Positions 1 to 64,000 are shown, numbered from the stretch's first letter. The stretch is DNA of 64,000 bases from Turneriella sp. (GCA_965279515.1 CBDIID010000003.1:4288001-4352000), one strand, 5' to 3'. Notes: generated from the letters alone by a model not told the origin. Program-made: numbers and translations.

Positions 1-198
1 GTCGGGGAATTTTTTCTCGATCAGTTCACGCAGCCGCGCCTCGATTTCAAGATCAGCCGCTGTCACCGGGGATGCATCCGCCTTGCTGATCATACCAATC
101 GATTCGAGCGGTTTCTTAAAGAAGCGGCGGGAAACTTCTTTGCTGATTTCAGTCGCCTCGGGTAACAGAGATAAGAAAAATTCCTGAGCTGATTTCAT
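1..198 (-). CDS. Inositol monophosphatase family protein (HisN-like histidinol-phosphatase), N-terminal part; runs off the window
   Basis: Manual translation from ATG at 198: MKSAQEFF...KADASPVTAADLEIEARLRELIEKKFPD, containing the IMPase-family K-D-x-S-P-V-T-x-A-D motif; GGAGA upstream. Confidence 0.8.
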   Translation of the reverse strand, partial: MKSAQEFFLSLLPEATEISKEVSRRFFKKPLESIGMISKADASPVTAADLEIEARLRELIEKKFPD

Positions 199-210
199 AA
201 TGTCTCCCGG

Positions 211-417
211 TTAGGCTTTTTGGATTTCGGTTTCGGAAATGTTGGGCATCGTGTGCGGCATCATCTCGCGGTCATAATAGAGCAGATTGTAACTGCCGTC
301 GGGGTTCACGTCTTTGATCTCCGCGGGCGAACCCGGCATAATGATCACACCCTCGAAAATATGCGGCGGTTTGGTGATTTTAACTTTGTCACCGGTTTGG
401 AATGTTGCCATAATCAA
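211..417 (-). CDS. Small hypothetical protein (KOW/SH3-like N-terminus)
   Basis: ORF packed between co-directional neighbours; FQTGDKVKI start. Confidence 0.6.
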   Translation of the reverse strand: MIMATFQTGDKVKITKPPHIFEGVIIMPGSPAEIKDVNPDGSYNLLYYDREMMPHTMPNISETEIQKA

Positions 418-1253
418 TAAAGTGCCGAAAGACCTTCGCGTTCGTAGGGGATTGTCAGCGGGCCAAACTTGGTTTTAAGGCTCAGGTCAAACTTCATCGC
501 ATATTTGAGCTGGCCCGAGCGGATCATGTCCACAACGCTTTTTTTGAGACCGAGGATTTTTACCGTGATCGGCAGCACCACCGACATCGATTTATCCTGC
601 GTCACTGATTTTTGTACAGTTACATCCGATGCCGATATCAGGTTATCCTGCAGTGAAAATTCATAGCGGAATTTTTCGATATCGAGTTCGACATCGTGGT
701 TGTTGGAAACCTTGATGTGTACCATCAGCGTGGCCGAAGCCACGGAAAATTCACCGAGTGCAATTTTTTCAACGTCGAAGCGTGGGCGATCCGGAATCGG
801 AATCTCGCCCTTGTCGGCGATATTAAACGAAAGATCGCCGATGGGTGTATCCAGCACGACTTTGCCGTCGAGCACGTAGGGCAGGGCCTTTTTGGTGAGA
901 ATAACGGTTATGCCGCTTTTGAGGCCCGCATAACTCACCGACACAGGCATGGGAATAATGCTGACGTCGTTTGAAGCAATTTTTGTTTTGTCTTCTTTAA
1001 TACCCTTTAGTAGCCTCTCGTTTTCCACATCGAAGGCATATTCGATGCGGTTGAGCGTTGCGCCGACGGAATTTGGGTTATTGATCTTTACATAGACTAT
1101 GAGGTCGGCGCCGGTAAAATCAATCTTTTTGATTTCGACCCGGTCGACGCCTACCTGGGGAGCATCGAATACTTTTTTAAAGAGAGAGGCGCACTGCAGC
1201 GAAAACGCTGCAACAATGATGGCTGTGGGTATTAAAAGGCGGCGTCGAGTCAC
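414..1253 (-). CDS. Lipoprotein with two tandem LEA type 2 (WHy) domains
   Basis: Signal peptide ending in Cys; INNPN motif and a second NNHD..Y.F.L repeat. Confidence 0.8.
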   Translation of the reverse strand: MTRRRLLIPTAIIVAAFSLQCASLFKKVFDAPQVGVDRVEIKKIDFTGADLIVYVKINNPNSVGATLNRIEYAFDVENERLLKGIKEDKTKIASNDVSIIPMPVSVSYAGLKSGITVILTKKALPYVLDGKVVLDTPIGDLSFNIADKGEIPIPDRPRFDVEKIALGEFSVASATLMVHIKVSNNHDVELDIEKFRYEFSLQDNLISASDVTVQKSVTQDKSMSVVLPITVKILGLKKSVVDMIRSGQLKYAMKFDLSLKTKFGPLTIPYEREGLSALY

Positions 1254-1582
1254 ATGAGTCCCAATTGCAGCTTTGCTTCGTCGGACATCATGCCAGTGTG
1301 AAACGGCGGTTCCCAGATGAGTTCGATTTTCACCGATTTCACACCTTCCACCGATTCGGCTTTCTGTTGTATCTCCGAAGGCAAAGATTCAATCGAGGGA
1401 CAATTAGGGGAGGTCAGCGTCATGTCAATCCGGACATTAGCGGCATCGTCGACATCGATGCCATAGATGAGGCCCAGATCATAAACGTTTACGGGGATTT
1501 CGGGGTCGAAGCAGGTCCTGAGTTCCGCGATAATTTTTTCGCGCAGGTCATCCTTGGTGGTATCCGGCGGCGCTGCGCTCAT
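1250..1582 (-). CDS. sufT: SUF system Fe-S assembly protein (DUF59/SufT)
   Basis: DPEIPVNVYDLGLIY, MTLTSPNCP, WEPP motifs; follows sufD. Confidence 0.92.
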   Translation of the reverse strand: MSAAPPDTTKDDLREKIIAELRTCFDPEIPVNVYDLGLIYGIDVDDAANVRIDMTLTSPNCPSIESLPSEIQQKAESVEGVKSVKIELIWEPPFHTGMMSDEAKLQLGLM

Positions 1583-2373
1583 TGACCCTCTTCGTGGTGC
1601 CCAAAAAATGCAGCGGTCTTCGCATCGGGCAGCGCGTCATAGAATTGTTTTTGTGAAGAAAGAATCAGAATCTCTTCGGCTTCAGCCGCGCCGATGCCGC
1701 GCGCCATGAGGTAGCGCTGCGCGTCTTCGTCGATAAAACCGACAGTCGAACCGTGCGTGCAGCGCACGTCGTCATGCATGATATTCAGAAAGGGCTGCGC
1801 ATCGATGCGTGCGCCCTGGGAGAGGGTAATCCCCCTGTGCAGCTGGTGCGCGACCGAGCCCGAGGCACCGGGGTCGACGGTGATGCGCCCGGTAAAAGTG
1901 ATGGTGGATGTATCGGCGGCATAAGAATAAAACTTCTGATCGGTCAGGTTTTGCCCCTGTGTGTGGTGCACATGCACTTCAATGGTGGATTTTTCATTCT
2001 GTGTGAGTTCGGTGAGGCCGGTAAAATGCGCTTCAGCCTCTTTGCCGATGGTGGCATTAAAGGCGAGGTTCGCATCGGTGTTCTTCACCGCCGAAAAGAC
2101 ATCGAGATGACTTTGTGGATCGAGTAAAAAGGTGGATGTAATGCCTGGAGCGCCGCCTGTGATCTGGTAGAAAACTTTGGTTCGTGTTTTGGGCGCGAGT
2201 TTGAAATCGAGCAGGATTTTTTTTGCGCTTTTGACATCCTCGCATTTGAGATAGACGCTGAGTTCTGGTGACGTCGAGGCCACTGTTACCTTTTCGTAAG
2301 TGGCCAGTTCAGCCGCGCTGAGAATGACTTCAGAGGTGCCGGCGGGTATCGTGATCAGGTGGTCAGCCATCAT
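1579..2373 (-). CDS. sufD: Fe-S cluster assembly protein SufD (short form)
   Basis: C-terminal IDAQPFLNIMHDDVRCTHGSTVG..YLMARGI; start placed at MMADH, overlapping the sufC stop. Confidence 0.85.
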   Translation of the reverse strand: MMADHLITIPAGTSEVILSAAELATYEKVTVASTSPELSVYLKCEDVKSAKKILLDFKLAPKTRTKVFYQITGGAPGITSTFLLDPQSHLDVFSAVKNTDANLAFNATIGKEAEAHFTGLTELTQNEKSTIEVHVHHTQGQNLTDQKFYSYAADTSTITFTGRITVDPGASGSVAHQLHRGITLSQGARIDAQPFLNIMHDDVRCTHGSTVGFIDEDAQRYLMARGIGAAEAEEILILSSQKQFYDALPDAKTAAFFGHHEEGQ

Positions 2374-3106
2374 AACCCTTTTCTTCGATGCGGTGGACAA
2401 TGTCGATGCCGCCCGATTCGATAATTTTGCCGCCCGAAAGCACATGCACGTGCGTCGGTGTGATGTATTTCAGAATGCGCGAGTAGTGCGTGATGACGAT
2501 CATGGTGCGATCGCCAGACATCGAGTTAACCGCCTCTTTCGCCACGACCTCGAGCGCATCGACGTCAAGGCCCGAGTCAATCTCGTCGAGCACCATGAGG
2601 TTGGGGGCGAGCATCGCCATCTGCAGAATTTCATTTTTCTTTTTCTCGCCGCCTGAAAAACCTTCATTGAGCGAGCGTTTGATCATTTCGGCCTTCATAT
2701 CGAGGCGCGCCATGATCTCTTTCGCGCGGGTGAGAAACTCGCCTGCGCCCAACTCAGCTTCGCCGCGTGCTTTGCGTACGGTGTTCACGGCCGTGCGCAG
2801 AAACTGCATGTTGTTCACACCAGGCAGTTCGGGCGGATACTGGAAGGCGACGAAGACGCCCTTGCGTGCGCGTTCTTCAATAGGCATCGCCAGAAGATCT
2901 GCGCCGCCGAAACGGATAGTGCCCTGGGTGACAACGAACTCGGGGTTGCCGGCAATCACATGCGAGAGTGTACTCTTGCCCGAACCATTGGGGCCCATGA
3001 TGGCGTGGATCTCCCCGGCGCCCAGGGTGAGGTTTATACCCTGGAGGATTTTTTTATCCCCCGTGGAGACGTGTAAATTTTCAATTTCGAGTAAAGTCTT
3101 CTGCAT
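2363..3106 (-). CDS. sufC: Fe-S cluster assembly ATPase SufC
   Basis: GPNGSGKST, AFQYP, LNEGFSGGEKK, LDEIDSGLD, ITHY. Confidence 0.96.
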   Translation of the reverse strand: MQKTLLEIENLHVSTGDKKILQGINLTLGAGEIHAIMGPNGSGKSTLSHVIAGNPEFVVTQGTIRFGGADLLAMPIEERARKGVFVAFQYPPELPGVNNMQFLRTAVNTVRKARGEAELGAGEFLTRAKEIMARLDMKAEMIKRSLNEGFSGGEKKKNEILQMAMLAPNLMVLDEIDSGLDVDALEVVAKEAVNSMSGDRTMIVITHYSRILKYITPTHVHVLSGGKIIESGGIDIVHRIEEKGYDG

Positions 3107-3150
3107 CGTGAGGGATCCCAATTTAATATTCTCTTCGAAGATGACCGGCA

Positions 3151-4620
3151 TCAGCCGTTTGCATCCTCGAGGCTGATTTCCAAAAGTTTTTGTGCCTCGA
3201 CAGCGAACTCCATAGGCAGTTCACGGAAGACTTCTTTGCAAAAACCGTTAACAACCATATGCACCGCGTCTTCTTCAGTGAGGCCGCGCTGCCTGAGAAA
3301 GTAGAGCTGCGCGTCGGAGACTTTTGATGTCGTCGCTTCGTGCTCGACCTGCGCCTTCTGGTTTTTGACTTCGATGTAAGGGTAGGTATGCGCCGAAGCG
3401 GTATTGCCCAGAATCAGCGAATCGCAGCGCGTGTAGTTGCGCGCTTTTTCAGCGCCGCCGCCGATACGCACGAGGCCACGGTAGGTGTTCTTGCCATGGC
3501 CTGCGGAAATGCCCTTGGAGATAATAGTGCTCGTCGTGCCTTTGCCTAAATGGATCATCTTCGTGCCGGTGTCAGCCTGCTGGTAGTTGCCGGTGAACGC
3601 AACAGAGTAGAATTCCCCTTTGGAGTTATCACCCTTGAGAATACAGCTCGGGTACTTCCAGGTGATCGCCGAACCCGTCTCGACCTGCGTCCATGAGATG
3701 CGTGAGCTTTCGCCCTTGCAGAGGCCGCGCTTGGTGACAAAATTGTAAATGCCACCCTTGCCATTTTCATCGCCGGGATACCAGTTTTGCACCGTCGAGT
3801 ATTTGATGTAGGCGCGGTCGAGCGCGACGAGTTCGACAACAGCCGCGTGCAGCTGGTTTTCATCGCGCTGCGGCGCGGTGCAGCCTTCGAGGTAGCTGAC
3901 ATAACTGTCGTTGTCGGCGACAATGAGCGTGCGCTCGAACTGGCCGGTGTTGGCTGAGTTGATGCGGAAGTAGGTCGAGAGCTCCATCGGGCAGCGCACA
4001 CCGGGAGGAATATAGACGAAGGAGCCGTCGCTGAACACGGCGGCGTTGAGCGCGCTGAAAAAGTTATCTTTGACAGGCACAACCGAGCCCAGGTATTTCT
4101 GGATGAGTTCGGGGTGTTCGCGCACCGCTTCAGAAAAGGAACAGAAAATGATGCCGAGTTTCGCGAGACTCTCGCGGTAGGTCGTCACGACAGAGACGCT
4201 GTCGAAGACGGCGTCGACAGCGACGGGAGTCGCGGGGCGGCTATTGATGTCAGAGCCTTCGACATTCGCCAGGAATTTTTGTTCGGTGAGGGGAATCCCC
4301 AACCGGTTAAAAGTTTCGATGAGTTTGGGGTCAGCTGCGTCGAGCGACTCGAGTTTTTTTTTCGGGCGCGAGAAGTAACTGATCTTCTGGTAGTCGATGG
4401 GCGGGTAGCTGACCTCGGCCCACTTGGGTTCGGTCATCTGCTGCCAGGCGCGATAGGCATTGAGGCGCCATTCGAGCATGAACGCCGGCTCTTCTTTCAT
4501 CGCCGAGATTTTACGTACAGTATCTTCGCTGAGGCCCACTGCGAGCGTTTCGGCTTCGATGTCGGTGACAAAGCCGTATTTGTATTCGGTCTTGAGATCT
4601 TCTACGGCAACGGTGGACAT
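3151..4620 (-). CDS. sufB: Fe-S cluster assembly protein SufB
   Basis: [43 protein letters not shown]. Confidence 0.97.
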
Positions 4621-4675
4621 TCAGGTGAAATATACAAAAAATAGGCCAAATTGGGTAAAAAATATACTCCGACGT

Positions 4676-5746
4676 TTACTTCAGGTATTCCGCATATTGA
4701 GGGTTCAGGCGGATAGCCTCAGTGAACGTGCGCGAGCCCCATTCAATCTCTTCCCAGGTCGGAACGCGGTGGTTAATACCGACTTCGGGATCGATTTCTC
4801 CTAAAATGACAAAACTCTCCCGCTCTTTGGGTTTATAGAGAATGTACTTGTTAAAAAAGTAGATCACGTGCCTGCCATAGAAGGCGGCGATCGCCGATCG
4901 CAGGTGCCGCTGCACCTCGCGGGTGTCATAATAGAGATCGGGGCCGGCATTGGCGCTGCGCAGAATCACCGCATCGATTTCGTCGGTCAGAAACAGCTTC
5001 ACAGGATTTTTAAAATGCTCGGGCCTCTCCATCATCGTGGGGATCTCCACGACCGGGAAGGGCAGCTGCTCGCCCGATTTGCGGTAGGTATCGACATAAC
5101 GGTTCTTCTTATTCGCGCTGTCATTGATGTCGCTCGCGATAATTTTGAGGTGCGGGCTCACTTTTTTATCCTCGAAAAGGTCGCGCACCGTGTCGGCGCC
5201 CTCTCCCGATAAGATAGCGCTGCCGATGTCGAAGAACAGCGCGCCTTCGAACTGGTCCCTGAGATTGACAGAACCGTCGGCGATCAGCTTGCCTGAAAAA
5301 ACCGCACGCAGAAAGATGTTGTGATCGTAGAGACGGCGGCGGCCTGAGCGCTGCTCGACAATGCTGTTGCCGAATTTTTTCTTTTTATATTTTTTGACGC
5401 GGTTTGCCGTGCCGAAGGTCTTATGTTCTTCGGCCATGTGCAGCACAAAGGCATCGTTCTCATAGGGGTTGTAGAAGGCCCGTTTTATGATGACCGTTTT
5501 GGCCGGTTCCACAGGGGGATTTTCCGCTTTGGCGGGAAGCGGTTTCGGTTCTTCAGCCGGCTTTTTCGGCTCTTCTTTTACCGGTTCCGCTGCTCTGGGT
5601 TTTGCCGTCTCCGTTGCCTGCGCCATGCGCCTGGCAGGCGCCGGAGCGGGGTTGGGATGTTTAGCAGGTGTGGATTGGCACGCTAGAAATGAATAGCCCA
5701 TGAGCAGGACAAAATAACGGCACCAGAGCATCGTCCGGAATAGCAC
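4676..5746 (-). CDS. Hypothetical lipoprotein with Pro/Ala/Glu-rich linker
   Basis: Lipobox FLAC, low-complexity linker, then a globular domain containing FFDIGSA. Confidence 0.7.
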   Translation of the reverse strand: MLFRTMLWCRYFVLLMGYSFLACQSTPAKHPNPAPAPARRMAQATETAKPRAAEPVKEEPKKPAEEPKPLPAKAENPPVEPAKTVIIKRAFYNPYENDAFVLHMAEEHKTFGTANRVKKYKKKKFGNSIVEQRSGRRRLYDHNIFLRAVFSGKLIADGSVNLRDQFEGALFFDIGSAILSGEGADTVRDLFEDKKVSPHLKIIASDINDSANKKNRYVDTYRKSGEQLPFPVVEIPTMMERPEHFKNPVKLFLTDEIDAVILRSANAGPDLYYDTREVQRHLRSAIAAFYGRHVIYFFNKYILYKPKERESFVILGEIDPEVGINHRVPTWEEIEWGSRTFTEAIRLNPQYAEYLK

Positions 5747-5791
5747 ACCGCTTTATGCTTTCAAGTGGAAATGCAGGTTTTCGGTATGGAA

Positions 5792-7240
5792 TCAGCGGTC
5801 GATGCCACCATCGCGGTTTAATTTCAGGATAAAGCCGTTTTGCCTGCCGTTTTCGAAAGGCAGCATTACGGATACTTCCGTGGCATTTTCAATCGGCCCG
5901 ACCGGTGCTTTACCCGAAACCAGGATACTCCCCTCAGGGCCCGGCTGCATATTGCCTACCTTCACAATCCCGCCGCCGCCAAGACTCGTATGCCAAAGCA
6001 GACTACCTGCTGTGTCACTTTTCATGATTTTGATGCCCTGACCCGGGGGCGGTGTGAGAACCGAATTACGACCGTGCAGCGTCGCTATCGGCCCGAGGCT
6101 ATTCGCCGCGGATAAATACTGATTATCTATGAAGACAAGGCGTTTGCCCTGTATGTCGGCCAACGCGTCGCCGTGTATCGTAAACCAGCTCAAGGTACCG
6201 GCAGCGGTATAACGCGCGAGAATAGCTCCGGTGCGTCCCGCAAAACCGCTGACCTGGGGCGACAAGCCTGCGATAACCGGGGCTGCCGCGTTCGTCTCTC
6301 CGGTGACGAAAATGTCACCTGCATCGCTGACGGAGAGCGCCGAGAGATTTTCGACAGAGGTATTCGCTCCAAAATAAGACAGCCATATCAGGCTTCCGCT
6401 GCCGGCTAAGCGCGCGAGAAAACCATCACGGGCGCCGGTGAATCCCGGAATGGACGCGACGGGGCCTGCAGAACTGCCGGTCACGTAAATATCGCCATTC
6501 TTCTGGAAAACCGCCCCTGGCGAATCAGCGTTGACCGAACCCAGAAAGGTATGCCAAAGGGGGGCGCCACTCGCGCTGACCTTAAGTACCTGAATATCGG
6601 CGGCATTCGAGTACGGCAAGATCGGGGGGCCCGCGATTGTGGAGGTGCCGTCGGTCGAGAGCAAAAGGATAAATCCACCGTCATCCGCCAGTGCCATATC
6701 GTTCGGGATTTCATTTGCCGCGGCACCCAAATGGGTGAACCATTCGACGGCTCCGGCGGCAGACAATTTGATGAGGACGGGATCAATAGAAGCCTGAAAC
6801 GCCCGAATGGGAGTCACCCCACCCATGGAGTTAATGCCGGTATTCGTCCATCCTAAAACAATGCAGCCGCCGTCGGGTGTTTCCCGAATCGCCGTGGCTT
6901 CATCCTGTCCGGGGCCGCCCAGATAGGTATGCCAGAGCTTTTCACCCTGGCGGTTATAGCGTGCAATCAGCAGGTCGGATACAGTGAAGGGTAAAAGCGG
7001 TGTCCCCGCAATGGCGGAGGACCAGGCAACGTTTGCGGAGTCGGTAACCAGAAAGCCGCCGTCTGCAGTCGTGTGCAGACTGACATTCGGGCTGCTGTTC
7101 GATAAGCCGCCGATGTAGGTCAGAAAGGATTTTTCGAGCGGTTTTTCCGACGGCGCAGGAGTCTCCGGTATTTCCCAGAAGTTGCCGAACTGCCGGCAAT
7201 TCAAAATAACAAAACCGAACAAGAAAACGCAGACCCGCAT
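5792..7240 (-). CDS. Beta-propeller repeat lipoprotein (SBBP-like)
   Basis: Repeated G-x2-x-W-[HFL]-[TS]-x-[LF]-G blades with IYVTG/IFVTG strands; N-terminal hydrophobic stretch ending in Cys. Confidence 0.75.
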   Translation of the reverse strand: MRVCVFLFGFVILNCRQFGNFWEIPETPAPSEKPLEKSFLTYIGGLSNSSPNVSLHTTADGGFLVTDSANVAWSSAIAGTPLLPFTVSDLLIARYNRQGEKLWHTYLGGPGQDEATAIRETPDGGCIVLGWTNTGINSMGGVTPIRAFQASIDPVLIKLSAAGAVEWFTHLGAAANEIPNDMALADDGGFILLLSTDGTSTIAGPPILPYSNAADIQVLKVSASGAPLWHTFLGSVNADSPGAVFQKNGDIYVTGSSAGPVASIPGFTGARDGFLARLAGSGSLIWLSYFGANTSVENLSALSVSDAGDIFVTGETNAAAPVIAGLSPQVSGFAGRTGAILARYTAAGTLSWFTIHGDALADIQGKRLVFIDNQYLSAANSLGPIATLHGRNSVLTPPPGQGIKIMKSDTAGSLLWHTSLGGGGIVKVGNMQPGPEGSILVSGKAPVGPIENATEVSVMLPFENGRQNGFILKLNRDGGIDR

Positions 7241-7299
7241 TCCCTTATCGTTCTCGCCCAAGCAAAAAAACAACCATAGCCGGGATTTTCCGCTTTCAG

Positions 7300-7665
7300 G
7301 TGCCGGCGCTGGATTTAAAAGAGCTTCTGAAACCAGCCTTCCGCAATGACGAAGAAAATATTGCCGCCTCTTACCTGCGCAGGCAGGGTTTCACCGTGCT
7401 ATCGCGCAACGACCGACGTTTTGGTGCGGAGTTGGATTTTCTCTGCGCGCTGAAAGAAGCAGACGAACTGTTTATTTTCGAGGTGAAAAAGAAGCCGCGG
7501 GCACGTTCCGCAGCGTATCCGAGAATTTCGGCGGCGCAGTTAAAGAAGCTCAAAAAGGCGGCGCTGAAGATTCAGACGACAGCAGATAAATTCATTACGG
7601 TGAGGATATCCCTGCTGATTGCGGATAAAACGACGGGCAGAGTTGAGCTGATCCCCGATATCTGA
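7300..7665 (+). CDS. YraN (UPF0102) family endonuclease-like protein
   Basis: E.IAASYL...GF.VL.RN, ELD, IFEVK. Confidence 0.8.
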   Translation: MPALDLKELLKPAFRNDEENIAASYLRRQGFTVLSRNDRRFGAELDFLCALKEADELFIFEVKKKPRARSAAYPRISAAQLKKLKKAALKIQTTADKFITVRISLLIADKTTGRVELIPDI

Positions 7666-8784
7666 CTACCTCTTATCAAGCGGAATATATTTCAGATTTT
7701 TTTTACCGGTATAGACACCGCGCGGGCGTATCAGTTTGTTCTGCGTATACTGCTCGGCGATGTGCGCCAGATAACCGGCGTTGCGCGCGATGGCAAAGAT
7801 GCAGGTAAAAATATCGGCCGATAGTCCCATGAGATAGAAGGCGAGTCCCGAATAATAATCCACATTGGCGTGCAGCTTTTTGCGTTTCAGCATCTCTTGC
7901 TCGAGCAGTTTTGCGGTTTCAAAGAGCGCTTTCTCATTGCCCTGCGTGGCAAGCCCCGCACAAAGTTCGCGCAGAATCGGTACGCGCGGGTCGCCGTCTT
8001 TGTAGACACGGTGGCCGAAACCCATGACGATTTCTTTTTTCCTGAGCCGGTCGGTCAGGTACTCATCGACCGCGTCGGGTTTTGCAATCGTCAGCAGCAT
8101 TTCGATCGCGCGCTGGTTGGCGCCGCCGTGCAAATTGCCTTGCAGTGTGCTCACCGCTGAAACAATACAGGAATATGTGTCCGCCTGCGTAGCGGCTGTT
8201 GTGCGCGCGGCAAAGGTTGAAGCATTGAGTTCGTGTTCTGCATAGAGAATGAGCGTCGTTTCAAGGAGGCGCGCCGTCTTTTCATCGGGCATCGTGCCTG
8301 TCAGGCAGTACAGAAAATTCGCGGCGAGATTCAGATCTGCATGTGCTTCGACATGCGCCTTGGCATTGCGGTGGCGTGCAATCGCCGCGACGATGAGGGG
8401 CATCTTGGCAATCAGCCGGATTGCCTTGCGGCGCTGCGCCGGGGGGCTCATATCGGCGGCTTCGGCATCGTAGAGTCCGAGCGATGAAATGAGCGTACGC
8501 AGCACCGCCATCGGATGCGCCTCGCGCGGCACATGGTTGATATGTTCGATAATTTCGCGCGGCAGGCTGAACTCGGCCTTCAGCGCCACGTTGAATTCAC
8601 GCAGCTCCTGCGCCGAGGGTAGCGCATCGTTCCAGAGCAAATATACGACTTCTTCGAAAGTCGCCTGCGCCGCGAGATCGACGACGCTGTAGCCGCGGAA
8701 GCGCAGGCCTTTCTGGTCGATTTCACAGATCGATGATTCCAAAACTTCGATATCTTCGAGCCCGGCGTGGTGGTCTGTGGACAT
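7666..8784 (-). CDS. Citrate synthase / 2-methylcitrate synthase family protein
   Basis: EHELNASTF, LHGGAN, MGFGHRVYK.GDPR, NVDYY, IRP. Confidence 0.93.
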   Translation of the reverse strand: MSTDHHAGLEDIEVLESSICEIDQKGLRFRGYSVVDLAAQATFEEVVYLLWNDALPSAQELREFNVALKAEFSLPREIIEHINHVPREAHPMAVLRTLISSLGLYDAEAADMSPPAQRRKAIRLIAKMPLIVAAIARHRNAKAHVEAHADLNLAANFLYCLTGTMPDEKTARLLETTLILYAEHELNASTFAARTTAATQADTYSCIVSAVSTLQGNLHGGANQRAIEMLLTIAKPDAVDEYLTDRLRKKEIVMGFGHRVYKDGDPRVPILRELCAGLATQGNEKALFETAKLLEQEMLKRKKLHANVDYYSGLAFYLMGLSADIFTCIFAIARNAGYLAHIAEQYTQNKLIRPRGVYTGKKNLKYIPLDKR

Positions 8785-8805
8785 ACTGCCCTCTGCAAGG
8801 CGGCG

Positions 8806-9912
8806 CTATCGCGGCAAGCGTTTTGCCCTGAGCCAGCTTAGGCTGGCCTCTGTGACGCGGTCGACCGGAATGCTGCGGTAAGATTCTTCATCGCGCTTAA
8901 AGATATCTGAATGAAAACCCGGCGTGCCACGCACCACGAGATTTTCACCGCCCAGGGGACCCCAACGTATCGGATCGGCCCAACCCATGAGCGTGAGTGT
9001 CGGTACGCGGGTGGCTGAGGCGATGAACTGCATCGAACTTGTATTCGTGACGAGCGCGGCGGCGCCTTTTACAATGTGAAAGAGTTCGCTTAACCCCTTG
9101 GGTTGTAAGATGGTGTTTTCACCCGCGGCTTCGTTGAGCCAGTCGGTCTCTGACGGTGAACCGATGATGCGGATTTCATAGTCGCTGACATTCTGTGCCA
9201 GAAATTCGGCCAGCGCACGGAAATTTTCCGCGGGCCATGCCTTGTCGCGGCGGCTGGCGGTGGGGTTGATCAGGATGTATTTCTTCGCAGCCAGTTTGTA
9301 TTGTGCGAGCACTTCCGGCGTATTTTCCGCAAGAGTCATTTCCGGAAGGGGGTCACGGTTGAGCCTTTCATACGTGATCGCATTTGCTTTTTCCTGCAGC
9401 GGCTTACGGTTGCGCCGCCACGTGCTATAGGTGCCGGCGGATGTAGGTGGTGCCGCAACAATCGCATTCAGCCAGTCGCGTTCATGGATCGGCGGTTCTT
9501 CGCCCAGCCAGCCATACCAGTGCGTGAAAAGGAACCGGAAAAACCGCGGCGAAGACCCGTAACGCACCGGCACGCGCGCAAAAAATGCATGCCATGAGTA
9601 ACGCAACGATTCAAACCGCAGATTATAGAGTGTTGCGGTACTACAAGCGAGCTTGTAGAAGGTCGTTGTCACTCCCGTGTTATGCCAGCCATCCGCCCAG
9701 GAGAATTTTTCGAGTTGGTATTTTTCTTTCAGCACAAACACGGTGCGGATATTCAGCTGCGGGTATGCGCGCAGGACCTCGAGCCAGAGTGCATTGCCGC
9801 AGATGACAATTTCTTTGCCGGGGTGCGCACGCACGACTTTTTCGAGCGCCGAAAGCCCTACCAGTATATCGCCCAGGGCGCCCAATCTAAGGAATACAAT
9901 TTTGTCGCGCAT
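8806..9912 (-). CDS. Glycosyltransferase family 9 (heptosyltransferase-like)
   Basis: RLGALGD, K.WP.E.F, VTNTSS..H/F..A, P.RWGP. Confidence 0.88.
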   Translation of the reverse strand: MRDKIVFLRLGALGDILVGLSALEKVVRAHPGKEIVICGNALWLEVLRAYPQLNIRTVFVLKEKYQLEKFSWADGWHNTGVTTTFYKLACSTATLYNLRFESLRYSWHAFFARVPVRYGSSPRFFRFLFTHWYGWLGEEPPIHERDWLNAIVAAPPTSAGTYSTWRRNRKPLQEKANAITYERLNRDPLPEMTLAENTPEVLAQYKLAAKKYILINPTASRRDKAWPAENFRALAEFLAQNVSDYEIRIIGSPSETDWLNEAAGENTILQPKGLSELFHIVKGAAALVTNTSSMQFIASATRVPTLTLMGWADPIRWGPLGGENLVVRGTPGFHSDIFKRDEESYRSIPVDRVTEASLSWLRAKRLPR

Positions 9913-10013
9913 CGGCAGTTACCGCCGTAACAGATGGAAACGCGGACAAGTTGAAAATGTTTAATAAGTTCTCGACATGCCCCGGCCCTTTTGACTTTTT
10001 GCCGACTTTATTT

Positions 10014-10751
10014 ATGGAATCCACGGATTTGCACGTCTATACCACATCGCATCTTTTCACGAGGATGCAGGAGGTATTGAGGACTTTAAAGGAAAAAAAT
10101 CCCGGCTGGCGCACTGCGCTCGATGCCCCTGCGGGGGCGGGTGCGTTTACGCGGTTTCTCGCGGAAGATCTGGGGCTGAAGACCGAAGCCAGCGACATCG
10201 ACCCTGCAAAGTGGACCTACAAAAAAGTGCGCGCACAGAAGGCAGACCTCGGCCGCAAACTGCCGTACGCTGACCGTAAATTTGATGTCGTGGTCTGTCT
10301 TGAAGGGCTCAAGCATGTTTCGGACGTATCGACTGCGATCAAAGAACTGTCACGGGTGCTTAAACCCGGTGGCACGATGGTTCTCACGATCCCGAATGAT
10401 CTCTGTCTCGAAACCCGTCTCAATTATTTTTTCAATGGTTTTGTCGATACTGACTGGAAGCTCATGGATGTCGCCGACGAAAATGTGAAATCCTTCCTTT
10501 ATGTGCGCTCGCTGGTGCAATTGCCCTATCTGTATTTCTTTCTCGATGAGAACGGGCTCAGGTTAACCGAAAGTTATGCTTCGCGGCACCGCAATTTCAG
10601 CCTTTTCCTGATGTTTTTGTTTTATCCTTTTACCTGGCTCAGGACCCGTAAAGCGTGTCCGCCCAAGCATCCCCTTTACAAACATATGCTGTCGAAGGCC
10701 TGGCTGACCGGCCGGCACTGCATCATTGTCTGCGAAAAGAAAGCCGAATAG
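10014..10751 (+). CDS. Class I SAM-dependent methyltransferase
   Basis: LDAPAGAG, LPY.D..FD, RVLKPGG. Confidence 0.9.
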   Translation: MESTDLHVYTTSHLFTRMQEVLRTLKEKNPGWRTALDAPAGAGAFTRFLAEDLGLKTEASDIDPAKWTYKKVRAQKADLGRKLPYADRKFDVVVCLEGLKHVSDVSTAIKELSRVLKPGGTMVLTIPNDLCLETRLNYFFNGFVDTDWKLMDVADENVKSFLYVRSLVQLPYLYFFLDENGLRLTESYASRHRNFSLFLMFLFYPFTWLRTRKACPPKHPLYKHMLSKAWLTGRHCIIVCEKKAE

Positions 10752-10802
10752 CCCGATTGCTTTTCGGTTTGACGGCCGGTTTTGCTTTCAGGGCGCTATT
10801 CA

Positions 10803-11393
10803 ATGCACTTGCGTTTTTTCTCCCTGATTGCCCTGGTGGTATCAGCCGTGGCCTGTAAGACGGGCGCAGCGACGGGGATGTCCATTACCCCCAACCATCC
10901 GATTGAAGCCGGCAATAGCACGGCGCCCATCCCTTCGGACGGCGATATTGAAGCGATGCGCGAAGCGTTCTTCGCGCGCGAGGCCGAAAACGAAGAAGTA
11001 TACCGCGTTTTCGTAACTTCAGATGGCTACACGCGCAAACAAATAGCCTTCCCTGAAAGTATCACGCTTAAAGAAGACAAAGCCGGCGACCAGGCGATCG
11101 CCGATGAGATCAAACGATTTGATATGGTCAACAGCCTGCAAGAAGGCCAGATACGCGTCGAGCTCTACCCCACAACGGGAAAATTCTACCGCGTGCGCCA
11201 GGCAAAGCCTTCGATCATGAAAGAAACCGATAGGATCATGAGCGATGATATCACGCGCTGGCAGTTCCAGTTCCCCAAGAACCAGATTATCCCCAAAGAT
11301 TTTCATGTCAGCTATCAGGTGTTGTTGCGCCGAAAGATCACCCGCGAACAGGCGCTGAAAATTCTCAGCGAGCAGAATAAAAAGAAGAAGTAA
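10803..11393 (+). CDS. Lipoprotein of unknown function (TonB-C-like C-terminus; leptospiral type)
   Basis: Lipobox AVAC; DITRWQFQF motif. Confidence 0.7.
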   Translation: MHLRFFSLIALVVSAVACKTGAATGMSITPNHPIEAGNSTAPIPSDGDIEAMREAFFAREAENEEVYRVFVTSDGYTRKQIAFPESITLKEDKAGDQAIADEIKRFDMVNSLQEGQIRVELYPTTGKFYRVRQAKPSIMKETDRIMSDDITRWQFQFPKNQIIPKDFHVSYQVLLRRKITREQALKILSEQNKKKK

Positions 11394-11397
11394 GCGG

Positions 11398-11739
11398 ATG
11401 CCAGACGCAGAAAAAAAAGAAATTATCATCCGTGTAGGCCTCGACAAAGACGCGATACCGGAATCGATATCGTGGCTTGCCCCCGGTGCCTCGAAGGGTG
11501 AAGAAAAAGCCGAGGCGTTTATGCTTTCGATCTTCAGCGGCGACGAGAAATCTACCCTGGGCATCGACCTCTGGACGAAAGAAATGCTCGTCGGTGACAT
11601 GAATATTTTCTTTTACCAGGCGATGAAAAAGATGGCCGATGTACTCGAACGCGCAACACAGGATAAAGAAGCTGCACAGATGGTACGCGATTTCAGCCGT
11701 GAATTCGGCAAGAAAGTCAAGCTCCTGAAAGATTCATGA
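11398..11739 (+). CDS. gldC: GldC family protein
   Basis: V.LD...IPE.I.W.A, LGIDLWTKEM.V..M..FFYQ, RAT motifs typical of GldC. Confidence 0.8.
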   Translation: MPDAEKKEIIIRVGLDKDAIPESISWLAPGASKGEEKAEAFMLSIFSGDEKSTLGIDLWTKEMLVGDMNIFFYQAMKKMADVLERATQDKEAAQMVRDFSREFGKKVKLLKDS

Positions 11740-13076
11740 TCGCTGCGCTCGGCATCCTCTGCGTCATTGCGCTGTTTTTCGGGATGCCTTTGTTTATCGG
11801 CCTGGGCACGCTCGGCACACTCTACCAGTTCAATAATACCACCGCACTGGGTGCCGGAACTTTCGGCGAAATCTCGCGCCAGCTGACAGTTGTATTCAGC
11901 GACCCGCTCTCAAAGCTCACAGGCGACCAGAGTGCGCTGTTTTTGACAATTCCCTATTTTACCCTCACGGGTTATATCATTGCACATTCGCAGTTCGCTT
12001 CGCGCGTCGTCAGTCTCTACCTGATATTCATGAAGCGTGTCGGTAAGGTTGGCACCTTAGGTCTCGGCATTGTCTGCATTGTTATCGCCGCGCTTTTTAC
12101 TCCGCTCACCGGCGCATCGGGTGTGACGATCGTCGCCATCGGCGGTATCCTGTTTCCGATTCTGACCGGGGCTGGTTACAGCGAGAAACGCGCGCTGGGA
12201 CTCATCACCGCCTCGGGCTCGATTGGCCTGCTCTTCAGCCCCAGCCTGCCCGTGATGCTGTTCGGCATCATGAGCGACAATAAGGCGGATATCAACGAGC
12301 TCTACCGCGCGGGCGTATTGCCGGGGCTGATACTCCTCATCGCGCTTTCCGTCGTCGTACTGATCAATTCGTTCAAGAGTGAAACAGCTTCTGAAGAGGC
12401 GCTGCGCAAACATCTTTCGGCAGCGGCATTTACGCTGAAAGATGGTCTGAAGCTGACAGCAGAGCTTGCCGCAATTCCGCTGCTCTATTTGCTCATGCAT
12501 TCGCGTTTTATGGTGATCACCGAGCTGGGCGTATTTTTCCTGCTCTACTATTTTCTGCTCGAAGTTGTGTTTTTCCGTGAGATCGGCTTAAAAAAGCTGA
12601 TTGCGGTTTTTGAAGAGGCGATCTCCATGATCGGTTCGATTATCCTCATTATCTTCTTCGCGATGATTCTGACGAATGCATTGCTGTACGATGGTGTACC
12701 GGCAAAGCTCTTCGGCTTCATCAGCCAATATATCCACTCGCCGTTGACCTTCCTGATGCTGCTCAATGTGTTTCTGCTGGTCGTCGGCGCGCTGATGGAT
12801 ATTTTTTCAGCGATTATTGTCATTGTACCGCTGATAATCCCCATTGCGGAGAGCTATCAGATTCCGATGCTGCATTTAGGAATTCTATTTCTGACGAATC
12901 TGGAAATCGGTTATCTGACGCCGCCGGTGGGGCTCAACCTGTTCTTAAGTTCGCTGCGTTTCCAGAAACCGATGAGTGACATCTATAAATCTATTGTGCC
13001 GTATCTGATTGCACTCCTCATCGCGCAGCTCGTCATCACGTATGTGCCGTGGCTTTCCCTGTGGTGGAAAGGCTAA
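11736..13076 (+). CDS. TRAP transporter large permease subunit (DctM family)
   Basis: Multi-TM; SGSIGLLFSPS, IGYLTPPVGLNLF. Confidence 0.9.
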   Translation: MIAALGILCVIALFFGMPLFIGLGTLGTLYQFNNTTALGAGTFGEISRQLTVVFSDPLSKLTGDQSALFLTIPYFTLTGYIIAHSQFASRVVSLYLIFMKRVGKVGTLGLGIVCIVIAALFTPLTGASGVTIVAIGGILFPILTGAGYSEKRALGLITASGSIGLLFSPSLPVMLFGIMSDNKADINELYRAGVLPGLILLIALSVVVLINSFKSETASEEALRKHLSAAAFTLKDGLKLTAELAAIPLLYLLMHSRFMVITELGVFFLLYYFLLEVVFFREIGLKKLIAVFEEAISMIGSIILIIFFAMILTNALLYDGVPAKLFGFISQYIHSPLTFLMLLNVFLLVVGALMDIFSAIIVIVPLIIPIAESYQIPMLHLGILFLTNLEIGYLTPPVGLNLFLSSLRFQKPMSDIYKSIVPYLIALLIAQLVITYVPWLSLWWKG

Positions 13077-13085
13077 GGCCGGGGT

Positions 13086-14297
13086 TTAAACTTTCGCCAG
13101 GGCCTGTTCGAGGTCGGCAATTAAATCTTCGGTATCTTCGAGCCCTACCGAGAAACGGATGAGATTGTCGAAGATGCCTTCTTTGAGGCGTGCCGCCGCG
13201 TCCATGTCGTAATAACTCATCACCGAGGGCTGGTGGATGAGCGATTCGACACCGCACATCGAGGCGCCGAGTGTCGGAATCCTTAATGATTCGATGAGCG
13301 TTGTCGATGCCTTCATGCCGGCTTCCTGTGAGGCATCTTTGCCTTTTACCTGAAACGAAACCACACCGCCGCCGCCTTTGAGATATTTTTGCGCGAGCGG
13401 CAGTTGTGTGTTGGATGATACAAGCGGATACCAGACTTTTTGTATTTTGGGGTGTTTGTCGAGGTACTCAGCGACAGTCAGTGCCGAACGGTTATGTTCG
13501 CGCATACGTACGGCGAAAGATTTAATTCCGCGCGAAACCAGGAAGCAGAGATGGGGGTCCGGATTCGAGCCGAAAAGGCCGCGCACGCTGCGCACCTTCT
13601 CGATGAGTTCGGCGCTGCCCAAAACCGCGCCGGCGATGGCGTCGTTGTGGCCGTTGAGGTATTTCGTCAGCGAGTGAGTGATGAGATCGACACCCAGTGA
13701 CAGCGGGTTGCAGTTCAGCGGTGATGAAAGCGTGGCGTCGACCAGAGTCAGGATTTTCTTCTCGCGTGCGAAACGGACGAGCTCCTGGAGGTCTATGAGT
13801 TTCAGGTAGGGGTTGGTCGGAAACTCCAGGAAGATTACTTTCGTTTGGGGAGTAACCGCCGCCTTGATGGCCTCGAGATCGACCGGCACATAGCTGAATT
13901 TAAGGCCCAGGCGCGCGAGGTGCTGGTCGAACATCTTGAAGGTGCCGCGGTAGCCTTCGCTGAGCGTCACCATGTGGTCGCCCGCGCTCATCACTGCGCA
14001 GATCGCTGAGGTGATGGCATTCATACCGCTGGTTGTGACAACCGCGTCTTCAGCACCTTCGAGCGCGATCAGCGTTTCTTCGAGCGAACGCTGCGTCGGC
14101 GTGCCATAGCGCGAATATTCGGCGAGCCGGTCCGATTTTTTCAGGTAGAACGCCCAAAGGTCTTCTACCCGGTCGAATTCATAACTCGCTGTCTGGTAGA
14201 TCGGCGTTACGAGCGGGCGGTGGGGGTCGCCGCTGTTGTCGTGGCCGGCGTGTATCGCCCGCGTCGAGATGCCTTTTTTGATATCCGTCTTTTTCAT
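13086..14297 (-). CDS. Cys/Met metabolism PLP enzyme (cystathionine gamma-synthase-like)
   Basis: PIYQT, YSRYG.PT, SGM.A, HSLTKYLNGHND. Confidence 0.9.
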   Translation of the reverse strand: MKKTDIKKGISTRAIHAGHDNSGDPHRPLVTPIYQTASYEFDRVEDLWAFYLKKSDRLAEYSRYGTPTQRSLEETLIALEGAEDAVVTTSGMNAITSAICAVMSAGDHMVTLSEGYRGTFKMFDQHLARLGLKFSYVPVDLEAIKAAVTPQTKVIFLEFPTNPYLKLIDLQELVRFAREKKILTLVDATLSSPLNCNPLSLGVDLITHSLTKYLNGHNDAIAGAVLGSAELIEKVRSVRGLFGSNPDPHLCFLVSRGIKSFAVRMREHNRSALTVAEYLDKHPKIQKVWYPLVSSNTQLPLAQKYLKGGGGVVSFQVKGKDASQEAGMKASTTLIESLRIPTLGASMCGVESLIHQPSVMSYYDMDAAARLKEGIFDNLIRFSVGLEDTEDLIADLEQALAKV

Positions 14298-15619
14298 TTT
14301 TTTGCGTCCAGGAATTTTGCCACCGCGTCTTTGACTGAAGAGAGTGATGCCTTTAGATCGACAGGGGTATTTTTATGCGCTGTCTGTGATTTCTCCGAAT
14401 GGTAGTTGATTTTGAAGTCGGCAAATTTGAGACCGTGGGCGGTTGAGACAACGCAGACCGACTCATTGTTTTTAATCGTGCCGGCTTTTTTGAGTTTTTG
14501 AAACGCCGCTAGCGCGACACCGGTGTGCGGGTCGACGAGCAGCCCACTGCGGTCGCCGAGTGCCGCCGCGTCGGCAAGTTCGGCTTCAGATGCCTGTTCG
14601 ACGACACCGTTAAATTCTTTGAGTGTCGCGATTGCCTTTTTTATGGAAACCGGATTGCCGATACGGATCGCGGATGCCTGTGTTTCACCGGCTGTCATCG
14701 CCGTGAAATCGGCAAAATTCTTTTTATAAGAAAGGTAGAGCGGGTTTGCGGCTTCGGCCTGCGCCACCGCGATCTTGGGCAAAGAATTCACAAGACCCAG
14801 CTCATAGAGCATCTTGAGCCCGGCGCCCAGTGCTGAAACATTCCCGAGATTGCCGCCGGGAATAATAAACCAATCGGGTAGCTGCCAGCCGAGTTGCTGC
14901 GCGACTTCGATGCCGACAGTCTTCTGGCCTTCGATGCGCAGAGAATTCATCGAGTTAGCGAGGTAGATATCTTTCTCTTGCGTCAGCTGCTGCACGATTT
15001 CCATGCAGCCATCGAAATCGGTTTCGAGCGCGAGCACGAGCGAGCCGTTTGCAATCGGCTGCATCAGCTGCGCGAGCGAGATCTTGTTTTTCGGCAGCAG
15101 AATCACGCTGAGGATACCCGCGTAAGCGGCATAGGCAGCGAGCGCCGCCGAAGTATCTCCCGTTGAGGCGCAGGCGATCGCGCGGATCGGCGCGCCTTTT
15201 TTGATCATGTGATTGACCTGCGAGACGAGCACAGTCATGCCGAGATCTTTAAACGAGCCGGTATGGCTGTTGCCGCAGAGTTTTACAAAAAGTTCATCGT
15301 GGCCGAATTCCCTGGAAAGTTGTTTGCCTGAAAAGAGCGGTGTCGCGCCTTCGCCGAGCGAGATGATATCTTCTTTGGGGATATCCGGCAGCACCCATTC
15401 GCGTTTACCCCAGATGCCCGAGGCATCGATTTTATCCTGCGAGCGCCAGCGCTTTTCAAACAGTTCGCGCCAGTCCTGTGCGGATTTCTTCTTCAGAACG
15501 CCGGCATCGTGGCGCACTTCGAGCAGGTCGCCGCTTTTAGGGCAGCGGTAAATAACTTCGTCCAGCGAGTAGTGCTCGCTATTGACAGGGTTGATACTTT
15601 GAAACCAGGCATTGGCCAC
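14294..15619 (-). CDS. thrC: Threonine synthase
   Basis: LGEG.TPL, HTGSFKDLG, CASTGDTSAA, PGGNLGN. Confidence 0.94.
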   Translation of the reverse strand: MANAWFQSINPVNSEHYSLDEVIYRCPKSGDLLEVRHDAGVLKKKSAQDWRELFEKRWRSQDKIDASGIWGKREWVLPDIPKEDIISLGEGATPLFSGKQLSREFGHDELFVKLCGNSHTGSFKDLGMTVLVSQVNHMIKKGAPIRAIACASTGDTSAALAAYAAYAGILSVILLPKNKISLAQLMQPIANGSLVLALETDFDGCMEIVQQLTQEKDIYLANSMNSLRIEGQKTVGIEVAQQLGWQLPDWFIIPGGNLGNVSALGAGLKMLYELGLVNSLPKIAVAQAEAANPLYLSYKKNFADFTAMTAGETQASAIRIGNPVSIKKAIATLKEFNGVVEQASEAELADAAALGDRSGLLVDPHTGVALAAFQKLKKAGTIKNNESVCVVSTAHGLKFADFKINYHSEKSQTAHKNTPVDLKASLSSVKDAVAKFLDAKK

Positions 15620-15751
15620 GGTCCATCGTGAACCGGCAGGCGAAACAGGCGGACAAGAACATAACCCGTTGGGGCTTTGGTATTCTGCGACCTGCCGCGC
15701 AGGCCACAGTAAAATAGCTTACAGCCGCAGCGGCCTGGCCATAAGGTACCC

Positions 15752-16387
15752 ATGCGCCCACTGATCGTCGCCCTGTATTTTACCTGCGCCGGCGGATTCA
15801 TCGCCTCGTTGCCCTTTGCCCCTTACACAGGCAGCTTTATAGCAAAGGCAATCCCCATACTTATATTGCTTTTTGCTGCAGTCACGGCCGCGGATTTTCG
15901 CGGTAAGTTTGCGCTCATTGCAGCCATCATCTTTTCCGGTGCCGGTGATGTCATTCTCGACCTGGGTTTTCAGGGTTCTTTTATAGCCGGATTGATCGCG
16001 TTTCTGATCGCGCATCTCTGGTACATCGGTCTTTTCGGTCTCGACGTCTTAATCCGCCGTATCCGGTTTTTGCCGACGATTCCCGCGGTGATTTTTCCGT
16101 TAGCCATGGCTGTCTTTCTCTGGCCACACCTCGGGCCGCTGAAGATTCCCGTGGCGGTTTATGTCACGGCCATTGCCACAATGCTGGTTTTGGCAATCAA
16201 CCGGCAGAGCGGGGGCAGGGGCGTTATTTTGGGGGCAAGCTTCTTTCTAGCCTCGGACACCATTCTCGCACTGAACAAATTTTATGCCCCCCACCCGGCG
16301 GCGGGTTATGCGATTATGGCGACATATTACCTCGCGCAGTACCAGATTGTGGCGGGTATCCTGAAAGAAAAAACATCAATTAAATAA
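15752..16387 (+). CDS. YhhN family membrane protein (lysoplasmalogenase-like)
   Basis: AGDV.L, AFLIAH, F..SD..LA, TYYLAQ. Confidence 0.9.
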   Translation: MRPLIVALYFTCAGGFIASLPFAPYTGSFIAKAIPILILLFAAVTAADFRGKFALIAAIIFSGAGDVILDLGFQGSFIAGLIAFLIAHLWYIGLFGLDVLIRRIRFLPTIPAVIFPLAMAVFLWPHLGPLKIPVAVYVTAIATMLVLAINRQSGGRGVILGASFFLASDTILALNKFYAPHPAAGYAIMATYYLAQYQIVAGILKEKTSIK

Positions 16388-16420
16388 TTTTCAGTATGAC
16401 ATGGGATTTTAAGCCCATCC

Positions 16421-17518
16421 GTGCTCCAGTTACTCCTGACACCGTTACAGAAACACATCTCGTGGTTCCGGATTTTTAATTATACCTCGTTCCGCCTCGT
16501 CGCTGCGGCGATTACCGCGCTGCTTCTGGCATATTTATTCGGTCCGCGGTTCATCCGCTTTTTAAGAAAACTGCGCTTCGGTGAATCGGTGCGATCTGAC
16601 GGCCCCGAAAGCCACCAGAGCAAAGCGGGAACTCCCACCATGGGTGGCCTCATGATTATGGCGAGCATGAGTGTTTCGATTCTGCTCTGGGGCAATCTCA
16701 GCAATCTCTATGTGATGCTCTTGTGGCTCGGCACACTCGCGCTCAGCGCCGTCGGCTTTGTCGACGACTACTCGAAATCGGTGCTGAAGATTGCCGGCGG
16801 CATGCGTGCGCGCACGAAATTTCTCTGCCAGATTGTGATTGCGGGTGGTTTTGCGACGCTGGTGTTTTTTTTCCCCTATGCACCGAAGGGCGCACAGGAA
16901 CAGGCTACGAGTCTTTTTCTGCCGTTCATGAAAAGCCCGCTCTTTAATATGGGCATTATCGCGATTTTTTTCTGGCTATGGATTGTTGTGGGTACTTCGA
17001 ATGCCGTGAATCTGACCGACGGTTTGGATGGTCTTGCCACCGGCATGTCGGTGATCGTGATTGTGACTTTGGCTCTTCTCGCCTATGTCACGGGCCTTGA
17101 AGAGGTCGCGCATTACCTGCGCATCGTCTATGTGCCTGAGGCGAATGAGATTTCTGTTTTTCTCGCGGCCTTAGGCGGGGCTTGTATTGGTTTTCTCTGG
17201 TATAATGCTTATCCCGCCGAAGTTTTTATGGGCGATACGGGTTCACTGGCGCTCGGTGGCGCGATTGGCATGAGTGCAATTCTGATCCACCGCGAAATAT
17301 TGCTCGTGATCTTAGGCGGCGTGTTCGTGATGGAAGCTCTCAGTGTAATCCTTCAGGTCGGCTCTTACAAACTCAGGCAAAAACGCATCTTTCGTATGGC
17401 GCCGATACACCATCACTTCGAACTCGGCGGCTGGCATGAGAATAAGGTCGTCACGCGCTTTTGGATTGTCGGCGTACTTTTGGCGCTCATCGCCATTTCA
17501 AGTATTAAGATTATTTAA
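16421..17518 (+). CDS. mraY: Phospho-N-acetylmuramoyl-pentapeptide transferase
   Basis: KAGTPTMGG, NAVNLTDGLDGL, FMGDTGS, MAPIHHHFE. Confidence 0.97.
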   Translation: MLQLLLTPLQKHISWFRIFNYTSFRLVAAAITALLLAYLFGPRFIRFLRKLRFGESVRSDGPESHQSKAGTPTMGGLMIMASMSVSILLWGNLSNLYVMLLWLGTLALSAVGFVDDYSKSVLKIAGGMRARTKFLCQIVIAGGFATLVFFFPYAPKGAQEQATSLFLPFMKSPLFNMGIIAIFFWLWIVVGTSNAVNLTDGLDGLATGMSVIVIVTLALLAYVTGLEEVAHYLRIVYVPEANEISVFLAALGGACIGFLWYNAYPAEVFMGDTGSLALGGAIGMSAILIHREILLVILGGVFVMEALSVILQVGSYKLRQKRIFRMAPIHHHFELGGWHENKVVTRFWIVGVLLALIAISSIKII

Positions 17519-17558
17519 GGGAGTTCTGCAAAAGCCAAAATTCGGTGCGCAAATATCA

Positions 17559-18536
17559 TCATTTGCGCGCATAGAGCACGTAGCTGCTGGTTAGCGGGCG
17601 GCCGTTGCGGCGCCGCTGGGATTTCCAATGGTATAAACTCATTTTCCAGAAACGCAGCAAATCGCTGGGCTTCGAGACATCGCCCCAAGCCTTACGCCAT
17701 TTTGCCCACAGGGGGAAATCCACCGGAAAAAATTCTTTGAACTCGCGAAAGCCGATTTCACGGAGCATTGTTTTAAGGCCCGTCGCCGTGTAGTAGATGA
17801 GGTGGCCGGGAAGATAATAGTGATAGTCGGCGCCGCTTACGGTAGCCTGGCAACCTTCAAAATTAGCAGTCTGGATCACGAGTACGCCGCCGGCTTCGAG
17901 AAGATGATAAGCTTTGCCGAAATCAGTGCGGGCCGTTTTGAGATGTTCGGCGACTTCGATGAGGGTGATGGCAGAGAAACTACCGGGTTTAAAATATTTT
18001 GCCGTGCCGCGCGGCAGATGCATGAGGTCGCCTGCGAAAAGTTTTGCCGGGTTACCCGCCGCCGCCGAAATCTGATTTCCTTCTTTCACCGCATAAGGCG
18101 AGACGTCGAGGCCATAGGCTTCGAAGTTTTGTGAAGCCGCGGCGCGCACCAGGGCGCCAAACGCACAACCGACATCGAGAAATTTGCCTTCTTGCACACC
18201 TCCCCCGCCCGCGGGGGAGGTGCCGAAGGCGGAGGGGGAGCTTAACAGAAATTTGCGGATTGCTTTCAGGCGTGCGTTGTGGACGAAATTGTGGTAATAT
18301 TCTTTTTTGCGCTCGTCCTGGTAGTTAAACGCCGCGGTGCCTGTGTAGTAGCCTTCGTCATAGAACGCGTCGGCGTTTTTGGGGAAGGGATGCTGGTACT
18401 CAGACCGGCAGGCCTGGCAAAGGTATACGTCAAAACCATGGCGGCTAATACGGTATTTAAAGGCGGTTTCGGGGGATGCACAGACAGGGCAGAGAGATGG
18501 TTTCGCTCTTTTGGATCCGCCCGATTTCTTTTTCAT
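17559..18536 (-). CDS. SAM-dependent methyltransferase with N-terminal Cys (Zn) motif
   Basis: CPVC...CQAC; LDVGCAFG; EH; P.HL.Y. Confidence 0.88.
   Translation of the reverse strand: MKKKSGGSKRAKPSLCPVCASPETAFKYRISRHGFDVYLCQACRSEYQHPFPKNADAFYDEGYYTGTAAFNYQDERKKEYYHNFVHNARLKAIRKFLLSSPSAFGTSPAGGGGVQEGKFLDVGCAFGALVRAAASQNFEAYGLDVSPYAVKEGNQISAAAGNPAKLFAGDLMHLPRGTAKYFKPGSFSAITLIEVAEHLKTARTDFGKAYHLLEAGGVLVIQTANFEGCQATVSGADYHYYLPGHLIYYTATGLKTMLREIGFREFKEFFPVDFPLWAKWRKAWGDVSKPSDLLRFWKMSLYHWKSQRRRNGRPLTSSYVLYARK
18197..18240. repeat. GC-rich palindromic (REP/RPE-like) element inside a coding sequence
   Basis: Perfect inverted repeat CACCTCCCCCGC (18197-18208) / GCGGGGGAGGTG (18211-18222), followed by the mini-hairpin GCCGAAGGC. 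Confidence 0.65.
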
Positions 18537-19141
18537 TTCTGCGCCAGAATCATATGGTGGGCGACGATGTGCTCTTCGCCCAGGGGTTGGCGGGCGATAA
18601 AGCCGTAACTGGTCCGTGTAAATTCGCGGAACAGCGACAAGGTTTCATCTTTAGAGAATAACCCCGCATCGCCGTCCTTGAGATCGCCCTGCGTGAGTTG
18701 TGCCTTGAGGTGTGTGTCGCTGTCAGAGCGCAGGGTCAGGAAAATTTTGCCGCCGGGCTTCAAGATGCGGTGGATTTCGCTGATCGCCGGGCTCAGGGTA
18801 TTTTCGGGCAGGTAATGCAAAACGCCCCAGCATAAGATGAAATCGAATGACTGGGTGAGGAAAGGTAATTCGGGCAGAGCCGCCTGAAAGGCGCCAAAAT
18901 TTTCGGCCGCATAGAGTTTCAGCGAATTGATGGAAAAGTCACAGGCTACCGTCCGGGAAAAATGCTCGGATAACAGGCTTAGATGCCGGCCGCTGCCGCT
19001 ACCCAAGTCGAGCGCCGTACTGCCCGGAATTTCATGGGCAAACTCTTTTTTGAGCACGCGCACGACATTCTCGTCCGGGTAAGTTTGTCGCGCCCGCGGG
19101 CGGGTATAATGGGTTTCCCAAACCTGCTGATTGTCAGCCAT
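18533..19141 (-). CDS. Class I SAM-dependent methyltransferase
   Basis: LDLGSGSGRH, LPF..SFD, RILKPGG. Confidence 0.9.
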   Translation of the reverse strand: MADNQQVWETHYTRPRARQTYPDENVVRVLKKEFAHEIPGSTALDLGSGSGRHLSLLSEHFSRTVACDFSINSLKLYAAENFGAFQAALPELPFLTQSFDFILCWGVLHYLPENTLSPAISEIHRILKPGGKIFLTLRSDSDTHLKAQLTQGDLKDGDAGLFSKDETLSLFREFTRTSYGFIARQPLGEEHIVAHHMILAQK

Positions 19142-19907
19142 TCAGTTTCTTTTCGGCTTTTTTGTGCAGAACGTAGAGCTTGATATATTTGGTAAAGGTC
19201 GCCACAGCGGAATAGTAGGTAATGATGATACCTGCCGCACCGTCGAGAAACGACAACTCAAAGAAGAACTTACGGATGACGACCCAGCCCGCACGCGCGA
19301 AAACACCGGGAAGCGAAACCCTGCGGCCGCGGGCATACAAGGCCTGTGACGCCATTTCCGAATACTTGCGTATGGTCGCGATATGGTCGTCGATGGTGCG
19401 GAATGAATAATGGAGCAGGTCTCCTTTGAGTTTCGCCGTCTGTGCCGCAGGCGCGTTGATGATTTCATGCACCTGATCACCCTGCCATGCGCAAACTTGC
19501 TTGTTGTACAGGCGGATCTTATCATCGGGGTACCAGCCCGAATGGCGTATGAAGCGGTAGATGTACCAGGTCAGGCGGTTAAACTTATACGCAACGATAT
19601 CTGAGGGTGAATTGTCCTTAAGAGTCAGGATTGCCTGCGCCAGTTCCGGGGTTAATCTCTCGTCGCAGTCCAGGTTCAAAATCCAGTCGAATTTCGCTTT
19701 CGATACAGCAAAATTTTTCTGTGCCACATAGTTATCAAATTTGCGGGCAAAAACTTTTTTCGTGAAGTGTTTGGCGATCTTCACCGTGGCATCGTCGCTA
19801 AAACTGTCGACGAAGATAATCTCATCGGCGACAGTCTTTACCGAAGCGAGGCAATCCGCCAGGTTTTTCTCTTCGTTAAGACCGATGACACAAACCGAGA
19901 TTTTCAT
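19134..19907 (-). CDS. Glycosyltransferase family 2 (KdtX/WaaE-like)
   Basis: NEE, VDSFS.D.T, LDCDE, GWYPD, VHE. Confidence 0.92.
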   Translation of the reverse strand: MKISVCVIGLNEEKNLADCLASVKTVADEIIFVDSFSDDATVKIAKHFTKKVFARKFDNYVAQKNFAVSKAKFDWILNLDCDERLTPELAQAILTLKDNSPSDIVAYKFNRLTWYIYRFIRHSGWYPDDKIRLYNKQVCAWQGDQVHEIINAPAAQTAKLKGDLLHYSFRTIDDHIATIRKYSEMASQALYARGRRVSLPGVFARAGWVVIRKFFFELSFLDGAAGIIITYYSAVATFTKYIKLYVLHKKAEKKLNG

Positions 19908-19918
19908 CCGGCCGCCGG

Positions 19919-20974
19919 TTAGCCGCTTGTCAGGTAAGGCATGGGGTTCACCGGGTGCTCCATGATACGCACTTCGTAGTGGAGGTGCGGACCTGTCGCG
20001 CGGCCGGTCGCGCCGACGCGGCCGATCTGTTGTCCCTTGCGCACATAACTGCCGCAGCTGGCGTGCACGCTGCTCATGTGGCCATAGAGGGTTTGAAAGC
20101 CGAAGGAGTGCGCGATTCTGACGGAAAGGCCATAACCCCCGCTATAACCGCAGCTCGTCACGCGGCCATCAGCGGCGGCATAGATGGGAGTTCCGGTTGC
20201 ATTCGCGAGGTCTACACCCGTGTGAAAGTCTTTGCTTTGCCCGAACGGTGAAATACGCCCGCCGAAGAATGAGGTAAAATGCCCGCCGGCCAGCGGCCAG
20301 TAGTAGGGCAGGGCCTGCTGCACGATGTCGCGTTCTTTGAGAAGCTGCTGCAGCATCGCCACCGCGCTGCCGGTCTGCTTGAGATCGAGTTTCAGCTGGC
20401 GGTAGAGTGCGATTTCAGGATAAAAGTAGAAACCTTCTTCCTGTGATTTGCCCTGTGCGACTTTCAGTGTCGTTTCAAAATTGAGAAATTTGACGGTGCG
20501 GTTTTCTTTGTAACTCAGCGAGCGCGCAAATTCTTCCCCTTCGCTGTCGAGCATCTGCACGGCGCTTTCGTGCAAAATATCTTTGTCGAGAAAAACCGGC
20601 TCATCACCCTCGTGCAGTTTTGCCTGCACCATGATTTTGCCGAACTGTTTTTTGAAAAAGTCCTGCTGTACGACCATCTCGTGGTATTTGCGTAAATACA
20701 GTTCGCGCTCGTTGACATAGGCGCGGTCGCGGTCTTGCAACGAGTCAGCCTCGGACTGAATATTGCGTTGGAAGCTGACGGCAAAGAAGGAAGCGACGAT
20801 GATAAAGATAAGGGAGAATATGGCGAGCGCGATCACATAGTTCGACAGCTGCATGTTGACGATGGCGCGGTCGTTGTGCGGAATGACGAGGAACGTAATA
20901 CGCTCATTGCCCTTCTCGCGGAGCTTTTTGCGGTATTCAGCGGCCTTTTTTTCAATCTTCCGTCTGAAACTCAA
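19919..20974 (-). CDS. M23 family peptidoglycan metallopeptidase
   Basis: TM anchor; [18 protein letters not shown]. Confidence 0.92.
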
Positions 20975-21489
20975 TTGCGCTCCCCGAGAATTTTGCCGCC
21001 GGTCGCTTCCATCATTTTCTCTTTATTGAGAATCAGATTTTCACGGTTATCGGCTGGCATCGGCATGCCACCGTCGAGATAGATAGCACCTTTAGGGCAG
21101 GCCTCTTCGCAGAGCCCGCAATAGATGCAGCGGAGAAGATCGACGTCAAAACTCTTGGCATACTTGTCTTCGGGGTGCAGGTATTGTTTTTCGGGCGTCA
21201 CTTCGGCGGCGACGATCTGTATCGCATCGGCGGGGCAGACCCACTGGCAGCAGTAGCAGGCGGTGCAGCGTTCTTGTCCCTTTTCATTGCGTTTGAGGCG
21301 GTGCAGACCGCGAAACCGCGATGACAGCGGCAGTTTTTTCTCAGGGTAAGATACCGTCACCATACGGCGCAGAATCGCCGATTTGAGAAAATGTTTGAGC
21401 GTTACCCATAGACCCGCCGAGATCGACATGAAATAGAATTTCTCGTACCAGCGGAACTTATATTTTTTGTGAACGTGCAGCGTTGCCAT
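20971..21489 (-). CDS. nuoI: NADH-quinone oxidoreductase subunit I
   Basis: YPE..RFRG.H, CTAC..C...[15 protein letters not shown]. Confidence 0.93.
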
Positions 21490-23033
21490 TAGACTGCCAC
21501 CCCGACTTTTTCTGCGCTCGCGACGCGTGAAAAGATTTTTGCAATCGATTCAAGGCCTTGTACCGGTTTCAGGACCGGGGTAGTCTTTTTCACCTCGCCT
21601 GTTTTGTCGCGGAAAGAACCGGCTTTTTCAGGAAAGGCCAGTACGGGTGCCGTGATGGCGGCAAGTTCAGCAGCCGTATTCGCATGCGTCGTGAAGAGCG
21701 CGACCTTGTTCCATGCCGTCGCGGCATTGATGGCGTCAAAGAGTGCGGTATCTTCAACCTGCTCGGGTATACTGAGCCCCGCAACATGTGCGTGTTTTTC
21801 ACCGGTCTGGTAAGCAAACGGCGCAGAAAGCTCGTTGAGAATAATAACAAGGTCCGCGGTGCGGATGGCCCCTGCAAGAGATGCAAAATCGTTAAATGCC
21901 GTTTTGCTCCAATCGCGCAAATATTTGGCGTTCGGCCGCAAGTCGCGGCTCAGCAGGAAATCCCACTGCCCATTTTCTGTGCCATGGAAGGCATCTTTAT
22001 CAGAACGGAAATCCCAGTCGACGGTTTTTCCCTGCGCTTGCCAAGCACCGACGATCTGCGAGAAGGCATCGATTTCTTCGCACGCTTCGCTTGCGCCGCC
22101 GATGACGAGAATTTTTTTTGCCGCATCGATTTTTTGGGCTAACGCGGGGAGTGCGGTCTTCGACGTCGCTTTCTCGCCGTTGAGGACATAATGGTTGAGA
22201 CGATTTGCGGAAAAATCTTTGCCGCTGAAACGACCAAAATCACAGATGAAGTGGCCATCGGCCATCGGATTCTGCGGCGGCATGTAGCGGTAAAGCGCAT
22301 TGTTTTTGACGTTGGTCGTCACCTTGCAGAGCGTCGAGCAGCCGTGGCAGATCGACTCATGCGATTCATACCACCAGACGCGCGACTGGAAGAGTGTGTT
22401 TTCGTTCAGCAGTGCGCCCACCGGGCAGATGTCGGCGAGTGCGCCCTGGTAGTTGTGATTGAGGTAAGTCGATTTTTCGCCTGAAGTTTCGGGCGGAGTG
22501 TAGGCGATGATGGTGTCGTTGCCGCGCGCGAGCATCTCGAGATCGGGCACGCCGACGATTTCTTTGTCGAAACGCACACAGCGGTAGCAGAGAATGCAGC
22601 GGTTGTGGTTGATTAAGAGATTGGTGCCAATCTTCTCTTGCGGAATATTTCTTTTTATTTCTTTGTAACGTGTGGTGTCGTGGCCCAGCGCGAAGGAATA
22701 ATTCTGCAGGCGGCACTCGCCGGCCTTGTCGCAGACGGGGCAGTCGAGCGGGTGGTTGATGAGCAGAAACTCCATCACACCTTCACGCGCCTTGACGATC
22801 TTCTCGCCGAAGGCGTTGATCTTCATGCCGTCTTTGATCGGCGTATTACACGCCGCCTGGAACTTCGGCACGCCTTCGATTTCGATGAGGCAGATGCGGC
22901 ACATGCCGACGACGGACAATTTGGAGTGATAACAGAAGTGGGGGATCTCCACACCTTTGTCGTGGAGGGCATCGATCAGGTTCTTCTTCTCGTCGACCTC
23001 GTGTTCGGTCCCGTCGACGAAGATCTTGGCCAT
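21489..23033 (-). CDS. nuoG: NADH-quinone oxidoreductase subunit G (short form)
   Basis: [48 protein letters not shown]. Confidence 0.9.
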
Positions 23034-23110
23034 GGGCGTATTTCGAGGGTTAAATCAGGGTGTCTATTTCTTGTTCAATTGCAGAAAATCAGGGGGGCTA
23101 AAAAACATAA

Positions 23111-23180
23111 AAACCACGGCGGTCAGGAAGGGCACGGCGGGGAATCCCCAATCGCCGTGTTCGCCGTACCGCCGTGGTTT
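23111..23180. repeat. Nested palindromic intergenic element
   Basis: AAACCACGGCGGT (23111-23123) pairs with ACCGCCGTGGTTT (23168-23180); inner arms GGGCACGGCG / CGCCGTGTTC. Confidence 0.65.
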
Positions 23181-23194
23181 CTTCCAGGTCTCGG

Positions 23195-23605
23195 TTATTT
23201 CTCTTTGCGGACGCGCTTCTCGGGCAGGGCTGCTTTGCAGGTGTCGCTGACCTTGTCGCGGTTTTGCATCAGGCACTTCAGGCCTGCATGTTTTTTGGCA
23301 CCGGCAGCGTTGGCGTCGGGGCAGAGTTTCTGGATGTCTGGAGCACAGGTTTCGAGCGCTTTGGACATTTTCGCCTTGCGGTCTGCGTGTTTGGCCTTGT
23401 GTTCTTCTTTTTTAGCCTTGCATTCAGCAGAGAATTTGTCTTTATTCTCTTTAATACAGGCTTTCATCGCCTTGCGGTCGTTTTTTTTGTCGCCGCAGAA
23501 TTTTTCAATGTCGGCCTTACAGGGGCCGTTTTTGCGCCCTTTATTGGCTAAGATTGGCAGGGTGGTAAAGGAAAATAGTGTAATTGTGATGAGTATTTTT
23601 CGCAT
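23195..23605 (-). CDS. Exported Cys-rich repeat protein (GLG1/Cys_rich_FGFR-like)
   Basis: Signal peptide; two C..D..K.C...CL/I..N.DK.S..C repeats. Confidence 0.8.
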   Translation of the reverse strand: MRKILITITLFSFTTLPILANKGRKNGPCKADIEKFCGDKKNDRKAMKACIKENKDKFSAECKAKKEEHKAKHADRKAKMSKALETCAPDIQKLCPDANAAGAKKHAGLKCLMQNRDKVSDTCKAALPEKRVRKEK

Positions 23606-24306
23606 ATATGTTTTTTTGTCTCCCATGGCCTTATGACGGCCTATGTAATAAAGAACGGACATGCAAAAATCATAAAAGATCTCTACCGATAGCTATAGTG
23701 TGTGTGTTTCCCGTGATATCCTGTCACGAAGTTTCAGGTTCATTGGTTTTTGGCAACACAGCGCACCTTCACTTTACTGCCGTTGCCCCCGCTATTCGCT
23801 TTACTACCGTTTGTATATACCTGGCCTTGGTTGCTAAAATCGACCAAGAGCGCATAGTTTTGCCCGCAAAACGAAGGAGAATCGGACGACGACCAAAAAA
23901 CTTCATCCGTATATTTCTGGCCGTTTACGCCGGGGGGGGGATTGCCAGACGTACTCGGAAAGTATTCTGTATTAACGGAAGCTAGTTCGTCGATCTCTAC
24001 AATACTTACAAGTTCATCAATTGAGGGAAGCCTCCAGCTAATACCTGCTAATTTGAGTTCTGAGCAGTACTTTGAAGCAGAATACCAATTGGTGCTGGTG
24101 CCATTGCCCTCGCAAAAGCGTTCATTCCGTTGCCCGTATGCGCATTTTTGCCATTTTAAATTGGTCTTTTTATCTGTGATTGTTCCGTCTCCGTTATCAA
24201 CATAGCGTTTCGCCATCTTGCGGGTCGGTGAGCTCGATAAATTGCCGCACTGAGGTACTTGGAATTCATAATGTTTGCTGCTCGCACAGGCCGTCACAAA
24301 TCCTAG

Positions 24307-25547
24307 CAGGGTGTTGAAAAACGCATAGAATCGGGTATCCGTTCAAACCATAAATACGATTGGACGGGCACGTATTTTGCGCCTTGCCACCTTCGCTTCT
24401 GGGCGCAACGGGCTCATAGCTTGCCAGCCAAAATAACCAGATTGGCTGCCGCCATCGTGAATATGAAATGAAAGCCAACCTTAGCTTTGCCGCAGTAGCG
24501 TGTTTTACGGATACCACCGATGGTTTTGCCCCAGCCAAATAATTCTTCAATCCGTTTGCGAACGCGTTGGCTGATTGCATAGCCGGTACTTCGCGCCGTT
24601 CGGCGATCAAGGCCTGGTGTTTTTCGTGTTTCAATCATGGCGATGTGCGGTTTTATCTTCAATGACCTGAGCGATGCTACCATGTCTTTCGTATGGTAGC
24701 CTTTGTCTGCACCCAATGTTCGCGGCTTGATTTTGCGCTTGCGGAGATTCTTTAATAGAGCAAGCAAGCCACGGCGTTCTGCTTTGCCATCAGCAGCCTC
24801 CAGGTTTGCCGCAACACAAAGACCGGTACGATTTTCCATGACGACATTACCGCAGTAAGACAGCTTTGCTTCTTTGCCGGGGCCCTTGCGTGCAAGCATG
24901 GATTCGGGATCAGTAGTACTGGCATGTGTTTCATTGCTGCGTTTTTCATCGTGAAAATTCACGATCGGATTGCGACTGGTGTCTATTGGCTTTTCGCGTT
25001 TTACGTCTGCATCTTTTTGTTTCGGCTTAAAGCTTTTAAGCGATGCCCATGCTTCGATCAATGTGCCGTCAGCGGTGAAGTGTTCATCAGAGACCAGATT
25101 CTTGCTTTGCGCAAAACGAACGACCTGCGCCAGAAAGCTATTTGCGATTTCCTGATTGAGGAGGCGTTCGCGGTTTTTGGCAAAAGTACTGTGATTCGGA
25201 ACAGGATCATTCGGCATCAGATCAAGAAACCAGCGGAAGAGAAAATTGTAGCTGAGTTGTTCACAAAGCTGGCGCTCCGAACGAATCGAATAAAAAGCGA
25301 TCAGAAGCGATGCCTTCAGCAAAAACTCCGGCGGTATCGAGGGTCTGCCAGCATCGGCGTACATCTTATCAAGTGCTCCATCCAGTTTGCCGAGCACGTC
25401 ATCGGCCATAGTCTTGATTTTACGCAATGGATGCGACGGCGGAATCAGATCTTCCGCAGAGAAATTGTAGAGAAAATTCATCTGAGCTTTTTGGTCACCG
25501 CGCATTGGCTCAATATAATCAAAATTAAGGACTTCTTCAACACCCTG
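24307..25547 (-). mobile_element. IS5-family insertion sequence, 1241 bp
   Basis: Terminal inverted repeats CAGGGTGTTGAAAAA / TTCTTCAACACCCTG (14 of 15 match); CTAG on both flanks (24303-24306, 25548-25551). Confidence 0.92.
24414..25505 (-). CDS. IS5 family DDE transposase
   Basis: HPLR, GRPSIPPE, SERQL, FRWF, DGTLIEAWAS, ADKGY, R.RIE..FGW.K. Confidence 0.95.
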   Translation of the reverse strand: MRGDQKAQMNFLYNFSAEDLIPPSHPLRKIKTMADDVLGKLDGALDKMYADAGRPSIPPEFLLKASLLIAFYSIRSERQLCEQLSYNFLFRWFLDLMPNDPVPNHSTFAKNRERLLNQEIANSFLAQVVRFAQSKNLVSDEHFTADGTLIEAWASLKSFKPKQKDADVKREKPIDTSRNPIVNFHDEKRSNETHASTTDPESMLARKGPGKEAKLSYCGNVVMENRTGLCVAANLEAADGKAERRGLLALLKNLRKRKIKPRTLGADKGYHTKDMVASLRSLKIKPHIAMIETRKTPGLDRRTARSTGYAISQRVRKRIEELFGWGKTIGGIRKTRYCGKAKVGFHFIFTMAAANLVILAGKL

Positions 25548-25898
25548 CTAGTGTTTGGCAGACGATTTGAAATTTAACAGAAGCATGGTTCTTCATAAAA
25601 TCACCTCAAAGTACATTTTCTGGAGCAACCAGAGAGTCTAAAGGAAGCAACAATTTGTCAACTTTATTGATGTTGTCTTTTTTAATTGACCATGTTGAAA
25701 ATCGACGTGATTGTTTTTCTGGGGATTGTGTTCACTAGAGGCTGTCGCATTATTCTTATTGTTACTCTGTATGGTTGGGTATAAAAGTAAGTGAAGATTA
25801 GTGAGAGTCTACGGATGCTCAGATCTAAATCGTATGCCAGGTCGTATTACTGGCGTAAATCAAAAGGCCGTGTAGATAAAATATTAAGGCGGTGAATT

Positions 25899-26710
25899 TT
25901 GAAAACTGACAACGTTGTGTTACGATCTCTACCTTTGGTTTTCATAGGATTCTTAACGGGCTGTCAGAACGTACCGATAATCGGTCAGAATAGTGATTAT
26001 GAAATTGTGTATCTCGCCGTTGGAGGTGTGCTGTCGAACAATGATGATGGTGCGGCCATTTCAGGTGCCGAAATTACCATTTCACCGAGTGACATCTCTA
26101 TTATTAAATCGGGTACAGCCAAGAACCTTGTGCTGCAAGACCATAATGGCTCTGTGGGTGCGAATTCCGTAAATTTATCGGATGTTACTAGATTAGTTAC
26201 AGATTCTACCGGGAAATTTTTGGGATCTATTCCTTTGCCGGTAAAGAAGCTGAAAGATGGAACTGGGTACGAAGTAACTCTGAAAGTAAAGGCCCTGAAG
26301 GGCCGATAGCCGGCCCGGTCTACGCTTATGCTGGCATACAACAATCTTTCACCATCAAAAAAAGCAATGGGAGTGAAAAACCTTTATTTAATTTTGCCGG
26401 CTACAGCGTCTCTCTTCAGGGATCTGCAAGTTTTGATTTTGGCGTTGGTGCTTTTGGCTTGGATATATCAGCGAAAAATTGGATTAAGAATACTGTGGAT
26501 AATATAGCCTCGCGGATTTCTTTACCACTATGCCCAAATACCCTTTATTACTGTGTTGGAGCTTCAGGTCAGCAGGTATCTTTGAAGAAAATTTGTGATG
26601 GTAACCCATATGATTGCTCTAATAACGAGGATGAAACAGCACCGGTATTTGGTGGATGTCAGAATTTCTGTTCTACCCAATCGCAGTTGTATCGTCATTG
26701 TTGTGAATGA
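25899..26710 (+). pseudogene. Probable frameshifted lipoprotein gene (ORFs 25899-26309 and about 26300-26710) with a Cys-rich LDLa-like C-terminus
   Basis: Lipobox LTGC; the second frame is stop-free across the first ORF's end and reads PIAGPVYAYAG...ICDGNPYDCSNNEDE. Confidence 0.6.
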
Positions 26711-27524
26711 TAGGTTTTGGCAAGCGACGACCGCTATATTAAAGTTGGAAAAGTTGGAGATAATTTTGTCGCGATTCCTTATTGGCAGCATAATATTTTT
26801 TATTACAAATTTTGCTTGGGGAAAATCTGTTGTTGCTGATCGATCGAAGCTAAATACTGATAGTATCAGGAATAATCAGCTGATACTTCGTTTCGAATAC
26901 TTGCCTTTAAGCTTTTCCCGCAGTCATCAGACGCTTACGATTGATAACAAAGTATATCCGAATGATACAGCGGCATTATTAGGCGGAAGTATTGAGTATC
27001 GCCGGCTTAACTTTTTTCAGCAAAATCTTTTTTTGTTTGATCGCTTTCAGCATTTAGCGGGGAGTAAGGCGTTTACGGTTGAAGGTGAAACGGAAAAAGC
27101 TGAATTGAAAGGGTCTTTGGGCATTTTTTTTGGTTGGTGTAGGTCTTGTGTTTCCGTTGAAAACGCGTTATTTATCTCTCCTCATGTAGGAATAGGAGGC
27201 CATTTTGCAAGTATGGCTTTATCACACCCGACCCAAGTCCTCTACAAACAGACGATGCAAAGGTACGGTGGGAGCATCTTTTTGGGTGTGAATTTGGGCG
27301 TGGGCTTATCTAATAATCTCGTTATAGAGATGCGTCTTGGTGTAACAAACCTTTTGTATTCTGGCTATTTCGGCAGTCTGTTATGCTTTTTAGTTAAATC
27401 CGGCCAACCACTGCCTGTGCCAAACCCTCAACACGAAAACTTTCGGGGTCTGCCGCAAACGGCTCGTAACGGCTGTTTAAAGAATAAAGGAGGATCTTTT
27501 TCCCGGAGCGGACCATCCGCTTGA
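26595..27524 (+). CDS. Outer-membrane beta-barrel-like exported protein, probably 3'-truncated; true start uncertain
   Basis: Signal-like IIFFITNFAWG; alternating beta-strand segments; the last 131 nt overlap the lexA-like gene antisense. Confidence 0.5.
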   Translation: MMVTHMIALITRMKQHRYLVDVRISVLPNRSCIVIVVNDRFWQATTAILKLEKLEIILSRFLIGSIIFFITNFAWGKSVVADRSKLNTDSIRNNQLILRFEYLPLSFSRSHQTLTIDNKVYPNDTAALLGGSIEYRRLNFFQQNLFLFDRFQHLAGSKAFTVEGETEKAELKGSLGIFFGWCRSCVSVENALFISPHVGIGGHFASMALSHPTQVLYKQTMQRYGGSIFLGVNLGVGLSNNLVIEMRLGVTNLLYSGYFGSLLCFLVKSGQPLPVPNPQHENFRGLPQTARNGCLKNKGGSFSRSGPSA

Positions 27525-27996
27525 TATAGGCCTTACCGCCGTCGGCGCAGGCGATAATACTGCCGTCCGGCGCCTCGACCGCTCTCTCGAACAGCACCAG
27601 ATCTCCGTCGAGAATACGCGGTTCCATCGAGTCGCCATGCGCCCTGACAAAGAACGGATTTTGCAGGTTTACGCCGAGAAACTGCGGTGGCAGCTCGAGG
27701 CGCTCTTCGACGTCGCCCGAGAGAATCGTGCCCTCGGGGCCGCAGCGCGCGAGGCCATAGAGGTTCACGAGAAACAAGCCCGACTCTTCGGGCGGTTGGC
27801 GCACGCGGTAGTCGGCGGGGTTCATGGGATTGCGCTCGATCATGCCTTTCTTCTCTAACTGCTGTAAATGGAAGAACACGAGGCTCGGAGTCGAGAGGTT
27901 GAGATCGTCTTGCAACTCACGGATTGTGTAGCCCTCGCCAGCGAGGCGGGTGAGCCGCGTGAGCAATTTTTTTTGTGTCGGATGTAGCTTTTTCAT
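27394..27996 (-). CDS. lexA: LexA-like transcriptional repressor (wHTH + S24 peptidase)
   Basis: TIREL...L.LSTPS.V..HL.QLEKKG.I.R helix-turn-helix; cleavage loop GLARCGP; catalytic GDSM (Ser) and YIKR (Lys). Confidence 0.88.
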   Translation of the reverse strand: MKKLHPTQKKLLTRLTRLAGEGYTIRELQDDLNLSTPSLVFFHLQQLEKKGMIERNPMNPADYRVRQPPEESGLFLVNLYGLARCGPEGTILSGDVEERLELPPQFLGVNLQNPFFVRAHGDSMEPRILDGDLVLFERAVEAPDGSIIACADGGKAYIKRMVRSGKKILLYSLNSRYEPFAADPESFRVEGLAQAVVGRI

Positions 27997-28016
27997 AGTG
28001 TTTCGCCGTTTTTTAA

Positions 28017-28073
28017 TTTTGTAGAACAAAAATAGAACATTTTAGTTGCCGTTTTATTCTTGTTCTATATATT
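28017..28073. promoter_or_regulatory. Divergent promoter with candidate LexA operators
   Basis: TTTTG-N5-CAAAA (28017-28031); GAAC-N7-GAAC (28024-28038); inverted copy GTTT-N7-GTTC (28051-28065) lying between TTGCCG (28046-28051) and TATATT (28068-28073). Confidence 0.65.
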
Positions 28074-28099
28074 GGCTGTAAAGCAAAAAAGGGGTATTT

Positions 28100-28834
28100 A
28101 TGTGGCACACGAAAACAGATTTTAACGAAGGGGTAAATCCCTCAGCGGAGCTCACCCTCGGCAATGCCTATAAACTGTGGAACTACCGCAGCCACGAGCG
28201 TTCGATCGCCTATATGACCGGTACCTCGGCGATTTTTCCGCTCGCGCAGGTCTGGCAGACCCGCATGGCCATCGAGGGCATCAAAACGCATACTATAGAC
28301 TGTGCGATCCGCTTCAATACCTATGCGATCGCCGAAGAGGCCTTGCGCCTCGAGATTCCGCCTGAATCGATCCACGACCAGATCACCGTTACCCGCGCAT
28401 TCACACCATACCAGATTCTCGACGCAGTGCAAGAGTTGAAAAAAAATGAAGTCGTCTTCATTCTTGCGCCTGCGAAACAGTTTTTTGACGGCGATGTCGC
28501 CTTCGATGAGGGGCTGTTTTTAATCCAGAAGCTGGTGCGGTTTTTGGCCGATGCGCATGAACGCGGGGTGGCGCTCTTCGTCGTAGAGAAGCCGTCATAC
28601 GCCGCCCCCGCGTTCAGCACATTTCTTTCCGACATTCGCCCGATCACCGACAAAAGCCGGTGGGAACTCTACCGGCTCGGCATGGATAATGCCTACCGGT
28701 TAAAGTACATCACCAACGGCAAGCTCCACAGAGATATTCTGAGCCTGCCGCAGCCCAAGGCCGACGAACGACCACGGGGGGGATCACTCAAAGCGCAAAA
28801 TTTTTCATCACAAATGCAGTTTGCTTTCACTTAA
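28100..28834 (+). CDS. Inactivated RecA/RadA-like protein (iRadA type, PolB2-associated)
   Basis: IDCAIRFNTYAIA...I.V.RAFTPYQI segment of the RadA/Rad51-like fold; no Walker A GKT. Confidence 0.75.
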   Translation: MWHTKTDFNEGVNPSAELTLGNAYKLWNYRSHERSIAYMTGTSAIFPLAQVWQTRMAIEGIKTHTIDCAIRFNTYAIAEEALRLEIPPESIHDQITVTRAFTPYQILDAVQELKKNEVVFILAPAKQFFDGDVAFDEGLFLIQKLVRFLADAHERGVALFVVEKPSYAAPAFSTFLSDIRPITDKSRWELYRLGMDNAYRLKYITNGKLHRDILSLPQPKADERPRGGSLKAQNFSSQMQFAFT

Positions 28835-28843
28835 GGAGGATCT

Positions 28844-29041
28844 ATGAAAAAGAAGAACCATCTCATCCGCAGCGAGTCCGCAGAAAAGCTGCACTCGAGG
28901 CTGCTCAGGCTCTCCCTGTGGGATTCCCTGAACAGTAAGCGCAAAGAGCCGATGTCCTTTGCCTTCAAGATCACGCCGACGAGCGTGCTCAACCGTGTGC
29001 TGGCAGTTGAATATATGTCGCGCCACCGCGAAGACAACTAA
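28844..29041 (+). CDS. Small hypothetical protein in the polymerase operon
   Basis: Strong RBS AAGGAGGA; stop overlaps the next start (TAATG). Confidence 0.6.
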   Translation: MKKKNHLIRSESAEKLHSRLLRLSLWDSLNSKRKEPMSFAFKITPTSVLNRVLAVEYMSRHREDN

Positions 29042-29316
29042 TGGGCCGCACCGTCAGCGCCTATTCGATGGTGATCGATAAGGTCATTAGTCGTTTCGAC
29101 AGCTACCGCCGCACGTTGCGCCGCGAAGACCGCGAGGCCTTCGACGATCTCATGCGTATCGCGCGCATGCAGGTGCAGGCGGGCGTGATGGCGCAGCATC
29201 CCAATGCCTTCGATTCGATGAGCATGGCGATGCTGATTCACCTGCAGCGCGAAATTACCGAGCTAAAAAAAGAAAGAAATTTCAAGGGAGAACTTTATGG
29301 GGAAAAGACAGCTTAA
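29041..29316 (+). CDS. Small PolB2-associated protein (PPB2/arCOG07300-like)
   Basis: MGRTV...YRRTLRREDREAFD.L signature of the small gene found next to PolB2. Confidence 0.78.
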   Translation: MGRTVSAYSMVIDKVISRFDSYRRTLRREDREAFDDLMRIARMQVQAGVMAQHPNAFDSMSMAMLIHLQREITELKKERNFKGELYGEKTA

Positions 29317-29410
29317 ACTCAAGACGAGTAAATCACAGTCGATCGCCACGGCGTTGCACGTGAGCGTTCCGCTGCTTGTTTATTGGTTGATTTTGCTTTT
29401 AGATAAATAG
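29297..29410 (+). CDS. Putative 37-aa single-pass membrane peptide
   Basis: Manual translation MGKRQLKLKTSKSQSIATALHVSVPLLVYWLILLLDK; AAGGGAG RBS upstream. Confidence 0.45.
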   Translation: MGKRQLKLKTSKSQSIATALHVSVPLLVYWLILLLDK

Positions 29411-29418
29411 GGAAAAAT

Positions 29419-29481
29419 ATGAAGAAAGAACAATATTCAATCGACCCCGATCACGACGACGATATACCGTTGGCTGCTTAG
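29419..29481 (+). CDS. Putative 20-aa acidic peptide
   Basis: Manual translation MKKEQYSIDPDHDDDIPLAA; fills the gap up to 9 nt before the polymerase start. Confidence 0.35.
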   Translation: MKKEQYSIDPDHDDDIPLAA

Positions 29482-29490
29482 ACTTCGTAA

Positions 29491-31821
29491 ATGCCACAAC
29501 CAACGGCCCTCAGGGGAGACTGGAGCTTCGAGGGCTTTCTGTTCGATATCTATAATGTCGGTAACCAGATCTATATCTGGGCGATCGATGATGAGAAGCG
29601 GCTGTTTTTAGCCGTTGACGAGTATTTTCCCGTGATCTATGCGCACGGGAATGCCAATGTCCTCTATACGCTTTCCGAGCATATGCAAAAGACCGGTGCA
29701 GTCACCGGAGTGCCGCGGTTTGAGAAGAAGATTCTTTTCTATCCCAACCGCATCGTCGATGCCCTGCGTCTCGAGATCGCGCATCCGTCGCTTTTGCCCA
29801 ATATCCGCCGCAAGCTGTTCACGCTCTACCACAAGTTTGATATCTATCACTCCGATCTCGATCCGGTTACGGGTTATATGTCTGACCGCGAGCTCTATCC
29901 CCTGGCGCCGTTACGCATACAGACAAGAATTGTGGGGCCTGCTAACCGTGTTGTGCGCATCGAAGCCACGCAGCGCTCGACCGATTTTGAGTATCGTTTT
30001 CCCGATCTGCGTATTTTGCAGATGGCTTTGAAACACAGCCACCGGTTAGGCATTGGGGCACATAATCCACTATTGCTCGAAATTGCCGGCCGTAAATACA
30101 CGATCGCCGAACAAAACCACGAAGACTATATCCATAAGATCAACCAGATTATGCGCGATGAAAACCCCGATTGCATTCTGTCTTCGTTCGGTGACCAGAT
30201 TATTTTTCCATTCTTGTTTGCCGCGGCGCAGGAATCAGGATTAAAACTCGAGCTCGACCGCGATCTGACATCTTCCATTACCCGCAGTATTAAAAGAAAG
30301 GGGGCGAGCTTCAATACCTATGGCAGCTGGATCTTCCGCGCCGCTTCGTATCCGCTCTATGGCCGCTGGCATATCGATCAGCAGAACTCCTTCACCTTCA
30401 AACATACCGACCTGCATGGCACGATTGAGCTTGCGCGCATCAGCCGCATGCATGTACAGCGCGTCGCGCGCGCGTCGACGGGTAATGCGCTCACCGAAAT
30501 GGAAGCCGATGTCGCGATCCGTAAGGGGTACCTCGTGCCTTGGCAAAAAAGTGCGCTTGAGAACCGCAAGACCTGGTATGAGCTGCAGCTTTTCGACAAG
30601 GGGGGGCTGGTCTATCAACCCGATATCGATAAAGGCATTGTGCGCCACAACGTCGCGCAGCTCGATTTTTCCCAGATGTACCCGAGCATCATGCATATCC
30701 ACAATATCTCCCCTGAGACGGTGAATTGCCCCTGCTGCGCAGCTGAGCAGGATATCCCCCGAGTTCCCGAGATCGGTTACCATATCTGCACCAAACGCCG
30801 GGGCGTGGTTTCTGACGCGCTGGAGCATATACTTGCGCGGCGGAAATATTATAAAGAACAGCTTACCCGAAAAGACATGAATACAGAACAGCGGAAGATT
30901 TATGAGCAGCGCGTCGACAGCCTGAAATGGATGAATGTCGTCAGCTTCGGCTACCTGGGATTTCGCAACGCGAAATTCGGAAAACTCGAAAGCCATGAGA
31001 GTGTGACGGCTTTCGGGCGCGATAAACTTCTGACAGCAGTGCAGCTGGCAGAAGAGCAGGGCTTTGAACTCGTCCATGCAATCACCGACTGTATCTTTAT
31101 TCAGAAAAAAGACGAAACTGCGTTTATTGAAGGCGAGCTTGAGAAACTCTGCGCCGACATTCTGCGGGAGACCCGGGTCGAGATGAGCTGCGAGGGCATC
31201 TATTCCTGGGCATTGTTTTTACCTTCGCGCAACGATGATAAACTTCCCGTAGCGAACCGTTATCTGGGGCGCTTTACGACGGGCAAACTCAAGATGCGTG
31301 GCGTGGTCGTGCGCCGCAAAGATACTCCCGGGTATATCGGCCGGTTCCAGCGGGACATTATTGCCTTACTGCAGACCTGTGTGAATGCCCGCGCTGTCGC
31401 GGGCCTCTATGAAACGGCACATACGATTTATCAGAACCGGCTCGAGGCACTCGAAGCCGGAAACGTACCCTGGTCAGAGCTTTTACTGCGCCGCACGGTC
31501 AGCCATGAACTCGAGGAATACAGCGTCATGAACGGCACATCGCTCAGCATGCGTGAACTGAAAGAACTGGGGCTCACTGTATCACCGGGAGAGAAGGTGA
31601 GGTATATCGTCGTTGAACAGAAACACTACTCTCAAAGGGGGCGTTATATGTCCGAAGAAAAAGCGGCAATGCTGGGGCGTGATTACCTGCCCTATGACAA
31701 AAAGTTTTACGCAAAGCAGCTCTACGAGGCCTTTGCCGAAATTTTTGATCCCTTTATCTCTGCCAAAATTGAATCTCCTGCCGGGCAGATGCAGCCCGAG
31801 ATGTTCCGGCGGCCTGCCTGA
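29491..31821 (+). CDS. Family B DNA polymerase, PolB2-like
   Basis: DKGG.VYQP, motif A DFSQMYPSIM, CPCC..HIC insert, motif B KWMNVVSFGYLG, motif C HAITDC, RG...RRKDTP, PGEKVRY. Confidence 0.9.
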   Translation: MPQPTALRGDWSFEGFLFDIYNVGNQIYIWAIDDEKRLFLAVDEYFPVIYAHGNANVLYTLSEHMQKTGAVTGVPRFEKKILFYPNRIVDALRLEIAHPSLLPNIRRKLFTLYHKFDIYHSDLDPVTGYMSDRELYPLAPLRIQTRIVGPANRVVRIEATQRSTDFEYRFPDLRILQMALKHSHRLGIGAHNPLLLEIAGRKYTIAEQNHEDYIHKINQIMRDENPDCILSSFGDQIIFPFLFAAAQESGLKLELDRDLTSSITRSIKRKGASFNTYGSWIFRAASYPLYGRWHIDQQNSFTFKHTDLHGTIELARISRMHVQRVARASTGNALTEMEADVAIRKGYLVPWQKSALENRKTWYELQLFDKGGLVYQPDIDKGIVRHNVAQLDFSQMYPSIMHIHNISPETVNCPCCAAEQDIPRVPEIGYHICTKRRGVVSDALEHILARRKYYKEQLTRKDMNTEQRKIYEQRVDSLKWMNVVSFGYLGFRNAKFGKLESHESVTAFGRDKLLTAVQLAEEQGFELVHAITDCIFIQKKDETAFIEGELEKLCADILRETRVEMSCEGIYSWALFLPSRNDDKLPVANRYLGRFTTGKLKMRGVVVRRKDTPGYIGRFQRDIIALLQTCVNARAVAGLYETAHTIYQNRLEALEAGNVPWSELLLRRTVSHELEEYSVMNGTSLSMRELKELGLTVSPGEKVRYIVVEQKHYSQRGRYMSEEKAAMLGRDYLPYDKKFYAKQLYEAFAEIFDPFISAKIESPAGQMQPEMFRRPA

Positions 31822-31893
31822 GTTCCGCTTTGGCAGGATTTCTGTCTATTCAGAATATCTGTCGTTTCAACTTGCTACCTTCAGGACTATTTT

Positions 31894-33159
31894 TTGCTGA
31901 AATCTCTTCTCGAAACCATGCCGGCCCCGGTTCTTTTCACCACTGCCTTGTTTTTCATGGTTTCCTGCCAACCCAATGTATTGCAGAAAAATCTCGCCCG
32001 TGTCGACCAGGTGCTCGATCAATATGTGCAGTCGGGGCGCGTCGCCGGTGCCGTGGCGCTGGTGTTGCGCGACGGCAAACTATTTTATGAACGAGCTACC
32101 GGCTGGAGTGACCGCGAGGCCGCCCAACCGATGCGCATGGACAGTATTTTCCGCATCGCGTCGATGACGAAAGCGATGACGAGCGTGGCGGCGCTCATGC
32201 TTGTCGAAGAGAAAAAACTCGCGCCGCATGAGAAAGTCGGAAAGTATATCCCCGAGTTTGAAAAACAGCAGGTGCTCGCGAAAGACCTTCTCACGGGTGT
32301 TGTGAGCCTGCAACCCGCCACGACTGAGATGACCATACACCATTTGCTGACGCACACTTCCGGATTGTCGTATGGCGCCGAGCCTGAGCTCGCCGAAATT
32401 TTCCGCAGTGTGGGCTTAGGCCCCGCACTGGGCGCCAACTGGAATCTCTCAGCCCTTAAAGAATCAATCTGTGAGACCGTGGCAACGCTGGCAAAGTTGC
32501 CCTTAGCCGGACAACCCGGCGGCCCCTGGCTCTACGGTTACAGCACAGATGTCCTGGGTTGCGTCGTTGAGCAGGCGTCAAAAATGACGCTGGAGCAATT
32601 TTTCAAAAAGCGGCTCACCGAACCTCTCGGTATGAAGGATACGCATTTTTTTATGCCCGCCGCCGATATTCCGCGGCTCACGGCGCTCTATGGTACGGGA
32701 AAAAACGGTCTTGCCGAGCGCTCCGGCGGGAGTAAAACTTATCCCTATGTCGAAGGGCATCGCAAAAGTTTTTCGGGTGGGGCTGGTTTAGTTTCGACCG
32801 CCGGTGATTATGCGAAGTTTCTTGAAATGATCCGGCGCGGCGGCGAATATAACGGCAAGCGCCTGCTCAAGGCCGAAACGGCGAAGCTCATGACTTATTC
32901 GCAGGGCGGGGAAAATTCTCCCACGCCCTCTGGTTTCACTTACGGTTTCGAAATTTCCGCGCATCCGGGAGTTACCGGGCCCGAAGCGGTGGCGTCGTAT
33001 GGCTGGACAGGTGCGTACGGAACTTTTTATCGCGTCGATCCGCGCCAGAAACTGGTTATTATCCTCATGACACAGCTGGCACCCAACGGTACTGACATCC
33101 GCGACCGGTTTTGGCAGGCGCTTTACGATGCGCTGGCCGATGCCAAAGCTCTCTATTAG
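31894..33159 (+). CDS. Serine hydrolase (beta-lactamase class C-like), probable lipoprotein
   Basis: FRIASMTK (SxxK), HLLTHTSG, W.Y, GGAGL.ST..DY, GW.G. Confidence 0.9.
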   Translation: MLKSLLETMPAPVLFTTALFFMVSCQPNVLQKNLARVDQVLDQYVQSGRVAGAVALVLRDGKLFYERATGWSDREAAQPMRMDSIFRIASMTKAMTSVAALMLVEEKKLAPHEKVGKYIPEFEKQQVLAKDLLTGVVSLQPATTEMTIHHLLTHTSGLSYGAEPELAEIFRSVGLGPALGANWNLSALKESICETVATLAKLPLAGQPGGPWLYGYSTDVLGCVVEQASKMTLEQFFKKRLTEPLGMKDTHFFMPAADIPRLTALYGTGKNGLAERSGGSKTYPYVEGHRKSFSGGAGLVSTAGDYAKFLEMIRRGGEYNGKRLLKAETAKLMTYSQGGENSPTPSGFTYGFEISAHPGVTGPEAVASYGWTGAYGTFYRVDPRQKLVIILMTQLAPNGTDIRDRFWQALYDALADAKALY

Positions 33160-33161
33160 TT

Positions 33162-34118
33162 TTATTTGCCGCGAAAGCGGTCCGTAGCCTCGATCAGCGC
33201 CGAGCGGATGCCCGGCTCAAACGCGGCATGCCCCGCATCGGCTACCACCACCAGTTTTGCGCGCGGCATTTTTTCCTTCAGGTCAAAGGCATTCTTCACG
33301 GGGCAGACGATGTCATAACGGCCGTGGATGATTTCCGCCGAAAGGTGGGCAATCTTATGCGCGTTGTTCAGGATGTAATTATCCTCGGGATAAAAGCAGT
33401 TGTGCATGAAATAATGGCATTCGATGCGCGCCAGCGAGACGGCGATCTCGGTGAATTCGTGGAATACTTTCGCATCGGGTTTTAAACAGATCGTCGCGCC
33501 CTCCCACTGGCTCCATGCCTTTGCGGCTTCGATGCGCACCTTTTTATCCTTAGAAGTCAGGCGGCGGTAAAAGGCGCCCAGCATATCGTGGCGTTCCGCT
33601 TCGGGAATCACGCTGATATAATTTTTCCAGGCGTCGGGAAAAATCTGGTGCGCGCCGTACTGGTAAAACCACAAAATCTCTTCGTGGCGGCAGAGGAAAA
33701 TGCCGCGTACAATGAGGTGCAGAATCTGCTGCGGGTGGCTGATCGCATAGGTGAGCGCGAGAGTGCTGCCCCACGAGCCGCCGAACACCACCCATTTTGA
33801 GACTTTGAGTTTTTTGCGGATAATTTCGATATCGTCGATGAGATCCCAGAGCGTATTTTCCCTGAGCTCGGCATAGGGTTTGCTTTTACCCGCGCCGCGC
33901 TGGTCGAAGAGAATAATGCGGTATTTTTCCGGATTGAAAAAACGCCGGTGGTTTGCCGAAAGTCCCGCGCCCGGGCCGCCGTGCAGAAACAGGGCGGGGA
34001 TGCCCTTCGGGTTGCCGCACTCTTCGACATAGAGTGTATGCAGTGCTGAGACTTTAACAGAATACGATTTGACCTTTCTGATTTCGGGATAAAGTTCGCG
34101 CAGCGTTTTTTCTTTCAT
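33162..34118 (-). CDS. pip: Proline iminopeptidase
   Basis: LHGGPG, FDQRG.GKS, FGGSWGS, GRYD..CP, AGH. Confidence 0.94.
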   Translation of the reverse strand: MKEKTLRELYPEIRKVKSYSVKVSALHTLYVEECGNPKGIPALFLHGGPGAGLSANHRRFFNPEKYRIILFDQRGAGKSKPYAELRENTLWDLIDDIEIIRKKLKVSKWVVFGGSWGSTLALTYAISHPQQILHLIVRGIFLCRHEEILWFYQYGAHQIFPDAWKNYISVIPEAERHDMLGAFYRRLTSKDKKVRIEAAKAWSQWEGATICLKPDAKVFHEFTEIAVSLARIECHYFMHNCFYPEDNYILNNAHKIAHLSAEIIHGRYDIVCPVKNAFDLKEKMPRAKLVVVADAGHAAFEPGIRSALIEATDRFRGK

Positions 34119-34891
34119 GGGATTTTCCAAATCGCTTCGTAAATACGATCTACCCCGTCGACAAAGAGAGCGGGGCCGGGCTGCAAAATTTCAGCCGAAT
34201 CGATTTCATAGAGACGCTCATTTGCGAGAGCCGCCGTGCCTTGCAGCTCGCTCCGGCTGCGCAGCCAGGCGAAATCCACCGGTTTACCGCACCACGACCC
34301 AATGATGATTTCGGGGTTACCTTTTGCTACGGCCTGAAGGTCGATAATGCGGTCTTTTGCCATCGAGTGGGATTTCCCCTTGAAGATATTATCTCCGCCG
34401 CAGATAGCGATCAGTTCCGAAACCCAGCCTATCGCTGTGATCACAGGTTCATCCCATTCCTGGAAAAATACCCGCGGCTTTTTCCGTTTTCGCGTTTTTG
34501 CCGCGATGGCTGCGAGTTTTTTTTTCCAGCCGAGGATGAGTTTTTGCCCGCGCTCGCGTTTACCGACGATAGTGGCGATGAGCAGCAGGGTATCGGTGAT
34601 TTCGGCCAATGTGCGTTGGTTCGTAATCAAAACGTTTAATCCTGCTTTGATGAGTTTTTGCGCGAGGTCGGCCTGGATGTCAGAGAAACCGATGACCAGG
34701 TCGGGTTTCAGCTTCTGGATTTTCGCGACGTTGCCTGAAATGAAGGCGCTGACTTTGGGTTTCTCTTTCGCCGCGCGTTCGGGCCTGACAGTATAGGCGC
34801 TGATGCCGACGATGCGTTTCTCTTCGCCCAGCAGGTAGAGCCATTCGCAGGTCTCTTCGGTGAGGCAGACGATGCGTTCAGCGTTTGCCAT
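34115..34891 (-). CDS. Cobalamin/iron-complex ABC substrate-binding protein (BtuF-like)
   Basis: RIVCLTEE, PDLV.GFSD.Q, EWDEP, SWCGK, ILQPGP. Confidence 0.85.
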   Translation of the reverse strand: MANAERIVCLTEETCEWLYLLGEEKRIVGISAYTVRPERAAKEKPKVSAFISGNVAKIQKLKPDLVIGFSDIQADLAQKLIKAGLNVLITNQRTLAEITDTLLLIATIVGKRERGQKLILGWKKKLAAIAAKTRKRKKPRVFFQEWDEPVITAIGWVSELIAICGGDNIFKGKSHSMAKDRIIDLQAVAKGNPEIIIGSWCGKPVDFAWLRSRSELQGTAALANERLYEIDSAEILQPGPALFVDGVDRIYEAIWKIP

Positions 34892-34892
34892 A

Positions 34893-36635
34893 TCACGACT
34901 GGCCGTAGAGAATATCGAGGGCGATGAGCCGCGCCTTTTCGAGCCGCTCGATTTCGTCATCGATTTTGAGAATTTCCCGCGCAAATTTTCGGCACGTGTC
35001 GAGCGTCAGGGCCTGCAGCATATTCGTGATGACACCGATACGGTGCGTCGGAACGACAAAGTCGCTGAAACCAAAATAACGGAACCAGGCAATCGCCCAC
35101 GGCTCTCCGGCCACTTCACCGCAGATCGTCACGGGCTTTTTGGCAGAGAGCGATTTCAGGACGCGGCAAATGGCCGCAGAGCCGTCACCCAGGAGGGTGC
35201 GGTGCAAAACTTCGTTGTGCTCGCGTTTATCCATGGCGAGTGCACTTAAAAGGTCTGAAGTACCGGCATAAAAAAAATCCACGCGGGTGAGCCAGCGTTC
35301 TGCGGCAAAGACGGCCGCAGGGCTCTCGAGCATGGCGCCGATTTCAATGGCCACCTTTTTCTTACCGGAGTTTATCCCCCTGACGATATCGAGCACCGCG
35401 TTCAGTTCATGGCTTTCCGAAAGGTAGGGAATCAGCAACCGCAGTGGCCGTCTTGTCTCTTGCGCTGCTTTGACAAGGGCCGCTATCTGGCTTTCGAGAA
35501 TTTTTTTCTCGTGCAGCAGAAAACGGATACCTCTCAGGTCCCGGTCGCTTTCGATGAGGGGGCTCTTGAGAAAATTCTTATCTTCGGAGAAGTCGAAGAG
35601 CCTGAACGTGATTTCGGTACCGGCATGTTGGGTCAGCAGTTCTTCGTATTGCCGACCCAGCTGCCGCGTCGAAGGCAACTCGCCCGCTTCGCTTACCTGG
35701 TATTCGGTACGGTAGAGACCGATGCGCTGCTTTGCCTGTTTCTTGTCGTTACCGCTCTGAAGCTCGGAGAGGAAATGCAGGGTACCCGAAAGCTGAATCT
35801 TCTCGCCGGATTTCATCCGCACGGTATCTGACCAGCGTGGTGACGCACTCTCGGTATGCGTTTCGGTGAAACGCGCCGCCCTGCGCGGGTTGAGAACAAT
35901 GTAGCCGATGTCGGCGTCGATGAGTACGGGCAGCGATTTCCGCATACGAAAAAAGCGCGTATCGCTGACCGAGACGCAGGGAATCTGCATTGCGCGCAAC
36001 ATCACCAGTTCGTGTGCGGTGTCGCTGGTTTCGCCGATGACAATACCGCGCACCCCCGCGCGCTTTAAGGCCAGAACTTCGCTGACAGTGAGTTTAGGCG
36101 CGGCGATAATGGAAACACCTTCGGGCAGGGTCAGGTCTTGCTGCAGCCCGAGAAAATAGAGAATACGCCGCTTCATATCGCTCATGTCTTTGATGAAGTG
36201 CCGGTTCTGGCTGCCGTCGAATTTTTGTCCCGAAGGCTCGAAGGCAAATTGCCGCGAAACCATGCCAATGACTGCGCCCAGGGCCGCGGCGCCCGTTGCA
36301 CCGGTCTCGAAAATCCGGTTCTTGATTTCACCCAGAAAGTAGGGGTCTTCAAGGGTCATGATATGGGACTCGAGCACATTGATGGCATCGTCAATGGCAT
36401 GTATTTCGCCGGGATTTTTGCTGCGCCGGTCGAGCATCATCTTCTTTTCGGCGGCGAGTTGCAGCTGCGCCGACCTGAGCGCACTCTTAAAGTGGCGGAA
36501 CTCCGCGCGCGGGTTTGCGGCCGGCTTTTCAACCGCAGAAAAGCGTTCACGGCGGAACTCCGCCATGATGCCCCGCACCCGGCCGGGATAGATTGCTTTT
36601 GCCCTGAGATGGCGCATATCGCGGTCTGCCGGCAT
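34893..36635 (-). CDS. Divergent PTS enzyme I-like protein (PEP-protein phosphotransferase family)
   Basis: ESH...LEDP, T.H phospho-His site, IGLYRTE, RGIR, GAMLE.P, GTSDL, ICGE. Confidence 0.8.
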   Translation of the reverse strand: MPADRDMRHLRAKAIYPGRVRGIMAEFRRERFSAVEKPAANPRAEFRHFKSALRSAQLQLAAEKKMMLDRRSKNPGEIHAIDDAINVLESHIMTLEDPYFLGEIKNRIFETGATGAAALGAVIGMVSRQFAFEPSGQKFDGSQNRHFIKDMSDMKRRILYFLGLQQDLTLPEGVSIIAAPKLTVSEVLALKRAGVRGIVIGETSDTAHELVMLRAMQIPCVSVSDTRFFRMRKSLPVLIDADIGYIVLNPRRAARFTETHTESASPRWSDTVRMKSGEKIQLSGTLHFLSELQSGNDKKQAKQRIGLYRTEYQVSEAGELPSTRQLGRQYEELLTQHAGTEITFRLFDFSEDKNFLKSPLIESDRDLRGIRFLLHEKKILESQIAALVKAAQETRRPLRLLIPYLSESHELNAVLDIVRGINSGKKKVAIEIGAMLESPAAVFAAERWLTRVDFFYAGTSDLLSALAMDKREHNEVLHRTLLGDGSAAICRVLKSLSAKKPVTICGEVAGEPWAIAWFRYFGFSDFVVPTHRIGVITNMLQALTLDTCRKFAREILKIDDEIERLEKARLIALDILYGQS

Positions 36636-36734
36636 TCGTGTAATTCGAACTCGGCGCTACAAGAATTAACAATAAAGCCGTCGCGCAGCCAAAAAGCACT
36701 CATAGAAGAGACATATTCCGGCCGATATTCAACC

Positions 36735-37745
36735 ATGTCCCGGGCATTCCGCCTCATTATTGCCTGCGCCGCCGTCACCTCGCTGGGGGCGGCCTCATGG
36801 CGCAACAACAAGGTCGACCAGCACGGCAATGCGACCGAAAACTTCAGTTCCAGCGGCCTGAAACTCTATTTGAATTCCCACAAGCTGCGCTTTGCAAAAA
36901 ACGAAGAGGTCGTCTTCAACGTTTCCCTGGTCAATGAAGGGGCTTACCCGATCACGATCTACCTGCACGAAAATCCGCTGCGCAATTTTACGATTATCGC
37001 CCGCGACCACGAGGGCCGGTCCCTCAATGTAAAAGAAGAGATGTATTACCGGGGGACATCCGACTGGCGCGACCCGCACCACACAAAGTATACCGGTGAA
37101 ACCTACCCGATGCGTAAGATGATCATCCATGCGGGTGAAAAGTACGAGAAACGCATTAAACTCGCGGACTATGTCGACTGGGAGGATTTCTCCCCGAAGC
37201 TGAAGAATCTCGACATTACCGCGCATTTTTACCCCAACCCCCTGCAGGCAGAGCGCTACTTTTTGCCTTCGGCATCGTCGCTGCAGCTGATCTATGACCG
37301 TAGCCGCGAGGTCCTGAAAGAAAAGGATAACCTGATGGATGCAGCGACCGATACGCTGCATATCAGCGCGCGCGAGATCGTCTACCTGATGCTGTCAGCC
37401 GAATACACGAAAAACTGGTCGCAGTACTTTAAATACGTTTCTTTAAAGGATATCATCCGCGACTACCCGGAGTTCTCACGCCTGTACGCGAACGAAGCCG
37501 GGGAAGACCAGATGAGCGCGCTGGCGGAGTTCAGAAAATACCTGAGCGGCCGCGGTTCGCATAAGCTCATTAAATTCCGCGTGCTGGCCGGCGAAAGCCG
37601 CGAGGGCGGTGATACCGCGCAGGTGCGCGTGCGGGCGCGCCGCGACGTCGAGGGTTTTGAGCGCGATTACCTGACGACATATTATTTGACGAAGCGGGAT
37701 ACCCTGTGGCAGATTACCGGTATCGAATCGAGGTTGGCAGATTGA
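36735..37745 (+). CDS. Exported hypothetical protein
   Basis: Signal peptide from MSRAF; lies directly upstream of fliM. Confidence 0.7.
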   Translation: MSRAFRLIIACAAVTSLGAASWRNNKVDQHGNATENFSSSGLKLYLNSHKLRFAKNEEVVFNVSLVNEGAYPITIYLHENPLRNFTIIARDHEGRSLNVKEEMYYRGTSDWRDPHHTKYTGETYPMRKMIIHAGEKYEKRIKLADYVDWEDFSPKLKNLDITAHFYPNPLQAERYFLPSASSLQLIYDRSREVLKEKDNLMDAATDTLHISAREIVYLMLSAEYTKNWSQYFKYVSLKDIIRDYPEFSRLYANEAGEDQMSALAEFRKYLSGRGSHKLIKFRVLAGESREGGDTAQVRVRARRDVEGFERDYLTTYYLTKRDTLWQITGIESRLAD

Positions 37746-37787
37746 TTCTTCTGCAGGGCAAAATGACGGCGTTTGTAAGGAAAACAC

Positions 37788-38816
37788 ATGACTGATATTC
37801 TCTCGCAAGACGAAATAGACCAGTTACTCTCGGCGATCTCGTCCGGTGACGCGCAGCAAGAAGATTTTTCTGCGACACAGGCCGAACAAAAGAAAGTCAA
37901 GATCTACGACTTTAAACGTCCGGATAAGTTCAGTAAGGACCAGATCCGTACGGTCCAGATGATGCATGAAACCTTTGCGCGTCTGACGACAACTGCGCTC
38001 TCGGCAAAATTGCGTGCGATGGTTTCGGTGCACGTTCAGTCGGTGGATCAGCTGACTTATGAAGAATTCATCCGTTCGATCCCGAACCCAACGACCCTGT
38101 CACTCATCAACATGGACCCGTTAAAGGGGTCGGCGATTCTTGAGGTCGACCCTTCGATCACGTTCACGATCATCGACCGCCTCTTCGGTGGTGCCGGCGA
38201 GCATGCAAAGCTGACCCGCGAACTCACCGATATCGAGATGTCAGTCGTCGAAGGTATCATCGTTCATATTCTGGGTAACCTGCGTGAAGCCTGGTCGACG
38301 GTTATCGACCTGCGCCCACGCCTCGGCACCATTGAGACAAACCCGCAGTTCGCGCAGATCGTTCCACCGAACGAGATGGTGATGCTGATTACGCTCGAGA
38401 CGAAGATTGGTGAATCAGAAGGGATGATGAATCTTTGTATTCCCTATATTACGATCGAGCCGATCATTCAGAAACTTTCGGCGCAGTATTGGTTCTCGTC
38501 GATCCGCCGCGGCGAAAGCGACGTCAACCGCACAATGATCCAAAGCCGGCTTGATAATGTTCAGGTGCAGATTTCTGTTGAAATTGGTACGGTGAACCTC
38601 GGCTTCAAGGATATCATGAACCTGAAGGTCGGCAATATCATCAAGATGCCGAAGACGACGGTGCGTGAAGAATTTACCTTTAAAGTCGAAGAGCGCGCGA
38701 AATTCAAATGCCGTCCGGGCCGAATCGGTTCGCGTCTCGCGGTGCAGATCGGCGAAGCGGTAGTCGATACGCCGGACGAACTCTTGATCGGTACACGCAG
38801 CGAAGAAGAAGGATAA
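37788..38816 (+). CDS. fliM: Flagellar motor switch protein FliM
   Basis: LSQDEIDQLL, YDFKRPDKFSK, DRLFGG, ETNPQF. Confidence 0.97.
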   Translation: MTDILSQDEIDQLLSAISSGDAQQEDFSATQAEQKKVKIYDFKRPDKFSKDQIRTVQMMHETFARLTTTALSAKLRAMVSVHVQSVDQLTYEEFIRSIPNPTTLSLINMDPLKGSAILEVDPSITFTIIDRLFGGAGEHAKLTRELTDIEMSVVEGIIVHILGNLREAWSTVIDLRPRLGTIETNPQFAQIVPPNEMVMLITLETKIGESEGMMNLCIPYITIEPIIQKLSAQYWFSSIRRGESDVNRTMIQSRLDNVQVQISVEIGTVNLGFKDIMNLKVGNIIKMPKTTVREEFTFKVEERAKFKCRPGRIGSRLAVQIGEAVVDTPDELLIGTRSEEEG

Positions 38817-38823
38817 TGAAAAT

Positions 38824-38846
38824 TTAAGGGGGCTTCGCCCCCTTAA
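38824..38846. terminator. Hairpin between convergent genes (probable bidirectional terminator or REP-like element)
   Basis: TTAAGGGGGC-TTC-GCCCCCTTAA perfect 10-bp stem. Confidence 0.65.
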
Positions 38847-38856
38847 CAACCCCGTC

Positions 38857-39201
38857 TTACTGTCGGGTTAATTTTTCCTTACCCTTGCCACCAGGTCCCC
38901 AGCGGCCTTTGAGTTCAGAACCATCTGCATTCACTTTGTAAATGACCGGGTCAGGCTGACCCCAGTCAACGGTGAGTTTTTTACCGCTCAGCGTTCCAGA
39001 GCCTGAATACTGGCTTGCCCCGACAGTCCAGTTGAAGGCATAACCTGATGCTTCATCGCCTGAGATGACGCAAGTTCCATTGTAGCCGCTACCGTCCGGG
39101 TTTGTACCTTCCACGGTGTAAGTACCGCCCACACCTTGAGCATAGAGAGTGACGATCGGTGTTAACAGGGCTAAGACCGAAAATAACAATAGTTTTTTCA
39201 T
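38857..39201 (-). CDS. Small exported beta-barrel protein
   Basis: Signal peptide; G.Y.V.GTNPDGS.Y.G and L.GRW motifs; AGGAGG RBS. Confidence 0.8.
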   Translation of the reverse strand: MKKLLLFSVLALLTPIVTLYAQGVGGTYTVEGTNPDGSGYNGTCVISGDEASGYAFNWTVGASQYSGSGTLSGKKLTVDWGQPDPVIYKVNADGSELKGRWGPGGKGKEKLTRQ

Positions 39202-39351
39202 TCAATTTCCTCCTGCCGGATTTTCCGGATGGTGTTAAGAACAGCCTATTTGTACTGTGTCAACCGCTTAGGAGACCGGCCTATGGTGCAAATGACCTAT
39301 GTATTAAAAAGGAGTTTTCATCGTGTTTCAAAATCAGGTTTTCAAAGGAGA

Positions 39352-40710
39352 GTGACCGGGACCAAAAAACAGTTTTATATCGAAACCTACGGTTGCCAGA
39401 TGAACGAATACGATTCGCTCTTGGCCGGCAAGATTCTCGAGAAAGATGCCGCACAGACTTCCGATGTCGCTGCGGCGGATGTCATATTGCTCAATACCTG
39501 CGCGATCCGTGAGAACGCACACCAGACCGTATACAACCGCCTGAAAGAACTAGGGCATCTGCACAAACAGGGCGCGAAGATCGGTATTTTGGGCTGCATG
39601 GCGCAGAACCTGCGCGAAGACCTTCTGTATGAAAACCTGCCGATCGATTTTATCATGGGGCCCGATGCCTTCCGCAATCTGGGGTCGCTGCTGTCAGAAA
39701 ACGGTAGCCAGGCGCCCGAGACGGCGCAGCAGAGTTTTCTGAATCTGTCGCGCACCGAAACCTACGATGATATTGTGCCGTCGTTCGAGTACCATATGCG
39801 CGACCGGCGGAACAAGACGACTGCGTTTATCACGGTACAGCGCGGCTGCGACAATTTCTGCGCCTTTTGCGTGGTGCCCTACACACGCGGCCGCGAGCGC
39901 TCGCGCCCGGTCGCAAGCATCGTCAGTGAAATCGCCAATCTCGTCGACAACGGTGTGAAGTCGGTAGTACTCCTCGGGCAGAACGTGAATTCTTACCGGC
40001 ACGAAACGGCGCGCTTTGTCGACCTGATCGAAACCTTGCTCGCGAAAACCCGCATCGAGCGCATCTATTTCAGCTCGCCGCATCCCAAAGATTTTCCATC
40101 GGAGCTCATCGAGCTCATGGCTGCGGAGCCGCGCTTCTGCAATCAGGTGCATATGCCGTTGCAGGCGGGGGCCGACAGAACGCTCAAACGCATGAAACGC
40201 AATTATACCCGCGCGGAGTTCCTCAAGATCGTCGAGCATGTCCGTAGCCGTGTCGTCGACGTGGCGATCAGCACGGATGTCATCGTCGGTTTTCCGGGTG
40301 AAACCGACGCCGATTTCCGCGAGACCCTCGAAGTGATGGAGCTCGCGAACTTTGACACCGCCTTTATGTTTGCCTATTCCGAACGCAAGGGTACCATCGC
40401 GAACCGTCTCTATCCCGACGATATTCCGCTCGAGATCAAGAAGGCCCGCCTTGCCGAACTCATCGACCGCCAGCTCGAACGGGCGCTGAAAAATAACAGC
40501 AGGTATATCGGCAGAACTGTCGAGGCGATGGTCGAGCAGCCGTCGAAGCGCAATGCCGCCGAGTGGGTGGGGCGCCTCAGTAACGGTAAAAGAATCATCT
40601 TTGATCCACGGCGCTCCGTTCCGGTAGATTTCTCCGGCACGCTGGTATCGTTGACGGTGGAAAGCGCATCAAGCCAGGTGCTCAAAGGTTCGCCGGATGC
40701 ACCGCTCTGA
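39352..40710 (+). CDS. miaB: tRNA-2-methylthio-N6-dimethylallyladenosine synthase
   Basis: TYGCQMN.YDS, NTCAIRE, GCDNFCAFCVVPYTRG; start codon uncertain (GTG 39352 chosen). Confidence 0.94.
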   Translation: MTGTKKQFYIETYGCQMNEYDSLLAGKILEKDAAQTSDVAAADVILLNTCAIRENAHQTVYNRLKELGHLHKQGAKIGILGCMAQNLREDLLYENLPIDFIMGPDAFRNLGSLLSENGSQAPETAQQSFLNLSRTETYDDIVPSFEYHMRDRRNKTTAFITVQRGCDNFCAFCVVPYTRGRERSRPVASIVSEIANLVDNGVKSVVLLGQNVNSYRHETARFVDLIETLLAKTRIERIYFSSPHPKDFPSELIELMAAEPRFCNQVHMPLQAGADRTLKRMKRNYTRAEFLKIVEHVRSRVVDVAISTDVIVGFPGETDADFRETLEVMELANFDTAFMFAYSERKGTIANRLYPDDIPLEIKKARLAELIDRQLERALKNNSRYIGRTVEAMVEQPSKRNAAEWVGRLSNGKRIIFDPRRSVPVDFSGTLVSLTVESASSQVLKGSPDAPL

Positions 40711-41476
40711 AGAAGTCTTACGTTTTGAGAATGTCTGGTACAACGACGGAGTTAGCAGCGACCATGTCGACAATGTCAGTTTCACGCTGAAGCGCGGCGA
40801 AGGCCTTTTAATCTCGGGCCCCGAAGGCGCCGGCAAGAGCCAGATGATGGCGCTGATTGTCGCCAAGAACATGCCTAAATCGGGGCAGATCTTCCACGAC
40901 GGGGTGAATCTCGGCTTACAGTCTGAGGATGATATCGAAAGGCTGCGGTTTTCCATCGGTTATGTGACAAAAACCTCAGGCCTCATCAACAACCTCTCGG
41001 TCATGGAGAATATCATTCTACCGCTGCGTTACCATACGGCTCTCAAGGACGATGAGCTTTTTGCCGCCGCCGATCTCTGGCTCGAGCGCTATGAACTCAA
41101 GCACAAAGAGAAGGCGCGTCCCGTTGCGCTGTCCGATTCCGAGGCAATCCGCACCGCGCTGATACGGGCGCTGATCGTCGATCCGCGCCTGATACTGCTC
41201 GACGGCATTATCGATGGTGTTTGCCCGCTGGCTTCGCGGCGTATGCTTGAGCTGATGTTTGAGGATATCCGCCTCAGGGGGATATCCTACGTGATTTCGA
41301 CATACCACCCTGCGATCTTTGAAGGCCGCGACATGCAGTTCATTCTGCTTTACCGCGGCGCAGTGGTGTTTCAGGGCTCTTTGGCCGATATTAAAATGGC
41401 AGACAATGTATACCTCGACCAATACCGCGCCCTGAGAACCGAGGGACCCATGCGCTGCTTTAACGATATATTATGA
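40697..41476 (+). CDS. ABC transporter ATP-binding protein (MlaF-like, degenerate signature)
   Basis: GPEGAGKS Walker A; ENI.LPL; Walker B ILLDG. Confidence 0.8.
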   Translation: MHRSEEVLRFENVWYNDGVSSDHVDNVSFTLKRGEGLLISGPEGAGKSQMMALIVAKNMPKSGQIFHDGVNLGLQSEDDIERLRFSIGYVTKTSGLINNLSVMENIILPLRYHTALKDDELFAAADLWLERYELKHKEKARPVALSDSEAIRTALIRALIVDPRLILLDGIIDGVCPLASRRMLELMFEDIRLRGISYVISTYHPAIFEGRDMQFILLYRGAVVFQGSLADIKMADNVYLDQYRALRTEGPMRCFNDIL

Positions 41477-42195
41477 AGTTTGAACGCAACGATATTTTTA
41501 CCGGTCTCTTTGTCCTCGTAGGCACCGTATTCGGTCTTTCTGTGCTGCTCTTTATCGCGGGTTATAACCTGCTCGATGACCGTACCGAATACTGGGTGCG
41601 CTTTGAGAAACTTGCGGGTGTCAAAAAGGGCACCCAGATGAAGATCAAGAATTTTACCATCGGCGAAGTCAAGGAAGTCGTGCCTATATACGGCACTGAC
41701 CTGCACTTCAAGGCCCGTGTCCTTATTAATAAAGAGTTTGCGATCTACCAGGGCACCAAGGTCACCATTACGAATCAGAACGTCATCGGCGACGCAGTGA
41801 TCGACCTGACGCCTTCGCTGGTTAAAAAATATATCCTGAAACCCCATGATACACTCTTTGCCACGAATATTGTCAACCTCGAGCAGATGGTGACGCAGAT
41901 CTCGAATCTGGTGGCGACGATCAATAAACTCGTGGATACTTTTGCGGCGCTGGCCGGCGACAATAAGAACGACGTCAAAATGATTCTCACTAATCTCAAC
42001 GGTTCGATTGCGAAAATCAACGGCTTACTCGATTCATCGCAGGGTGAAATTGTCGCGATTATGCGCAATATCCGCAGCACGTCGAGCACGCTCGACAAGT
42101 TCACGAAAGATCTCGCAAAAAACCCGATGATGATTCTCAACAAGAAGGGGCCGGGCGGGGTTGATGCGCCTGGCGAAGCCGCGGCGCTGCCGTAG
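41473..42195 (+). CDS. MlaD/MCE family protein
   Basis: N-terminal TM, MCE domain (G...G...IG.V), helical tail. Confidence 0.85.
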   Translation: MKFERNDIFTGLFVLVGTVFGLSVLLFIAGYNLLDDRTEYWVRFEKLAGVKKGTQMKIKNFTIGEVKEVVPIYGTDLHFKARVLINKEFAIYQGTKVTITNQNVIGDAVIDLTPSLVKKYILKPHDTLFATNIVNLEQMVTQISNLVATINKLVDTFAALAGDNKNDVKMILTNLNGSIAKINGLLDSSQGEIVAIMRNIRSTSSTLDKFTKDLAKNPMMILNKKGPGGVDAPGEAAALP

Positions 42196-42203
42196 TCACT
42201 GCA

Positions 42204-42602
42204 TTAATTAACCACGGCGGCCCGGCGGGCACGGCGAATTTGCCAGAGCCCCACTGCGAAGCTAATCAGCGCGCCCAGGAACTCGCGGCCCAGCTCAATA
42301 TAGGGTTTTTCCGCCGTCATCTTCGCGGTGATCAGGTTTTCCTTACCGAACCTGATCCATGTCAAAAAGCCATCCCCCGTCATCGCCATCTCAATGACGG
42401 CCATGCCGATGAGCGCATAGAGCAGGCCAACCTTGTCTTTCCCCATGGCCGCCAGCACGCAGCAGAGCGCTGAAGTCAGGTAGAGCAGCATCCAATGCAC
42501 CGGGTCGGGGTCATTGTATTGCACTGCCGCCGCAAAGAGAAAATAGAGGGTGAGTAGGATGGATACCGCGATGAAGAGTACGGAACGGGGGGGATTCGGC
42601 AT
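42204..42602 (-). CDS. TMEM220 family membrane protein
   Basis: VQYNDPDP..W..Y and E.GRE..G. Confidence 0.88.
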   Translation of the reverse strand: MPNPPRSVLFIAVSILLTLYFLFAAAVQYNDPDPVHWMLLYLTSALCCVLAAMGKDKVGLLYALIGMAVIEMAMTGDGFLTWIRFGKENLITAKMTAEKPYIELGREFLGALISFAVGLWQIRRARRAAVVN

Positions 42603-42764
42603 TGTTTAGGTTTTGGGGTCGATTTGGCGTGCCAAGTGGTTAATCGCTACCTCAATCGGGCACATATGTTCTTTTTTTGGCACCGCACCCCGCAAAAGTG
42701 ACATAAGTGTTCAGTGATTAGCGGTATTCCGCGGCACAAATAAGGCGTGAAGAGGATTTACTCA

Positions 42765-43685
42765 ATGAAAATCAAAGGAATATTGCTGGGGGCGGTTTTT
42801 TCCGGTTCACAGCTATTTGCCGGTTCCGGTGGCTCGACGCCTTCTCTCAATGGTTCTTATCCCATCGTGTTTTCACACGGTATGTTCGGCTGGGGTGCTA
42901 ACGACACCAGCTCACTGATCGGTATTTTTAAATATTGGGGCGGTATGGACGATTATCTGCGTTCACGCGGCGCTGTGGTCTATGCACCGGGTAAATCCGC
43001 GCTGCAATCGAATGCCTTCAGAGCGCAAGAACTCAAAGACAAAATCAACACATTCATGGCTGCGGGTGGATACTCCAAAGTTCACATCATTGGCCACTCA
43101 CAGGGCGGGCTCGATAGCCGCTACATGGTGGCGAATCTCAGCATGGCTTCGAAAGTTGCCACACTGACAACGCTCAGCACGCCGCATTATGGTGCGCCGA
43201 TCGCCGACGTGATTCTGGGCGTAGTGCCATCGTGGCTGTTGCCCTTCGTGAATACGACTGTGAATACACTCGTGAAAGTTGTCTGGGGCGGTAGCTCAAA
43301 CAACCTGACAGCGTCGCTGAGCTCGCTCACAACGACAAACGCCGCATCGTTCAATTCAACGACACCCAACTCAGGCTCCGTGAAGTATTACTCATACGGC
43401 TCTAAGGTGACATTGCCCGACCTGATCCAGCATCCGCTGATGGGGCTTCTGGTACCAGTTACCGGCGTCGGTGGTGTTGCGAAAGGCCAGGGCTTAGACA
43501 ACGACGGCCTCGTGCCGCTCAGCTCTGCGAAGTGGGGCACATGGAAAGGCAGCCCAAGCTATGGTATTCTGACTACGGGTCTCGATCACCTCGAAGTATC
43601 GAACACACTTTCTCTCGGCGAACCATGGTTCGATGTGCGGGCATTCTGGCTGACAATGGCCGTGAACGCCAAAACGAACCAGTAA
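42765..43685 (+). CDS. Secreted triacylglycerol lipase (alpha/beta hydrolase)
   Basis: YPIV..HG, GHSQGG, TPH.G, NDGLV, DH. Confidence 0.92.
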   Translation: MKIKGILLGAVFSGSQLFAGSGGSTPSLNGSYPIVFSHGMFGWGANDTSSLIGIFKYWGGMDDYLRSRGAVVYAPGKSALQSNAFRAQELKDKINTFMAAGGYSKVHIIGHSQGGLDSRYMVANLSMASKVATLTTLSTPHYGAPIADVILGVVPSWLLPFVNTTVNTLVKVVWGGSSNNLTASLSSLTTTNAASFNSTTPNSGSVKYYSYGSKVTLPDLIQHPLMGLLVPVTGVGGVAKGQGLDNDGLVPLSSAKWGTWKGSPSYGILTTGLDHLEVSNTLSLGEPWFDVRAFWLTMAVNAKTNQ

Positions 43686-43704
43686 TTTCTCCTAAAAACT
43701 GGCA

Positions 43705-43745
43705 AAAAATCCCGGTTCCGTCAGGGCCGGGATTTTTTTTGTTTT
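43705..43745. terminator. Rho-independent terminator after the lipase gene
   Basis: AAAAATCCCGG...CCGGGATTTTTTTT. Confidence 0.75.
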
Positions 43746-44392
43746 AGCAAAGCCTTACCGCCGGGGCAAAATGCAAAAATTCCACAGGTATTGCATGCGG
43801 GCCGGCGCGCAATACAGGTTTTGCGGCCGTGGAAAATAATCAACAGCGGCAAATCACGCCATATTTCTTTGGGAAAAATCGCCATGAGTTCACGCTCGAC
43901 AATGATCGCGTTATCGCTCTTGGTAAAACCCAGGAGGCCTGCGATGCGCTTCACATGCGTGTCGACGGTGATGCCGGGCGCTTCGCCGAATGCCTCGGCC
44001 ATGATGACGTTTGCGGTTTTGCGGCCAATGCCAGGCAGGGTGGGCAGGATAGCAAAGTCGCGGGGGATTTTTCCACCATAGTCTGCGACAAGTATTTTGG
44101 CCAGGGCGACGATATTTTTCACCTTGTTGCGGAAAAAACCTGTGCTGTAGATGAGCTTCTCCACCTCGGAGACATCCGCCTGGGCAAATGCCGGCATGTC
44201 AGGGAAACGCGCAAAGAGCGCCGGTGTGACGAGGTTGACGCGTTCATCGGTGCACTGCGCCGAGAGAATCACAGCGATAGCCAGCTGCTCGGTGCTCTTG
44301 AAGGTCAGGGGGCAGGCGGGCGACCCGAATTCTTTGCGTAGCGTGTCGAAGACCTGGCGGGCGCGCGCCTTGAGCGCGGTGTTATTTTTCAT
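43721..44392 (-). CDS. nth: Endonuclease III
   Basis: ILSAQCTD, LPGIGRKTANV, VDTHV.R, C.ARRP.C..C.....C. Confidence 0.96.
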   Translation of the reverse strand: MKNNTALKARARQVFDTLRKEFGSPACPLTFKSTEQLAIAVILSAQCTDERVNLVTPALFARFPDMPAFAQADVSEVEKLIYSTGFFRNKVKNIVALAKILVADYGGKIPRDFAILPTLPGIGRKTANVIMAEAFGEAPGITVDTHVKRIAGLLGFTKSDNAIIVERELMAIFPKEIWRDLPLLIIFHGRKTCIARRPACNTCGIFAFCPGGKALLKQKKSRP

Positions 44393-46241
44393 CGGGTAAG
44401 AGTTCGTAGATTTTCACAGATTGCTGTTTTCCTTTCACGCGGATGGTATCGAGTTCACGGTTCGGCTGGTCTTTGCCGAGATTTTTTAAAACAGCATGGC
44501 TGATAACGATGGAGGCTGCGAATTCGCTGCAGAGATTTTCGATGCGTGAGGCGAGGTTGACTGTATCGCCGATGACTGTGCCCTCCCAGCGTTCGTTTTC
44601 GCCGATGGTACCGAGCCTGACGGAGCCTGTATGGATACCGATACCGATGTCGATCGGCTCATAACCCTGGGCTGTGCGGTGCTCATTATATTTAATCAGC
44701 TCTTCGCGCATCGCCAGGGCCGCATGCGCGGCGTTTTCGGGTGTGCCGGGAAATAACGCCATAATGGCGTCGCCGATAAACTTATCGATAAAACCGCCGT
44801 GGTCGCGTATAATCGGGCCCATGCGGCTCAGGTATGAATTCAGAAATTTGAAGTTCTCCTCTGGGTTCATTTTTTCGGAAAGCGAGGTGAAACTGCGGAT
44901 GTCTGAAAACAGGATCGTGATTTCGCGTGTCGTGGATTTGCCGAGCTCGAGCTTGGTAAAATCCGTTTCACCCGCCAGTTCAAGGAATTTTTGCGGTACA
45001 AATAACTGGAAGGCGCGGTTCATTTCGCGCTCGCGGTCGATGACCTGTTTTTGCGCCTGCTCCTTTTCGTCGCGCCAGATGTTGATCTTGTCCGCGAGCG
45101 CGAGGGAGAGAAGTATCACTTCGAGGGCAGAGCCAATTTGCGCAGAGTAGGTACTGACCAGCGAGTAGTTCAGAATGCCGAGGTTGCGCAGGGCGAGAAA
45201 AATAATGCCCGTGATGAGCGTAGTATAGGCGATAAGAAAGAAACGTGCGGCCTTTACTCTCTTAACGTATAAAGTTAGCCCCATAATGAACATCAGGAAG
45301 GCCGTTCCCATACCGCTGAAAATCCCAACGGTGATGAAGATGCGGTACGGTAATAAACCACCGACAAGCAGCGAGATAAATGTGAGAAAAGAAAGATAAC
45401 CTGAAATTCTGTATAACCACGGAATCAGAGACCTTGCCTGAAAAAATTGCGAAGCGAAAAGCAACTGAAAAATGGTGGCGAGATGGAGAAAAACCGGAAG
45501 CGCGTATTTTGCCATACGCGGAGATCCGGGCAGGATCAGTTCATGGAAAAAGCCCCAGAGCGCAAACTGGAACAACAGAAAAAACAGGATGTAGAAGACG
45601 TAGAACGCATACGAGCGTTCGCGTGTCGCGGCATAGAGGAACAGGTTATACAGCACCATGACAACCATGATGCCGAAATAGATCCCAAAGATCAGCTGCT
45701 CCTGCCGGTCGGCTTCGGTGAAATAAGTTTCCGGTATGAGCTTCAGTGGCACAAGCATGCTACCCTGGCTCATGAGGCGCATGAGAATGGTACCGCGTGG
45801 CGCACTGTCGGTATTTACCGGGAAAACGAAGTTATGGTGCACGATCGGCCGCGTGCTGACCGGAAAATCGCGGCCGGTGTGCCAGCTTTCGAGAATAAGC
45901 CCCCGGTCACTGAGAACACTGAACTGAATCGAATCAATGAGGGAGGCGATCTCGAGTATCAGTTTGTCGTCGGGAGCGCCCTCCGCGGAAAAGGGAATAG
46001 CCACCCATACAGCTTTTGCGGTGTACCCCAGCGAGAGCCGCGCCGATTCACTGCGCGTGAAATACCCCGCCTTCAGTAGCTCGAGTGCCTCATGCGGCAA
46101 TTGTTCATTATATTCCTCGATGTAGTAGTGGACTTTGCCTTTCAGGTCAAATTCACGCGCCGGCTTGTCGTACGCCGCGACGTCTGCGGCGTAATGCGCC
46201 CCGGTGGAAAAAAATACCGCAGCAAGCACCAAAGCGCGCAT
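44382..46241 (-). CDS. Adenylate/guanylate cyclase with 7TM-DISM sensor
   Basis: 7TMR-DISM N-terminus (LYNLFLY); FSDIRSFT, DKFIGDAIM, GDTVNLASR. Confidence 0.92.
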   Translation of the reverse strand: MRALVLAAVFFSTGAHYAADVAAYDKPAREFDLKGKVHYYIEEYNEQLPHEALELLKAGYFTRSESARLSLGYTAKAVWVAIPFSAEGAPDDKLILEIASLIDSIQFSVLSDRGLILESWHTGRDFPVSTRPIVHHNFVFPVNTDSAPRGTILMRLMSQGSMLVPLKLIPETYFTEADRQEQLIFGIYFGIMVVMVLYNLFLYAATRERSYAFYVFYILFFLLFQFALWGFFHELILPGSPRMAKYALPVFLHLATIFQLLFASQFFQARSLIPWLYRISGYLSFLTFISLLVGGLLPYRIFITVGIFSGMGTAFLMFIMGLTLYVKRVKAARFFLIAYTTLITGIIFLALRNLGILNYSLVSTYSAQIGSALEVILLSLALADKINIWRDEKEQAQKQVIDREREMNRAFQLFVPQKFLELAGETDFTKLELGKSTTREITILFSDIRSFTSLSEKMNPEENFKFLNSYLSRMGPIIRDHGGFIDKFIGDAIMALFPGTPENAAHAALAMREELIKYNEHRTAQGYEPIDIGIGIHTGSVRLGTIGENERWEGTVIGDTVNLASRIENLCSEFAASIVISHAVLKNLGKDQPNRELDTIRVKGKQQSVKIYELLPDEK

Positions 46242-46281
46242 GCCGCGATGAACGGGGGAAATCCCCCTTTGTAAAGAAAGT

Positions 46282-48237
46282 TTAGTTCTGGTCGAGAAAG
46301 TCTCTCAGGCGGCGCATACGCGTCGGTGCCCTGAGGCGCCTCAAAGCCTTCGCTTCAATCTGGCGTATCCGTTCGCGCGTGACCTTGAAGACGTAACCCA
46401 CTTCTTCGAGAGTGTGCGTATAACCGTCGTCGAGGCCGAAGCGCATGCGGATGACCTTTTGTTCACGTGCCGGCAGCGTAGCGAGAACCTGCTTCAGCTG
46501 CTCTGCGAGAATCGATTGCGCCGTGGATTGCAGCGGGCTCGGTGCCTTCTTGTCTTCGACAAAGTCGCCCAGCTCTGAATCTTCATCCTCACCCACAGGG
46601 GTTTCGAGCGATACCGGGTCTTTCGCGACGCTTTTGACTTGCTTGACCTTGATGACGGGCCAGCCTAAACGTTCGCCGATCTCATCGTCAGACGGCTCGC
46701 GGCCCGTTTCTTGCAGAAAGATGCGCGCTTCGCGGTTCACCTTGTTGATCTGTTCGATCATGTGCGAAGGAATGCGGATGGTGCGCGCCTGCTCAGAGAG
46801 GGCGCGTGTGATGGCCTGGCGGATCCACCAGGTCGCGTACGTCGAAAATTTATACCCCTTGCGGTATTCGAATTTTTCGACGGCACGCATGAGGCCAATA
46901 TTGCCTTCCTGGATCAGGTCGAAAAAGTGCATGCCGCGGTTCGCAAAACGTTTTGCGATAGAAACCACGAGACGCAGGTTGGCGTTGATAAGTTCTTTTT
47001 TCGCAGCGTCAATTTCACGACCACCGCGCGCGATCTTTTCGCCCCAGAGCAGAATGATCAGGGTGGGAGAGCCCGCTTCCTGTTCCATACGGCGCAGTTT
47101 GCGTTCGTTGTTACGAATATCTTTGATGATGTTTTTCACATCTTCTACAGTACAGCCGAGTTCGCGCTCGACGATGTGCAGATCTTCGTTGCGTTCGATA
47201 TAACGGTTAAAGGCTTTGATGCCTTTGACGTCGTGGCCATAACGTTCTTTGAGTTTCAGGAAGTGGCGTTTGATTTCCTTGATACGGAAAACCATGCTCT
47301 TGATTTTGTTGACGTGCTTCTGCAGTTCTTTCTGCGAAACGCCGACGCGGATGACGTGCTCGGCCGCGAGACCTTCGAGTTTGAGAATCTGTGCCCAGAC
47401 TTCCTGGTGTTTTTTACTCTTATGCGTGTAGCGTTTGAGTTTTGCTTTCAGAGACGAAATCTGTTTGTCAAAATCGGTGACGGGTTTGATTTCGCGCAGG
47501 AATTTTTCGCGCAGCTCTTTCTGTTCGTTCGTGCTGATGTAGTAAGTCTTCGATGCGCGCGCGATATCCGTGATGCGCAGCGTACCCTTGTCGATGCGGT
47601 TGTATGCCTTGATGAAGGCGCTGCGCAGCAACGACGAACGCAGAACCGCATCTTCGATGATGTTCTCGCCGCCTTCGATACGGCGTGCAAGTTCAACTTC
47701 TTTGTCGCCTGAAATGAGTGATATCTTACCGATTTCTTTCAGGTAGAGACGTATCGGGTCATCAGCGGCGCTGGCTCCAGCGCTGCCGGTGGATTTCTTT
47801 TTCTTCGCGGCAGCAGGACGGAATTCGGGCTTTTGCAGTAAAAGTTGCAGAGAGTCGAGGTCGTAACCGCGCGTCAGCATCTGCATCGCGAGGTCTTGTA
47901 TGGTCAGCGCGGCTTTATTTTCCGGCTGCTTGATTTCATAACCCTGTGCCTTGAGTTCGGTGACGAGTGCCTTGGGGACCTTTTGTTCTCCCAATGAGCC
48001 AAAATTGCCAGGGACTACGGCTGAAGAAGTATCGCCGCGGCGACCGACCTGTTTCTTCTCGTATTCTTCGACGATCTCAATGCCGTACTGGTTAAGCAGG
48101 ATAAAGACGTCATCGATCTTGTCCGAATTGGTGAGCTTTTCGGGCAGAATGTCGTTGATTTCGTCGTAAGTGATTTCGCCGTTGGCTTTGCCGATGTGGA
48201 TGATTTTCTGTATTTCCGGAAGTTGTTCGAGCTCCAC
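46282..48237 (-). CDS. rpoD: RNA polymerase primary sigma factor
   Basis: [53 protein letters not shown]. Confidence 0.97.
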
Positions 48238-48468
48238 TAAATCTCCTCTTTATATAACAGGCCTAATGGCTGATTATTACAATATCGGGTGCAAATTAAA
48301 TCCAAGTTAACCGCACCTGCCAGTTTTAATTTATGAGACACCGCATCAAGCTTTGTCAACCTTTATTAGCCATACGCCTGCGGCGTCTGCGCCAATGGGT
48401 CTCTCTTTATTAAAGTGCCTGCCCGCAAAGGCAGTGCCAGAATATGCTCAATGAGGCATAATGCCGGT

Positions 48469-50151
48469 TCAGGCCCGGCGCATGCGCCAGAAACGCAGGG
48501 AATACCAGCCGGCGACGACGAAGCTGAGCGCTGAAAGCACGGGGATATGCAGGCTGCGGCTGAGCGAAAGGTCGCCGCCGAGGGGGTTATCCGCCGATAG
48601 CAGAACCACACCCAGAATGACGGCTGCAAAAGGTATCCAAAGCTTCCAGATCGGCTCTTGCGGCTTTTTGTCGTTCTTTTTCTCAACCATCTCAATCTGG
48701 AATTTGCCGCTCGAAACCATGCCGAGGGTTTTCAGGATCGTGGCTGGCGCCTGTTCCAGGAAATCGAGGTAGTCGGGCAGGGCGCGCAGGATCGGTTTAG
48801 CCATGCGCACAGGAGAGATGCGGCCAATGAAGATTTCGCTCATCATGGGGAGTGAAACCTTTGCGAGATTCATCTGCGGATCGAGAATATAACCCACGGC
48901 TTCGATCGTGACGATCGCCTTGATCGCAAGCATGATGTCTTTGTTGAAATAGAGTTTATAACGCGCACCCATGTTCATGGAGTTGAGAATGAGCTTGCCC
49001 AGTGAATAATTCTTAAACCCGGCGCCTATCCAGCGTTTGCCGATCTCTTCAATCTCGGCGCGGAAGCCCGCGACATCGGAATGCGGCGTAGTTTCGGTGA
49101 GACCGACCATATACTTCGATGCCGTTTCAAAATCACGGATGATCAGGTAGTAGTAGTACAGGAACATTGCATTCATCGTCTTCGGAGTAAACTGGCCGAT
49201 CATTCCGAGGTCGATCATGCAGAATTTTTCGGTGCCCACGATGAAAATGTTTCCCGGATGCGGGTCGCCGTGGAAAAAGCCGTCGATGAAAAGCTGTTTG
49301 ATGACAACGCGCGCACCGAGCGCGGCGACGCGCGGGCCGTTGATGCCGAGCTTCTTCAGCTTCTCTGTGTCGTCGGGTTTTACGCCTTCGATGAATTCGA
49401 GGGTGAGTACCTTTTTTGTCGTGTATTCCCAGTAGATTTTCGGTAGAATAACGTCGGTGTCTTCTTTGAAATTTTCGCGGAAGATATCCGCATGCTTGCC
49501 TTCTTGATTGAAGTCGAGCTCTTTCATGGTATAATCAGAAAATTCCTGGATGAGTTTGCGCGGTTGGAAATCCTGAATGTAAGGAATCTGCTGCAGAACC
49601 CAGGCAAGGCGCTTCATGATACGAAGGTCGTTCGTCATGATCGGAATAATGCCGGGGCGCTGGACTTTGACGACAACCTTCTGGCCGTTTCTGAGGTAGG
49701 CGATGTGTGCTTGTGCGAGCGATGCAGCCCCGACGGGTTTGGGCGCGAATTCTTTGAAAATGTGGCGCAGTGGAACGTTGAATTCCTGCTCGACGACCAT
49801 CTTAGCTTCTTCGTAGCTGATGGGTGGCACTTTGGTTTGCAGGTTGCGGAGTTCGTAGGTAATCCGGCGTGGCAGGAGATCTTCACGTAGCGAGAGAATT
49901 TGCCCGAGCTTTACGTACGTTGGGCCGAGGCGTTCGATCGTTTGCCTCAGTTTCACAGGAAAGCGTATGATGCCCGCTGGTCGGCGAAGAATCAGGCGCA
50001 CGATGACGGCAAGAACGCGCCGGCTGAGCGAGCGCTTGCGCAGGCCGCGCGGGCGGTAGAGACTCGAGACGAGCATATCCAGCGAAAATTGGATAATAAT
50101 CGACGTCACTGCTAAGAGGCGCCGTATTTCTGAATAAGTTTTGAGGTTCAT
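48469..50151 (-). CDS. ABC1/UbiB (AarF) family kinase
   Basis: LGPTYVKLGQ, AASLAQ.H, VKVQRP, FHGDPHPGN, D.G. Confidence 0.93.
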   Translation of the reverse strand: MNLKTYSEIRRLLAVTSIIIQFSLDMLVSSLYRPRGLRKRSLSRRVLAVIVRLILRRPAGIIRFPVKLRQTIERLGPTYVKLGQILSLREDLLPRRITYELRNLQTKVPPISYEEAKMVVEQEFNVPLRHIFKEFAPKPVGAASLAQAHIAYLRNGQKVVVKVQRPGIIPIMTNDLRIMKRLAWVLQQIPYIQDFQPRKLIQEFSDYTMKELDFNQEGKHADIFRENFKEDTDVILPKIYWEYTTKKVLTLEFIEGVKPDDTEKLKKLGINGPRVAALGARVVIKQLFIDGFFHGDPHPGNIFIVGTEKFCMIDLGMIGQFTPKTMNAMFLYYYYLIIRDFETASKYMVGLTETTPHSDVAGFRAEIEEIGKRWIGAGFKNYSLGKLILNSMNMGARYKLYFNKDIMLAIKAIVTIEAVGYILDPQMNLAKVSLPMMSEIFIGRISPVRMAKPILRALPDYLDFLEQAPATILKTLGMVSSGKFQIEMVEKKNDKKPQEPIWKLWIPFAAVILGVVLLSADNPLGGDLSLSRSLHIPVLSALSFVVAGWYSLRFWRMRRA

Positions 50152-50290
50152 GCCGCGGTAAACACAGTTAAATTAAGACCGCGCGAGACAAGAAATTTTC
50201 CGGCTGCGCTGTGGCAGCGTTTTGGAGAATTTCAGCGCAGTAGAGAGAAAAAAACGGGAATTTTTGGTATTTCTCTTATAGGAGACCTGC

Positions 50291-50827
50291 ATGCAATGTA
50301 GAAAACAGCCCCGGTTTTTGCAAGAGAAAGCCATCCCGATCGCCAATCTTTTAGAGGTGCGTTTGGCACCGATCCACTGGAATAAAATTAAGCTGGCAGT
50401 CTGGCAGCGTCGCCGCACGTATTCCACGATTACGCGGTACTGTACTTTGCGATTAGCCCGCAAGTGCTCACTCCGTTGGACGCCGAAGCTGCGGCAGGTT
50501 GCGGGGCAGGTGCGGGAGGGGCTTGCAATCGCGAAGGATATCCATCGCCATGTGATGTGCCTTTATGGAGAAGATGAAAAGATTATCCGTCTTGCGGCGA
50601 TGGAGTTGGGGTTGACCATCACCGCATTTGTTAGATTGGCGATAGAACTATACCTCCCGATGCTGGCTATGGAAAAACATAGCCAGGATTTAGTTACTAA
50701 TGATGAACTCACGTGGGAGGGAATTCGTGTTATTGAAAGCGTGCAAATCTTCGCCGTAAATGCCGGCTCCCGGCCATTTTACCGCAATCTAAGCTGCATA
50801 TACTTCGACGTTGAGAGTTACTGGTAA
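50291..50827 (+). CDS. Hypothetical protein, DUF1564-like (leptospiral)
   Basis: Two segments resembling W..L..A..R..S.T and A..LGL.I..FVR ribbon-helix-helix-like units. Confidence 0.55.
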   Translation: MQCRKQPRFLQEKAIPIANLLEVRLAPIHWNKIKLAVWQRRRTYSTITRYCTLRLARKCSLRWTPKLRQVAGQVREGLAIAKDIHRHVMCLYGEDEKIIRLAAMELGLTITAFVRLAIELYLPMLAMEKHSQDLVTNDELTWEGIRVIESVQIFAVNAGSRPFYRNLSCIYFDVESYW

Positions 50828-50845
50828 CCCAAACGCGCCCGCAGT

Positions 50846-52012
50846 CTAACCCGACGCCGTTTCCTCTTTACCATCGGCATGCCGCGCAAAGCGGCCACGG
50901 GCCCGGTCATGCACAGGCTCAGATGTCTTCCACGGCCAGCCGCCGAACTGGGTGCGGCGGTAATCCGCGAAAGCCTGCTCGATTTCACCGTGCGTATTCA
51001 TGACGAAGGGGCCGTATTGGACCACGGGCTCGGCAATGGGTTTACCTTCAAGCAGCAGCAGTTGAGCTGTTTTGTTGCCGTTTTTCAGCGGAACATCGAC
51101 CGTCGAATCGAGGCGCATACCGTTTGAGGCGCCGATGGCGGTGCCGGCCGCGCTAATCTGTTCGCCATTATAGAAATAAAGAAAACGATTTGTTTTTGCC
51201 GAAGCAGGGGGGAGTGTCCATTCAGCCAGCGCTTCGAGCTCAATATGCCAGATCGCCACGGCGTTATCGGCGTCAGCCGCCCATGAATCCGGCGGCGGCG
51301 CGGCGGCGCGCGTGTCGCCGTAATTTCCCGCGATGATTTCGAGGCGCGCCATGCGGCCTGCGGCGTCTTTAACCGAGATTTTCGGGACGTCGTTATTCCA
51401 GAGCATCTTAAAATGCGGATTTACGAATTTGTTTTTCTTCGGTAGATTCAGCCAGATCTGGAAGAGTTCGAGGGTGTTTTCCTTTTCGCCATCGATCAGC
51501 GGAAACATCTCGGCATGTTGCACGCCGGCGCCGGCCGTCATCCACTGTGTGTCGCCCGCGCCATAACGCCCCGCGGCGCCCATCGAGTCGGAGTGATCGA
51601 TAAAGCCCTTGCGCACGACGGTGACGGTTTCAAAACCGCGGTGCGGATGGTTGGGAAAACCCGGGACCTTTTCGCCGTGGTACATCCGCCAGGCATTGCC
51701 CGACTTTGGGTCGGTGTCTTTGAGCGTGAAATCTTCACCGATTTGCCGGCCGGCCAGCGAAGCCGCAGGGCCCATAACTTCGTTGCCTTTGGGATAAAAA
51801 TCGTGGTGGTGAACGCAGAAGAGAAAGGGATCGGCGGTCTCCCATTGAAAGCCCAGGGGGCGGACATCTAGAATCGGCGACGTTGACATGGTTTTATTTC
51901 TCCCGAAACCGGATTTAAAGAGGTAGGAAATCCCCGTTGCGGCCCCAACGACCGCCGCGATGGCGCCCAAGCCCTTCGTCAGGAAGCTTTTCCTTGTGAT
52001 GTGTAAATCCAT
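50846..52012 (-). CDS. Pirin family protein with N-terminal Tat-like extension
   Basis: DPFL, FP.HPHRGFETVT, QWMTAG.G..H.E, Q.WLNLP, GPFVMN. Confidence 0.92.
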   Translation of the reverse strand: MDLHITRKSFLTKGLGAIAAVVGAATGISYLFKSGFGRNKTMSTSPILDVRPLGFQWETADPFLFCVHHHDFYPKGNEVMGPAASLAGRQIGEDFTLKDTDPKSGNAWRMYHGEKVPGFPNHPHRGFETVTVVRKGFIDHSDSMGAAGRYGAGDTQWMTAGAGVQHAEMFPLIDGEKENTLELFQIWLNLPKKNKFVNPHFKMLWNNDVPKISVKDAAGRMARLEIIAGNYGDTRAAAPPPDSWAADADNAVAIWHIELEALAEWTLPPASAKTNRFLYFYNGEQISAAGTAIGASNGMRLDSTVDVPLKNGNKTAQLLLLEGKPIAEPVVQYGPFVMNTHGEIEQAFADYRRTQFGGWPWKTSEPVHDRARGRFARHADGKEETASG

Positions 52013-52145
52013 CCGGCGTTGTGAAAGTACATAGAGGTGGGTAAAAAGCCAAAGAAAAAGCGATGCATGAAACCTGCGGTAAACTATCCATGATGCAATA
52101 GTTTTATTTTGTTTTACGGCCATAGTGCGTTGTGCAAAATAGCGC

Positions 52146-53039
52146 ATGGCAGACAGATTCGGCGCATTAAAGCATATCGAGACCCTCGACGCGGAGAAGA
52201 ACGCGCACGAGATCGTGGCGGTCTCGAGCGCCTACGATTTCGCCCAGGATACCGAAATTTCCCTGGGGCTTGCGTTTTTCCGTACTTTTGCCATCCCCTC
52301 GATTGCGAAGATTCTCGATGAGACAAAGCAGTTTGAGAAGTTCGGGCAGAAGCGCTACGATGACACAACTTTATTGCTCGCCGAATTTCTCGAGAACGGT
52401 CTCGACAGCGAACGCGGCAAAGAGGCGATCCGCCGCCTGAACCAAATCCATAACGAATACGATATTCCGAACGAAGATTTTATCTATACACTGACCACTT
52501 TCATTTTCGAACCTATTCGCTGGAATGCCCGTTTTGGCTGGCGCCCGCTCAGCGAAAAAGAAAAGCTGGCAGCGTTCTATTTCTGGCTGCGTGTCGGCAA
52601 GATGATGGGGATTAAAAAATTACCCCAAACTTATGCAGCGATGGAAAGTTTCAACGTGACTTTCGAGAGAGAGCATTTCGGTTATACGCCTGAATCGGAA
52701 CGCGTGAGCCGTGCGACCTTGAATGTGCTGGCGAATTTTCTGCCTAAGTTGCCGCTCTTGAAAGAACTCACTTTCGAAACCATCTATGCCCTGCTCGATG
52801 AGCCGCTGCGCCGTGCTGTGGGCTTTCCTGACCCGAACCCGGCTGTAGTGGTTGCTACAGAGGCTTTGTTCAAGGCACGCGCGCTCTATTTGCGCCATCT
52901 GGGCGCCTCCGCCACGGAACCCGTGTATGTCACTAAACGAAAATTCCCGTCCTATCCTGACGGTTATGCCATCTCTGAGCTGGGTCCGAAGCTGCCTGCT
53001 GGCCGCAAAGAATCTCAACGCGGAAAACAATCCGCCTGA
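52146..53039 (+). CDS. Oxygenase MpaB / DUF2236 family protein
   Basis: KRYDDT, R.N.IH, YTL..F, G..MGI. Confidence 0.85.
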   Translation: MADRFGALKHIETLDAEKNAHEIVAVSSAYDFAQDTEISLGLAFFRTFAIPSIAKILDETKQFEKFGQKRYDDTTLLLAEFLENGLDSERGKEAIRRLNQIHNEYDIPNEDFIYTLTTFIFEPIRWNARFGWRPLSEKEKLAAFYFWLRVGKMMGIKKLPQTYAAMESFNVTFEREHFGYTPESERVSRATLNVLANFLPKLPLLKELTFETIYALLDEPLRRAVGFPDPNPAVVVATEALFKARALYLRHLGASATEPVYVTKRKFPSYPDGYAISELGPKLPAGRKESQRGKQSA

Positions 53040-53122
53040 TTTTTTGCGTTGGCTGTGAGCGAAAAATCGCGTTCAAGCTCAGAAAAAGGTTGCCTTCCCG
53101 ATGGGCCATCCGGGTCTGAGAG

Positions 53123-56062
53123 ATGGCCGAGACTGATCGGATTACCAATCTCGAGCGAAAGCTCGAACAGGCGCAGAAGCAGATCTCTGATATTCAGGCA
53201 GAGCTTGCCGAAATTAAGCGCGATCCGGCCGCCACAAAGTCTGCCGTAAAACTCACCCAGGCACCCAAACCCAAACCCCCGGCGGCGCCGAAAGTAAGAT
53301 CGCGCGAGTGGGAGTTCTTTTTTGGCGGGAATATTCTCGGCAAAGCCGGCGTACTGTCGATGGTCATCGCGCTGTCATGGTTTATCAAATATGCATTCGA
53401 TAACAACTGGGTGAATGAATCGGGAAAGATCTTTTTTGGAAGCCTGATCTCTGCCACGCTGGGCTTTTTTGGCCTGTGGACAGCGAAGAAAAAATTCCAG
53501 GCGCTGCCGCTGGCTCTGTTCGGCGGCTCCATCGCCGGTTTTCTGATGACGATTTTTGCGGCGTATTATTTATACGATTTGTTCGGGCGCACGGAAGCTT
53601 TCCTTTATCTGGCCGGCGTGCTGCTGTCGGGGTTTTTACTTTCTTACCGGACGGCGTCGCAGTCGTTGTTCGTGTTTTCTTTGCTCGGCGCCTTTGGGCT
53701 ACCGGTCATGTTTTCGCAGGGTGAAAATTCGTATCGGTTCCTGTTCTCTTACCTGCTACTCGTTAACCTCGGCTACCATGCTATTAACCGTAAATTCCGC
53801 TGGCGCATCTCGTCTGCGGTTATGGCTGTGCTCAATATTACGGTTTGGATGGGATGGTATGCGGCGAACGGCCAACATAGTTCTTTCCTCATCCCATTTT
53901 CTTACCTCAGCGTCGTCAGCATCGCCTATTTATTTGCAGAGAACCCGTTCCGAAATCCCAGGAGTGGTGATTTTGCTCTGCTGACAGCTCTGCTCTTTAT
54001 GGTTTTTTTCTTTTTTTACGGGGGCACCGGTTACCAGATCCTCATGTTTCACCACGCGGATTATGCGCCGCACTTTCTTGCCTTCGCATCGCTTTTACCG
54101 GTTTGGCAATTCAGGAATATTGCCAAACAACCGGAAGCGACTCCCGGTATCCTGTTATTTATCTGTTCAAAAGCCGGCGCAACGCTGGCGCTTCTGGCTT
54201 TTTTCAAAGGCAATGACCTGACGCTTGCTCTTCTCGCCGCCATCGCCTTCTACCTGCACCTTTTTGCCGCGCGCAGGTTTACTCTGTCTTATATCACTTC
54301 GCTTCCTCTGGTTCTGGTTTTCGTGGCCCGCCTGTTTACTTTGAATTTTGATCGCGATGCCTGGCCTTTTCTGAATTACCGCTTTATGCTGTTTGCATTA
54401 TCAGCGGCACTTTTTGCTTATACGCACCTGCGGGCCCGTGATTTCGGCAAACAATGGTATTGGAAGATTCCCGGCGGTTTTGCCTTAACGATGCTGATCA
54501 TCGGCACGTGTGTTCAGGTCGATCTCGTCGTTTCGAATGCGCACTATAGAAATCTGGGTTATTCCTATGTTCTCGCCTTTTATGCGGCGGTATTTCTGGG
54601 CGCCGGTTTTTGGAAACAAGGCCGCTTTCTGCGGCAGAGCGGATTTATCCTCGCGCTGCTCCTGGTGGCGAAATTATACCTCTACGATATCTGGACGCTG
54701 AGCCTGCTTCCCCGGATCATCGCGGGGCTTTCCTTGGGCGCAGGGCTCGTCGTTCTCAGTTTAATGTATCAGAAATTCAGGGAGCAACTTATGAAATCAT
54801 TCGGTAAAACGCCGGTAGCGCTATTCTTAATCGGTGCGGTAGCCTTGGGCGGTGGGCTGAGAGCCGAGAGCATCAAGGGTTATCATTTTGTAAAAAAAAT
54901 TCAACCTGCGACCGGTGCCGCGGCAAAATCGAACCGCCTTTTTGGATGGCTGCGCATCGACGATGAAATTTACCGCAACTCGGGCGACTACGATATACGC
55001 CTGCGTTATAAGAACCGCTCGCTGCCATACCTGGTTCGGGGTGAACTTACCGCCCAAAAATCAGAGCTGACCAAACAGCCCACAGTTACCTATTCTGATG
55101 CGACGGAAAATGTGCAGACCTATGTATTGCGTATGCCTCAGCTTCCCGAGGGTTATGTTTACGATGTTCTTACGCTGCAGCGCTACGATACGTTTGAATC
55201 GAATGTCATCATCTCTGCCACGGATTTTGACGGCTCGGTTTCTTCTGCCGGCGAGCAACGGCTTTTCCGTCACCGCGATGAGGAAAATCTGAAAATCCGT
55301 CTCGCCGCGCGTGGTGTCAAAAGCCTGCGTTTGGAAATCTCGCCGCCGGGGCAATTCGAGGTGGTGTCCGCCACGGCACGTGCGGCAACAAAAGATACGG
55401 AAATCCCCGTGGCTGTAGACCTGGCGTCGCTGAAAATGGAACTCAATAAAGATATCCGTTATTCGGTGGTCTATTTTAATAACCCCGATGGCCGCAAGCT
55501 CAGCCGCGTGCGCATCAAATTTAAGGAATCCCGTTACCGCCGCGAAGTGAAAGTGTATGAGCAGACTGCAGAATCGCGCCGTTATGCTTTGACCGATAGC
55601 CGTGTGGTGACGCGGGGCAAAAGCGAAAAAGAAGTTTCGCCCTGGGTTGAGTTCACTTTCAACGGCAACAGGGCCCGCAAATTAAAGCTCGAGATCGCCT
55701 ACGCGGATGATGCACCGTTAACGGTCGATGGTTTTGAAACCTGGGCGTTGTCAGAGAATATTCTTTTTGAAATACCTGCGGAGCTCGAAGCGAATGAAGA
55801 CATTCTGCTCTATTACGGCAACCGCTATGCCCGGCAGCCATCGTATGATCTTGCGAGCCGCATCGACGCCAACTCGCCCTTGACCCAGTTCAGCGCCGCC
55901 AAAGGAGAGGCGAATCCTGATTTCGGTTATGCCCTGGTCGAGCCGCCGCTGTCGACCTGGGTGATCCGCATTACTTTTGGAATCTTATTGGCTGCCTTGG
56001 TTCTCGCCGCGTGGAAAATTCTTGGCAAGTACGCTGAAACCAACAAGCCGGCCGAGAGTTAA
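53123..56062 (+). CDS. DUF2339-type multi-pass membrane protein fused to an extracytoplasmic (DUF3999-like) domain
   Basis: E...GGN.L.K.G, F.KYAF.N.W, KLYLYD.W.L; C-terminal LYYGN..A..P.YDL followed by a TM helix. Confidence 0.8.
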   Translation: MAETDRITNLERKLEQAQKQISDIQAELAEIKRDPAATKSAVKLTQAPKPKPPAAPKVRSREWEFFFGGNILGKAGVLSMVIALSWFIKYAFDNNWVNESGKIFFGSLISATLGFFGLWTAKKKFQALPLALFGGSIAGFLMTIFAAYYLYDLFGRTEAFLYLAGVLLSGFLLSYRTASQSLFVFSLLGAFGLPVMFSQGENSYRFLFSYLLLVNLGYHAINRKFRWRISSAVMAVLNITVWMGWYAANGQHSSFLIPFSYLSVVSIAYLFAENPFRNPRSGDFALLTALLFMVFFFFYGGTGYQILMFHHADYAPHFLAFASLLPVWQFRNIAKQPEATPGILLFICSKAGATLALLAFFKGNDLTLALLAAIAFYLHLFAARRFTLSYITSLPLVLVFVARLFTLNFDRDAWPFLNYRFMLFALSAALFAYTHLRARDFGKQWYWKIPGGFALTMLIIGTCVQVDLVVSNAHYRNLGYSYVLAFYAAVFLGAGFWKQGRFLRQSGFILALLLVAKLYLYDIWTLSLLPRIIAGLSLGAGLVVLSLMYQKFREQLMKSFGKTPVALFLIGAVALGGGLRAESIKGYHFVKKIQPATGAAAKSNRLFGWLRIDDEIYRNSGDYDIRLRYKNRSLPYLVRGELTAQKSELTKQPTVTYSDATENVQTYVLRMPQLPEGYVYDVLTLQRYDTFESNVIISATDFDGSVSSAGEQRLFRHRDEENLKIRLAARGVKSLRLEISPPGQFEVVSATARAATKDTEIPVAVDLASLKMELNKDIRYSVVYFNNPDGRKLSRVRIKFKESRYRREVKVYEQTAESRRYALTDSRVVTRGKSEKEVSPWVEFTFNGNRARKLKLEIAYADDAPLTVDGFETWALSENILFEIPAELEANEDILLYYGNRYARQPSYDLASRIDANSPLTQFSAAKGEANPDFGYALVEPPLSTWVIRITFGILLAALVLAAWKILGKYAETNKPAES

Positions 56063-56346
56063 GGCGCCGGCGGCGGCCTGAAACCAAACCGTTTCAGCGC
56101 CTTCTCTTTGGCCTTCGCGGCTTCGACGGCGCGGTAGCGCGGCGGCGCCTGCGTGACCAGCGCCGCTAGCAGGCGTTCGGCGATAGCGGTGGTTTCCTGC
56201 ACAGCAGCATCAAACGCCGGTTCATTGGCTTTTGAAGGTTTCGTGAAGCCGCTGAGCTTGCGCACAAACTGAATGCTCGCCGCCTCGATTTCTTCGTGGG
56301 TCGCGGGTGGATCAAAATTAAACAGAGTCTTGATGTTCCTGCACAT
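56059..56346 (-). CDS. DUF2277 family protein
   Basis: MCRNIKTLFNF.PPAT, QFVRKLSG. Confidence 0.9.
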   Translation of the reverse strand: MCRNIKTLFNFDPPATHEEIEAASIQFVRKLSGFTKPSKANEPAFDAAVQETTAIAERLLAALVTQAPPRYRAVEAAKAKEKALKRFGFRPPPAP

Positions 56347-56389
56347 GGCTCAGCGCTGACCGCGCTCATGCCCGGTCAATAAACTTGTT

Positions 56390-57643
56390 TCAGCGATGCT
56401 CAGCGCCCCGGGCGCGGCGGAACTCTTCAGCCATACGAATCCGCGAGATGGGATCGGGATGGCTCGCGCGCCAAAGGTAGGGCAGAACGCGTGGATTCGG
56501 ATCGGAGAGATTGTCCTGCGTGAGTTTCGTTTCCATACGGATGGCCGCGTCAGGATCCAGCGTTACATTGAGACCGAATAGGTCGGCATCGGCCTCCGCG
56601 CGCCGTGAGACGCTGGCGACTGCCGGTTCAATAGCGAAATTGGCCAGGCTGAAAACCATGAGCACCAGGGGCAGCAATACCCCGACATGGCCTTCTTGAA
56701 CCGGGTCGGGGAATATCTTTGTCAGCCACCGAATCAACATTCCCGCAGCAGGAATCGCCAGCCAGATCATGGCCACACTGAAGAACAGGTTTTTCCAGAT
56801 GTGGTTGAAATGTGAGTGACCCATCTCGTGGCCGACGATCGCGAGAATCTCGTCTTCAGAAAATTTTTTCATGAGGTTATCGAACAGGACAACCCGGTGT
56901 GTGCCCCAGAGGCCTGAAACGTAGGCATTGGTGCGGTTTGTTTTTGCCGACGCTTTCATGACGAGAATGTTTTCGAGCCGCATATTCTGCGACAGGGCCA
57001 GCCGTTCGATACGGGTGCGCAGCGCGCCTGCGGGGAGATCCTTGTAATCGAAGAACATCGGCTCGATAAGCAGTGGAATGATAAAAGTTGCGAATATCGT
57101 AAAGATCGTGAAGCTGATCCCGGTCAACCAAACCCAGCTGCGCCGGAATTTGCCGTAAAGCCACACGAACAATGCTGTCAGCGCCACTGCAATAACCAGC
57201 CCGAGCAGTAGCCCCTTCGTGTAATCGGCAACAAACCCGGCGGCAGTCTGGTTTGAAAAACCGAATTCTTTTTCGAGGCGGTGGCCGAAAAAAAAGTATA
57301 TCGGTAAACGCAGCAGGTTTTCAAAGAGTACCATCGCCGCTATGATCGCCGCACCCTGAGTGACAGCTGACCAACGCGTACGCGCCAGCCGGCGGTACAG
57401 CCAGAGCAACGGACCACCGAAGATAAAAAGCAGGTCGATCAGAATCTGGCCAGGGACGGTAAATCTCTGCGCCTGCAGCCGGCGCTCTTTGTAAACCTCG
57501 GCCTTTTCAATATACTCGGCGGAAAAGTATTCTTTGACGGCGCTTTCGGAATAAAGCCTGGGCGAAAATTGCGAGCAAAGCGAAAACGCCCCGCGCAGAA
57601 GGGCAAGTGTTATGAGCAGCCAGGCAAGTTTTTTCCAGGTCAT
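56390..57643 (-). CDS. M48 family (Ste24-like) membrane metallopeptidase
   Basis: NAY..G, HEMGH, SR..E..AD, SHP....RI. Confidence 0.92.
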   Translation of the reverse strand: MTWKKLAWLLITLALLRGAFSLCSQFSPRLYSESAVKEYFSAEYIEKAEVYKERRLQAQRFTVPGQILIDLLFIFGGPLLWLYRRLARTRWSAVTQGAAIIAAMVLFENLLRLPIYFFFGHRLEKEFGFSNQTAAGFVADYTKGLLLGLVIAVALTALFVWLYGKFRRSWVWLTGISFTIFTIFATFIIPLLIEPMFFDYKDLPAGALRTRIERLALSQNMRLENILVMKASAKTNRTNAYVSGLWGTHRVVLFDNLMKKFSEDEILAIVGHEMGHSHFNHIWKNLFFSVAMIWLAIPAAGMLIRWLTKIFPDPVQEGHVGVLLPLVLMVFSLANFAIEPAVASVSRRAEADADLFGLNVTLDPDAAIRMETKLTQDNLSDPNPRVLPYLWRASHPDPISRIRMAEEFRRARGAEHR

Positions 57644-57692
57644 TTGATAAAACCTTACTTTACGCTATGGAACAGAGGTATCTCTTGTTTTC

Positions 57693-59414
57693 ATGGTCGC
57701 CGCTTTTTCCCTGAAAAGATATTTATTCGTCTGTGTCATCTTGTTTTCCTGTAAGGGCGAAATTTCGCACAGCTTTGCCGGCGCATGGCAATCTTTACCC
57801 GCCGAGCTGCAGGGTGAAGTGCAGGGCATGCCTGGCCACTGGTCGGTCGAGGGTAAGGGCGGCGCCGTCTCCGCGGCAAATGCGCTGGCGACCGAAGCGG
57901 GCATCCGGATTTTAACGCGCGGCGGTAACGCGATTGAAGCGCTCTTGGCCGTGCAGTGGTCCTTGGCGGTCGCTGAACCACAGTCTTCGGGCCTGGGCGG
58001 CGGCGGATTTCTTCTTTATTACGATGCAAAAACCAAAAAGGTCTATGCCTTCGACGGCCGCGAAGAGCTGCCAGAAAATGCGGATGAAAACCTTTTCCTG
58101 GACAGCGCGGGCAAACCCCTGCCTTTTCCCGAACGCATTCAAGGTGCGCGCGCCGTGGGTGTGCCCGGCACCGTGGCTCTGATGGAGTATGCCTTTAAGC
58201 GTTTCAATTCAGGCAAAATTCCATTCGCGGAGACGTTTAAGCGCGCCATCGAATTAGCGCGCCATGGCATCAGAGTTTCGCCGCGGCTGCACCAGGCGAT
58301 GAAGCTGAACCGTGAGCGGCTCATCAGGCAAAACGGCGGTTATAATCCCTACCTGCGTTTGCAAGAGGCGTATGCGATTGCAGAACCCTTTTACCAGCGC
58401 GATCTCGCCTCGACGCTTGAGCTGATTTCTGAGAAGGGAGCGGCGGCGTTTTATTCGGGTGTGATTGCCAAAGACATCTTATCGACTGTAACCAGCAACC
58501 GTGATTATCCTTCGGCGATGACTACGGCGGATCTGACGAATTACCGGGTAGCAGAGCGCAAAGTCGCCGAATTCGCCGCAGGGCAAAGCCGCGTCTTTTC
58601 CATGCCCGCGCCCGCGTCGGGGGCTTTTGTTCTCACTGCGATAAGGCCGATGCCACTTGCGGGTGATGCCGAGTTCCTTGCGGGATCGCTTGCGGTGCAG
58701 CGGAATGCGTTCGTGATGCGTGAAAGATTTCTCGAAGACCCGGATTTTGCCGCCGCTAAGACCGCGGCGGCCGCCGGTAAGGAAGCAGAGAACACCACAC
58801 ATGTTTCGATTGCCGACGCCGAGGGCAATATCGTGAGTTATACATCGTCGGTTGAAACGAGCATGGGCTCGGCACTGGTCGTTTCCGGCCGCGGCTTTCT
58901 GCTCAATAACCAGCTGAGCGATTTTGCCGCTGAAAAAGGTAAAGTGAATTCTGTGCAGAAGGGACGCCGCGTCCGCGCCACGGCGATTAATGCCGAAGCT
59001 AAAGAAACCCGGGGCGCAAAGCGGCCGAAAAGTTCGATGTCGCCGCTCATTATCCTGAAAAACGACGGTTCATTTGCCGCGTTGGGGTCACCCGGCGGCC
59101 CCACGATCGTCGGTACCAATGCGCTGGTCGCTTCGCGGTTTTTATCGGGCGATGAATTGCAGGATGCCATCAATAAGCCGCGCGCACTCATGATGCCGAA
59201 TGGCAAGGCGATTGTGGAATTGCCTGTCAAACGCAATGCCGCACTTGTCGCGGCACTCAGGGCGCGCGGTTTTGACATCGATCTGCGCCGCAATATTATT
59301 TCATTGGGCTCGGTGCAGGCAGTGGGTTACAATGCCCTAACGAAAAGATTTACCGCCGCTTCCGATTTGCGGCGCGAAGGTTTGGGGCTCGTCGTCACAG
59401 CCGTCGTGGAATAA
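57693..59414 (+). CDS. ggt: Gamma-glutamyltransferase
   Basis: GGNA, EPQSSGLGGG, DGRE, GVPG, TTH.S, LNNQL.DF, RP.SSM.P, GSPGG. Confidence 0.92.
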   Translation: MVAAFSLKRYLFVCVILFSCKGEISHSFAGAWQSLPAELQGEVQGMPGHWSVEGKGGAVSAANALATEAGIRILTRGGNAIEALLAVQWSLAVAEPQSSGLGGGGFLLYYDAKTKKVYAFDGREELPENADENLFLDSAGKPLPFPERIQGARAVGVPGTVALMEYAFKRFNSGKIPFAETFKRAIELARHGIRVSPRLHQAMKLNRERLIRQNGGYNPYLRLQEAYAIAEPFYQRDLASTLELISEKGAAAFYSGVIAKDILSTVTSNRDYPSAMTTADLTNYRVAERKVAEFAAGQSRVFSMPAPASGAFVLTAIRPMPLAGDAEFLAGSLAVQRNAFVMRERFLEDPDFAAAKTAAAAGKEAENTTHVSIADAEGNIVSYTSSVETSMGSALVVSGRGFLLNNQLSDFAAEKGKVNSVQKGRRVRATAINAEAKETRGAKRPKSSMSPLIILKNDGSFAALGSPGGPTIVGTNALVASRFLSGDELQDAINKPRALMMPNGKAIVELPVKRNAALVAALRARGFDIDLRRNIISLGSVQAVGYNALTKRFTAASDLRREGLGLVVTAVVE

Positions 59415-59422
59415 GGAAACAA

Positions 59423-61072
59423 ATGCAATTTGCAGATTTTATTGTCATCGGCGCCTATTTTATCCTGACCTTCGGCGTCGGCGTACTCGCGCTCAGGCGC
59501 AAAAATGAAACCACCGAAGATTATTTTCTCTCGGGCCGCAAGCTGCCCTGGCATCTTGCAGGCCTGTCGATGGTGGCGACGACCTTCGCGGCGGATACGC
59601 CGCTCGCCGTCACCGGCATTACGCTGGAACGCGGCATCGCCGGCAACTTTCTCTGGCTCTCGCTGATTCCCGCCGGGCTCATGACGGCCGTTTTTTATGC
59701 ACGGCTCTGGCGCCGCTCGGGCGTCATGACCGACGCCGAGTTCGCGACGCTGCGCTATTCCGGCACTTCGGCGGCATTCCTGCGGCGCTTCCGCGCGCTG
59801 TACCTCGCCGTACCAGTGAATCTCATCATCATGGGCTGGGTAACAACAGGCATGGCAAAGGTTATGGCCGTATTCTTTGATTATCCGACCTGGGCAACAA
59901 TGGGCATCCTCTACGCCTTTACCGTTGTCTACATCATTCTCTCAGGCCTCTGGGGCGTCGTCGTCACCGATGCGCTGCAATTTATTATCGCGATGGTAGG
60001 ATGTATTATTTTGTCGGTGGTGTCCGTTGAAAAGGTCGGCGGCCTCGCAGAGCTTTGGCAAAAAGCCGGCGCGATGTTGCCGCAAGGGTTCACCGAAGTC
60101 TATCCCTGGTATTTTACCGGGCCCGTCTATGTCGTCGCTGTCTGGCTCGGCGTGCAGTGGTGGGCTTCGTGGTATCCGGGGTTTGAGCCGGGCGGCGGCG
60201 GCTATGTCGTGCAGCGCCTTTTATCGACCAAGGATGAAAACCATGCGGTCGGGGCCTCTATCCTCTTTAATGTGCTGCACTTTGTGGTGCGTCCCTGGCC
60301 GTGGATCATCACTGCGCTCTGCGCCGCAGTGGCGCTGCCGGCCGGCGGCGACAAAGAGTTACTCTACCCGCAGGCGATTCTCGCGTGGTTGCCGCCGGGT
60401 CTTAAGGGCCTGCTCATCGCCTCGTTTCTCGCCGCATTCATGTCGACGATCGCCACACACCTGAACTGGGGGGCATCCTACATTGTGAACGATGTCGCCG
60501 GTGGTACAAAATTTCTGCCGGCAACGGACCACGGCAAGGTTCTGCTGTCACGTGTTGTCATTTTGCTGCTGGCGACTGCAGCGATCGGCGTCTCTTATCT
60601 GATGAGTTCTGTCAGCCAGGGGTGGGAACTCATCCTCATGCTCTCTGCCGGTACCGGGCCCGTGTATTTGCTCCGCTGGTACTGGAAAAAGGTGAATGCA
60701 TGGAGCGAGATTTCGGCGATGTGCGCCTCGTTCGTATTCTCGCTGGTGATACAGCGTTTTGCGCTGCCGCAGGAAATCCGCCTGTGTTTTGTGGCCGCTG
60801 CGACGTCTATTGTCTGGGTACTCGTGACGCTCATTGTGCGGTCTGATACTCCGGAAAAAATACGTGATTTTGAAATGCGCACAAGGCCGACGCCGTGGCG
60901 CTTGCCTGAAATTCTGATTTTTATTTCGGGCGTCGTGGTTATTTACGCGGCATTTTTCGCGCTGGGTGAACTCTTAAAAGCGCATTATACGAAGGCGGCG
61001 ATCAACTTTGCTGTCGTCTGCACCGGTGGTGCGGTTGCCTTTCTCGCTCTGAAACGCCGCAGTCTCAGTTGA
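59423..61072 (+). CDS. Sodium:solute symporter family protein
   Basis: YFL.GR, SMVATTF, GVV.TD, QR.LS, AAFMST. Confidence 0.92.
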   Translation: MQFADFIVIGAYFILTFGVGVLALRRKNETTEDYFLSGRKLPWHLAGLSMVATTFAADTPLAVTGITLERGIAGNFLWLSLIPAGLMTAVFYARLWRRSGVMTDAEFATLRYSGTSAAFLRRFRALYLAVPVNLIIMGWVTTGMAKVMAVFFDYPTWATMGILYAFTVVYIILSGLWGVVVTDALQFIIAMVGCIILSVVSVEKVGGLAELWQKAGAMLPQGFTEVYPWYFTGPVYVVAVWLGVQWWASWYPGFEPGGGGYVVQRLLSTKDENHAVGASILFNVLHFVVRPWPWIITALCAAVALPAGGDKELLYPQAILAWLPPGLKGLLIASFLAAFMSTIATHLNWGASYIVNDVAGGTKFLPATDHGKVLLSRVVILLLATAAIGVSYLMSSVSQGWELILMLSAGTGPVYLLRWYWKKVNAWSEISAMCASFVFSLVIQRFALPQEIRLCFVAAATSIVWVLVTLIVRSDTPEKIRDFEMRTRPTPWRLPEILIFISGVVVIYAAFFALGELLKAHYTKAAINFAVVCTGGAVAFLALKRRSLS

Positions 61073-61583
61073 GCATGATGCTCTTGTGCGTGCGCGCAAA
61101 GTGGCGGTAGAGTCCGCCTTTTTCGACGAGGCAGCGGCGCCAGAGATCGGCATCGGGGTCGTGGAAGATCAGATCGGCGCGCGCGTCGATCACTGTCCAG
61201 CTGTTGGTTCTCAGTTCATATTCAAGCTGGCCTGTCGCCCAGCCGGCATAACCCGCGTAACGCCGGTACGGTAATTTTTCGCCGGCAAGTTCGGTGATGA
61301 GGTCGTCAGAGCTTTCAAAATAAACCCCGTCGATAACCGCCTGGTCGGTGGCAAGCTGCGCCGAGCTGTGCAAAAGCGAACGGTGGTCGGGGTCGACCGG
61401 GCCACCCTTGAAGAGCGGGTGTTTGCGGCGGCGGTCACCGGGCAGCAAATGGTTGAGAACGAGGCCCAGCGAACCCCGGGCGTCATGGTCGACGATCAGC
61501 ACAACGCTTTTATTAAAATGCCCGTCGAGTATAGCTGAGCTGGCGATGAGCAGCTTACCCTTGAGAGGAGGAAAGTCGTCCAT
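61065..61583 (-). CDS. YqgE/AlgH family protein
   Basis: LLIA, G..GLVLN, GGPV, GYAGW..GQL..E. Confidence 0.9.
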   Translation of the reverse strand: MDDFPPLKGKLLIASSAILDGHFNKSVVLIVDHDARGSLGLVLNHLLPGDRRRKHPLFKGGPVDPDHRSLLHSSAQLATDQAVIDGVYFESSDDLITELAGEKLPYRRYAGYAGWATGQLEYELRTNSWTVIDARADLIFHDPDADLWRRCLVEKGGLYRHFARTHKSIMLN

Positions 61584-61636
61584 GGTCCATGGCTGGACGC
61601 GGGTTTGCGCTGGCAAGAAGTCAGCGGAGAGATTTT

Positions 61637-63652
61637 TTAGCCGTGGATAGATTTAAGCTGCTCGATGAGCGATAGCTGTATATACTGGTTGAGCGCCCTG
61701 GTATCCGCTGCATCGTTGCCGAATTTGCGCACAATCTGCGTCGCGGCATTGCCGATCTCGTTTGAGAGAAAGCTTTGCGTGATCTCGGGCAATTTACGCG
61801 TCATCGAATAGAGGCGTTTCGCGCGGGTCGAAACCTCGCTCTCTACCCGCTCGGTGAGTTGTTTGCGTGCATCGCCGAGTTTGATATTCCATAACTCCGC
61901 GAATTTGCGGATCATTTCGGGTGCGGTTTTTTCGCCGATGAGCCGGGTCTCGACCATCGCCAGGATACGGTGCCAGTCTGTGTCTTTAAGCAGGCCTGCG
62001 CCACGCGCAGCCGGCTCTTCTTCTTTTTCCGGTGCAGGCGCGGCAGCCGTACTGATGAGTCCGAACAGGCTTGCGAGAAAACGCAGCAGAGGGTAGCGGT
62101 AGAGGAACGGCAGTTCGGCACGTACACGGCCATAGATCTCGCGGCGGTTGAGTTCGAGCAACAGGTGTATTGGTTTGAAGATCACGCGGTTACCTATAAT
62201 GAAGTAGGTCTCCTGCAGGTTGGTGCTCACGGGGTGGCGGGTGACGACGTGGAAGGCATTGATGATTGCCTGTGGGTTGAGCAGCAACGCCGAAAAAACC
62301 GGTTCCTGGTTTTTCACATACTTGGCCACATCTTCGGCGAAAAATTCGTCGAATTCCATCGCCGAGCGGCTTTCGTTCTTCAGCATCAGCGCATACCACA
62401 TCTTGCGGAAACGCGTGAGCAGTTCAGTGCGCACGCGCTTGCGTTCCGATTCGAAAAAGATCAGCAACGCCTCGCGGTGAATAAAAAATTCCTCTTCGTG
62501 CAGCCGGAATTTCAGCAGCGCCGGCAATAGCTCGCGCTCTTCGGCCTGGAAGACCGAGAATTCGGCGAGCATTTCCTGCACGACGTTTTCAATCTCGTTT
62601 GAGTTGAGAATCGAAGCCATGACTTCGAGTCCCGAAGTTCCTTTTACGACTTTCTGTATGATGTCTGTGCGGTTGAGCAGGGCAGGATAATCCGCCATCA
62701 TGTTGAGAAGTTTTAAGGCATTCTCGCGCACCTTGTCGCGGTTGTTTTTTTCGGATTCGAGCCAGGCTTCATAACCCTTGAATGCCTCGACAATACGCGC
62801 CGCCTGGATCAGGGTCAGCATGCCCTTCTTGTCTTTATCGATCGTAAAATATGCAGCGAGCCGGTTTGCGAGATTCACAAAGTAGAGCGGTATCTCCGCT
62901 TCGTTGTGTGAAAGAATATGCGTGATACGTTCGATGCTCGTCGATTTCTGCGGCATGATGCTCATCATATCTTTGACGAGGTCTTCGCCGAGGCGGTTCT
63001 GCGCCGCGGTCATGATCACGTTTTTCAGTTTCATGAGACTGACTTCCATGAGGATGTCGATCGTCGGCGCTGTCACGGCGACAGGCATGGGCACATCCGT
63101 AAAGCGGAGCAGAATGATGCGTTTTTCTTCTTTCAGACGATGGTTTGAACCGCTGGCGATTTCCTGGACCGGGACTTCGATATGGTTTTCGGGCAGAAGG
63201 TAACGGCGCAGCATATCGTCATCGGGGAAGGGCAATGCCGAATTCGACTGCATCTGCCCGTAATAATCGTCGATAAAGAGCGACGCCGGGTCCGTGAGGC
63301 GGATACGCAGGATCTCCCCGCCGTCGACCTCGATCTCTATGAATTTTTTGTCGCGCAGCCCGTAAGCCGTCTGCGTGATGAGGCGGCGCACGTTGGGCAG
63401 CGTTTTGAGTTTCTGGATATTTTCATCATTGCCGCGGCTGAGCAGGGAGTCGGTGACGCGCGCCGCTGAAAAAGAAATCGTATCATTCTCCACGGCATAG
63501 CGCGCATACGATTCGAGTACGATGAGTTCGTCTTCCAGCAGGGGAATTGCGCGTGCAAACTCCTTGAATTGAATCTCGTCCAGATCTACGTAAAATGGCT
63601 TAAAGTCTGAGGCCACTGTTTCTATTTTCGACACATTGGGCCCAAAATTCAA
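61637..63652 (-). CDS. Large hypothetical protein
   Basis: 671-aa ORF with genome-like composition; no recognised motif. Confidence 0.75.
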   Translation of the reverse strand: MNFGPNVSKIETVASDFKPFYVDLDEIQFKEFARAIPLLEDELIVLESYARYAVENDTISFSAARVTDSLLSRGNDENIQKLKTLPNVRRLITQTAYGLRDKKFIEIEVDGGEILRIRLTDPASLFIDDYYGQMQSNSALPFPDDDMLRRYLLPENHIEVPVQEIASGSNHRLKEEKRIILLRFTDVPMPVAVTAPTIDILMEVSLMKLKNVIMTAAQNRLGEDLVKDMMSIMPQKSTSIERITHILSHNEAEIPLYFVNLANRLAAYFTIDKDKKGMLTLIQAARIVEAFKGYEAWLESEKNNRDKVRENALKLLNMMADYPALLNRTDIIQKVVKGTSGLEVMASILNSNEIENVVQEMLAEFSVFQAEERELLPALLKFRLHEEEFFIHREALLIFFESERKRVRTELLTRFRKMWYALMLKNESRSAMEFDEFFAEDVAKYVKNQEPVFSALLLNPQAIINAFHVVTRHPVSTNLQETYFIIGNRVIFKPIHLLLELNRREIYGRVRAELPFLYRYPLLRFLASLFGLISTAAAPAPEKEEEPAARGAGLLKDTDWHRILAMVETRLIGEKTAPEMIRKFAELWNIKLGDARKQLTERVESEVSTRAKRLYSMTRKLPEITQSFLSNEIGNAATQIVRKFGNDAADTRALNQYIQLSLIEQLKSIHG

Positions 63653-63675
63653 GCCATCGCCGGGGCTAAAGAAAA

Positions 63676-64000
63676 TTAAAAGTGCAGAAAGCGGGTTTCG
63701 AGCGCATACACGCCCGCCTTGGCAAAATCCGCGAAGGCCATGACGCGTGAGAGGCCGAACGGCAGCATCGAGCGGTTAAAGAGCGATTCCCTGACTGCTG
63801 GCAAAATAACGACGTCGACGGCCCGGTTCGCGGGAATACCCAGATCATGGCGCAATGCCTGGAGCGTGCCGGATATCCCCCCCTCGGCGTCGGTCAGGCC
63901 CAAGGCCTGCGCCTTTTTACCGGAAAAGACCCTGCCCGAGGCATGGCGCTCGATCGCAGCCACATCGCGCTTGCGGCCGATGGCGACATCGCGTAAGAAC
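63676..64000 (-). CDS. sppA: Signal peptide peptidase SppA (S49), C-terminal part; starts outside the window
   Basis: F...VA.GR....V...A.GRVFSG..A..LGL.D..GG; frame is open to the window edge. Confidence 0.8.
   Translation of the reverse strand, partial: FLRDVAIGRKRDVAAIERHASGRVFSGKKAQALGLTDAEGGISGTLQALRHDLGIPANRAVDVVILPAVRESLFNRSMLPFGLSRVMAFADFAKAGVYALETRFLHF

Follow-up and report, generated by a model that had tools for sequence, protein, structure and literature searches.

A probable LexA-repressed iRadA-PPB2-PolB2 operon of archaeal-type descent in Turneriella sp.

Introduction

Bacterial PolB2 operons linked to lexA were noted by Makarova et al. 2014 (PMC4104785). Bacterial iRadA-PPB2-PolB2 operons were later described as lexA-enriched and modelled as a Pol V-like 'mutasome' (Timinskas et al. 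2025; PMC11791011), and a PolB2:iRadA:PPB2x3 heteropentamer was modelled for 40 other systems (PMC11791011). The supplementary table of that study lists Turneriella parva in 'group 4', with the layout LexA, iRadA, gap, PPB2, gap, PolB2, and flags its sequence as part of the published tree. As far as these sources report, experiments concern only the archaeal enzyme: activity of a PolB2 without the first Asp of DxD is described for Sulfolobus enzymes only, and the damage-inducible Dpo2 is archaeal. No operator for bacterial PolB2 cassettes is described in the sections of PMC4104785 and PMC11791011 used here.

Escherichia coli umuDC (Pol V) and lexA-imuA-imuB-dnaE2 are analogues, being SOS-repressed, multi-subunit, error-prone modules with a RecA-like or RecA-derived partner. 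Their catalytic subunits belong to the Y family (umuDC) and the C family (dnaE2 cassette) and are unrelated to the B family polymerase considered here. Since no homologous proteins are shared beyond the distant RecA/RadA fold, the likeness is one of analogy and not of membership.

Here, a cassette from Turneriella sp. is described that lies in a stretch of 64,000 nucleotides (the window). The Turneriella parva row has the same layout, including the unnamed gaps, and the cassette therefore belongs to a class that is already published. Thus, the class is not new but has been catalogued by comparative genomics (PMC4104785, PMC11791011), as the original prediction had supposed.

Results and Discussion

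Organization of the cassette

All elements named in the original prediction were found at positions 27394-31821 of the window (Table 1). The locus is probably a bacterial PolB2 'mutasome' operon (iRadA, PPB2, PolB2) of archaeal Dpo2/PolB2 descent under direct LexA repression. The predicted arrangement, with lexA divergent from a tightly packed operon, was confirmed: the gaps from iRadA through PolB2 are 9, -1, -20, 8 and 9 nt, and lexA is divergent from iRadA-orf65-PPB2-...-PolB2 in all seven related loci with enough flank. The bacterial order iRadA, PPB2, PolB2 on one strand was found here and in 22/22 related loci showing all three genes, and the whole unit is conserved across one genus. Two types were distinguished: type A comprises a winged-helix LexA, a candidate GTTC-N7-GTTC operator and iRadA-orf65-PPB2-(RHH gene)-PolB2, while type B comprises an XRE-HTH/S24 repressor and SRAP, divergent from iRadA-PPB2-PolB2.

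Table 1. Features of the type-A cassette (positions in the window).
Feature	Position	Strand	Description
lexA	27394-27996	-	winged-helix LexA DNA-binding domain and S24 autopeptidase, 200 aa
SOS box A (putative)	28022..28038		TAGAACAAAAATAGAAC; GAAC-N7-GAAC direct repeat, upstream of lexA
SOS box B (putative)	28051..28067		TAGAACAAGAATAAAAC on the minus strand; inverted copy, 2 mismatches
Promoter-like site	28046-28073		TTGCCG-16-TATATT; candidate iRadA operon promoter
iRadA	28100-28834	+	244 aa, Rad51/RadA fold
orf65	28844-29041	+	65 aa orphan, two predicted helices
PPB2 (arCOG07300 family)	29041-29316	+	91 aa, small helical, MGRT N-terminal arm
orf37	29297-29410	+	37 aa, apparent remnant: start of DUF1564/RHH-like gene
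orf20	29419-29481	+	20 aa, apparent remnant: C-terminus of DUF1564/RHH-like gene (ending in DIPLAA)
PolB2	29491-31821	+	776 aa, PolB2-type family B DNA polymerase

As in bacterial PolB2 (G2) operons (PMC11791011), the three proteins are arranged in the one order described for bacteria, and the MGRT arm, the ITD motif, the D(K/R) loop and a neighbouring lexA are present. The polymerase is homologous to Sulfolobus islandicus Dpo2/PolB2; in both, the exonuclease is inactive, Ile replaces the first motif C Asp, and PPB2 and iRadA are encoded alongside. Whereas Orc1/Cdc6-type control and PCNA are given for the archaeal system (PMC11791011), a putative LexA operator and beta-clamp-type motifs were found here. 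The two unnamed gaps of the Turneriella parva row correspond to orf65 and to a DUF1564/RHH-like gene that is decayed in the window.

iRadA, PPB2 and the polymerase

The iRadA product had no match in Pfam or NCBIfam. LTGxS occupies the position of Walker A, no GxxxxGK[ST] motif is present, and the N-terminal domain is lacking. An AlphaFold2 model (pLDDT 82, pTM 0.79) was compared with the PDB by Foldseek, and the best matches were RAD51, DMC1 and RadA (E 7.5e-9 and weaker, TM 0.52-0.61). In a profile search against the PDB, 20 of 25 matches, including the top 16, were RadA/Rad51/DMC1, although with weak E values of 0.019 and above. Thus, the protein comprises a Rad51/RadA core without N-terminal domain in which the ATPase residues are lost, in agreement with the predicted RecA/RadA-fold protein without Walker A. 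The expectation of an MGRT-type small helical protein was likewise borne out by PPB2, a helical protein of about 90 aa that starts with MGRTVSAY, MGRT being invariant in 21/21 aligned homologues from related loci. iRadA, orf65 and PPB2 are under purifying selection, with median dN/dS values of 0.13-0.26 (PPB2, 0.13).

The polymerase matched Pfam DNA_pol_B (5.8e-34). Motif A (DFSQMYPS) is kept; in motif C (HAITDCIFI), ITD replaces DxD, i.e., the first Asp is lost and the second is kept. The Exo I position reads FDIYN, without the Glu, and the LDRD loop bears the D(K/R) motif. The motif C region is, by eye, nearly identical to that of the Turneriella parva row. The degraded DxD, the inactive exonuclease and the greater nearness to archaeal PolBs than to Pol II are those of PolB2/G2, and the family scores, together with the published tree that includes the Turneriella parva sequence (PMC11791011), place the protein probably in the bacterial PolB2 clade. 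Profile, structure and motif evidence thus uphold the identification of the three core proteins as iRadA, PPB2 and PolB2, the last as a 776-aa family B polymerase with PolB2-style motifs (ITD, FDIYN and the PRK05761 scores given below).

Since bacterial family B polymerases are often Pol II orthologues (PMC12926913), an E. coli Pol II-type or phage-derived polymerase with unrelated neighbours was considered. PRK05761-type models of NCBIfam scored 339 and 322 bits, as against 26 bits for NF004421 (Pol II; cut-off 570) and 18 bits for NF004422 (cut-off 1103). The polymerase thus does not score as a Pol II equivalog, and the Exo I Glu of an active exonuclease is absent. In the PDB search, the top 35 matches were archaeal-type PolBs or engineered variants thereof, and no Pol II chain occurred among the best 60 of 69 matches. 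The grouping with Pol II that the original prediction had named as its possible refutation was therefore seen neither in the HMM scores nor in these PDB matches. As iRadA and PPB2 with its MGRT arm are also present in the canonical order, this identity was rejected as extremely improbable. More probable than this, but still quite improbable, is a catalytically dead PolB2, in which case the trio would sense DNA damage, exert regulation while bound to the clamp or help to restart replication. The loss of the first motif C Asp and of the Exo I Glu fits such a role, and Makarova et al. 2014 held PolB2 to be inactivated and proposed regulatory or initiation functions (PMC4104785). However, archaeal forms with the same substitution are reported as active and needed for targeted mutagenesis (PMC11791011, PMC12926913), motif A and the second motif C Asp are kept, and the order as a whole retains the protein in intact and recognisable form.

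LexA and its putative operator

The lexA product matched Pfam Peptidase_S24 (PF00717, 2.5e-20) and LexA_DNA_bind (PF01726, 2.8e-8) and scored 92.9 bits with TIGR00498, under the cut-off of 110.95. Ser123 (GDSM), Lys159 and the Cys85-Gly86 cleavage site were all found, so that the protein combines a winged helix with an S24 domain bearing a Ser-Lys dyad and cleavage site. Its length was counted from the ATG used by relatives; an alternative TTG start at 28029 would overrun the operator. In a whole-genome TIGR00498 search it was the sole canonical LexA, the other match being an XRE-HTH/S24 phage-CI-like protein encoded elsewhere. LexA identity across seven related cassettes is 84-92.5%.

A direct repeat GAAC-N7-GAAC (= GTTC-N7-GTTC) precedes lexA, and we infer that it is the LexA operator and box A the site of lexA autoregulation. 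The GTTC-N7-GTTC direct repeat is a known LexA motif (PMC9578287 Table 1; PMC8565304). Half-site and 7-nt spacing are identical to those of the alphaproteobacterial (Caulobacter) operator (PMC9578287, PMC8565304), whereas the sites described here occur in a spirochaete lineage, have a longer repeat unit (TGTTCTA-N4-TGTTCTA) and are predicted from sequence only to be bound. In contrast to this direct repeat, the site used by LexA1 of Leptospira interrogans is the palindrome CTnnACnnnnGTnnAG (PMC4756842). The exact 17-mer of box A occurs three times in the 4.9 Mb genome, with two further sites at 2 mismatches; the reversed genome contained no exact copy, and allowing up to 2 mismatches gave a single site there. 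At the cassette, box A is exact in eight of the nine related type-A genomes and differs at one position in the other; in all nine it has a box B partner (1-2 mismatches) on the opposite strand, at a distance of about 29 bp. Box B fills the spacer between -35 and -10 of the promoter-like TTGCCG-16-TATATT, a kind of site found at chance frequency in the scanned region (4 versus a shuffle mean of 4.0). This definable operator, with both boxes kept in all nine genomes, supports the predicted LexA control of the operon.

In the studied genome the box also adjoins recA, a PA0069-family radical-SAM gene and a tyrosine recombinase gene, the last in 8 relatives' loci as well; an operator overlapping the candidate promoter thus appears to be shared with these three genes, provided that the box is bound by LexA. 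At recA, conservation of the box fails: G000 carries it and G030 has a version with 2 mismatches, but none was found upstream of recA in the cassette-bearing G021, G027 and G029 or in G025. The LexA regulon looks very small.

These distributions bear on whether LexA is instead a cassette-borne, largely dedicated repressor, gained and lost with the type-A PolB2 operon, and not a genome-wide SOS master; if so, the module would be self-contained. This reading is possible but has less than an even chance. It is favoured by the best-conserved targets of the box, i.e., the cassette itself and one recombinase, and by the absence of the recA box from 3/4 related cassette-bearing genomes examined. Among the genomes tested, canonical LexA occurs only where the type-A operon occurs: the LexA protein query had no match in the type-B-only genus members G024, G025 and G031 (93, 99 and 82% complete), and the sole TIGR00498 match in these three was to the S24 half of an XRE-HTH repressor adjoining their own PolB2 operon. 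In addition, the nearest named LexA homologues beyond kin are from Patescibacteria (45-51% identity). However, the box precedes recA and the PA0069 radical-SAM gene in the studied genome, and the housekeeping genes that flank the cassette on the lexA side are kept in five other type-A loci, with partial conservation in a sixth (NuoG-like, Cys-rich protein), a pattern that fits vertical inheritance. The comparison also covers 14 genomes of one genus, which are kin and not independent samples.

Proposed mechanism

Under the preferred reading of a LexA-repressed mutasome operon, DNA damage would lead to RecA-ssDNA triggering self-cleavage of LexA at Cys85-Gly86 by Ser123/Lys159. Both promoters would then open, the operon would be transcribed as one mRNA, and its ORFs may be translated as a relay across the short gaps. 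The products would assemble as PolB2:iRadA:PPB2x3, following the model of Timinskas et al., and the complex may dock on the beta clamp via the Q-x-x-hydrophobic-F motifs at the C-termini of iRadA and PolB2. Being proofreading-deficient, it would extend across lesions, for which Sulfolobus Dpo2 is the only precedent. orf65 may be a lineage-specific accessory of the complex or its regulation, and the mini-ORFs may be leftovers of a dispensable RHH-like gene that stay open because translation of PolB2 needs them.

Both iRadA and PolB2 end in candidate beta-clamp motifs, which were judged by inspection since the published table flags none for the Turneriella parva row. The PolB2 C-terminus is the beta-clamp-like QMQPEMF; relatives end in QLSLF, QPSLF, QPEIF, QPQFF or QHQMF, except one without a clear motif. 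The iRadA tail is QMQFAFT, and QM(Q/E)F(A/S/Y)F was found in 8/8 type-A sequences and was absent from the other 11 aligned.

A bolder and rather unlikely extension is that, in this Turneriella-like genus, an S24 repressor and a PolB2 mutasome form one exchangeable unit, of which types A and B are versions. The 'SOS response' would then amount here to little more than the circuit by which a B-family mutasome controls itself, orf65 would be a lineage-specific fourth subunit, and the separate motifs of iRadA and PolB2 would grip both beta-clamp protomers.

Additional small ORFs

The original prediction of extra small ORFs beyond the canonical trio held for orf65 and failed for the 'peptides', which appear to be gene remnants and not further subunits. 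With a median dN/dS of 0.14 (29 pairs compared), orf65 is a real gene subject to purifying selection, and as an orphan it is confined to one genus. Its Shine-Dalgarno sequence, AAGGAGG, is strong, and the stop codon runs into the start of PPB2 (TAATG). The gene occurs in 10/34 genomes of the order Leptospirales, all of one genus, and accompanies type-A PolB2 in 9/9 related genomes; a search of 1.84 billion proteins yielded no more than 3 representative clusters.

In 8/8 type-A loci, the PolB2 start follows at 1-27 nt from the end of an ORF with a DIPLAA-type tail (orf20, 9 nt ahead of the ATG), and no Shine-Dalgarno sequence was visible at this start in the eight loci inspected. These two observations suggest a translational-coupling relay, with orf20 as the coupling ORF on whose end just upstream PolB2 may rely. 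orf37 and orf20 appear to be remnants of a larger gene of 147-151 aa that is intact in six relatives. orf37 holds its first residues and the helix VSVxLLVYWL, and shares 20 nt with the end of PPB2, an overlap also seen for the intact gene in relatives. The intact gene gave weak Pfam matches (RHH_5, 5.7e-4; DUF1564, 0.14), and DUF1564 was found in 9 of 30 matches of an Atlas search.

Organization of the LexA-linked PolB2 operon

The window contains a genuine PolB2 mutasome operon that is intact and LexA-linked. Every element named in the original prediction, i.e., lexA, a RadA-fold protein, a small ORF, an MGRT protein, peptides and a family B polymerase, was borne out by ORFs, families, folds and motifs. 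The plus-strand ORFs, which are divergent from lexA, follow each other with gaps of 9, -1, -20, 8 and 9 nt. For lexA, the ATG was preferred over a longer TTG ORF, since the relatives use the ATG and the TTG ORF would overlap the operator. Contigs from four sequencing runs of one study covered positions 26800-32300 without differences; these runs may be the genome's own source. None of the runs listed was an RNA data set.

Table. Features of the PolB2 locus, its low-GC flank and the box sites of the genome
Feature	Position	Strand	Remark
Lcl_C-domain gene	23740-24297	-	
DUF772/DDE transposase	24414-25505	-	
lexA	27394-27996	-	ATG shared by all relatives taken as start
box A	28022-28038		adjoins lexA
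box B	28051-28067		inverted copy
iRadA, 244 aa	28100-28834	+	ORF listing, sequence reading
orf65, 65 aa	28844-29041	+	ORF listing, sequence reading
PPB2, 91 aa	29041-29316	+	starts MGRT; ORF listing, sequence reading
mini-ORFs orf37 and orf20 (the predicted peptides)	29297-29410; 29419-29481	+	ORF listing, sequence reading
polymerase gene (PolB2), 776 aa	29491-31821	+	ORF listing, sequence reading
box site	~30 bp before recA		
box site	before PA0069-family radical-SAM gene (494 bits)		inside promoter-like stretch
box site	abuts start of 366-aa Xer-like tyrosine recombinase gene		

The polymerase matched Pfam DNA_pol_B (5.8e-34). Its best NCBIfam models were of the PRK05761 type (NF004416, 339 bits; NF004418, 322 bits), both under their cut-offs, and NF004416 is not discriminating, as it also gave sub-cut-off matches in E. 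coli and four archaea among the named control genomes. The two Pol II models scored 26 and 18 bits. In the PDB search, archaeal-type PolBs or engineered variants of these took the top 35 places, with 5mdn (2e-36) first and Pyrococcus/Thermococcus-type enzymes next; a Pol II chain was absent among the best 60 of 69 matches. Motif A was intact (DFSQMYPS), motif C had lost its first Asp (HAITDCIFI), the Exo I position (FDIYN) was without Glu, and an LDRD loop represented the D(K/R) motif.

For iRadA, no family match was obtained; LTGxS stood at the Walker A position in an alignment of 19 sequences. The profile of this alignment found 25 PDB entries at E<=10, and RadA/Rad51/DMC1 accounted for 20 of them, including the top 16, these matches being weak (E 0.019 to 1.7). 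With the AlphaFold2 model (pLDDT 82, pTM 0.79), the best Foldseek matches were RAD51, DMC1 and RadA (E 7.5e-9 onward, TM 0.52-0.61). PPB2 retains the MGRT motif, which was invariant in 21/21 homologues. By analogy with archaeal experiments and published models, the products of the operon may function as a mutasome.

A candidate LexA operator between lexA and iRadA

The lexA-iRadA spacer contained a conserved block in all five loci first compared. Its core, TAGAACAAAAATAGAAC, was present in exactly three exact copies in the 4.9-Mb genome, with two further sites at two mismatches, while the reversed genome used as control had no exact copy and one site at <=2 mismatches. Box B occupies the 16-nt spacer of TTGCCG-16-TATATT (28046-28073), the sole plus-strand promoter-like site before iRadA, although promoter-like sites were no commoner there than expected by chance. 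In the nine related genomes with this operon type, box A was exact in eight and had one mismatch in the ninth, and all nine carried a partner box on the opposite strand, about 29 bp off, with 1-2 mismatches. Insertions in the spacers of three related loci left the boxes untouched: lexA and box A are separated by a ~290-bp element carrying inverted repeats (L004:2770-3060), and promoter and iRadA by a GC-rich hairpin, GGGGAGGGG...CCCCTCCCC (L006:4185-4285 and L009:4150-4250).

Position, conservation and regulon content suggest LexA as the probable binder of the box. As a direct repeat (GAAC-N7-GAAC), the motif is of the same type as the LexA motif known from Alphaproteobacteria, including Caulobacter (PMC9578287 Table 1; PMC8565304). 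In contrast, the palindrome CTnnACnnnnGTnnAG mapped for LexA1 of Leptospira interrogans in PMC4756842 is unlike the box of the window. The operator would indicate a spirochaete lineage with a direct-repeat LexA box instead of the L. interrogans palindrome.

Outside the operon, the box preceded orthologues of the tyrosine recombinase gene in eight loci from relatives (L058, L059, L062-L065, L067 and L072) and the radical-SAM gene in two. The Y-family polymerase gene, the only one in the genome and located away from the locus, had none of the box matches found at <=3 mismatches. Before recA, the box was seen in the window genome (G000) and in degenerate form in G030; it was not seen in the related genomes G021, G027, G029 and G025. 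The recA upstream regions of the relatives did not support recA as a genus-wide conserved LexA target. In L080-L084, GC-rich hairpin insertions stood where G000 has the recA box; hence, LexA control of recA seems to have been gained or lost within the genus.

The boxed 366-aa recombinase (C3:2926093-2927215) was Xer-like/integron-integrase-like and scored below NCBIfam cut-offs. It looks like an SOS-controlled gene, reminiscent of LexA-controlled integron integrases. The boxed radical-SAM gene lies ~39 kb before the window (C3:4249241-4250358), with an exact box in a TTGACG...TATATG promoter-like stretch.

Repressor type tracks operon type in the genomes tested

Of 34 genomes in the GTDB order, 26 had a PolB2 homologue. 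At 64-83% identity, the closest relatives of the window polymerase were in records of Turneriella, Leptospiraceae and Spirochaetota; Leptospira species reached 46-50%. Two operon types occur in the genus. Nine other genomes have type A, to which the window locus with its lexA and orf65 belongs (polymerase 65-75% identical to that of the window). Type B (44-46%) occurs in three others and, as an additional copy, in G030. In all seven type-A loci with enough flank (L004, L005, L006, L009, L031, L036 and L038), lexA was divergent from iRadA-orf65-PPB2-...-PolB2. Neither orf65 nor a canonical lexA was found in the type-B loci or in plain Leptospira and Spirochaetia loci. The type-B loci are L077 (G025), L078 (G024), L079 (G031) and L037 (G030, which has both types), and their repressor-iRadA spacer contains an AGTACA-N7-TGTACT palindrome.

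The lexA product matched Pfam LexA_DNA_bind (2.8e-8) and Peptidase_S24 (2.5e-20), and scored 92.9 bits against TIGR00498, below the cut-off of 110.95. It carries Ser123 in GDSM, Lys159 and a Cys85-Gly86 site; UmuD also uses a Cys-Gly cleavage site. Canonical LexA is encoded once in the window genome. The other TIGR00498 match (C3:508031-508465, L001) was rejected as a second LexA, being a CI-like XRE-HTH/S24 protein of 252 aa beside an excisionase-like ORF, and is probably a prophage CI-type repressor.

In G024, G025 and G031, the genus members with type B only, the LexA protein query gave no match, and TIGR00498 matched only the S24 half of an XRE-HTH repressor of 216-239 aa. This repressor gene, followed by a gene read as SRAP-like from its N-terminus (MCGRFG) and not from a family match, is divergent from its own iRadA-PPB2-PolB2. 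With LexA confined to type A and the XRE-HTH/S24 repressor at the type-B operons, each operon type had its own type of repressor in the genomes tested. This pattern, together with the small number of box targets conserved across the genus, raised the possibility that LexA is private to the PolB2 cassette instead of being a global SOS regulator, and favoured the predicted self-regulated module more than expected. However, the genomes compared are close kin, and in the window genome the box precedes recA as well. A LexA private to the cassette is conceivable but somewhat doubtful.

Small ORFs and translational coupling

The small gene orf65 starts behind a strong Shine-Dalgarno sequence and overlaps the PPB2 start with its stop codon. 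A search of the order's 34 genomes detected it in 10, which belong to one genus; it was present in 9/9 related type-A genomes and in 0/3 genomes with type B only. Its median dN/dS was 0.14 (29 pairs), compared to 0.13 for PPB2 and 0.26 for iRadA. When 1.84 billion representative proteins were searched exhaustively with its profile, three clusters were returned, all of its own family; no Pfam or NCBIfam match was obtained. AlphaFold2 gave a two-helix hairpin of low confidence (pLDDT 69, pTM 0.41) without a Foldseek PDB match at E <= 0.001 or a usable ESM Atlas match. In a complex prediction with iRadA and three PPB2 copies, orf65 as partner scored 0.00, its fold being uncertain, so that this score argues neither for nor against binding. 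The orf65 gene is real and lineage-specific; we infer an accessory subunit or regulator from where it lies and how it is coupled to PPB2. Descent from a PPB2 duplicate lacking the MGRT arm (hhalign probability 0.2%) and kinship with the RHH-like gene downstream of PPB2 (0.13%) were both rejected.

Six relatives have an intact gene of 147-151 aa between PPB2 and PolB2, and the mini-ORFs orf37 and orf20 align to its start, middle helix and C-terminal tail. The intact gene showed weak RHH_5 and DUF1564 signals, and DUF1564 was also present on 9/30 of its Atlas matches. In L004 it has collapsed to the same two pieces as in the window, and in L036 it has shrunk to an in-frame mini-ORF of 22 aa. In all eight type-A loci, the PolB2 ATG lacked a preceding Shine-Dalgarno sequence and followed, at 1-27 nt, the stop of an ORF with a ...P(L)AA tail. 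PolB2 would be translated via termination-reinitiation, and the remnants may stay open because of it. Between the window and L004, the remnants had a dN of 0.30-0.34, 3-5x that of the neighbouring genes, which fits relaxed constraint on the peptide sequence.

Clamp-like motifs on iRadA and PolB2

Type-A iRadA has a C-terminal extension ending in QM(Q/E)F(A/S/Y)F (8/8 sequences), which is missing from 11 other aligned sequences. The C-termini of the type-A PolB2 proteins read QLSLF (twice), QPSLF, QPEIF, QPQFF or QHQMF, with QPEMF in the window and no clear motif in L005. By inspection, both C-termini resemble beta-clamp motifs, the consensus of which is quoted as QLxLF in section 3.3.3 of PMC11791011. 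According to the same source, it is rare for both partners to carry such motifs; the Turneriella parva row of its table has no clamp motif flagged.

Comparison with described PolB2 loci

Makarova et al. (2014, PMC4104785) noted the trio of PolB2, arCOG07300 and inactivated RadA in several bacteria, some of which have lexA within the same predicted operon. For bacteria, Timinskas et al. (2025, PMC11791011) described iRadA-PPB2-PolB2 as the only order, at times interspersed with other genes. They found lexA enriched nearby (108 LexA in 1823 PolB2 neighbourhoods, 31 in 'group 4'), and their models of the trio gave a heteropentameric mutasome, in analogy to Pol V. Spirochaetota account for many rows of their table, and the row for T. 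parva reads LexA, iRadA, gap, PPB2, gap, PolB2; its motif C region is, by eye, almost identical to that of the window. Thus, this kind of operon is already described in silico, including for Turneriella itself. The present analysis adds the candidate operator, an identification of the two 'gap' genes, a proposed translational coupling relay, a pair of clamp-like motifs and the two repressor/operon versions in one genus.

Bacterial PolB2 mutasomes are a predicted third route to SOS mutagenesis besides Pol V and ImuABC. The PolB2 experiments cited in the relevant part of a 2026 survey (PMC12926913) are archaeal only, and no experimental work on bacterial PolB2 was found in the literature searched. 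The locus offers a compact test case, with a single canonical LexA, an operator pair in a 100-bp divergent promoter and one Y-family polymerase elsewhere. Natural variants within the genus (with or without orf65, with or without the RHH-like gene, or with the other repressor type) could serve as comparative controls.

Genomic neighbourhood

The neighbours on the lexA side, a Cys-rich gene of 155 aa and a NuoG-like Fe-S gene, recur in five further type-A loci; L031, the sixth, has only the small Cys-rich gene. In the window, a stretch of ~3.7 kb (23700-27394; GC 0.46 vs ~0.53) separates lexA from these conserved neighbours and is missing in related loci. Besides the two genes listed in the Table, this stretch contains orphan ORFs, one of which (309 aa) overlaps the lexA 3' end. 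The PolB2 side is flanked by a beta-lactamase-family gene in the window and L004, and by genes for a HAD hydrolase and a 2Fe-2S thioredoxin-like protein in five other loci. On contig C2 of the window genome (19790 bp), one 17-mer occurred at 1121, 7747 and 14373. Since this spacing is exactly 6626 bp, C2 may be a concatemer with three copies of a 6.6-kb unit, for instance a small plasmid or an assembly artefact.
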